A stretch of 41,220 nucleotides of DNA from Candidatus Heimdallarchaeota archaeon. GTDB lineage: Archaea; Asgardarchaeota; Heimdallarchaeia; Heimdallarchaeales; Heimdallarchaeaceae. Of the stretch, positions 1 through 41,220 are shown one piece after another. Under the pieces are notes generated by a model. That model was not told the origin of the DNA, made no database searches, and saw only the letters and a list, made by a program, of their open reading frames with translations. The translations under genes and the position numbers were made by a program. The first letter of the stretch is position 1; the number at the start of each line of letters is the position of its first letter. The stretch lies in assembly GCA_019057375.1 (NCBI GenBank), contig DXJF01000091.1, positions 1-41,220 of the forward strand, read 5' to 3'.

Positions 1-144
1 AAACGGGGAGCCTAGCTAGCTCTGTGCTGATAGCCCACTAACTAACACTGTCTTCATGACTTCCCCTCAACGCACGTGAGGGGATCCACTTAAACGACGG
101 TTAGAAAGCCTCTGGCAAGTTTAACCAAGTTTCATAACGTGCGT
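1..144 (+). mobile_element. Probable terminal non-coding end of an insertion sequence (IS110/IS1111 bridge-RNA-like, or IS200/IS605 TnpB omegaRNA-like); transposase lies outside the window
   Basis: More GC-rich than its surroundings, with no long ORF. Perfect 8-bp hairpin 62-69/77-84 (tcccctca/tgagggga) nested in an outer stem 42-52/96-104. It directly abuts a 5'-truncated host gene. Family assignment is inference. Confidence 0.45.
42..104 (+). ncRNA. Putative structured RNA module (stem - internal loop - hairpin)
   Basis: Pairs a47-t101, c48-g100, t49.g99, g50-c98, t51-a97, c52-g96. The G.U wobble favours the + strand. Unpaired 53-61 and 85-95 flank the 62-84 hairpin. Folded by eye only. 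Confidence 0.4.
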
Positions 145-375
145 CTAGGACATACTGCTTACATAGTCGATGAAGAATACCTGTTTACAGGTAATGCTCT
201 TAGATTGAATAAAAGTGTAGTCAAACCATTTCTCAGAATAATCAGTTTAGATTTTAAAAAACAACTAAAATCTATTGAAATGCTATCTCAACTCGATAAC
301 ATATCTATCTTGTTTACAGCTCATAATGGTTTTACTACTAACTTTGAAAAAGCTATAGAAAATTGGAAAAATTAA
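139..375 (+). pseudogene. C-terminal remnant of a metallo-beta-lactamase-fold hydrolase
   Basis: LGHTAY..LFTGNAL..LFTAHNG matches the C-terminal MBL motifs (GHT.GH, LFTGD, HG). The HxHxDH motif and N-terminus are absent, and GD is changed to GN. Confidence 0.55.
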
Positions 376-514
376 AACTCTCTTTCGTGAACTCGTGAGC
401 AGCTCCTACTTTATTTTTCAATTTCGTCTGCTTACTTAGTAACCTATTAATAGTTATACAACACGAATGATTAACTTTATATCGAATTAAATAGGCGATA
501 AATAAAACAAATCG

Positions 515-588
515 ACAACTTAATGTATACCTTTTACCGAAATGTATATATACCTTTTACCGAAATGTATACTTAAATCTTGAGTTGT
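515..588. promoter_or_regulatory. Perfect 23-bp tandem repeat inside a 9-bp imperfect inverted repeat, upstream of the membrane-protein/PadR operon
   Basis: tataccttttaccgaaatgtata at 526-548 and 549-571. Flanked by acaacttaa (515-523) and ttgagttgt (580-588), which are 8/9 complementary. Confidence 0.55.
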
Positions 589-593
589 GACAA

Positions 594-2387
594 ATGAATA
601 CAGTTTCTCAGGAAAAAATTAAGAGTACATTTCTAAAGAAGTTATTAAAAGAATTGATAAAACGAGGTGCACCAAATAGTACAATTAAGCAAACTCTAGA
701 TGAAGCTGCTGGAAGTTTAACAGATTATATTAGTGAAATGGATCTTAAAAATCTAGAATCTCTCGAGCAAAACTTTGGAACTCCGCAACAATTTTGTAAT
801 GAACAAATGATTGAATTTAATCGTGATGGATATCTTGCTCAATTATTCTATAATGTAATCTTTTCCCTTAGTTTTCTAACTATATTTGGTTTTGGTTTTT
901 CATTTTTGACTTTTTGGGAGTTTATTTACGGTCATGCTTTAAGTATTCCTTCTGCTGAAGCACTTATGCAAATCAGTAGTGGAATAAATGGATTATTGGG
1001 GACTCTGTTCTGTTTAAACGTTTTAGTATGGATTCTCAATAGATATTTCTCAAAGAGTTTATCAACATATGATCTGAGAAATAGAATACAAAACAAAGCA
1101 ACACTGGGAATATATTGGTATTTAGTATTAATCTGTGTAAGCATGTTCAGCTATTTATATTCAAAAGTTGGTTTTTTACTCCCTTTTGTTTGGAAACAAA
1201 ATATGAAGTTCTTAGTTATAGAAGGTTTATTGAGATGGCTCTTATTATTGTTTTACTTATCTACCACAGCAATCCTGTATACCATTAAATACGTGAAAAA
1301 TAACTCTGCAAAATTAAGAAAAGAAAATAGAACATATTTGATAGACAGTTTAGAAGGACTTGTATTTGTATTTGTACTAATAAGTTTCGTTGTCCCTCAA
1401 CCAGGAATTGGCTTGCTTGTAATATTATTGGGAATTAGTACAATACTAACCAATAATGTAACAGTAAAGACTTGGCTATTAGGCGTTACATCCATTTGTG
1501 TACAATTTGGTGTTCTTTTCAGAAATTTGATATTTTTTAGCTTCGATTTCCTTGGAGTTGATAGAACTAGTATTATTTTTGGAGTTAAGTTTACTCTCAA
1601 AGGTAATGAGGAAAAAGAATGGTATGCAATAATAGTATGTATCATTTTAATATTATTGTGGACCATTTCATGCATCTTAATTTTCAAAAGAGAGAACAAA
1701 AAATACAGACTAAAATTTGGTTTTAGAAAAGTAGGTAAGCAATATATCTCAGTTATTCTAATTTTCTTGGTTGGAGTTTCTCTTCTCGGATCTCAACCAC
1801 AGGAAACTACTTTGAAAATTGATTTTATGCCTGAGTATGATCAGATTAATGACTTATATAAGATTAATGAAAGAGTATGGATACCTAGAAAGGGAAAAAT
1901 CTATGTTTCTTTCTATGACTATGTCAGTTTCACACTTTGGGACTATGATTCAAATGGTTCTGTTGTTAATATAACTAATATTGTAGTAAATGGAAGTTGG
2001 CAAGTCACATGGCAAAATCAGGGAGAAAGCTTTAAATCCTTCTTTAAACAGGGATTTTTTAGCTCTCTCGCAGCTCCTACTGTTTTTGTTGTTGAAAGAG
2101 AAGAGTACAACGTGACTCAAGCCTTATGGTACTTTGTAATAGAAGCTAAAAGCTCAGGAATTCTTGAGTATCATTCAACAATTCTTGAGTATCTTTCAAC
2201 GGTGCTTCGTGAAGAAATTTCAATAATTATACCTTCCATGTCTTATCGTTGGGTAGCTCAAATTTCATGGTTTCCGTTTTATCTTGAACCTATAGTTGTT
2301 GGATTCATACTATCCTTTCTTCTTATAGACTTTGATACAAAGAATCAAATAAAAAGTAGACAAAGAAGTAAAGGAAGGGAGAGTTGA
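594..2387 (+). CDS. Multi-pass membrane protein with N-terminal HAAS/DUF1700-like helical domain
   Basis: N-terminal helical segment ending in LEQNFGTPQQF resembles the HAAS 'FGxP' motif. About 10 hydrophobic segments, then a soluble domain and a final TM helix. Adjacent to PadR. Confidence 0.6.
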   Translation: MNTVSQEKIKSTFLKKLLKELIKRGAPNSTIKQTLDEAAGSLTDYISEMDLKNLESLEQNFGTPQQFCNEQMIEFNRDGYLAQLFYNVIFSLSFLTIFGFGFSFLTFWEFIYGHALSIPSAEALMQISSGINGLLGTLFCLNVLVWILNRYFSKSLSTYDLRNRIQNKATLGIYWYLVLICVSMFSYLYSKVGFLLPFVWKQNMKFLVIEGLLRWLLLLFYLSTTAILYTIKYVKNNSAKLRKENRTYLIDSLEGLVFVFVLISFVVPQPGIGLLVILLGISTILTNNVTVKTWLLGVTSICVQFGVLFRNLIFFSFDFLGVDRTSIIFGVKFTLKGNEEKEWYAIIVCIILILLWTISCILIFKRENKKYRLKFGFRKVGKQYISVILIFLVGVSLLGSQPQETTLKIDFMPEYDQINDLYKINERVWIPRKGKIYVSFYDYVSFTLWDYDSNGSVVNITNIVVNGSWQVTWQNQGESFKSFFKQGFFSSLAAPTVFVVEREEYNVTQALWYFVIEAKSSGILEYHSTILEYLSTVLREEISIIIPSMSYRWVAQISWFPFYLEPIVVGFILSFLLIDFDTKNQIKSRQRSKGRES

Positions 2388-2389
2388 AA

Positions 2390-2758
2390 ATGAATGTTGA
2401 TGAACAAGAGAATCCTCTACTAAAAGCTTGGAAAGTACAACTCTCTAGAGGATTACTTGAGTTTTTAGTTCTTGTTCTATTGGAGAATAAGAGGCATGGT
2501 TACGATATTCTTCAGACAATTCGTTCTCTTTTTCCTAGATCTGAACCTCCTTTGTCTGATGGTACAATATATAATATACTCACAAGGTTAAAATCAAAAG
2601 ATCTTGTGTCAATGGAAACTGTACTTTTTGAAGGTAGAATGAGGAGATATTATTGTTTAACAAAGAAAGGTAAACAACTACAACAAGAAATGATTGATGA
2701 ATGGACAAATTTGAATTCATCTGTAATTAAAGCTCTAGAAATGTATTCCTTAATTTAG
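2390..2758 (+). CDS. PadR-family transcriptional regulator
   Basis: LEFLVLVLL..HGYDI..GTIYNILTRL..RRYYCLTKKG is a typical PadR winged helix. ATG at 2390 is preferred over TTG at 2384. Confidence 0.92.
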   Translation: MNVDEQENPLLKAWKVQLSRGLLEFLVLVLLENKRHGYDILQTIRSLFPRSEPPLSDGTIYNILTRLKSKDLVSMETVLFEGRMRRYYCLTKKGKQLQQEMIDEWTNLNSSVIKALEMYSLI

Positions 2759-2816
2759 TTTTCAACAATGATTTCATTGATTCTACTTCAAAAATTATTA
2801 TAGAAAAAGTAATTAA

Positions 2817-3314
2817 CTAACTAGTTAGTTTTCCTATTTCTTCTGCCCACTTTACCATATCTTCTTCTTTCCAGTTATGAGTACTATAAGTTCCAGGTTT
2901 TCCTCTGTTTTCTATCCATCCTCCAAAAACAGCTGTTAATGTTGGTTCAATGTTAGCGTTTTTCTTAACAACTTTATCAAGAAAACGACCTTTCCACTTC
3001 TCATATTTTTCCATTTCACCTTTTTCTAAAGCAGGATAAGTTATACCAGCTGATGAAATGAAGACAAACAATTTCTTTCCACTAAAATCATTTTTTAGAA
3101 ATTTCTTAGCTCTTTTTGTCCAGCTGAACTTAGCTAAACTTGATCCAACGATTACATTATCAAAACTAGATAAATCTACATTTTCTGTTTCACTTGAAAG
3201 TTTGACTACTTCCACTTCATGATTGAACTTTTCTTTTAATTCTCTAGCAATTACTTCTGATGATTTAGCTGTTGCACCAAATCTGGTTCCATATGCGATT
3301 AATGTTTTGCTCAT
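2817..3314 (-). CDS. Flavodoxin-domain protein (Flavodoxin_5/HemG-like)
   Basis: LIAYGTRFGAT FMN-binding loop, VIVGSS and FGG motifs. GGTG ribosome-binding motif before ATG 3314. Confidence 0.8.
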   Translation of the reverse strand: MSKTLIAYGTRFGATAKSSEVIARELKEKFNHEVEVVKLSSETENVDLSSFDNVIVGSSLAKFSWTKRAKKFLKNDFSGKKLFVFISSAGITYPALEKGEMEKYEKWKGRFLDKVVKKNANIEPTLTAVFGGWIENRGKPGTYSTHNWKEEDMVKWAEEIGKLTS

Positions 3315-3419
3315 TTTTAACACCTTGAATACATGGAAATAAGGATAACTGTGTATTTAAGACTATACTTTCCAAGTTAGCCAAATAACCCTTATAAAGG
3401 TTAAAAGACTTAATATCAT

Positions 3420-3983
3420 ATGTCTAGAATTCTCATCTTGAACGGAAGTCCTAGGAAGAAAGGTAATACTTTTTTTCTTATTCAAGAATTATCACGAATA
3501 GTAATTCAAGAGGGGCATGAAGTAGAAATTCTAAATCTTAATGATTATGACATCAAACCATGTCAAGGTTGTTTTTGGTGTTACAAGGAGTTTCCTTTAA
3601 GATGTGTTCAAAATGATGTTATGAATGGATTATATCCTTCTGTTCTAGACTCAGATGTAATAGTTTTTGCATCACCAATTTATTGGTTTAACTATTCAGC
3701 ACAGTTGAAGCTGTTTATAGATAGATTAGTGGCTTTACATGTTCAAGGAGGGCATTCTCTTAACGGGCACAAGTTTGCCAGCATTTTCGTATATGGAGAC
3801 ACAAATGCACAAGGATCAGGAGTTTATACAGCAATTGAATCAATAGACCACATGATTAGATATTTTAAAGGAGAAAATTTAGGTGTAGTTCATGGAACTG
3901 GAGGAGATAATTTAACAGTCCCTGATAATCCTGAGATCATGAAAGATCTAAGAGAACTCGCAGAAAAAATATGTTCACTTTAG
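3420..3983 (+). CDS. Iron-sulfur flavoprotein / NADPH-dependent FMN reductase family
   Basis: NGSPRKKGNT, CQGCFWC-x7-C cluster motif, FASPIYW, LKLFIDR. Confidence 0.88.
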   Translation: MSRILILNGSPRKKGNTFFLIQELSRIVIQEGHEVEILNLNDYDIKPCQGCFWCYKEFPLRCVQNDVMNGLYPSVLDSDVIVFASPIYWFNYSAQLKLFIDRLVALHVQGGHSLNGHKFASIFVYGDTNAQGSGVYTAIESIDHMIRYFKGENLGVVHGTGGDNLTVPDNPEIMKDLRELAEKICSL

Positions 3984-4068
3984 TTTTCTAATATTCTCTT
4001 AGCTGAATTCAGGAATCAAGTTCTTTTTTATTTAGTCAACTCTTATTAATGTTTTAGTCTTATTGTTT

Positions 4069-5580
4069 ATGATTAAACTGAAATCTAAAGTTCCTTCGTT
4101 TCTGATTATTTTACAATTATCTTTTAGTATATTCGGGATTTTAAGTGCTTCTTCAAATAATAATCGTAATATCAACAACATTACTTCAGATGTCAATTAC
4201 TTTACGATGGATACTTTTGGTCAAACTGAACTAGTCAATAGTTTTTCTGAAGAGCAATTTGGTGATCAATTTCTATTCTGGATAAACGTACCAGAGCTGG
4301 TTCAAATGAGAGGAACCTTATTAGCTAAAGGAAATTGGAGTTATATCTATATGGCTAATGAAACTATCGAATTACTAGGGGCGAATGCTTCTATTTCGAA
4401 ATGTGAAGCTCTTAGTCTTGAATTTGACTTAACTATTTACCCAAATGCAATTGAGGTTGCTGGTAGTCCTGATGGTAATTTAGGTGACATTGATGGAGAT
4501 CCACATATAACTATATTTTTAGCACCATTATGCAGGCATTATGGTGACAACTCAGTTTTAGGTTATTATGATGATAAGGATGACGAACATTACAATCCTT
4601 ACTCAAACTTAAGAGAAATGGTTTATGTTGATTCTGAACATTCACTTTATGATACCTATTGTATAATTACTCATGAGCTGAATCACATGATTTGGGGAAA
4701 TTACGAATTTGATGAAGCTAATTTCTTGCTAGAAGGTTTAGCAAATTATGCAGTAGATTATAATGGATATCATAGCTGGTGGGTTATTGATGGAGTAACA
4801 ACAACGTTTACTTATCATCCTGAACTCTCTCTTCTTTACTTTGTAAGAGAATATGGGGAATTGTGGGATGCTAGCTACGGTCAAGCATATTTGTTTGTAA
4901 CTTATTTAGCAAACCGTTTTGGCAATGATTTCACTAAGGAACTAGTTTCTATTGATACAGATGGAGCTAGTAGTGTAGATGTTGCCTTAAGCCGTTTTGG
5001 ATTTGATCTTACATTCAATGATGTTTATTTGGATTGGATAACAGCATGTACTCTAGACGACACAACATTTGCTGATGGTATTTATGGGTTTGAAACTGTT
5101 GATTATACAATTCAAACTCAAACTCCGATTGGTTATTACTTTCCTATCGAAAAAAATGATGTGAAGCATTATTATTATGGGTTTGATGCCAAAGCAATCT
5201 ATACAGATTATGACAATTTTACTTTTGTGATAGATGATCCTTATCCTAATGCTTTGGGTATTTCAATTGCAATTAAGGATGATTATGGCTGGAATGTAAC
5301 TCAATACTTCAATACTGCAGATTCTGAACAAATTTCTCTTTACATTGAAGGTGACAATATTCAACAAGCTTATGTGATAACAAGTTTGATGTCACCTGAT
5401 ACACCTTCAGAATTTGGTGTTGTGTATGCTCTTACTGAAGTTCCATCTGAATCTTTGAATTACTTCTTCTACGAAGGTAGATATGAAACCACTGAAGAGA
5501 GTTCATCAGCTTTTGTTCCATTGCTTTCAATATTCAGTTTATTCGTTGGTGTTCTTTTTAGAAGAAGAAAGAAAAAATAA
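4069..5580 (+). CDS. Secreted, C-terminally anchored gluzincin-type zinc metallopeptidase
   Basis: N-terminal signal/TM segment, HELNH plus downstream EGLA, GDIDGD motif, C-terminal hydrophobic helix followed by RRRKKK. Confidence 0.75.
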   Translation: MIKLKSKVPSFLIILQLSFSIFGILSASSNNNRNINNITSDVNYFTMDTFGQTELVNSFSEEQFGDQFLFWINVPELVQMRGTLLAKGNWSYIYMANETIELLGANASISKCEALSLEFDLTIYPNAIEVAGSPDGNLGDIDGDPHITIFLAPLCRHYGDNSVLGYYDDKDDEHYNPYSNLREMVYVDSEHSLYDTYCIITHELNHMIWGNYEFDEANFLLEGLANYAVDYNGYHSWWVIDGVTTTFTYHPELSLLYFVREYGELWDASYGQAYLFVTYLANRFGNDFTKELVSIDTDGASSVDVALSRFGFDLTFNDVYLDWITACTLDDTTFADGIYGFETVDYTIQTQTPIGYYFPIEKNDVKHYYYGFDAKAIYTDYDNFTFVIDDPYPNALGISIAIKDDYGWNVTQYFNTADSEQISLYIEGDNIQQAYVITSLMSPDTPSEFGVVYALTEVPSESLNYFFYEGRYETTEESSSAFVPLLSIFSLFVGVLFRRRKKK

Positions 5581-5629
5581 TCCCAAGTTACATTTATTAA
5601 TGTTTACACTACTTAAGTATCTGAAGAAT

Positions 5630-7126
5630 ATGAGAAAAATCCTCCCTTTCTTTATTTTCACTATACTTGTTTTTCCCCTCTTTTGTTCAAATTTCGTTAC
5701 TTCAACTCCCAGGGAGATAACTATAACTGTTATAGATGAGAAACCTGTTTATGAACTTGAGCACACGATTTCTGATACTTCTAATGAGCTCCAATCCTAT
5801 GAAAATTTCGGAGATCAAAAGGATTTTTGGACAGCTAATCTTCAAACCAATGAATGGTTTCAAGTAAGAGCTACTTTGCTAGCAGTTGGAGACAATTGTT
5901 ACATATACATGGATAATAGAACAATTGTTTCTATGGGTCAAAGTCAAGCTATAGAAAGAAGCGAGATTTGTAGGAATGAATTTGATAGAATCGTGTATCC
6001 AAAAAATTTTGAGTTAATGGGAAGTCCTGATGGAACTTTAGGTGATATTGATGATGATCCTCGAATAACTGTTTTCTTAGTTCAAGGAGTTGGGAGTTAC
6101 TATTTACAGCATAATGAGTTAGTTGGTACTTCTTATTCAAATAATAGAGAAATGGTCTATGTTGCTACTGGAATGCAACTCGTTAATACCATCGCTGTTA
6201 TGTGTCATGAGACTAACCATTTGTTTTTGTTCAATTATGATCTAGACGAAGCAATTTTCTTTGTTGAGGGATTAGCAGAATTTTCTATGTATAATGCTGG
6301 TTATATGTCTAATAACTCCTTTATGCAAGGTGGGATGACTTTAAACACAACCATGTCCTCATATCTATTTTCTCTTCATCCCTCTGTGTCTTTGTTTTTC
6401 TTTGATGAAAATTATTTCTCTTATGCAAGTTATGGAGCTGGTTATATGTTCCTTTTCTATCTAGCTGAGAAATATGGAATTCAAATCATTAGAGATTTAG
6501 TTCCACTTGATTCTCTTGATGGTTCTCAGGCAATTGAGCAAGTTTTGTCAAATCATGGATACAATATGAGTTTTAATGAGATTTTTCTGGATTTTATTAC
6601 TGCTTGTACTATTGATGAAACAGGAATTTACGGCAATCTCTATGGTTTTAGTGATGCTGACTTTCAGACAGCTACAAGACAGTTAGTTTATGAATTTCCT
6701 TATTCAGTTTCTGATATAAAGCATAGATACTATGGTGTTGAAATAAAAGAAATACATGCAGTTCCTAATGAGTTCACTTTAGAAATAGAAACGCCTGAAT
6801 CTCCCCGTTCCTTAGGTGTAGTAACCATTATTCATGATGATAATGGGTGGAATATTACACAGTTAATACTTACTGGTGATGGTTCTACTGCACAGTTGCT
6901 TTGTGAAGGAGATAACATAGCGGAAGTATATGTTGTAACCAGTATGATTAGAGAGGGAACACCTAATGCACCAAAAACATGGATGGAAAGCCCATCTAAT
7001 CTACTTGATTTCACCATCAAAGAAGGACATTCTCCTTCAACCACAGATGAAACAAGGATGACATTTCTATCTCTGTTACCATTTCTATTAGTTGCTGTAA
7101 TTCTTACTAGAAAAATCAAAGTATGA
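5630..7126 (+). CDS. Paralogous secreted, C-terminally anchored gluzincin-type metallopeptidase
   Basis: Start moved from 5483 to ATG 5630 (MRKILPFF signal peptide), which removes the overlap with the upstream gene. HETNH plus EGLA, GSPDGTLGDID shared with the upstream paralog, TM helix plus RKIK tail. Confidence 0.75.
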   Translation: MRKILPFFIFTILVFPLFCSNFVTSTPREITITVIDEKPVYELEHTISDTSNELQSYENFGDQKDFWTANLQTNEWFQVRATLLAVGDNCYIYMDNRTIVSMGQSQAIERSEICRNEFDRIVYPKNFELMGSPDGTLGDIDDDPRITVFLVQGVGSYYLQHNELVGTSYSNNREMVYVATGMQLVNTIAVMCHETNHLFLFNYDLDEAIFFVEGLAEFSMYNAGYMSNNSFMQGGMTLNTTMSSYLFSLHPSVSLFFFDENYFSYASYGAGYMFLFYLAEKYGIQIIRDLVPLDSLDGSQAIEQVLSNHGYNMSFNEIFLDFITACTIDETGIYGNLYGFSDADFQTATRQLVYEFPYSVSDIKHRYYGVEIKEIHAVPNEFTLEIETPESPRSLGVVTIIHDDNGWNITQLILTGDGSTAQLLCEGDNIAEVYVVTSMIREGTPNAPKTWMESPSNLLDFTIKEGHSPSTTDETRMTFLSLLPFLLVAVILTRKIKV

Positions 7127-7146
7127 AAGAAAAAAAGAAAAGGAAG
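7127..7146 (-). terminator. Oligo-T archaeal terminator for the 7171-7686 gene
   Basis: A-tract on the + strand (T-tract on -) just downstream of the stop, between convergent genes. Confidence 0.4.
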
Positions 7147-7170
7147 TTGATTTCTATTGATTGTTTTATT

Positions 7171-7686
7171 CTATAGATGTATTGTAAATGTCCCTTCAAT
7201 AAGAGTCATTCCACCTGCTGGTGTAAAAGTAGCCTTCATTAAGATACTATACCCACCTAGTGTTCCATGAGATACAGCTTCTCCAGAAATCATTCCATCA
7301 ATACGCACCATAACAGATACTCCAGAGAATTCTAAATCTAATCCATAAAATTGATCATCTATCATCCATGTTCCTATAAAAGAGTTTGTTCCAATAGCAT
7401 GGCCAATCTTAGTAACTGGATCAATATTCATTCTCTTAATTCCTGCATGAAGTACTCCATCTATATCCCCAAATACAATAAATGGAAACATGGCATCATC
7501 CCAGTGGACGACTCCATCATCAGAAACCCAAACTGTTGGAGGAACAAATACACCTGCAGGCGGAAACATATATTCCCATGCTGTAAAGTCTATTTTAGTT
7601 ACTTTAGCTTGAGTTGTTGAACTTCCTATAGCGACCATTCCCAGAAGAAGTACTACCATCAACGGGAGAATTTTCTTGCTTTTCAT
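7171..7686 (-). CDS. Secreted hypothetical beta-rich protein
   Basis: Basic-hydrophobic signal peptide (MKSKKILPLMVVLLLG..TQA). Mature part has alternating Gly/hydrophobic strands. Confidence 0.6.
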   Translation of the reverse strand: MKSKKILPLMVVLLLGMVAIGSSTTQAKVTKIDFTAWEYMFPPAGVFVPPTVWVSDDGVVHWDDAMFPFIVFGDIDGVLHAGIKRMNIDPVTKIGHAIGTNSFIGTWMIDDQFYGLDLEFSGVSVMVRIDGMISGEAVSHGTLGGYSILMKATFTPAGGMTLIEGTFTIHL

Positions 7687-7865
7687 TTTTTTTCGCCTTC
7701 CAATAAACTTGTAGAGTTTATCTGATATCTTGTCATCACATAAACTTTAAAAACCTTCTGTATATGTGGGGCTATCACTGCATAAATTACTGCTCATTTC
7801 GGTGCAATCTATCTAAAAACACGATTCTTGGATTTGCCAAGATGTAATGCAGGAATATTGAAAGT

Positions 7866-8741
7866 TTAGGGAGTTTCATCTTCTAGAATGAAAGAGTAAT
7901 CCTCTGGCGGTTCCTTTTTCTTGATTTTCCTTATTTCTTTTACATATTTGAGAAATTTCGAAAATCTTTCTATTGTAAGATTATCAGTATCATTCTCCCA
8001 ATCTGTGTCTGTCATAATTTCTCTTATTTGATTGACAAGAATGTTAAGTTCTTCAGCTGGTAGTTCGGATGCTAGTTTTCTAGCTGAAGTTATATCTGCT
8101 GAATCAACTCCAGGTATGTCATACCTATCAGGATCTCCTTCCCATGCTTCGAATGATGGTGCTATTTCTTCTGTAGAAAGCAAATCGATAATTCTATCAA
8201 CTGTAAAAGGAACAATTTTAGTGAATTTCTCATAAGCTTTAGCATACTTCTTTGAATATTCTATATTGGATTGATAATAGTTATCTGTTGGAAAGAGTTG
8301 GAAAATACTCTTTATCTGGAAGATTCCTGTTGGAAATTCTATTTGCAAATACTGTGCTCTATCGGGATCATTCGAAAAAGGTATTAATCTTAAGTCTTGT
8401 AATTTCTCCTTAATAGATAGTTTCCATACTTTTGCTACTGGTTTAAGCTGGAAAGCCCCATAAATATCATCGCTCTCATTATGTAGATGAATTATAGGTA
8501 GTTTTCTTCTTGTTGCTCCACTGTAGATTTTTCGAAAACTAGGTGAATCAATCTCACTTCCTTCTAAACGATAGTCAATAGAAACAAATCTGATCTCATC
8601 GTTGCAATCCATAATGTCCCATTGCACTCCCTCTAAAATGTTTATCAAATGAATCGAAACATCACTACTATCCTCTAAACAAAGAATATTTTCGAAGATG
8701 AATCGCAGATAATTTTCCGATTCATTGTTCATAAAATACAC
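7866..8741 (-). CDS. Hypothetical acidic soluble protein
   Basis: 291-aa open frame with no recognised motif. Alternative start is ATG 8732. Confidence 0.6.
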   Translation of the reverse strand: MYFMNNESENYLRFIFENILCLEDSSDVSIHLINILEGVQWDIMDCNDEIRFVSIDYRLEGSEIDSPSFRKIYSGATRRKLPIIHLHNESDDIYGAFQLKPVAKVWKLSIKEKLQDLRLIPFSNDPDRAQYLQIEFPTGIFQIKSIFQLFPTDNYYQSNIEYSKKYAKAYEKFTKIVPFTVDRIIDLLSTEEIAPSFEAWEGDPDRYDIPGVDSADITSARKLASELPAEELNILVNQIREIMTDTDWENDTDNLTIERFSKFLKYVKEIRKIKKKEPPEDYSFILEDETP

Positions 8742-8779
8742 TAATGTTCTCTTTTTTTAAATCTAACTGCTAAAAATTA

Positions 8780-10138
8780 CTATTTTTGTTCTATTTCCTC
8801 AAATAAAGACATATGACCAAGTAGCCATTCAAAATACTTTCTAGAATTATATTCCTTTGGCATTTTCTTATAGTGGCTATAAATTCTATTAGACATCACT
8901 GCTGCTTTTCCCATTTTTAGCATTAGTTTTATTCTTTTAATCCCCTTGAAAAAAGCCAAAAACATTTTTAATAGTCCTATTTTCTTATATTTTCCCTGAA
9001 TCATGAGTTCTAAGTCATTCTTTGTCACAATTCCCTTATTTAAAAGAAAAGAAAATTCTTCTTCACTAAACAGAAGAGCATGTTTCCTCAGCATGTCTAG
9101 TGCTGCATGATTCCTTCCTCTCTCTTCTATGAAATTAACCTGATATTGCCATAAGCTGTTTATTGAAACTTCTTTTCTTCTCAAGGCATCTGCAGCAACC
9201 TCAGCTGCCATTTTTGCGGCTATCATCGCTGGCCCTATTCCACATCCGTTTGTAGGTACAACTTGACAAGCAGCTTCACCAACAGCTAGAAATCCATACC
9301 AAACCATAGTTGTAGGTCTTCTGATTAGTATATCTCCACCCCCACCACGTATTTTTTCATTTTCAACATTACTTTTAGAATTAATAAAATCATTTACAAT
9401 TGCTTTAGGAGATCTATCAGAATATCCTTTTCCAACTCCTGCTCCTACTTCTAGATGATTGTTATCTTCAAAGTTTAACCAGCTGAAACCTTTCTCAAAC
9501 CCATAGCGATAGTATAGAAGATTTTTATCAATTGGTATATTTTTCCAATCTATTTTCCCATCAGTAACTTTGTGTAATTCTCGATATGCTTTAACTTTAT
9601 CTTTTTTCTTCATTTCAACGTTTAAGTCCAAAATTTCTATATTTTTAGCTAAAATCCTATCTTTACCTGAACAGTCAATAACAATACGAGCATTTTCTAC
9701 TTGTTCCTCTTTGGTTTTAACTCCTACTACCCATTGTCCTCTTCCTATAGGTTCAACTATTTCAACACCAAAATTAAATTCTGCACCAGCTTTCTCTGCA
9801 AGTGCTACTAATCTTTCTTGGAATAATTTTCTATCTACAATCCAATAATCATAATGTTTTAGATGAATAGTACTCTGGAAATCAGGAGATAGAATTACTA
9901 AATGGTCTCTGTCATTCTTTCTTTCTTTACCTTTAGGAGGAGGAATATTTGCGTAAGCAAAAGCTTTTTTCTCTATTGAATCACACCAATCATGTCCTAA
10001 GTTATCTAGCTTTTCTTTTTCAAATACTTTAACTTCAAACCTAGAATTAGCTAAATGAAAAGCCAAAACACACCCTGCTATTCCAGCTCCAACAATAATA
10101 ACATCAGTTTGTTTTTGTTTTTGCTTTTTTTTGGACAT
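8780..10138 (-). CDS. Geranylgeranyl reductase-family FAD oxidoreductase
   Basis: IIVGAGIAG dinucleotide-binding motif, VDRKLF, IDCSG, VGEAACQVVPTNGCGI (a GDAA..P..G.GI variant). Confidence 0.8.
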   Translation of the reverse strand: MSKKKQKQKQTDVIIVGAGIAGCVLAFHLANSRFEVKVFEKEKLDNLGHDWCDSIEKKAFAYANIPPPKGKERKNDRDHLVILSPDFQSTIHLKHYDYWIVDRKLFQERLVALAEKAGAEFNFGVEIVEPIGRGQWVVGVKTKEEQVENARIVIDCSGKDRILAKNIEILDLNVEMKKKDKVKAYRELHKVTDGKIDWKNIPIDKNLLYYRYGFEKGFSWLNFEDNNHLEVGAGVGKGYSDRSPKAIVNDFINSKSNVENEKIRGGGGDILIRRPTTMVWYGFLAVGEAACQVVPTNGCGIGPAMIAAKMAAEVAADALRRKEVSINSLWQYQVNFIEERGRNHAALDMLRKHALLFSEEEFSFLLNKGIVTKNDLELMIQGKYKKIGLLKMFLAFFKGIKRIKLMLKMGKAAVMSNRIYSHYKKMPKEYNSRKYFEWLLGHMSLFEEIEQK

Positions 10139-10195
10139 AAGAGTTTGTAAACGTTAGTATTTTTTAGTTTTATCCAAAAATAGAAAATGGAGAGG

Positions 10196-10783
10196 TTAGA
10201 AAAGAAATTCTAACAGAAATGTTAAACCAGCAACCAGTAGAGCTGCTGGAATGATCTTTATAGCATAGAAGATCTTGTTTTCTTTCGAAACTGCTCCAAG
10301 GAAAAGTCCCAGAATAATCACTTCAACAGTAATTACAGAGATTGAGATAATGTAAGCTACTTGCATGGTTAATCCTACCAACACAAAGAAAAATGGAGTA
10401 ATTGCTATCAACGAGAATATAAATGGAGATAAACCATCTACTGCACCAATAACTATTGAAGTCCAGAAGTTTGCTTTCGATATCCGAGTGTTATTAAGAT
10501 CAGCAACCATACTTTTTTCCAATTCTTTTCTCTCTCTAGTTCTTTCTGCTTTTTCAGTTAGATAGGCGATCCAAAAGCCTGATACTCCCATAGCTATACT
10601 TGCACCAATACCAGAAAGGATGAGTTGTTCAGGACTTGCAAAGTTCCTAGCGATTAAAGAACCTAAGATAATTCCAAGTGCAGTAAGGGCACCATCAAAT
10701 CCATTCATAACAAAATATCGGCGCAAAATGTTTTCTCCCTCGGTCATAGACAAGAAGTCTTTGATTTCACGAATGCTTTTCAA
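10196..10783 (-). CDS. VIT1/CCC1-family metal (Fe/Mn) transporter
   Basis: RRYFVMNGFDG, IAMGVSG..AYLTEKAER, GAVDGLSP; about 5 TM helices. Confidence 0.85.
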   Translation of the reverse strand: MKSIREIKDFLSMTEGENILRRYFVMNGFDGALTALGIILGSLIARNFASPEQLILSGIGASIAMGVSGFWIAYLTEKAERTRERKELEKSMVADLNNTRISKANFWTSIVIGAVDGLSPFIFSLIAITPFFFVLVGLTMQVAYIISISVITVEVIILGLFLGAVSKENKIFYAIKIIPAALLVAGLTFLLEFLF

Positions 10784-10976
10784 TTGGCTTTTTCCCTAAA
10801 TAGATTTATTGATATTCCTTTATAAAGCATACTATAAAATTTGTGTTTTATCCCCCTGAAGCTTCCTTCTAGACTTCTTCTTCCGACAAAAACTTCCATC
10901 ACTTTCAATACTTTTAATCTACAGTCCAAAAATATTTTAATAATATCCTAACTTACGTCAATGGAGGAGCTCTTTA

Positions 10977-12299
10977 ATGCAAGTTTTTTTCGACAAAACA
11001 CTAGAAAGAGAATTTGAAAAAGTATATACTAAATTCAAATCAATTGAAATGTCAACAGATGAAGCTTATCGAGAGGATTTAGATTATCTTTCTAAACTTA
11101 TTGCTATCTTTGACCCTCTTCCATCAACATGCAACAAGGATGATTTTAATTCTGCTGCCATAGATGGGTCAGGAGCTGAAAGTATTGTTTCTCTGAACGA
11201 TATTTCCATACATTTATTGACAGCTTCCTTTGCAGCTGATAAAACCAATTTTTCGATGGGAACTACAAGTAGGATAGACCTAACTCCTCCTGTTTGTACA
11301 AATCCAGAAGGGATTACAAGGTTAATATTACTACGAGAAGATAAGAAGGATGAGGTTTGGGAAGATTTTGAAGACTTTATCATATATAATTATGGTGAAA
11401 AACTCATCGATGTTATTTTCAGAGTAATAAAAGATATCGTAGCAACAGCTTACAAAATGAGTAAACCTAATGATCCTTTACCTAAATTAGATACTGAAGC
11501 TGACATCAAAATAGCTGCAATTAAAATTGGACTAAATCTCTCTAAAGAAAATTTTGATAAATATTCATCCTGGATGGTTTCTCCTCGTGCGAATGCTCCA
11601 AGAGGTTGGTTTGAACAATATCGAGAGGTTCTAGAATATTCAATGTCTCACTCTCTTTTACAGTCTAACGTTCATTTCAAGTATCTGTTCATAGATGGTT
11701 CAATGAATATGTTGATGTCTCCCGGTCAGAATCAACCACGTTTAGCTTCAAATTATCTCTTGAGGGATATAAATTTGAAAGCTCTCCAGAAAAAAACTTG
11801 TGTTGTGGCAGTTAGTAAAACAACTACTTTTCCTTTTATCTATAGGTTGGCTCAGGACATAGAAAAAGAACTAGGAGCAGAAAAAAAATGGTTCCTAAAA
11901 ATACCTACTAAAAAAAGAGATGGTCATATATTGAATATTCTCAAGGATCGACCTCATATTCCTCCAGCTTATGGAGTAACCTATCTGTTTCATTTCTCTT
12001 CAGAAATACCTGTTTTGAGAATTGATTTTGATGAGAAATGGTGGTATGATAATATTCATTCAACAGATAAGAAAATAGAAAAGCAAAAAGAGATTGCTCT
12101 CTTTCAGGATATAGATTGGTTAGCAAGAGATGTTAGATATTTTGGTTACTTCTTTGATTTGGCTTTTGCGCACAACTCTACCATAGTTCGTTTTGCTGAT
12201 AGAGATGAAGTAGCTGACAGATTGATTTATTATTTTGCATCAAAGGGTGAGAACCCAAAAATGTTTATACATCCAAGAAGAAGATTAGGATTAATGTGA
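10977..12299 (+). CDS. nurA: NurA-family 5'-3' nuclease
   Basis: AAIDGS and FIDGS acidic motifs, VAVSKT, C-terminal GY..LA.AH. GGAGG ribosome-binding motif. Immediately upstream of herA. Confidence 0.82.
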   Translation: MQVFFDKTLEREFEKVYTKFKSIEMSTDEAYREDLDYLSKLIAIFDPLPSTCNKDDFNSAAIDGSGAESIVSLNDISIHLLTASFAADKTNFSMGTTSRIDLTPPVCTNPEGITRLILLREDKKDEVWEDFEDFIIYNYGEKLIDVIFRVIKDIVATAYKMSKPNDPLPKLDTEADIKIAAIKIGLNLSKENFDKYSSWMVSPRANAPRGWFEQYREVLEYSMSHSLLQSNVHFKYLFIDGSMNMLMSPGQNQPRLASNYLLRDINLKALQKKTCVVAVSKTTTFPFIYRLAQDIEKELGAEKKWFLKIPTKKRDGHILNILKDRPHIPPAYGVTYLFHFSSEIPVLRIDFDEKWWYDNIHSTDKKIEKQKEIALFQDIDWLARDVRYFGYFFDLAFAHNSTIVRFADRDEVADRLIYYFASKGENPKMFIHPRRRLGLM

Positions 12300-12317
12300 T
12301 AAAAGAAGGTGATATGA

Positions 12318-14129
12318 GTGGAATTAGATTTACCAGAGAGAATTGGAATTCTTGCAGAAGGAGATATTTCAACACTTAAAGTAGTATGTGCTGATATTAG
12401 ATTTCAGATTGGAGAAATATTGATTATTAAACCGGTTGAAGGGTATCAAGTATTTTTGTTTAGGGTGATGAACTATGAGAATATAATACGCAAAGGCCCA
12501 GATATGACAGATATTGCAGGAAATTTCTTGAACAATAGAGATGCGTATATTGCTCGAATTGAATCTGACAAGTTCGTCAAAGTTCAAGGATTATTGATGG
12601 GTTATAGTGAATACAATGTTGATCAAAAGAAATGGGAATTTAAGAAACCCAGGATTCTACCTCCTCATTTCTCTGATGTTTATAGAGGAGCTGAGTGCTC
12701 AGAAGCCTTATCATTGTTATTACAAGATGAGATAGGAGAAGATATTGAAATTGGACGATTATTAATTGGAACATCTTCAATGGATATACCAATCAAAATA
12801 GATCTAGATTCTCTTCCAATGCATGTGCAAGTTGCAGGAACAACAGGTGCTGGTAAATCCTTCTTTATGTTGACTTTTATCACCTCTGCTCTGAAGAGCA
12901 ACTTAACAAGATGGGCTAAAAATGAAGATATAAGAAACAAAGTTTCAGTTTTTATGGTAGATGTTCATGATGAATATATGCGAGGATTACCTTTTCAGAA
13001 TAAACAGAATGGTATTATGGATATAGCTAATGCTACTCTGAAAGGGGGAAGTGATCAATTTGATGCAGTATTTGCTGATAAATTTTACCTAACTAGGGAG
13101 CTTGAAGCTATACCAACAGAAATGCAAAAAATCGCTAAACCAATTAGATTCAGGCGTGAGGATCTCTTTGTAAGTGATATCACTTCTGTTATGTTCGTAT
13201 CTGATCAAATGGTTGGATTTATGAACAGAGCTAGAGGTAGTGAAGAAGACTGGGTCACAAAAATAGAGAAAATGGATGAAGCTGAAGATTTGGGTTTTGC
13301 TAAAGGAACAAAAAACGCAGTACAACGAAGATTATATCCAATTATTAAATCCCCCATTTTCACAGAAGATGAATTTAGTGATTTAGCTGAAATAATATAT
13401 AATTTAGAGCAGGGACACTTCTATAATTTTAGTACTGCTTTACTCTCTTCAAGTGAGCAGTTTGTTGTAATTACTATGATTGCAAGAACACTCTTCTCTG
13501 TTCGCCAATCTTTAATGTCCTCAACTAAATGGAGTCAATTCAAAGAACAAGTTTATTCAAAATTACCTAAGAAAATTGCTAGTGAGCTTTTAGGTGATTC
13601 ACCCAACTCAAAATATTCAATAAAAGATCTTTACGTAGAAGGAAAGAAAGGCAATGATTTTGTGATGAAAAATATCAAGGATTTGCCAATAGTTATGATA
13701 ACAGTTGAGGAAGCTCCAAGTATTCTAGGCTCTCAAATGTCAAAAGAAGGAAATATTTTCATTGATATTTCTAGACAAGGTAGGAAGTTCAGAATTGGTT
13801 TGTTATTGATAACACAGAATATTTCTTCAATGGAACCCATAATACTGGCTAACACAAATACTGAATTGAATATGATGCTCGGAAATGAAATCGAAATCAA
13901 GCAAGCAATAGTAAATGCGAGTAATAATATAGCTGGGTATGAAAACGAATTCAAGGTTTTAAGCAGAGGAGAAGCGATTCTAACTAATTCTCTGAAAAAT
14001 ATTCCCCTGCCAGTAAAAGTAAGCAATGTACCATTGTATATTGAAAAAGAACTCCCCTTCTTTACAAGTCCATTTGAGATACTTAAAATTAAGAAAACTA
14101 GAACAAAAGCTACAGAAGTTCCACTTTAA
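12318..14129 (+). CDS. herA: HerA bipolar helicase/translocase (FtsK-HerA ATPase)
   Basis: N-terminal HAS-barrel-like region, H-x5-GTTGAGKS Walker A, VDVHDEY, VEEAP Walker B, RQGRKFRIGLLLITQ. GGTGA ribosome-binding motif before the GTG start. Confidence 0.92.
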   Translation: MELDLPERIGILAEGDISTLKVVCADIRFQIGEILIIKPVEGYQVFLFRVMNYENIIRKGPDMTDIAGNFLNNRDAYIARIESDKFVKVQGLLMGYSEYNVDQKKWEFKKPRILPPHFSDVYRGAECSEALSLLLQDEIGEDIEIGRLLIGTSSMDIPIKIDLDSLPMHVQVAGTTGAGKSFFMLTFITSALKSNLTRWAKNEDIRNKVSVFMVDVHDEYMRGLPFQNKQNGIMDIANATLKGGSDQFDAVFADKFYLTRELEAIPTEMQKIAKPIRFRREDLFVSDITSVMFVSDQMVGFMNRARGSEEDWVTKIEKMDEAEDLGFAKGTKNAVQRRLYPIIKSPIFTEDEFSDLAEIIYNLEQGHFYNFSTALLSSSEQFVVITMIARTLFSVRQSLMSSTKWSQFKEQVYSKLPKKIASELLGDSPNSKYSIKDLYVEGKKGNDFVMKNIKDLPIVMITVEEAPSILGSQMSKEGNIFIDISRQGRKFRIGLLLITQNISSMEPIILANTNTELNMMLGNEIEIKQAIVNASNNIAGYENEFKVLSRGEAILTNSLKNIPLPVKVSNVPLYIEKELPFFTSPFEILKIKKTRTKATEVPL

Positions 14130-14140
14130 AAGGTGAAAAT

Positions 14141-15421
14141 ATGGTAAAGATTCTACATATATCAGATACACATATCTCTCATCGTAAATTTAGAAACGTT
14201 AAAGATTCATGGAAAATACATAATAGAGTTACTTGGATAGAAGAAGATTATTGCTTAGGGCTTAAACAAGCTTTAGATATAGCAGCTGAAGTGAAATGCG
14301 ATTATCTAGTTCATTCAGGTGATTTCTTTGATATTCCAGTAGGAAGAAATTTTTCTGGACCTTCGGAATATTCTAGAACATTCACAATAACAGCTTTGAA
14401 AAAATTTTTCGAGATAACTGAATTTAAAATCCCTCTTATAATTATAGATGGAAACCATGGTACTTATCTAACTAGGAATTATTCAACAATTGAGTTCCTC
14501 CAAGCAGCTTTTCCGAAGAACATCCATATCTTCACTAACTATCAATTGAAAGATGCAATAAGGAAAAATACACCTCTAACTCTAGAATTTGATGATGTAA
14601 AATTCTTTTTGTTTCCATATCTCAAATTTGGAAGATTAGAAAACTGGGCACAAGAATATGAGAAATGGTTACAAAACAATCAACAACCAGATCCTGAGAA
14701 AATATCTATAGCTGTAGCACATGGAATGGAAAGAGGTATGGATTTACATGAACTTATCTTGAATTACAAGTATGATTATGTAGCTCTAGGTCACGATCAT
14801 CAACAAAGAAAAATCAAGAAAAATGCTTGGCAATGTGGAAGTAGTGCAAGGTATACTTTTGCTGAAAGAAACCAAGTAAAGGGAGTATTGGAAGTAGATG
14901 TTGAAAAAGGAAAGGAATCAATAGTAAAAACAGTCAAAATTGAGTCAGTACGCTCTATGAAACAAATTGACTATACTCTTAATGCAGATTTAACAACAGT
15001 AGGGTTTGAAAAAGAAATAAGAAATAAAATAGCAGAGTTTAAGAATAAATTTGATGGGGATACAGCTGTTAGGTTTAAGATAAAATTTGATGGAGCAGTA
15101 CTTTTATCTAACTGGTGGGGAATGGAGGATATCCTGAATGAGATTCAGAAAGAAGTATTTACTGATAAATACAACATACTTGAATTTAGATGGGATGCTG
15201 GTGAGGTAATCAAAAGAGCTCCCGTTAGTCTTCAGAAAGGAGCTAAACTATATGATTACTTAATTGAAGATCCCGTTGTTGATTTTGAGAGATATATTCG
15301 TTCTTTAAGCTTAGAGAACGAAAAACAAGCAAAACAGTTTATTGAAATTGGTGCTAAAGTCATTGAAGAAGTATTCACATCAACGATGTCTAGTACAATT
15401 GATGAGGAAGAGGTGGAATAA
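14141..15421 (+). CDS. mre11: Mre11/SbcD nuclease
   Basis: Phosphoesterase motifs HISDTH, GDFFD, GNH, AHG, LGHDH. Confidence 0.9.
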   Translation: MVKILHISDTHISHRKFRNVKDSWKIHNRVTWIEEDYCLGLKQALDIAAEVKCDYLVHSGDFFDIPVGRNFSGPSEYSRTFTITALKKFFEITEFKIPLIIIDGNHGTYLTRNYSTIEFLQAAFPKNIHIFTNYQLKDAIRKNTPLTLEFDDVKFFLFPYLKFGRLENWAQEYEKWLQNNQQPDPEKISIAVAHGMERGMDLHELILNYKYDYVALGHDHQQRKIKKNAWQCGSSARYTFAERNQVKGVLEVDVEKGKESIVKTVKIESVRSMKQIDYTLNADLTTVGFEKEIRNKIAEFKNKFDGDTAVRFKIKFDGAVLLSNWWGMEDILNEIQKEVFTDKYNILEFRWDAGEVIKRAPVSLQKGAKLYDYLIEDPVVDFERYIRSLSLENEKQAKQFIEIGAKVIEEVFTSTMSSTIDEEEVE

Positions 15422-17554
15422 ATGAGAATTTTGTGGATTAGGGCTGAAAATTTTAAGTGCTACAATGATATTCGCGTTCCTGCACAAGGGATTCTGCCTG
15501 AAGGGCTTCTCTTTGTTGAAGGTGAAAATTCCACTGGTAAATCTAGCTTGTTCGATGCAATATTCTATGCTTTCTTCTATGACCCAACTACTACAAAAGA
15601 ACTTGGGACAAAGGATGATTTAATTAGAAGAGGATATTCAGAAACAGATGTTGAAGTAGCATTTGAATTGGATGACAAATGTTACATTGTTCGTCGTACC
15701 CATGGTAAAAAAACAGCAGTTCAAGCTTTTCTTATGAGGATTGATTCAAAAGATGCTATGGCTGGAAATGCCTCTGGTAAACAAACACTTTGCACTGGAG
15801 TACCAGATGTAGAGGAGAAACTCACAGATCTTCTTAATATTAACAAAGAAAAGGCTTTGAACACCATCATAGTAAGACAAGGATCCGTTCAAGCTTTAGC
15901 AGAAGCTAAAGGAGCTGAATTAAGAAATGTTATCTATGAACTCTTCCAATTGGATTATTATAGAGATAAAGCACTGAGTCTTATAAAAGATAAGAAGAAT
16001 AATTTTGAAAATCAGAAGCTTAAACATATCATTCAGAGAACAACAGAGAATATTCTGCAGGAAATTGATGAGAAAAAGGAAAATATTGAAAAAGCTAAAG
16101 AAGATATCCTTGGTTTTGATGAAAAAATAGAAAAATTACAGATTGATGCTAGTCAATTTCCAGAAATAAAGGAAATCCAAAAAATTAATGTGCTAACTGA
16201 TAGAACAAAACAATTAGATTCAATTATAAATAAGAAACAGCAGAATATATCTGAAACTGGAGAAAAATTTTCACTAAAGATTCCAATTGAACTTAAAACT
16301 ATAAAATCAAAAAGCAATGAATTTGAGAAACAAATTAAGGAAAATGAGAATAAACAGAATGAAATACAAAAAGAAGTAGAAAAACTTGAAGAGGACAGGA
16401 GAGTCATTGATATAGATCTTGGAAACTTCAATAAGAGGAAGAAAAGCTTGGAAAATATTGCTGAAAAAGGTGGGCAACTAAAGTGTGATGTTTGCGAGCA
16501 AGAAATCCAAGAAGAAAAATTCAATGAACTATTGGAAAGATCAAAGCGTTCTATCCCTGCTCTTATTAAAGGAATTACAAAGAAGGAAGATTTGATTAAA
16601 GCAAAAAAGACTAAAATAAAGGTTATTGATCAATCAATATTCAAAATAAGACAAAATTCTGTAAAATTAGAAGAATTAGTTGAGGACTTAGGTGAATTGA
16701 AAGGGTTTACTTCTGATAAAGAAAAATTATCTTCAGAAATAACTGAATCTCTTAAGAGTTATGTTGTGAAAAGTTTAGAAGAAATGGCTAAAAAATATGG
16801 ATTAAACAATTTTGAAGAGCTTTTTGATCATGTAAAAACAATAGATGATGATATTAATAGAAGTACAGTTCAAAAGAAGCACATTAAGGAATCCATCGAT
16901 AAAGATCATTCTACAATTGAAAAGCTTAGTACCCAAATAAAGGAAAATAAAGAAAAAGAAGAAAAAACTGCTCAAATTGACTTAGAAATTGCATTGTTAA
17001 GTGAAGTTCAAACTTATGTTGAGAAATTTATTGTGGAAGATTTGATTTCTAATAGAATGCTAGCAAATATACAGCATTCAACTAGAGGATACATCTATCT
17101 ATTCACACGCGGGAGATATTCTGAATTATACTTGGAACCAACAAAAACAAAGACACTGAATATGAGTATAAAAGATGAAGAATTGGGGTTCGTTAAGAGT
17201 CAAACTCTACTGTCAGGTGGAGATAAAGCAGCTATTGGTTTAGGGTTAAGAATTGGAATTAGCGAGCTTTTAAAGAGAATCAGACCTCTCAAAACCTCAC
17301 CTTATCAACCTCCAAAGATGGATATTCTTGTTCTAGATGAACCTTTGGGATCTTTAGACGATGCAAGAAGAGCCAAAGTAATAGAAGGGCTCGTAGCAGA
17401 AGAGAAGTTTACTCAAATATTTCTCATTACTCATACAAACATTAGGAAAAGATTCAAAGCTCCTATGATAACAATTCAATCTCACCCCTCAGGTAGTTTA
17501 GCTTCATTCTACACAGCTCCAACTGAGATTGAAGAAGAAGCAGAAGAAATGTAA
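15422..17554 (+). CDS. rad50: Rad50/SbcC SMC-family ATPase
   Basis: GENSTGKSS Walker A, Q-loop (VRQG), central CDVC zinc hook (C355-C358), LSGGD signature, LDEP..SLD, ITH. Start abuts the mre11 stop. Confidence 0.92.
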   Translation: MRILWIRAENFKCYNDIRVPAQGILPEGLLFVEGENSTGKSSLFDAIFYAFFYDPTTTKELGTKDDLIRRGYSETDVEVAFELDDKCYIVRRTHGKKTAVQAFLMRIDSKDAMAGNASGKQTLCTGVPDVEEKLTDLLNINKEKALNTIIVRQGSVQALAEAKGAELRNVIYELFQLDYYRDKALSLIKDKKNNFENQKLKHIIQRTTENILQEIDEKKENIEKAKEDILGFDEKIEKLQIDASQFPEIKEIQKINVLTDRTKQLDSIINKKQQNISETGEKFSLKIPIELKTIKSKSNEFEKQIKENENKQNEIQKEVEKLEEDRRVIDIDLGNFNKRKKSLENIAEKGGQLKCDVCEQEIQEEKFNELLERSKRSIPALIKGITKKEDLIKAKKTKIKVIDQSIFKIRQNSVKLEELVEDLGELKGFTSDKEKLSSEITESLKSYVVKSLEEMAKKYGLNNFEELFDHVKTIDDDINRSTVQKKHIKESIDKDHSTIEKLSTQIKENKEKEEKTAQIDLEIALLSEVQTYVEKFIVEDLISNRMLANIQHSTRGYIYLFTRGRYSELYLEPTKTKTLNMSIKDEELGFVKSQTLLSGGDKAAIGLGLRIGISELLKRIRPLKTSPYQPPKMDILVLDEPLGSLDDARRAKVIEGLVAEEKFTQIFLITHTNIRKRFKAPMITIQSHPSGSLASFYTAPTEIEEEAEEM

Positions 17555-17622
17555 GAATAAGACCGTGCAATTTAACAGAAGCTTTCACAAGATTTTTCAA
17601 TAATGTCCATAACATTAGTTTA

Positions 17623-19107
17623 ATGATACCAGGTACTCTTCGACCTTTACCTAAAAAAGTAAAGGAAGTAAAAACAGCTGTTGATTTACTTCTTAGAACT
17701 GTTGATTTTGATATTGAGAATTCTAAAGATATCTTTAAGGACAGTTCGCTCTATACTTTTGAAGAAATTAATTCACATTATATGAGAATTATTGACCAAT
17801 ATACTCAGATTATACCGCTCACAAAAGATGCAGACAAGCTTGTTGACAAGTACGTCAATGATTATCTTCTGAATGAATTAGTTTATGATCAATTTACTAA
17901 GTTGGAAATGAGAGAAAATAGATTAAAAAATGATGTTCAGAGACTTGATACCGTATTGATGTCAAAAAGGAAAAAATATATCGAGGAAATGATCCCACGA
18001 TTTAAGGATGAAATATCCAGTAAACTCTCCTTCATGAAAGATTTGTCTTTTGATGAAATTCTAGAAAAAGGTCAACTATATGGAGAAACCATAGGGGCGA
18101 TAGTCAATAAAATTAGCGGAATCAGAGATGAATACAACAAGTTATCCTCTGGTTCTTTTGATGTTTCAGAGTTTTATTCATATTTAGATGAAAGGTTAAC
18201 TGAAGTAGAAGAACAAGTAACAGCCTATGATTTGATTTTACGAACTTGTAAGATGCAGATGCTTTCAGAAGAAGCTGAGATGTATATTGAAGATGGAAAT
18301 GTAATAAACAATGAGTTTGAAGTGGAAGCTTCTAGTGAATTAGTCCTTAAGGGCGATGAATATGTCACCAAAGCAAAAGAAAAACTTGAGAAAATGATTC
18401 TTCTTAAAGTAAATCTCCCCAAAAGAGGTATATCTAAAGAATTTTCTACTAATTTTAAAAATCTCTCAGTCACTTTTGAGGAACATAAGAATAGTCTAGG
18501 ACTTATTATTGAGAGTCTTCAAACAAAAACAACTCGACTTTCTTCACAAATAGAAAGAATAAATGCACTCAAAACGATAGCTGAATCTGATGGAGAGGAG
18601 ATTTACGAGATTATAGAGATGCTCAAAATCAAACGTAAAGGTGCTTTTAAAACTAAAGTAGAGGAAGGCTTTCCTGTTTTTGAGCTTAGTCCTTTAGGGA
18701 AACTTAAGATGCCTTTAGGCGTTGAATTTACAACCCCAATGATAGAAGAAATTCTAACAGTTTTGGATGAAATCGAAGGAACAACTTACAAAGACGATAT
18801 GATGCTAAGATGGAAGACAATGAAAATTGGGGAAATTACAGAAAACATTGGTAGGAAGTTGGCTCCAGCTTACAATAAGACCAAAGATTTAACAATAAAA
18901 TCTGGTAAGAAAATAGGTGAATATAGCAAGAAAGCCTATGTTGGTACTAAGAATCTTTTCACATCAGACAAAGAAGGAAGAGAAGCTAAAGAACCCAGAA
19001 TAAAGAAGGAAAAGAAACCCAAAAAGGAAAAAGTGAGAGAGGAAAAAATAGAAGAGACAATCTCAGATGAAGAAATCAAAATACCTTCTCCGCCAACAGA
19101 AGACTGA
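17623..19107 (+). CDS. Hypothetical alpha-helical/coiled-coil protein with Lys/Glu-rich tail
   Basis: 494-aa ORF with heptad-like charged/hydrophobic pattern and no catalytic motif. Starts 68 bp after rad50. Confidence 0.7.
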   Translation: MIPGTLRPLPKKVKEVKTAVDLLLRTVDFDIENSKDIFKDSSLYTFEEINSHYMRIIDQYTQIIPLTKDADKLVDKYVNDYLLNELVYDQFTKLEMRENRLKNDVQRLDTVLMSKRKKYIEEMIPRFKDEISSKLSFMKDLSFDEILEKGQLYGETIGAIVNKISGIRDEYNKLSSGSFDVSEFYSYLDERLTEVEEQVTAYDLILRTCKMQMLSEEAEMYIEDGNVINNEFEVEASSELVLKGDEYVTKAKEKLEKMILLKVNLPKRGISKEFSTNFKNLSVTFEEHKNSLGLIIESLQTKTTRLSSQIERINALKTIAESDGEEIYEIIEMLKIKRKGAFKTKVEEGFPVFELSPLGKLKMPLGVEFTTPMIEEILTVLDEIEGTTYKDDMMLRWKTMKIGEITENIGRKLAPAYNKTKDLTIKSGKKIGEYSKKAYVGTKNLFTSDKEGREAKEPRIKKEKKPKKEKVREEKIEETISDEEIKIPSPPTED

Positions 19108-19124
19108 TCTAAGGTGCAAAAAGT

Positions 19125-19922
19125 TTGAAGAACTTACTTCAACCAGTAAAATACTTTATTTTTGATGTAGATGGTACACTTCTGTTAAGTAACAAAGTTC
19201 TTCCTTATGCTTCTGAAGTTATCAAATTAATACAAGAAAAAGAACTGGATTTTACGATTCTTTCAAACAATTCTTCATATTCAATTGCTGAAAATAAAGA
19301 AAGATTAGAGAGATTTTTAGGTGTTGAATTGGCTTACTCAAACATTTACACTTCTACACAGGCAACCATTGATTATTTATTGAAAAATCACTATAATCAA
19401 TGCTATATTGTTGGTACTCCTTCGATGATTGAAGACTTTGAAAATGCTGGAGTATTCAATACTGAGATAAATCCTAAAGCAATAGTTCTAGGTTTCGACA
19501 AAACTCTAACTTATGAAAAAATTGCTAAAACAGCAATTTTGTTGCAAGAGAAACCTGTAATTCCTTTCTTTGCAACACATCCTGACGATACATGTCCAAT
19601 TGAGAATGGTAAGATTCCAGATGTAGGTTCGTTTTTGAAAATGTTTGAACAAGCAACAGATAGAACAGCTAATATTATCTTCGGAAAACCCAATGAAATG
19701 ATTTTGAAACTCTGCTTAGGCAATTCACAGGTGAGTTTTTCAGAAGTTCTAGTTATTGGAGATAGACTGGAAACTGATATTAGAATGGCTAATTCTGTGG
19801 GGATTAATAGTGCGCTAGTACTTACAGGAGACACTCAAAGAGAGCATTTAGAAAAAAGTGATATATCTCCCACACTGATATGGCAAGATATGAAGATTCT
19901 TCATAAGTTTCTAAAAAAATGA
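19125..19922 (+). CDS. HAD-superfamily subfamily IIA hydrolase (NagD-like)
   Basis: FDVDGTL, LSNNS, THPD, GKP, IGDRLETDI. Confidence 0.92.
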   Translation: MKNLLQPVKYFIFDVDGTLLLSNKVLPYASEVIKLIQEKELDFTILSNNSSYSIAENKERLERFLGVELAYSNIYTSTQATIDYLLKNHYNQCYIVGTPSMIEDFENAGVFNTEINPKAIVLGFDKTLTYEKIAKTAILLQEKPVIPFFATHPDDTCPIENGKIPDVGSFLKMFEQATDRTANIIFGKPNEMILKLCLGNSQVSFSEVLVIGDRLETDIRMANSVGINSALVLTGDTQREHLEKSDISPTLIWQDMKILHKFLKK

Positions 19923-19923
19923 G

Positions 19924-20850
19924 TTATTTCAGAAATTTGACTATTTCCTTAATTGAATCCCATTGATTCTCAGAATATAACCAACCTAATACTACTCTAT
20001 TAACTAGTTTATTATTCTGAAACTCTCTAATTAGCTCCATCCTCTCAAGTACTTCTTCTAATGACCCTATAATACCAAAATCATTTACAATCTTTAATTT
20101 CTCGCCCTTTGGAACAGAAGTATAAGGTTCCCACTTAAGTTCTCGAATCTCTCTTATCATTTGTGTAGAATACCCATGTTCTTTCAATATCGATGTTGAA
20201 CAGCTTTTAGCTATATCCTTGGTAATATTCCACATGGTTTTGGAAATTTCTTGCTTATTTGATTGTATTTGCATCATTCCAAAGGGAATTATGGATTTAT
20301 TTGTATAGCTTTCATCTTTCTTGTATACGGCTAATGCTCGATTGATATCAACATTAGCTATACTATTAAGTAGTAAATATTCTGCTTTCTCTTTTGCATA
20401 GTTTAACATTTTATTCCCAAGACCACCAAAAGCCAGAGGTGGAAAATCATCTAATTCCAATTGCGTTTTTCTAACGTATGCAATTTCAAGTAGCTTATTC
20501 AGAGAGCTCTTAAAATTGCTAAAGGGTTTTAGAGAAATATCTTCATCTTTGAAAACATCTGGATTTCCAATTCCTAAACCTAATCCAAATCTATTAGGGA
20601 AATTATTGTTAAGCCAGACACTTAAAGCAAAAAGTACTTCGAGAGAATAATAGAAAGGAGAGGTAATTCCAGTCCAGATTTCAATATCCTTAACACCCCT
20701 CAATAATCTTCCAATATCCAAAAATGCATTATTTATTGGTGGATTGTCTCCTACCCAAATACTCTCAATACCAATTGATTTAGCGTCATGAGCATAAATT
20801 TCCTTTTCTTCTCCTGACATTCGTATTGGGATGGAAAGGCCCACTTTCAT
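19924..20850 (-). CDS. Luciferase-like (LLM-class, Mer-like) flavin oxidoreductase, divergent
   Basis: GIESIWVGD, GITSPF..RFGLGLGIG, LAFGGLG.KML, IIGSLEEV follow the LLM TIM-barrel pattern. Confidence 0.65.
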   Translation of the reverse strand: MKVGLSIPIRMSGEEKEIYAHDAKSIGIESIWVGDNPPINNAFLDIGRLLRGVKDIEIWTGITSPFYYSLEVLFALSVWLNNNFPNRFGLGLGIGNPDVFKDEDISLKPFSNFKSSLNKLLEIAYVRKTQLELDDFPPLAFGGLGNKMLNYAKEKAEYLLLNSIANVDINRALAVYKKDESYTNKSIIPFGMMQIQSNKQEISKTMWNITKDIAKSCSTSILKEHGYSTQMIREIRELKWEPYTSVPKGEKLKIVNDFGIIGSLEEVLERMELIREFQNNKLVNRVVLGWLYSENQWDSIKEIVKFLK

Positions 20851-20953
20851 ATAAATTAAGAAAGTATACTCATTTTTGTAGTTTGTGCTAGATTTAGTTG
20901 TTCCAATGTAAGTTTTTTATATATCAAGTTTTTTTTGTTAATAACGTGGTTTC

Positions 20954-21460
20954 ATGGAAAATATTCTTACAAGAAGAAGTATCAGAAAATTCCTTAGTAC
21001 TCCTGTATCTGATGATGATATAGATACTATCCTTAAAGCTGCTATGTGTGCTCCTTCAGCAGGTAATAAGCAACCTTGGGATTTCATAATTGTGAAAGAT
21101 AGAAAATTATTAGATAAGATACCAGAAATTCATCCGTATGCGCAAATGGCTCAAGAAGCTTCAGTAGCAATCATTGTATGTGGGGATACAAGACGTACAG
21201 ATGGCAGAGGTTTTTGGGTACAAGACTGTGCAGCAGCATCTCAAAATATTCTTTTAGCTGCAAATTCCTTAGGGTTGGGTAGCGTTTGGTGTGGAATTTA
21301 TCCAAAGCAAGATCTATATGAAAAATTCCAAGAACTGTTTAACTTACCAAAAGAAGTTTACCCTGTTTCTTTCATACCCATAGGTTACTCTGCAGAAGAG
21401 AAACCTCCTGCTGAACGTTATGACGAAAATAGATTACATTATAATAAATGGAAAGAATAA
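20954..21460 (+). CDS. Nitroreductase-family protein
   Basis: RRSIRKF, APSAGNKQPWDF, DCAAASQNILLAANSLGLGSVW. Confidence 0.93.
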   Translation: MENILTRRSIRKFLSTPVSDDDIDTILKAAMCAPSAGNKQPWDFIIVKDRKLLDKIPEIHPYAQMAQEASVAIIVCGDTRRTDGRGFWVQDCAAASQNILLAANSLGLGSVWCGIYPKQDLYEKFQELFNLPKEVYPVSFIPIGYSAEEKPPAERYDENRLHYNKWKE

Positions 21461-21489
21461 GCAAAAAAGAAGGAAAATTTAATTTTTTA

Positions 21490-22311
21490 TCAAGTCATCT
21501 TTATAATAGCTTTTTCTCTATTAAAGATATTAGTTGCCAATTTAAAAAGAATGACTATAATTACTACCATCACTGCTACTCCTCCAATAAGTGTAGCGAT
21601 GGAATTGAAGAAAAAACTAAGCATTCCAGCTAGAATTAGAAAAATTAATGGAAGAACTACCAGAGATCCTATCTGATATGAATCTCTTACACTCTTTACT
21701 TTTGTTGAAATCATGATCATTAATTCTACGCTGATAATTGAAATCATTGGTCCAAAAACTAGTACAAAAATAAGAGACAGGAAGTCAGGAAATAGTATTT
21801 GACCTATGAAAGGATAGACAAGTATATCTGTAATTATCGTAAAACCTGTAGCTGCAATAAACGTTGCAAAGAATGAAGGAATTAACGAAGAAATGATTTT
21901 AGCAAAAACTATCTCAGTTTCTGTTATTGGCGATGCTAAAATAGCTTCCATAGTCTTTCTCTCCTTCTCTCCTACAATTGTTTCAGAAGCTGTTACAGCA
22001 GGGATAATTATAGGAAGCATTAAAACCATCACGAACATAAGATATGCCATCATAATTAGTGTTTGAGCTTGCATATTCAGTGATGCCCAATCATCTACAC
22101 TAGACGCAAATAAGTTGTTAATAAAACTAGGAAAAGTATCGTCTCCTTCAAATTCAGCTGGATTTATTTTAGCAATGGGTAACAGAGTAGTTACTGGGAT
22201 CAGAACAGCAAAAAGAAGAGGGATTCCTATTATAGCTGAAAGAACATATTTTGACTTTGTAAACTCCATAAGATCCTTTTTGACTAAAGCCCAGATTCTT
22301 CTCCATTTCAT
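21490..22311 (-). CDS. ABC-2 type transporter permease
   Basis: GEKERKTMEAILASP and AKI motifs; about 6 TM helices. Overlaps the ATPase stop by 4 bp. Confidence 0.88.
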   Translation of the reverse strand: MKWRRIWALVKKDLMEFTKSKYVLSAIIGIPLLFAVLIPVTTLLPIAKINPAEFEGDDTFPSFINNLFASSVDDWASLNMQAQTLIMMAYLMFVMVLMLPIIIPAVTASETIVGEKERKTMEAILASPITETEIVFAKIISSLIPSFFATFIAATGFTIITDILVYPFIGQILFPDFLSLIFVLVFGPMISIISVELMIMISTKVKSVRDSYQIGSLVVLPLIFLILAGMLSFFFNSIATLIGGVAVMVVIIVILFKLATNIFNREKAIIKMT

Positions 22312-23297
22312 GATTCTTCCTCCTCTTGGTTTCGTGGAAGATTTTCACTCATCACTAGTTCCAGATATACTCGCTCTAATGTAGGATATTCGTGCCTAAC
22401 TTCAAACATAGGCAAATTCTGTTTGATTAATTCATCAATAATAGTAGGAGTTTCCTTTTCTATTTCCTTGATGAAGATAGAGATAGATTTTCTTTCAGGA
22501 TTAATATCTAAAACATCATAATTCCTTTCCTGGAAGAAGTTTTTGATGACATCATTCCAAACTGCAAACTTGAAAACTGTTGTTGTTTCATCTTTCTTTA
22601 AATCGCGAAGCTGATTTGGAGTTCCTTCAGAGATTAGTTTTCCATGATTAATTATTCCAACCCTCGTAGAAAGTCTTTCAGCTTCAAAGAGATTATGGGT
22701 ACATAAGAAGAAAGTTCGTTTTTCTAGTTTGGATAACTTCAAAATTTGATCTCTAACAACTTTAGCAGATTCTGGAGCTAGTGATGCAGTTGGTTCATCT
22801 AGAAAAATTACAGGTGGATCATGTATCATCGATCTCGCAATAGCTACCTTCTGTCTCATTCCCTTACTTAATGAACCAGCAGGTAAATCAATTTTTTCTG
22901 GTAAATCAAAAAGATCAATTAATTCTTCGATTCTTGGTTTGATTTCCTCTTTAGGAACATCATATAAGTTAGCAATAAATGTTAAATTTTGACGCACTGT
23001 CAATCTTTCATAAAGTGCTGGAGTTTCAGTTAGAAGACCTACTATACTTCTTACTTGAGAAGCATCGTCTACAACATCAAGTCCAAGAATTCGAGCTCCA
23101 CCAACAGAAGGGCGTAAAATTCCAGCTAAAAGGCGTGAAGTGGTGGTTTTACCAGATCCATTTGGGCCTAAAAGACTGTAGATTTCTGATTTTTCAATCG
23201 CCAAATCAAGACCATCAACTGCTCTAAGGTGAGCTCTTTTTCCCTCCTTTTTTATATCATAATCTTTAGTTAAGTTTCTAGTCTCTACAGCTAGCAT
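22308..23297 (-). CDS. ABC transporter ATP-binding protein
   Basis: GPNGSGKTT, LSKGMRQK, FLDEPT, CTH. Confidence 0.93.
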   Translation of the reverse strand: MLAVETRNLTKDYDIKKEGKRAHLRAVDGLDLAIEKSEIYSLLGPNGSGKTTTSRLLAGILRPSVGGARILGLDVVDDASQVRSIVGLLTETPALYERLTVRQNLTFIANLYDVPKEEIKPRIEELIDLFDLPEKIDLPAGSLSKGMRQKVAIARSMIHDPPVIFLDEPTASLAPESAKVVRDQILKLSKLEKRTFFLCTHNLFEAERLSTRVGIINHGKLISEGTPNQLRDLKKDETTTVFKFAVWNDVIKNFFQERNYDVLDINPERKSISIFIKEIEKETPTIIDELIKQNLPMFEVRHEYPTLERVYLELVMSENLPRNQEEEES

Positions 23298-23360
23298 CCC
23301 TTATCAAATTCAAAAAGCTCGAGATGGTAATAAATCTTTGGAAACTAAAATTAAGTTTGT

Positions 23361-24623
23361 TTATCCACTTTCATCTATTATCTTTCGAAGAGTATTGACC
23401 AACTTCCACACATCTTCATAACTATTACTCAAGGGGGAAGGTGTAAATCTTAAGAAATTTGGAGGACGAAAGTCATGAATCACATTATATTCCATTAACT
23501 CCTCATGAATTGCCATAGCTTCTTCATGTTCAAGTGCTATATGTCCTCCCCTTTGATTAGGCAACCTAGGAGTCCCGAGTTTGAAATTATAAGGCTCATC
23601 TGTAAGCAAATTATCAACTAGATAAATAAGATATGATGTCATCTTCAGTGATTTCTCGCGAATGTTTTCTATTCCTGCTCGAAGTATAAGTTCTAATGCC
23701 CCTTCTAAAGCAGCAGAACCTAATATTGCAGGAGAAGAGATCTGCCAACCACCTGCCCCTCTAGATTGTTCAAAATGCAGATTCATTTCGAATTGCTTTT
23801 CTTTGATATACCCAAACCATCCAGTTAGTGCTGCATCTTTATCAAAATGTTTCTCATTAACGTATATGAAAGCACTAGATCCAGGTCCAGCGTTGAGATA
23901 TTTATATGAACACCAAAAAGCAAAATCAATCCCCCATTCATCAAATTGGTGGGGAACTACGCCGACTGAGTGAGAGCAATCCCAGCCTATTAAAACATCC
24001 TTTTTATGAGCATTTTCTGTAATTCCCTCAATATCTAATAATTGGCCACTCCTGAAAAGAACAGAAGGTAAAATTACTAAGGCAACATCTTTAGAAATCA
24101 TCCGTTTTATTTTCGCTTCATCAAGGAATTTTCCATCTTCACTTTTAACTAGTTTGAGATGTTTATTCGGATCTAGATTCTTGAGTTTTACTTGGCTTTG
24201 TAAGGCATAGATATCAGTAGGAAAATTGAGTTCATCAGCGAGAATCTTATTTTTTTCTTCTGTTGGTTGATAGAAAGTACTTACAAGCGAATGAAGATTT
24301 ATTGTAGTAGTACCTGTAGCTACCACTTCTTCAGGCTTAGCTCCTACTAGAGAAGCTGCTTTTGCTCCGAGTTTTTCTGCATGATAAAACCATGGATTAT
24401 CTTCATTAGTCCAGCCTTGAACACCTAGATTTTTCCACTCATCAAGAACACGAAGAAGAGTAGTTGCAGCATCCTTAGATAGTAATCCTAGGGAGTTGCC
24501 ATTTAGATAAATAGTATCAGTGGGGGTGAAGAATCTTTCCTTAAAGTGACTTAAATAATCTGTTGAATCCATCTTTTTAGCCATATTTAAACTAAATTCT
24601 TCTGAATCACTCATAGCTTTCAA
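23361..24623 (-). CDS. kynU: Kynureninase (PLP-dependent)
   Basis: YLNGNSLG, FPTDIYA, WDCSHSVG, WCSYKYLNAGPG with the PLP lysine, RGGH, DFRPP. The start may be ATG 24614. Confidence 0.92.
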   Translation of the reverse strand: MKAMSDSEEFSLNMAKKMDSTDYLSHFKERFFTPTDTIYLNGNSLGLLSKDAATTLLRVLDEWKNLGVQGWTNEDNPWFYHAEKLGAKAASLVGAKPEEVVATGTTTINLHSLVSTFYQPTEEKNKILADELNFPTDIYALQSQVKLKNLDPNKHLKLVKSEDGKFLDEAKIKRMISKDVALVILPSVLFRSGQLLDIEGITENAHKKDVLIGWDCSHSVGVVPHQFDEWGIDFAFWCSYKYLNAGPGSSAFIYVNEKHFDKDAALTGWFGYIKEKQFEMNLHFEQSRGAGGWQISSPAILGSAALEGALELILRAGIENIREKSLKMTSYLIYLVDNLLTDEPYNFKLGTPRLPNQRGGHIALEHEEAMAIHEELMEYNVIHDFRPPNFLRFTPSPLSNSYEDVWKLVNTLRKIIDESG

Positions 24624-24688
24624 CTAGAAAAGCAATAGAAGAGATAAATACTTTATGGATAAGATTTTGATTATTTTTTTCTTTCTGA

Positions 24689-27600
24689 TTAAAGAGCTTG
24701 TTTTAGATATTTCCAAGTATAACCGTTTTCAGCTGTAACTAAGTCAGAAACAGTACCTTCTGCAACTAGAAAACCACCATTTCTGGATCCACCATCTGGT
24801 CCTAAATCAATTATTCTGTCAGCCTGCTTAATAATATCCATGTTATGATCAATTATCACAACTGTGTTCTCTTCATCAGCTAACCTATGGAGAACTGAAA
24901 TCAGTTTATCTATATCATAGAAATGAAGTCCTTGCGAAGGTTCATCGAGCAAGTATATACTCTTATCGTGAGTTCTTCTAGAAAGCTCTCTGCTTATTTT
25001 AAGACGTTCTGCTTCTCCCCCAGAAATTGTTGTTGTAGGTTGCCCCATCTTCAAATATCCTAGTCCAACATCTACAGCTAATTGTAATGGTCGATGTATT
25101 TTTTCAATATTTGAGAAAAGTTCTGCAGCTTCTTCAACTGTCATTTCCAAAATATCTGAAATTGTTTTCTTCTTATATCTTACAGAAAGTATTTTTTTCT
25201 TGTATCTTTTTCTTCTACATAAAGGACATAAAATCCAAACATCTGACAGGAAAAGCAACTCTATTCTTCTTTCTCCCAACCCTCGACATTCAGGACATTG
25301 ACCTTTTGAAGTGTTAAAACTAAAGTGACCTGAAGTTAATCCTTTAGCTTTAGCTTCTGGTAATGTTGCGAAGAATTGTCTAATCTCATCGAAAACTCCA
25401 AGATAAGTAGCTGGATTAGATCTTCTTGATTTACTTAAAGTAGATTGGTCTACAATTATTACTTTTTCAAGGTTATCATAACCAGAAATTGATTTATGTT
25501 TACCAACTTCAGTCTTTTTTCCATGAACTTGTTTCTCTAAACATTTCTGAAGAGTATCAATAACTAGAGAGGATTTACCTGCACCTGAGACTCCAGTCAC
25601 TGCAGTGATAAGACCTTTACCAAACTTAACGTCGATATTCTTCAAGTTGTTTTGTGATGCTCCCTTAATTTCAATATACGAATCAGTTTTCCTATTTTTA
25701 TTAGGTGTTTTTATTTTCTTTGTTCCTTGAATATAACCAGCTGTTAAGATATCATCTCTTTTTAGAAGTTCTTCAGTTGGACCTATCGCTACAACTTCTC
25801 CTCCTTGGTCACCTCCAAGAGGGCCAAGCTCTATTAGAATATCTGAGTTCTTGATTATTATATCATCATGTTCAACTACTATTACATGATTAGCATTATC
25901 TCTTAATTTTTTCAGAGTAGTGAGAAGCTTATTTATGTCCTTGGGATGAAGCCCGATCGTTGGCTCGTCGAGCACATATGTGACTCCTATTAGTCCGCTA
26001 CCTATTTGTGACGCTAACCTTATTCTTTGTGCTTCTCCGTTTGATAATGTGCTAGACCTTCTATCTAAAGTTAAGTAACTTAATCCTACATCTACGAGAT
26101 ATTCTGCTCTTTTCTTGAGCTCTATTAAAATCCGTTCTGCAATTTTAGCTCTTCTCTTATCTAGCTTCAAATTGGTTAAGAAATCTAAAAAATCCTCCAC
26201 TGCGAATCTTGAGAGATCATTAATTGATATATCACCAACAGTTATCGAAAGAACCTCTGGTTTGAGTTTCTTTCCAGCACAATCTGAACAGCTGTATTCA
26301 CTATAATATTGATTCATTTTTTCCTTGCTTTTCTTTGACCAAGCTGAATCTGACTCTCTATCCATCCAATCATCCCAGCGTTTGATCAATCCTTCCCATT
26401 CTCCCTTTCTCGTGTATTCTGAAGTTGATCGAGCTCTCTCCTGAATCACTTTAAGTTCAACTTCCTCACCTTTTGATCCATAGAATATTCCATCCATTTG
26501 TTGCGGTGTAAAATCTTTCATTGGCATGTCTAAGGTGAAACCAAAGTGTTTTCCAACTGATTCAAGCATAGCTCTCCTCCATGACCTAGGATTTGACATT
26601 CTCTGAGCTGAGTAAGGACCTATAGCTCCTTCACTTATTGATTTATCCCAATCAGTAATAAGTTTTCGAATGTCAAATTGTCTGATTACTCCTAGACCTG
26701 TACATGTTTGACATGCTCCAGAATAATGATTAAAACTGAATAATCTTGGATGAATATCCTCAGGAGCTTCATAGTCATGATCGATACATTCTGCATAAAT
26801 AGAGTAAGTGTATTTCTCACCATTGAGATATACTTCTGTTCTCCCCTTCCCTAATCCAACAGCTGTTTCAACAGCTTCAGCTATTCTTGAGATGTTCTCT
26901 TTCTTCACAATTATCCTATCTAGTGCAGCCGATAAAGAAGTTGATTTTTTTGTTTTTATTTCTTCATCAATCTGGTAATCCTTCCCATCAACTACAACTC
27001 TGTTATATCCTTGCTTTCTTAACTCATCAATAGTTTTCTTGATATCCTTCTCTTCACCATTCGATAAAGAAGCAGCAACAATAATGTTTTTGTCCTTATA
27101 TTCTTTTGAAATAAGTTTAGCTATTTCATCTATGGTTCGCGATTTCAAGACTATCTGACATTGAGGGCAATGAGGAATACCTATCTTAGCATAAAGCAAT
27201 CTTAAGTAATCATAAATTTCAGTTGTTGTTGCAACTGTAGAACGAGGATTCTTTGATATGGAATGCTGGTCTATTGCGATGGAGGGAGTTAATCCTATTA
27301 TATCATCGACATCTGCTCTTTCGGCTTTTGAGAGAAACTGTCTTGCATAACTACTAAGAGATTCAACAAATCTTCTTTGACCCTCCGCAAAGAGCGTATC
27401 TATTGCTAGAGAACTTTTACCAGAGCCACTGGGACCTGTTATAACCACTAATTTTTCTTTAGGAATATCCAAATTGATGTTCTTCAGATTGTTCTTCGAA
27501 GCTCCTCTGACATATAGATAATTGGCTGGATCCAGATCTTCTTCATGGATGCTCTTCTTACCTTTATCTATAGCTCGAATCTCATTGAATAACACTTTAC

Positions 27601-30448
27601 GAAGTGCTAAACCTGTGTAAGAGAGTTCATTTTCAGCTAATTCTTCTGGTGTTCCAAAATCAACCACATATCCCCCATTTTCCATCCCTCCTTCAGGACC
27701 TAAATCTAATACATAATCACTCGATTTTATTACATCGAGATTATGTTCGATCATCAAGCAAGTGTTACCATTTGAGACTAACCTTTGAAGCACAGCTAAC
27801 AACTTCTTAATATCCTCAAAACTAAGCCCTGTTGTAGATTCATCAAGTATGTAAAGTGTTTGCCCTGTTGCTCTTTTGGATAATTCACGACTAAGTTTAA
27901 TTCTTTGTCCTTCTCCTCCTGAGATTGTTGTACTTGGTTGTCCTAGTTGAATATAATCAAGTCCAACATCAACTAGCGTTTGAAGAATTCTGCTAATTTT
28001 TGGAATGTTCTCAAATACCTTAATCGCTTTACTTACAGTCATGTTAAGAATATCAGCAATTGAATGACCCAAGTACTTGATTTTTAACGTTTCATCATCA
28101 TATCTTTTACCTTTACAAATCTCACATTCAACATCTACATTTGGTAAAAGTGACATTTCTATGATGTTATAACCATGTCCATTGCAAGCTTCACATCTTC
28201 CGATTTTAGTATTGAAGCTAAATCTTGTTTTATTGTATCCCCTAATTTTTGCTGTAGGTAGAGACGCGAATAAATCTCTTATGGGGTCCATTACTTTAGT
28301 ATATGTAGCTGGATTTGATCTTGTAGTTCTGCCAATAGGTGATTGATCTATAACAACTACTTTGTCAATATTTTCAGTCCCTTCAATCGACTCATACTTA
28401 CCTTCCTTGTGAGTACCATTGTGCAATTTGTTAACTAATATAGGATACAAAGTATCTGCAACTAAAGAAGATTTACCACTTCCTGAGACACCGGTAACAG
28501 CTGTAAAGGTTCCAATGGGGATATTGACAGTGATATTTTTAAGATTGTTATGGGAAGCACCTTTTAATGTAATAAAAGTTTCACTTTCTCTTCTGATTTT
28601 GGGAGTTTCTATTTCATCTAAACCAAGTAGATATCTAGCTGTGACTGATTCTTTTCCATCTTCTACCGTAAGATTCTCTGGTTCTTTCAAGAATAGAAAA
28701 TGTCCTCCTTCATCACCTGCATAAGGACCTAAATCTAATAGTAAATCAGCTGTTCTCATGGTATCTTCATCATGCTCTACAACCAATAAGCTATTACCAC
28801 CATCTCTGAGAATTTGTAAAGAATTGAGCAGTTTTTCATTATCTCTGTTTGCTAAACCGATCGATGGCTCGTCCAGGATATAGGTAACGCCTTGAAGTTT
28901 TGAACCAATTTGAGTTGCTAATCTGGTTCGTTGACTTTCCCCCCCACTTAGTTCATTTGCTCCTCTATCAAGAGAAAGGTAATGTAATCCTACTTCAATT
29001 AGAAAAGATAATCTGTTTCTGATTTCTTTGAGTAAAGGTTTAGCTATGATAGTTTCTTCTTCATTCAAATCCACTTTATTGAAGAATTCTAAACACTTGT
29101 CGATTTCAAGTTTGTTCAACTCAGCTATATTTTTTCCTTTAAATAAAACTGCAAGACTTTCTGGTTTTAATCTGTACCCATTACAATCAGGACAAGTAGA
29201 TTGATCCATCAATCTCTCTAGCATCTTTTTTCTATTTTCAGCTGAAACTCTATGATAAGCTTCAGATGTTAACGGAATCATTCCTTTCCATCTAGCTGTC
29301 CATTCTCCCTTTCCACTCCATTTACTGGTTTCTGTATCCCAGCTCCATTGGAAGTGATATTCTTGTTTTCCTGTACCATAAAGCATGATATCTTGTTGTT
29401 CCTTGGTTAAATCCTTCCAAGGTGTACTAAGATTGAAACCATGCTCTTTTGCTATTCTATCAAGATTCTTGAGTCCTAAGGAGACGTATGTAATGTGTTT
29501 TTTAGTACTGGTCATTGTAGCTATCGCACCTTCAGCAATGGATAGTTCTGGATGTGCAACAAATTTCTCAGGAACTATCTGAGAAATTTTACCAATACCT
29601 CTGCATCTTTGACATGCTCCAACAGCAGTGTTATGTGAGAAATCTCTTGGATTAAACTCATTCACAGCTATACCACATGTAGGGCATACTAATTTTGTTG
29701 AAAATATTCTTTGATTTTTTTCACCGATAATTTTTAATTTACCTGTTGAGAGCTCTAAAGCTAAGTTTACACTATCAAGTATAGAAGGTTCATTTTTTCT
29801 TTCACACTTGTTTCTGTCAATAATGATTTCTAAGTCATGGGCTACATATCTTTCAAGTGTAACTTCCTCATCATCTAGATTGACTTCTTTTCCATCGATA
29901 ATGAGTCTTACGTATCCTTCTTCTTTCCACTGGGTGAGCTCTTTTCTATATTCACCCTTTCTTTTCTCAAACATCGGGGCAACTATCTTGATTCGTTGTC
30001 CATCAAATGAAGCAAAAATCTGTTCGATAACTTGATCTGTGGGCTGAGCTTCAATTTTATCTTTACATGCTGGGCAATGTGGGATTCCTACTCTCGCAAA
30101 TAGAACCCTCATATAATCATAAATTTCAGTTAATGTTCCAACTGTACTTCTTGGGTTTCTAGATATTGTCTTCTGATCAATTGAGATAGTTGGTCTTAAT
30201 CCATCAATATGTTCTACATCAGGTCTATCAAAATTACCAATGAATTGTCTAGCATAAGCTGATAATGTTTCCATGTATCGTCTCTGGGCTTCTAAGTAAA
30301 TTGTGTCAAAAGCTAGAGAACTTTTTCCGCTTCCAGAGATTCCTGATATAACTACTAGTTTATCATGCGGAATCTCCACTGAAACATTCCTTAAATTATT
30401 CTCTTGTGCACCCACAACTTTTATCGAATCTTTCACCACAGCAGACAC
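24689..30448 (-). CDS. uvrA: Double-length (tandem-fused) UvrA excinuclease subunit
   Basis: Four Walker A motifs ([32 protein letters not shown]), four signature/Walker B sets and two full sets of Cys zinc sites in one uninterrupted 1919-aa ORF. Confidence 0.93.
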
Positions 30449-30549
30449 CCAAAATTGATACAGAAGCCTATAAACACACTCTTGATTTCACTATATAAAT
30501 GTGAAGTTTTGCTTAAAAACTTATAAATTAGTAAGAAATTTCAATTGTT
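30449..30549. promoter_or_regulatory. Divergent uvrA/MFS promoter with two TATA boxes
   Basis: TTTATATA on the - strand at about 30492-30499 serves uvrA. AAAAAC-TTATAAAT at 30515-30528 on the + strand lies about 22-29 bp before the MFS ATG, which fits a leaderless transcript. Confidence 0.55.
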
Positions 30550-31809
30550 ATGAATTCTGTAGAAACTACTGAATACAAGGTTTATTCTTATCGTTGGATT
30601 GTTCTAATATTATTTGGTTTTGTAGCTTTAATCAATCAGATGATATGGATAACTTTTGCTGCAATTGAACCATCTGCTATAGCATTTTATGGTATGGGTC
30701 CCAACGCAATTCTTATGCTCTCATTGGTGTTTATGATCGTTTATATCCCAATGAATATTCCTGCAGCTTTGGCAATTGATAAATTTGGTTTGAAATGGGG
30801 AACAGGTATAGGTGTCATGCTCACAGGAATTTTCGGAATCTTAAGAGCGGTTTCTGATCAGTATCATTGGGTATTGATTTTCCAAATTGGGTGTGCTATT
30901 GGACAACCTTTCCTTCTAAACTCATTTACAAAAGTGTCTACTAACTGGTTTCCAGAGAAAGAAAAAGCTCTTTCAACAAGTCTAGGAACAATGTTTGTTT
31001 TGCTAGGAGTTTTACTAGGAATGCTAATTACACCTTTCCTTTTGATTCCTGCTGGAGACCCAACTATAATGCTATATATTTATGGTGGAATTGCATTAGC
31101 TTTCATGGTGATTTATCTAATTTTCGTAAAAGATAAGCCAGAAACTCCACCTAACGCCTACAGTGATAAAACTAAAGTTTTCGAGACCAAAGGAACCTGG
31201 GATTTATTCAAGAATAAAGATTTCAATATTTTGTTTATTCTATTCTTATTTGGAGCAGGTACATTTAATGCTGTATCCACAGGCATCGCACAATTGTATA
31301 ATTCTATAAAAATATCAGTTGTAACTGGTTTCACTCCTGATGATCTTCTTGGTATCCTAGGGGGAGTTATGATAGTCGGAGGTATCGCTGGAGCAATCAC
31401 TCTTTCAACGCTTTCAGATAAATATCGAAAAAGAAAACCATTTCTAATAACCTCTGCTGTCGCAGGAGCAGTTTGTTCGCTGTTGTTCTTCTTTGTTGAA
31501 TATTTTGTCAAATCCTTTTTGCCGCTATATATAATTCATTGTGTTATTGGGTTCTTCTTTGGTTTTCTATTGATTGCTGCTTTACCTGTAGGGCTAACTT
31601 TTGCAGCAGAGATAACTCATCCTTTGCCAGAAGAAACATCCAATGGTTGGTTAATGTGGGTAGGACAGATAGGTGGAATAGCTCTTATTGGAATTATATT
31701 CGGTATGAAAACTGATGTATTCAATTTCATTATTTATGCTGTAATATTGGCTATAGCCGCTATATTTGCCTTCAGAATGAAAGATTTAGATGCTTATGAA
31801 TTAAAATGA
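30550..31809 (+). CDS. MFS transporter, FLVCR/SLC49-like
   Basis: About 12 TM helices. N-terminal YKVYSYRW..L and NQMIW.TF, W FP.KE motif, LSDKYRKRKP loop. Confidence 0.8.
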   Translation: MNSVETTEYKVYSYRWIVLILFGFVALINQMIWITFAAIEPSAIAFYGMGPNAILMLSLVFMIVYIPMNIPAALAIDKFGLKWGTGIGVMLTGIFGILRAVSDQYHWVLIFQIGCAIGQPFLLNSFTKVSTNWFPEKEKALSTSLGTMFVLLGVLLGMLITPFLLIPAGDPTIMLYIYGGIALAFMVIYLIFVKDKPETPPNAYSDKTKVFETKGTWDLFKNKDFNILFILFLFGAGTFNAVSTGIAQLYNSIKISVVTGFTPDDLLGILGGVMIVGGIAGAITLSTLSDKYRKRKPFLITSAVAGAVCSLLFFFVEYFVKSFLPLYIIHCVIGFFFGFLLIAALPVGLTFAAEITHPLPEETSNGWLMWVGQIGGIALIGIIFGMKTDVFNFIIYAVILAIAAIFAFRMKDLDAYELK

Positions 31810-31810
31810 G

Positions 31811-31840
31811 CTTCTTTTTTTCCTCTTTTTTCTATTTTTT
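31811..31840 (+). terminator. Oligo-T terminator after the MFS gene
   Basis: Pyrimidine run with three T6-7 tracts directly after the stop. Confidence 0.5.
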
Positions 31841-31892
31841 ACTCTATTATTTTTGGTAAATCTGAATAGATTTATATTTCATAATGAGAACT

Positions 31893-31908
31893 CTAGCTAG
31901 TAAGCTAG
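31893..31908. promoter_or_regulatory. 6-4-6 palindrome between the TATA box and the pirin start
   Basis: ctagct-agta-agctag, downstream of tttatat (31871-31877). Operator role is inference. Confidence 0.3.
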
Positions 31909-31915
31909 TGATATT

Positions 31916-32779
31916 ATGAGCAAAGTAAGAGAAATCCATCATGTTCAGAAAAGTAGAACTACAATGGAAGGTGCAGGAGTTAAATTAAAAAGAGCTTTCG
32001 GTGATGTTCACAAGAAATTAGATCCCTTTCTTTTATTAGATGATTTTGGTTCCGATAATCCTGATGATTATCTTGCTGGATTCCCATGGCACCCTCATCG
32101 TGGAATTGAAACTATTACATATATGTTAAGTGGTCGCGTAAAACATGAGGATAGCTTAGGAAACGCAGGAATTATCGAAACTGGTGATGTTCAATGGATG
32201 ACAGCAGGTAGCGGAATTGTTCATCAAGAGATGCCTGAGAAATCTAAAGGATTAATGGCTGGTTTCCAGCTTTGGGCAAACTTACCCTCTTCTCACAAGA
32301 TGATAGATCCAAGATACCGAGATGTCAAAAAAGAAGATATCCCCGTTGTTACAGTAAATGATAATATTGAAGTAAAAATTATCTGTGGAGAAGTTGAAGG
32401 AGTTAAAGGACCTGTTCAAGATATAATTACAGACCCCGAATATCTAGATGTGACAATAAAAGCTAATTCTACATTTACACACCCAATTGCTAAAGGAAAG
32501 AATGCTTTTGCATATATAATAGAAGGTGAAGGAATGTTTTCTTCCAAAAATGCAAAAATATTCAATAAAGACCAGCTAATTGTTTTTGAGGATGGAGATG
32601 TGGTAGAAATCTTAACTGATGACAGTAATCTACGCTTTCTACTGATATCAGGAAGACCTATAGGTGAACCTGTAGCTTGGGGTGGACCTATAGTTATGAA
32701 TACTGATGAAGAAATCAGGACTGCATTTGCTGAATATAGAAACGGAACTTTCCTAAAACATAAACATAAGGATGAATAA
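31916..32779 (+). CDS. Pirin-family protein
   Basis: DPFLLLDDF, GFPWHPHRGIETITY, QWMTAGSGIVHQE, GFQLWANLP, GGPIVMN. Confidence 0.95.
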   Translation: MSKVREIHHVQKSRTTMEGAGVKLKRAFGDVHKKLDPFLLLDDFGSDNPDDYLAGFPWHPHRGIETITYMLSGRVKHEDSLGNAGIIETGDVQWMTAGSGIVHQEMPEKSKGLMAGFQLWANLPSSHKMIDPRYRDVKKEDIPVVTVNDNIEVKIICGEVEGVKGPVQDIITDPEYLDVTIKANSTFTHPIAKGKNAFAYIIEGEGMFSSKNAKIFNKDQLIVFEDGDVVEILTDDSNLRFLLISGRPIGEPVAWGGPIVMNTDEEIRTAFAEYRNGTFLKHKHKDE

Positions 32780-33355
32780 TTAGATGGGATTTAGTTCTCT
32801 ATATTCATCTACTAAAATATCCATGACTAGATCATCAACATATCTTCCTGCTACAAATGAAGCTTTTCTTCTGACACCCGTTTCTTTAAAACCTAGTTTT
32901 TCGTAGATATTCCTACCTGATTCTAGAAAATCATAAACATGTAATTCTATTCTATGCAGATTAAGAAAATCAAAACCTATCTTTAGGATACATTTCACTG
33001 AATCAGTACCAAAACCCCTTCCTTGATCTTTTGGATTATAAATAGCTACACTCATAAAAGCTGTACGACTTATATTGTTTACTCTTTTTAAAGCTGCAAC
33101 ACCAAGAAATTTTTCAGTCTCTTTTTCTATTACTGCAAAATTATATGCCTCTCCTTTTTGCATTTCTTTAGTAACTTTCTTGATCCATTCTTCTCGTTGC
33201 TGTCTAGATTCAGGTATATATCTCCCTAAACCAATTCGCATCTCATAAGTGTTCCAATGTTGCATGATGTCATCTAAATCATCTAGTTCAACTGCTCTAA
33301 GTTTGACTTTTTCTCCAATAAATGGTGAATTAGCTTCTATTTCAGAAGGCATCAA
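32780..33355 (-). CDS. GNAT N-acetyltransferase (RimJ/RimL-like)
   Basis: KLRAVE, QGRGFGT acetyl-CoA motif, LNLHRIEL.V, YEKLGFKETG. Confidence 0.9.
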   Translation of the reverse strand: MMPSEIEANSPFIGEKVKLRAVELDDLDDIMQHWNTYEMRIGLGRYIPESRQQREEWIKKVTKEMQKGEAYNFAVIEKETEKFLGVAALKRVNNISRTAFMSVAIYNPKDQGRGFGTDSVKCILKIGFDFLNLHRIELHVYDFLESGRNIYEKLGFKETGVRRKASFVAGRYVDDLVMDILVDEYRELNPI

Positions 33356-33400
33356 TTAAAATTCTGCTACCATTTAATATGAATTTTCATTGAAACACGA

Positions 33401-33427
33401 AATAAAAAAAGAAAAAAAAAGAAAGAA
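33401..33427 (-). terminator. Oligo-T terminator after the 33428-34450 gene
   Basis: Long A-tracts on the + strand immediately downstream of the stop on the - strand. Confidence 0.45.
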
Positions 33428-34450
33428 TTAATTTCTTCTACGTAACAGAACAAGTCCCAAAATCATTAATGCTCCAGAACCAATGAAAATTAATTCTAAA
33501 GAGCCTGTTTTGAGAACATCTTCTCCAACACCAAGTGAGGGGTCATAAACTACTTCATCTTCAAAGTGTTCGAAACTTAGATATGTTTGTAAAGTTCCAT
33601 CTCCGAGAGCTGAGTGAGAAGCGTTAACTGATCCATATTCATATGTACTAGCTTCTTTATATTGAGCTTGATTAGCATATGCAAACCATCCCTCAACACC
33701 TTCTCCAGCAATCTTGTATTGTTGCTTGATAGATTCGGTATTTTCAACTTTGTTTTCGAATCCTGAAGAATTTGCCCCTAAATCGCAAGCAACATCATTA
33801 GTGTCGCTTAATTGATAAGTGTTCTTGATTGGAGCTATATCAAATCTTAAAGCTAAATTAGTATCATCACGTTGCCAATTCCAATTTCTCATCACTATAT
33901 CAAATTTAAGTTCAGATTTTCCAATGACAGTGTATCCTAAAGTTGTAGTATCAACCAAATACATGTGAGCAACAATTTCCATTTCAAAATCACTGTAGAA
34001 TGGGTCCATGACCATTTCCGAAGTAAAATTGAAATGAACTGCTGAAACCTCTTCTGTTCCTTCTACATAATCAATATCAAATCCGCCAAATGTCCATCTG
34101 ATGCTAGATAATGCAAGTACATTGGAATGAGCAGGCTCAGGAGGGCTAGGATCATCCATCCATATTCCAGTTTCATTATATTGAAATGCTCCATCTTCAT
34201 TAAAATCAAGATACTCAGTAATTGATCTCATCATTATATTGAAATCAAAACCGCTATTTTCTTCAGTATATTGGAATTTAGGAACCATTCCACCTGCATT
34301 TACTTTGATAGTGATAGTATCATAAGTAAGTGTTACTACTTTGTTCTGTTCTTGATAACCAAGCACTTTGTTTCCAGCTGATGCTTGAGTGAGAGTGAGC
34401 ATCATTAGAACCATCATGCTTAAACCGATAATTTTGACTTTATTTTTCAT
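33428..34450 (-). CDS. Secreted, C-terminally anchored beta-rich surface protein
   Basis: Signal peptide, beta-strand-rich body ending SFEHF..VVYDPSLG, C-terminal TM helix followed by RRRN. Confidence 0.7.
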   Translation of the reverse strand: MKNKVKIIGLSMMVLMMLTLTQASAGNKVLGYQEQNKVVTLTYDTITIKVNAGGMVPKFQYTEENSGFDFNIMMRSITEYLDFNEDGAFQYNETGIWMDDPSPPEPAHSNVLALSSIRWTFGGFDIDYVEGTEEVSAVHFNFTSEMVMDPFYSDFEMEIVAHMYLVDTTTLGYTVIGKSELKFDIVMRNWNWQRDDTNLALRFDIAPIKNTYQLSDTNDVACDLGANSSGFENKVENTESIKQQYKIAGEGVEGWFAYANQAQYKEASTYEYGSVNASHSALGDGTLQTYLSFEHFEDEVVYDPSLGVGEDVLKTGSLELIFIGSGALMILGLVLLRRRN

Positions 34451-34581
34451 TTAGTCACCAATTATAACTATTAACCCACTTTTTGAATAGGTTCTTATTT
34501 AGTCAACTAAATATCCCAACTTTAGAAAATTAAAGTAGGTAATGAAGTAGAACAAATATTAATAAGTATAAACCTTCTAAT

Positions 34582-35418
34582 ATGCTACAAATGGAAGAGA
34601 CCGACGATACTTTCGAAGAATTAAAGATATTCTCTAACACTATTAGAAGGGAGTTAGTTAGAGTTATTGGCGAATCTGGTTCTATTTCATTCAGTATGTT
34701 AAAAGATGAATTAACACTTACTGATGGTCGCTTATACTTCCATCTTAAGAAGATAGAAAACTATCTCGAAAGGGATAAACAAAAACACTATAGATTAAAT
34801 GAAGAAGGAAAAAGGGTAACTTTTCTGCTATTTCACGATAAAGAAGTTTTGATATCTGATGCAGCAGCAAATAGTGAAGAAGATAAATCTATTAGCTTCC
34901 TAAACATAGTAGCTCCCTCAGGAATATTTTATTTTTTCCTTGGTACAAAAATCAGAAGTTTCATTGAATTACACATACTTCTCTTGGTGATCTGTTGGTT
35001 ATTCGGTGTAACTAACAGTAGGTTCAGTTCAATTGAATCTTTATTTGGAGGTGGCGCAATTGTTAATTCTCTCATATCAATAGCTCATTGGTATGTTTAT
35101 CTGGGTTTAATTGCACTAATATTGTGGATTCTTAAAACCAAATTTGATTACTTTGAATTAACATTCAGCGTTTTTATAGGTTTAATACCCTACATTCTCT
35201 ACCTTATACCTGTAGGAATAATATTCCTAGTGGGTGTAACAGTTCCTCAATGGGGAAGTATTCTTTTGACAATTTTATTCATAATTTGTAAATTGTGGTC
35301 CACATTGTTAATTGCTCAAGGAATAACTATCACTGCCAAACGAAAGAACTATGAATCCATACTTATTGCAGCCTCACTGATACTATTAGATTATATCTAT
35401 CTTCTAGTTACAGTTTAG
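34582..35418 (+). CDS. Winged-helix (ArsR-like) domain fused to a Yip1-like multi-TM domain
   Basis: N-terminal RRELVRVI..ISFSMLK..GRLYFHLKK..YRLNEEG winged helix. C-terminal part has about 5-6 hydrophobic helices. Confidence 0.65.
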   Translation: MLQMEETDDTFEELKIFSNTIRRELVRVIGESGSISFSMLKDELTLTDGRLYFHLKKIENYLERDKQKHYRLNEEGKRVTFLLFHDKEVLISDAAANSEEDKSISFLNIVAPSGIFYFFLGTKIRSFIELHILLLVICWLFGVTNSRFSSIESLFGGGAIVNSLISIAHWYVYLGLIALILWILKTKFDYFELTFSVFIGLIPYILYLIPVGIIFLVGVTVPQWGSILLTILFIICKLWSTLLIAQGITITAKRKNYESILIAASLILLDYIYLLVTV

Positions 35419-35500
35419 AAAAATGAAGAGAAAACTTTAGTTAACTGAATAAAAATAATAATAAAAAAGAAAAACAATAATAATATGGAAAGTGTAGAAA

Positions 35501-36151
35501 ATGGATAAAAGAAATCAACTAACAGTTATGATGATTAGTTTAGTAATAATAGTCGGATCAATAGCCACCCCTTTGACACTCCGTGATCATGCACTGATTT
35601 TAGATGATTTCTTAAATTCCCCGCTCTTTCCAATACTTCAAAATGAAGGAACTCTGAAGCTTTATTTTGAAAGCGATTTTACTGAAGAAAATGGTACTTT
35701 ACCTTCATTTCTTGACTTCGGAATAAAGGCTTCCCCTACATCTATTATAGTTCAAAGAATCTGGGTTGATATAACTGAAATACAACTTCTTGGTAAAAAA
35801 GTAGGAAATTCAGTTTTCTTCACCAGTGATGATGTGTTCGATATTCTAGATGGTCTAGATGAAACCCAATTGCTAAAATCTGGTAACCTTACAGCTGCTG
35901 AATATTCAGGCATACAGCTCTTTTTTAATACAACAATACTAGTACAAACAAACGAGGATCTCTTCTACTTTGAATTACAAGGTAAGGATTTTGTGGTTTT
36001 GTCTTTCAATATGTTTGGACAAGAAAACAGTATGGTAAATCTTAACATTGTTGAGGATGCAATCAGCGAGGTAATACTAGATTTTAATCTAGAGATTTTA
36101 TGGCAGAATAGCACAGTAAGAATGACAACGAAGGCTTTAGTGCTAAATTGA
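35501..36151 (+). CDS. DUF4382-like membrane-anchored protein
   Basis: N-terminal TM helix, then IWVDITEIQL..FDIL..AEYSGIQL..VILDFNL pattern. Confidence 0.55.
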   Translation: MDKRNQLTVMMISLVIIVGSIATPLTLRDHALILDDFLNSPLFPILQNEGTLKLYFESDFTEENGTLPSFLDFGIKASPTSIIVQRIWVDITEIQLLGKKVGNSVFFTSDDVFDILDGLDETQLLKSGNLTAAEYSGIQLFFNTTILVQTNEDLFYFELQGKDFVVLSFNMFGQENSMVNLNIVEDAISEVILDFNLEILWQNSTVRMTTKALVLN

Positions 36152-36206
36152 GCTTACACAGTCTAAGGAAAAGACTAAAGAATTGTTTATTTTTTCAATA
36201 ATTGAT

Positions 36207-37043
36207 ATGGTTATTAATTACTCAGCTATTTTACCACATGGTTTCAATTTAATAGAAGAAATTTATCCTAATCCCAATGATGAATGGAAACAGCTCATCG
36301 AAGCTATGAAATTAGTAGCTAAAGAAATTTATGAATCAGATCCACAGGTAATTATTATTGCTTCTCCGCATAATTTGAGGATAGATGGACAAATTGGTAT
36401 AATCACCTCAGAATGGATTGAAGGAATTTGGTGGAATGATGAGAAAACTAAGAAAGCAGAATTAAGATACAAAATTGACAGAAATACATCCAATCTTATT
36501 TATCAAAGAGCGAAAATGATGGATTTGCCAATAGTAGCAGTTAACTATGGAGCTGCAGAAGGCGAGTATTCATCAATGAAAATGGATTGGGGGACAATGA
36601 TTCCACTTTGGTATGTAAATGAGATTTACAAACTAAACAAGAAAGATGTTCCTCCTGTTGTCTTGATCACTCCATCTAGAGAAATACCCTGGTCTAATCT
36701 AGTTGATTTTGGGAAGATGATGAATGGAGAATGTGTCAATAATAAAATCAAATCAGTTTATATCGCTAGTTGCGATCATGGCCATGCACATGATCCAGAT
36801 GGACCTTATGGTTTTCATCCAGCTTCCAAAGTTTTTGATAATCAGATAACTAAGTGGATTCAAGACAATGAATTGAATAAAATTCTCACTCTTTCACCAG
36901 AATTTATTGACCAAGCTAAACCTGATAGCTTTTGGCAGATGCTTATTTTATTAGGGGTTTTAGAAGTTTCAGATCTAAAAAATGATTTATGTGTTTACGG
37001 ATGTCCTGAATACTATGGAATGATTGTAGCTTCATACAAATGA
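36207..37043 (+). CDS. LigB/MEMO1-like class III extradiol dioxygenase fold protein
   Basis: PHG, IIIASPH, DWGTMIPLWY, ASCDHGH..GPYG. ATG 36207 is preferred over TTG 36183. Confidence 0.75.
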   Translation: MVINYSAILPHGFNLIEEIYPNPNDEWKQLIEAMKLVAKEIYESDPQVIIIASPHNLRIDGQIGIITSEWIEGIWWNDEKTKKAELRYKIDRNTSNLIYQRAKMMDLPIVAVNYGAAEGEYSSMKMDWGTMIPLWYVNEIYKLNKKDVPPVVLITPSREIPWSNLVDFGKMMNGECVNNKIKSVYIASCDHGHAHDPDGPYGFHPASKVFDNQITKWIQDNELNKILTLSPEFIDQAKPDSFWQMLILLGVLEVSDLKNDLCVYGCPEYYGMIVASYK

Positions 37044-37129
37044 TTTTCTTCTTCTAAAATCAAATCCTTTTTCCCAATATATTTAAGAAAATGTAATTTT
37101 AAATTTTCACTAAATAGGAGATATCAATA

Positions 37130-37870
37130 ATGGATCATATCGGAAAAGAATTCATGAAAAAAACTCAATACAAATTTGTTTCCAGCTCCGATCAGAGTCA
37201 ACAACTTCCCCAACCTCCTCTTGAGATGGAATATGCTCATAAGATGAGAAGTATAGATTTACCCAAACCTGAAGAGTTAGAAATAGAGGATTATAATTTA
37301 AGAAAAGCTATTGAAGAAAGAAAAAGTGTTAGAAAATATTCAAATGAACCATTTACTTTAATGGAACTATCTTGGTTGCTATGGACAACTCAAGGAGTCA
37401 AAGAAATTAGTGGGAATAATTATGCTACACTCCGAAACGTCCCTTCAGCTGGAGCTAGACATGCTTTAGAAACTTTTTTGTTGATTAATAATGTCAAAGA
37501 CCTTGAACCAGGAATCTATAGGTATATAGCTTTGGAACACAAACTAGTGGAATATATTCTTGAAGAAGGAATAGATGATAAAGTGGTTGAAGCTGCTTAT
37601 GGACAAAAGATGGTGAAAAATGATTCAGCTACTTTTATCTGGGTTGCAGATATTTATCGTATGTTCTGGAGATATGTTGAGCGAGGATACAGATACATCC
37701 ACATCGATGCGGGACATGTTTGCCAAAATCTCTATCTGGCAGCTGAAAACATTAATTCTGGTGTTTGTGCTATTGCAGCTTTTCATGATGAAATGTTTAA
37801 CGATTTACTTAAGCTTGACAAAGATGAACAGTTTGTCGTCTATTTGGCATCCGTTGGGAAGAAAAAGTAA
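37130..37870 (+). CDS. SagB/ThcOx-family nitroreductase-like dehydrogenase
   Basis: RKSVRKY, LSWLLW..QG, RNVPSAGARH..E, GIYRY, RGYRYIHIDAGHVCQNLYL. Confidence 0.9.
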   Translation: MDHIGKEFMKKTQYKFVSSSDQSQQLPQPPLEMEYAHKMRSIDLPKPEELEIEDYNLRKAIEERKSVRKYSNEPFTLMELSWLLWTTQGVKEISGNNYATLRNVPSAGARHALETFLLINNVKDLEPGIYRYIALEHKLVEYILEEGIDDKVVEAAYGQKMVKNDSATFIWVADIYRMFWRYVERGYRYIHIDAGHVCQNLYLAAENINSGVCAIAAFHDEMFNDLLKLDKDEQFVVYLASVGKKK

Positions 37871-38893
37871 ATGATTGACAATAGGAAGAATTTCTACTTT
37901 ACTTTAGCTTTAATATTACTGGTTTCAGCTCTTCTAGCTATACTAATAGCAATAGTAGAACCTCAACTTTTGCTAGGGCAAAATATAATTTACAGCATCT
38001 TAGTATTTACTTTCTTAACAGTGATTTTTGCCCTACTTATTCCTCCTATTAACAAATATGTGATAGATTTATTGAAGCAACAACGTATCTTCTATATCCT
38101 CTCCTCGAGTATAATCTTATTCCTCCCTTTGCTAAACTGGATATTTGCAACTGAATTCAAACAAGCAACTAACTCCTACCTTATTTGGTATTTTCTACCT
38201 ACAATTCTATTTATTATCCCAATATTTTTTGAAAATTTCAGATTTGATTTCCTTTTTCATATAGCATCTGTAGTGTTGTTTGCTATCGGTTTTGATGGAA
38301 GATTCACTTCTGATACTCTCTCAGGTTTTAGTTCTTCTGAATACAATTTTAACGCATTGTGGGTAAGTTCACTAATTCTCCTCCTCTATTCAATTCAGCT
38401 TAATGAGTTTGAAGAAAAAACCAACTGGAAACCTTCGAAAAGAGGATTGTTATATGCTTTAAATTTGAGTGCAATTTTTGCAATTATATCAATTCCTATA
38501 GGTCTATTAACTAACTTTCTGGAATGGGCTCCTAATTTTTCTGATGTGCCCATGATTTTTATCTCATTTATTGGTATTTGGATGACAATTGCCCTTCCAG
38601 AAGAACTTATAGCAAGAGGAGTTATCCAGCATCAGCTCACTCATAGAGTTATTAAGAAAGACGGAAAGTATTTCAAATATTGGAAGTGGGGCATCCTAAT
38701 TGTCGCTTCTGTTATCTTTGGTATAAGTCATTGGAATAACACCTCCCCAGAGTTTGTTTGGGTCTATATTCTACTTGCATCTATTGCTGGAATTGCATAC
38801 GGGATATGTTGGTGGAAAGGAGGTCTGTTTTCAGCTATACTCATTCATACTCTAGTTGATTGGGTGTGGCAATTATTCTTTAAAGCAACCTAA
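37871..38893 (+). CDS. CPBP-family (CAAX/Abi) intramembrane glutamic protease
   Basis: PEELIARG, FGISH, HTLVD motifs; about 10 TM helices. Confidence 0.88.
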   Translation: MIDNRKNFYFTLALILLVSALLAILIAIVEPQLLLGQNIIYSILVFTFLTVIFALLIPPINKYVIDLLKQQRIFYILSSSIILFLPLLNWIFATEFKQATNSYLIWYFLPTILFIIPIFFENFRFDFLFHIASVVLFAIGFDGRFTSDTLSGFSSSEYNFNALWVSSLILLLYSIQLNEFEEKTNWKPSKRGLLYALNLSAIFAIISIPIGLLTNFLEWAPNFSDVPMIFISFIGIWMTIALPEELIARGVIQHQLTHRVIKKDGKYFKYWKWGILIVASVIFGISHWNNTSPEFVWVYILLASIAGIAYGICWWKGGLFSAILIHTLVDWVWQLFFKAT

Positions 38894-38948
38894 TCATCCC
38901 ACGGAATAATTTTTAAATAAGTTTTCTTGTTAGAAATTGGTTAATGAT

Positions 38949-39824
38949 ATGGTAAAAAAGTACCCTGTCTTTGTTCTTTGTGGTAGAGATGAGAAAAAGA
39001 GAGAAGTTTTGGAAGATTTAGACCCAAATGATGAATATAAAGTTAAAGCTCTTTTACCTTTCTTAGGCAAAAGAATAATAGATTGGCAACTAGAAGCCTT
39101 AAGAGAGTCTCCTTACTGTGGAGAAATATTCCTCTTAGGTATTCAAAAAGAAATGGCATCATTTGACTTTCCAGTCCATTATGTACCAATTCCGCTTATT
39201 TCAACTTTTGGACAAAAACTACTTGCAGGTCTGGAATATGCCAGATCACAAGACCTAGACGATAATATGTTTGTTGTTTCTTCTTCAGATACCCCTGGTA
39301 TTACAGTAGAACCAATAAATGATTTTTTTGAAATACTTGATAATTATCTAGATTATGATTTCATTCAATCTGTTGTACCGGAAGATGTTAGTAAAGATGT
39401 ATTTTCTGATCACCAAAGAGTCGTAGCGAAATTCAAGGAAATAACAGTATTCACTGGGGAACTGTATGCTATGAGTGAAAAGGGAATTAGAACTGGTCAA
39501 AAGATTATTGATGAAACTGGAAGCGGAAGACGTAGAATTAGAAAAGAAAACAGAGAAAAAAAGAGTAGTGCATTAACTCCTATTATCAGAATTGTATTTA
39601 GAAAACCAAGAACATGGCCATTAATTATCAGATTTCTTTTAGGAAGAATGACTTTAGCTAAAGCAGAAAAACTTCTTGAAATAATAGGAAATGTCAAAGT
39701 CAAAGCAGTGATCATTCATGATGCCGCTTTTGGTATGGACATTGACCTAACAAATGACTACATGAAAGTCAAGAAATATGTAAGCAAAATAAAAAATGTT
39801 CCTTTTACAGAAGGAATAAGTTAA
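38949..39824 (+). CDS. MobA-like nucleotidyltransferase-domain protein
   Basis: VLCG..KALLPFLGK.II.W.LEAL, SSDTP, C-terminal GMDID. ATG 38949 is preferred. Confidence 0.7.
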   Translation: MVKKYPVFVLCGRDEKKREVLEDLDPNDEYKVKALLPFLGKRIIDWQLEALRESPYCGEIFLLGIQKEMASFDFPVHYVPIPLISTFGQKLLAGLEYARSQDLDDNMFVVSSSDTPGITVEPINDFFEILDNYLDYDFIQSVVPEDVSKDVFSDHQRVVAKFKEITVFTGELYAMSEKGIRTGQKIIDETGSGRRRIRKENREKKSSALTPIIRIVFRKPRTWPLIIRFLLGRMTLAKAEKLLEIIGNVKVKAVIIHDAAFGMDIDLTNDYMKVKKYVSKIKNVPFTEGIS

Positions 39825-39840
39825 AGATAAGAATTTACAA

Positions 39841-39951
39841 TGTTTCACTGAATTACAAACAAAGTATCCGTTGAAATAACCGGTAACATATTAATCGTTT
39901 CACTGAACAATTTGTATTGTTGCCGTGAATATAAACGGTTAGTATTTAATG
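39841..39951. repeat. Direct-repeat copy 1: two 55-bp units
   Basis: GTTTCACTGAA at 39842 and 39897, each followed 15 nt later by CCG-N11-GGT. 39841-39907 matches 41024-41090 at 66 of 67 positions. Confidence 0.9.
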
Positions 39952-39969
39952 AGGTCAGGTGGTTATATT

Positions 39970-40908
39970 TCAATCGAATACGTTACTCATAAATTTGCTG
40001 TTTCCCATTTCATATAATTTATCGGCTATATCTACCATTTGTTGGTGGTGAGTTGATTTTTCGGGATTTGGGAAGCGGATATGAAAGTAAAGAAATCGCC
40101 AAATAGATGTTGTTACCGCAGCGTAAATACAAAATAGATTTAAAAATTTTTTTTCAATTGGTGTTAACGATTTCACTTTTTGGTATCCTTTTATTAGAGC
40201 CTTCAGGTAGCTCATATCAACTTTATTATCAATAGTTAGCAATCCTGTTATGGCCATACCCAAATCGAAAATCAAGGGAGAATTTGAAACCTCCTCAAAA
40301 TCAATAATTGCTACCAGATTTCCATTTTTTTGAATAATATTATCTGGAAATATGTCACCATGAACCAATCCTGTTGGTAGTTGGTCTGGAATTAGTGCCT
40401 CTATATATTCTAATTTGTTTTTAAGCCACTCAATATATAGATGATCAATATCTGAGGAGATTACTTCATCAAAATAAGATAAACCGTAGGGAAAAGCTGT
40501 TGGTATATTATCTGGACAAGGAATATCATGTAACTGGGCTATGCGGGTACCTAAATGTTCAATAAATTGTATTGTGGGTCTCTTTACAATCTCACCTTCA
40601 AGAAATTTCTTTAAATAGACAGGTTTACCATTATGTTCTAGTACATATTCGTGATCTTTTGACGAAATCACTTGATTAGTTTGAAAATGGTGTTTGTGAA
40701 GGTAGATCAACAAATTCGTTAAGGTTAAGGTTTGTTGCCTAGTTTTTTCCTCACAGATGGTTAGGATATATTTCTGAGTTTTGTTTTGGATAAAATAATT
40801 TGTACTATATCCCCCCGTCATTGGATAAAATTTGATAATTTTACCGAGTGAATATACATTTGCAAATTTAGTAATTTCTTTTGAGGTGAGAATTGTATAA
40901 TGAGCCAT
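39970..40908 (-). CDS. Type II homoserine kinase-like / APH-family phosphotransferase
   Basis: MAHYT..L N-terminus, GG..TNY, HGDIFPDN Brenner motif, IIDFEE. Confidence 0.8.
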   Translation of the reverse strand: MAHYTILTSKEITKFANVYSLGKIIKFYPMTGGYSTNYFIQNKTQKYILTICEEKTRQQTLTLTNLLIYLHKHHFQTNQVISSKDHEYVLEHNGKPVYLKKFLEGEIVKRPTIQFIEHLGTRIAQLHDIPCPDNIPTAFPYGLSYFDEVISSDIDHLYIEWLKNKLEYIEALIPDQLPTGLVHGDIFPDNIIQKNGNLVAIIDFEEVSNSPLIFDLGMAITGLLTIDNKVDMSYLKALIKGYQKVKSLTPIEKKFLNLFCIYAAVTTSIWRFLYFHIRFPNPEKSTHHQQMVDIADKLYEMGNSKFMSNVFD

Positions 40909-41023
40909 CTGAAATGAACACTTTTAATTTGTTTTATATCTTTATAAGATAGTCGATTTCAAGGATGTCGACCTGCTGTAGATATGAAAGGACCCATGCA
41001 GTATTTCAGATGTACAAAACGAC

Positions 41024-41134
41024 TGTTTCACTGAATTACAAACAAAGTATCCGTTAAAATAACCGGTAACATATTAATCGTTTCACTGAATATTTTGTAT
41101 TGTTACCGGTGAAATAACAGGTGTTCATTAGATG
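41024..41134. repeat. Direct-repeat copy 2: two 55-bp units, with a possible degenerate third unit to about 41166
   Basis: GTTTCACTGAA at 41025 and 41080, with the same spacing and second motif as copy 1. ccgttgagat recurs at 41157. Confidence 0.9.
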
Positions 41135-41220
41135 CTCACATTGCCATAAATTACTTCCGTTGAGATGTTCCTTAAGAAAATATAAAATTAGGTGTATCTT
41201 CCAACTAAAAATCCAACAAC

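Follow-up and report, generated by a model that had tools for sequence, protein, structure and literature searches.

A gene-less IS607-type element with a predicted TnpB omegaRNA scaffold at its right end in a Heimdallarchaeal genome

Results

A 348-bp insertion splits a hydrolase gene

The window, by which we mean the whole 41,220-nucleotide stretch of a Candidatus Heimdallarchaeota contig analysed here, starts inside a mobile element. Names of proteins in the database also point to Heimdallarchaeota as the host. The first 144 bases of the window (1-144, + strand) are the right end (element positions 205-348) of a 348-bp MITE/PATE-like element that has no genes and derives from an IS607-type tnpA-tnpB element, and they adjoin the 3' part of a gene for an MBL-fold hydrolase (145-378, + strand). 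The 5' part of this gene is found on contig C49 (35987-36433), which also carries the first 204 nt of the element and whose end overlaps window positions 1-96, all 96 nt being identical. An open reading frame is listed at 139-375, but its start is an artefact.

Where exactly does the element end? Similarity among the 13 copies in the host genome stops right after position 144, with unrelated sequence beyond, and matches to the right end, present in 22 of 25 genomes of the genus and numbering about 200 in total, all end at 144. In four relatives the site is empty and reads CACCGT|TTAGGACAT, that is, ACCGT and then window sequence from 145 onward with a single mismatch, so that the boundary falls between 144 and 145; in the orthologues of G013, G024, G023 and G006 the MBL-fold gene is uninterrupted and its protein runs ...TPGHRLGHTAY... 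through the site. The end of similarity and the empty site together establish that the insertion is exactly 348 bp long, lies 3' of ACCGT, ends at 144 and is without target duplication. The initial annotation had taken positions 131-144 for a 14-bp junction at which host coding sequence resumes. They belong to the element as its final 14 nt, as they do in every copy, and are therefore neither host sequence nor a junction.

We considered and rejected a 3-bp target duplication (CGT), prompted by the CGT common to the flank and the right end; at a single site it is inseparable from a shared crossover core. Three MITEs (L028, L029 and L049) combine a variant left motif with a consensus right end, a pattern that later mutation or core mismatch fits better than strict duplication. 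At the opposite end, the first five element bases (C49:36434-36438 and equivalents), between ACCGT and the conserved left-end ACTGAG, differ widely among sublineages and are common within them; their sequence suggests a spacer under no constraint between core and binding site.

The element belongs to a family with tnpA and tnpB

The family is IS607-like and occurs in three forms: about 2.7 kb with tnpA and tnpB, about 2.1 kb with tnpB only, and 250-395 bp without genes. The host genome has three copies of 318-355 bp that lack an ORF, those elsewhere in the genome being C81:24423-24740 and C65:8485-8839, and gene-less copies are also present in seven relatives. Eight further copies in the host genome share their last ~84 nt (from about position 61) with the MITE, and in these an ORF of ~620-645 aa enters the hairpin described below. 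Common to MITE and tnpB copies are the left end, the right end and, upstream of tnpB, a TATA-like box, which the MITE has kept in the right orientation. Short, without an ORF, bounded by the ends of an autonomous family, present in several copies and precisely inserted, the gene-less copies have the make-up of MITEs or PATEs. Positions 182-195 of the MITE interior (C49:36615-36628) also share a block of 11-14 nt, GTCCCTCAGT..., with a place about 815 nt into tnpB (six full copies), and this could be either a deletion joint or chance.

Two variants may be mentioned here. L084 (G008:C15:30550-31520) is a 767-bp derivative with left flank ACCGT that has kept tnpA but not tnpB; its right end, the same 84 nt, begins 12 nt past tnpA. 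In the host genome, a solo 90-nt right-end fragment (C124:13357-13446) lies directly 3' of an unrelated 574-aa ORF; because its pseudoknot is broken on both strands, we read it as probably a decayed remnant.

The transposase of the family is seen at locus L073 of a relative, where tnpA lies directly upstream of tnpB and both are enclosed by the same ends. This tnpA (L073:1398-1994) encodes 199 aa that match Pfam MerR (1.6e-9) and then Resolvase (1.1e-20); by sequence, a TnpA with a MerR-type HTH and a serine recombinase domain, followed by tnpB, is the architecture of IS607. Of 24 relatives, 19 have homologues of this tnpA, often with a right end some 2 kb away. The link of the family to both genes is established. 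The initial annotation had proposed that the gene upstream should tell a DEDD transposase from TnpB: at the level of the family it is TnpB and not DEDD, which by the annotation's own criterion speaks for the pseudoknot, while the upstream part of the present copy is itself without an ORF. The IS110 DEDD domain (PF01548) has no match in the host genome, although control genomes do match. An assignment to IS200/IS605 was likewise rejected, no Y1 TnpA being present in 25 genomes of the genus and the TnpA of the relatives being a serine recombinase.

A tblastn search with L073 TnpA at E <= 1e-3 recovered no cognate tnpA from the host genome, an assembly that is 89% complete; at E <= 10, two short tnpA remnants of 14-28 codons appear on contigs C92 and C65. 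Since no cognate tnpA is found in its own assembly, the present MITE copy may now be immobile. The host genome does contain four resolvase genes (C56:5306-6061, C127:13421-14179, C16:9817-10587 and C118:7928-8713), which encode serine recombinases of ~250 aa with an N-terminal resolvase domain and none of which adjoins a TnpB match. We rejected them as candidates for the cognate TnpA, as they are unrelated to L073 TnpA by tblastn.

Full-length copies in the host genome encode a TnpB-like ORF, and six tnpB ORFs of this family are intact. The ORF passes the Pfam Cas12f1-like_TNB model (30 bits versus a cutoff of 26.3), a profile search against the PDB matched Cas12f/TnpB chains, and the predicted structure (mean pLDDT 80.6) matches solely Cas12f, TnpB, Fanzor and other Cas12 proteins, with E down to 1e-9. 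Members of the family measure 620-650 aa, including an N-terminal helical region of ~300 aa (L014:168-2033, - strand, the C92 copy; homologues P0004-P0123). D413 and E512 are invariant, as is H597, which aligns with the RuvC-III catalytic Asp of Cas12f and Fanzor2, and the zinc site is H-C-C-C. The predicted catalytic triad is accordingly D-E-H, a known type of RuvC rearrangement in TnpB (PMC10691335). TnpB-type zinc ribbons (PF07282) match 27 times in the host genome, in size classes of ~420, 550 and 660 aa. The matches include C12:71664, C117:15125, C47:51345 and 17 others, and at least three further large TnpB copies are without this right end.

The right end encodes a conserved long-range helix

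The portion shared between MITE and tnpB copies opens with a hairpin, stem 1 of the predicted omegaRNA scaffold (62-84, + strand), in which 62-68 pairs with 78-84. The initial annotation had drawn a hairpin here (62-69/77-84), and it is indeed present, with 97-98% of cells paired (35 and 53 copies). Stem 1 is mostly invariant and hence offers no covariation support; in tnpB copies it overlaps the last tnpB codons and the stop codon, MITE/tnpB similarity starting at about 61.

The loop of stem 1 holds the 5' strand of a second helix (71-77, + strand), the putative pseudoknot, whose 3' strand (137-143, + strand) occupies scaffold positions -8 to -2, immediately 5' of the guide. Among 53 distinct copies, compensatory changes are seen at four of the seven pairs, namely 72:142 (GC in 41, AU in 7, GU in 3), 71:143 (CG in 49, UA in 2), 73:141 (CG in 52, UA in 1) and 76:138 (GC in 51, AU in 1). 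The observed score was reached by none of 500 shuffles, and whereas the helix is 94% paired, an offset of the partner by 1-3 columns leaves 24-45%. Base pairing between 71-77 and 137-143 is thereby established. It had first been noticed as an exact reverse complementarity between 70-77 and 137-144, with a pseudoknot of a TnpB omegaRNA named as the alternative explanation, and it is this alternative that our results support. The outermost pair, 70:144, is not kept, being unpaired in 20 of 53 copies. Note that a perfect 8-nt reverse-complement pair turns up in 11% of dinucleotide shuffles of 1-144; support for the helix comes from covariation instead.

The second letter match reported for this region fares differently. 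Positions 53-60 (ttcatgac) are, as described, identical to 131-138 (ttcataac) at seven of eight bases. Five direct 8-mer pairs with an identity of 7/8 or better are observed in 1-144, against 2.7 expected, and 17% of dinucleotide shuffles reach the observed number, so the identity is at chance level. Moreover, 53-60 falls within coding sequence in tnpB copies and is free to vary, 131-138 hardly varies at all, and no covariation links the two. The proposed left guide is therefore not conserved.

Between the two strands of the long-range helix lies a second stem-loop with a variable tip (99-126, + strand), in which 99-104 pairs with 121-126. The pair 99:126 changes from GC to AU in two copies, and 104:121 is GU or AU. 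An outer stem proposed at 42-52/96-104 does exist in the MITE subfamily, but only there, and it competes with 99-104:121-126, which has compensatory changes. Because many G.U pairs (104:121, for example, is of GU type in 30 copies) fit the tnpB-sense strand only, that strand would be the one present as RNA. An alternative nested fold of the inner part (RNAfold), which does without stem 1, fits the counts about equally. Since it does so, the long-range helix alone is firmly supported. Stem 1 being almost invariant, its simultaneous presence, and with it the pseudoknot topology, is a prediction. Covariance models, which had been suggested as a check, added nothing: an Rfam scan of window positions 1-3000 at E up to 10 returned noise only and no match to RAGATH-18, the IS607 reRNA motif.

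As in an omegaRNA, tnpB ends in a conserved scaffold that stops at the right boundary and gives way to variable sequence. The predicted guide segment (145-164, + strand) is at the same time the stretch with which the host gene resumes, and the 16-mer from the guide region is unique in the host genome.

Element end, target motif and RNA loop vary together

The collection of further copies and empty sites that the initial annotation had called for defines not only the ends of the element but also its core. The crossover core is the dinucleotide CG at 142-143, which the target motif ACCGT has in common with the end of the element. Right ends in ...GTGT adjoin the left flank ACTGT in nine out of nine independent insertions. 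Those in ...GCGT adjoin ACCGT in 20 of 24, L028, L029 and L049 being the three MITEs among the exceptions, and the C144 copy, with a right end in ...GCTT, has the left flank ACCTT, so that CTT stands at both sides. Right-end positions 142-143 thus covary with target positions 3-4 (Fisher p = 2.6e-7), as would be expected if a serine recombinase exchanged strands at a core identical in element and target, and the coupling of core and target is in this way established.

The RNA loop is drawn into the same pattern. Elements with T142 carry a compensating A72 in seven of ten cases and a G.U pair in the other three. Judging from the aligned copies, target motif, element end and RNA loop vary together, the core and the pseudoknot using the same two bases. 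Crucially, two G72 elements with a defined left end (C145a and L094) are still located at ACTGT. It follows that the DNA end base 142, rather than the RNA loop, sets the target, which argues against a bridge-like reading. The proposal that the two loop segments read the junction is at odds with these data: 53-60 covaries with nothing, the partner of 71-77 lies in the same transcript, and it is end base 142 that tracks the target.

The right end also carries one arm (109-136) of an imperfect, subterminal inverted repeat 28 bp long; in the C81 copy, this arm and element positions 14-41, at the left end, are 79% complementary. To go by this symmetry, 109-136 is the probable binding site of TnpA, the serine recombinase. 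Conservation of the right end is therefore partly not RNA-driven, since the right end is also needed for TnpA binding.

Discussion

We regard it as probable, at roughly 0.85, that window positions 1-144 are the right end of a 348-bp non-autonomous IS607-type derivative whose last ~84 nt (61-144) encode a TnpB omegaRNA scaffold. On this account, an IS607-type insertion has split the MBL-fold hydrolase gene of a Heimdall-group archaeon. An RNA, made from the retained TATA box of the MITE or, in full copies, processed from tnpB mRNA, would run through 61-144 into the flank, and the flank from 145 would be its guide. Within that RNA, the GC-rich hairpin at 62-84, with its loop 71-77 pairing with 137-143, would form a pseudoknot of the TnpB/Cas12 type, the second stem-loop lying between. 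The omegaRNA may then load in trans onto an intact TnpB of 620-650 aa from the same genome and direct it to the empty site (ACCGT, then the flank), which would favour retention of the element, while the same end would be the substrate of the serine recombinase TnpA, with 142-143 as the core common to the target. Transcription, loading of TnpB and cleavage are thus steps that we infer. Both main ingredients have precedents: in the omegaRNA of ISDra2, positions -6 to -2 pair with the stem 1 loop, in a pseudoknot reported to be conserved across Cas12 guide RNAs (PMC10097598), and PATEs carrying omegaRNAs used in trans have been described along with a role of TnpB elements in retention and homing (PMC10055086).

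Among competing accounts, the one that survives best, improbable as we consider it, is that the RNA module of the MITE is a passive remnant, kept for recognition by TnpA, with the guide RNA either not made or not used. Such a relic would suit the inverted repeat that the right-end arm 109-136 forms with the left end, the retention of the same right end in L084, which has tnpA without tnpB, and the lack of tnpA in the host genome. Against it, MITE copies keep stem 1 and the pseudoknot intact without any coding constraint, their TATA box is retained and correctly oriented, the genome offers six tnpB ORFs of this family that are intact, and PATEs with trans-used omegaRNAs are on record (PMC10055086).

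A second and still less probable account would have 71-77:137-143 act as DNA, single-stranded or as a cruciform, in the hands of a transposase, in the manner of the DNA guide segments used by Y1 enzymes of IS200/IS605. Insertion beside a fixed pentanucleotide without duplication does resemble IS200/IS605, and G.T pairs would be tolerated in DNA too. However, a Y1 transposase is absent from the 25 genomes of the genus, and the transposase of the family is a MerR-resolvase serine recombinase, which acts on double-stranded sites and whose core matching explains the coupling of right-end core and target. Ends of IS608 type, moreover, differ from the present hairpin, which sits 60 nt from the element end, and this too counts against pairing at the DNA level.

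We see next to no chance for the headline of the initial annotation, an IS110/IS1111 bridge (seek) RNA in which 53-60 and 70-77 each read one half of 131-144 for a DEDD recombinase: the letter matches exist, the last two to three paired bases are identical to the target core and the loop thus has formal complementarity with three nucleotides of the target motif, but there is no DEDD transposase in the genome, the supposed target is element sequence, the "left guide" is unconserved, and all full-length copies bear tnpB, with or without a serine tnpA.

A lineage that moved from ACCGT to ACTGT sites had to alter its DNA end and then compensated in the omegaRNA loop, with A72 in place of G72 in seven of ten such elements. 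A bolder scenario is that TnpB-omegaRNA helps to choose or proofread the target core of TnpA. We think this decidedly unlikely; if true, an IS607 element would be selecting its targets with the assistance of RNA. That target motif, element end and RNA loop are coupled is a modest point but a testable one, and it means that transposase specificity and guide-RNA structure limit each other. Beyond this, a false lead is removed in that there is no archaeal bridge RNA at this locus, and in its place stands an Asgard example of IS607/TnpB with exact ends, an empty site, an ACCGT motif, a predicted guide, an 84-nt scaffold and a pseudoknot supported by covariation. Characterisation of the large D-E-H TnpBs could benefit from the shortness of the scaffold and from the naturally occurring pair of ACCGT and ACTGT.

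How does the element compare with known systems? With the IS110/IS1111 bridge RNA it shares a folded non-coding RNA located at one end of a transposon, with a loop complementary to boundary sequence; unlike there, no DEDD recombinase is involved, pairing takes place within one and the same RNA, the second "guide" lacks conservation and the target tracks the DNA end base. The parallels to the ISDra2 omegaRNA (PMC10097598) are closer: the RNA lies where tnpB ends, overlapping the last part of the ORF, the scaffold stops at the boundary and leaves the flank as guide, bases immediately 5' of that guide form a pseudoknot with the first stem's loop, and a fixed motif (the TAM) lies 5' of the left end. 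The scaffold conserved here is, however, ~84 nt long, as opposed to 116 nt resolved in ISDra2, and shows no sequence or Rfam similarity to it, while the partner protein is one of 620-650 aa with a long helical N-terminal region and a RuvC-III His, and the host is an Asgard archaeon.

ISFba1, an IS607 element (PMC11061315), likewise has a TnpA with MerR-HTH and resolvase domains upstream of tnpB, no target duplication, and a TAM that adjoins the left end and overlaps the recombinase target. It differs from the present family in that the latter has no RAGATH-18 match, in that its RNA overlaps the end of tnpB whereas the two are separate in the ISFba1 type, in that its motif, ACCGT or ACTGT, is not AG-rich, and in that its TnpB is ~230 aa longer. 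Finally, like PATEs and stand-alone omegaRNA elements (PMC10055086; PMC10691335), the present copy is gene-less, with both ends and a guide-RNA module, and would depend on TnpA and TnpB in trans; in contrast to PATEs, its origin is serine-recombinase (IS607-type) and not Y1 (IS605-type), and the tnpB promoter is kept directly upstream of the RNA module. A gene-less IS607/TnpB omegaRNA element is therefore of a kind already known, and the detail added here is that the RNA loop covaries with both the element end and the target motif.
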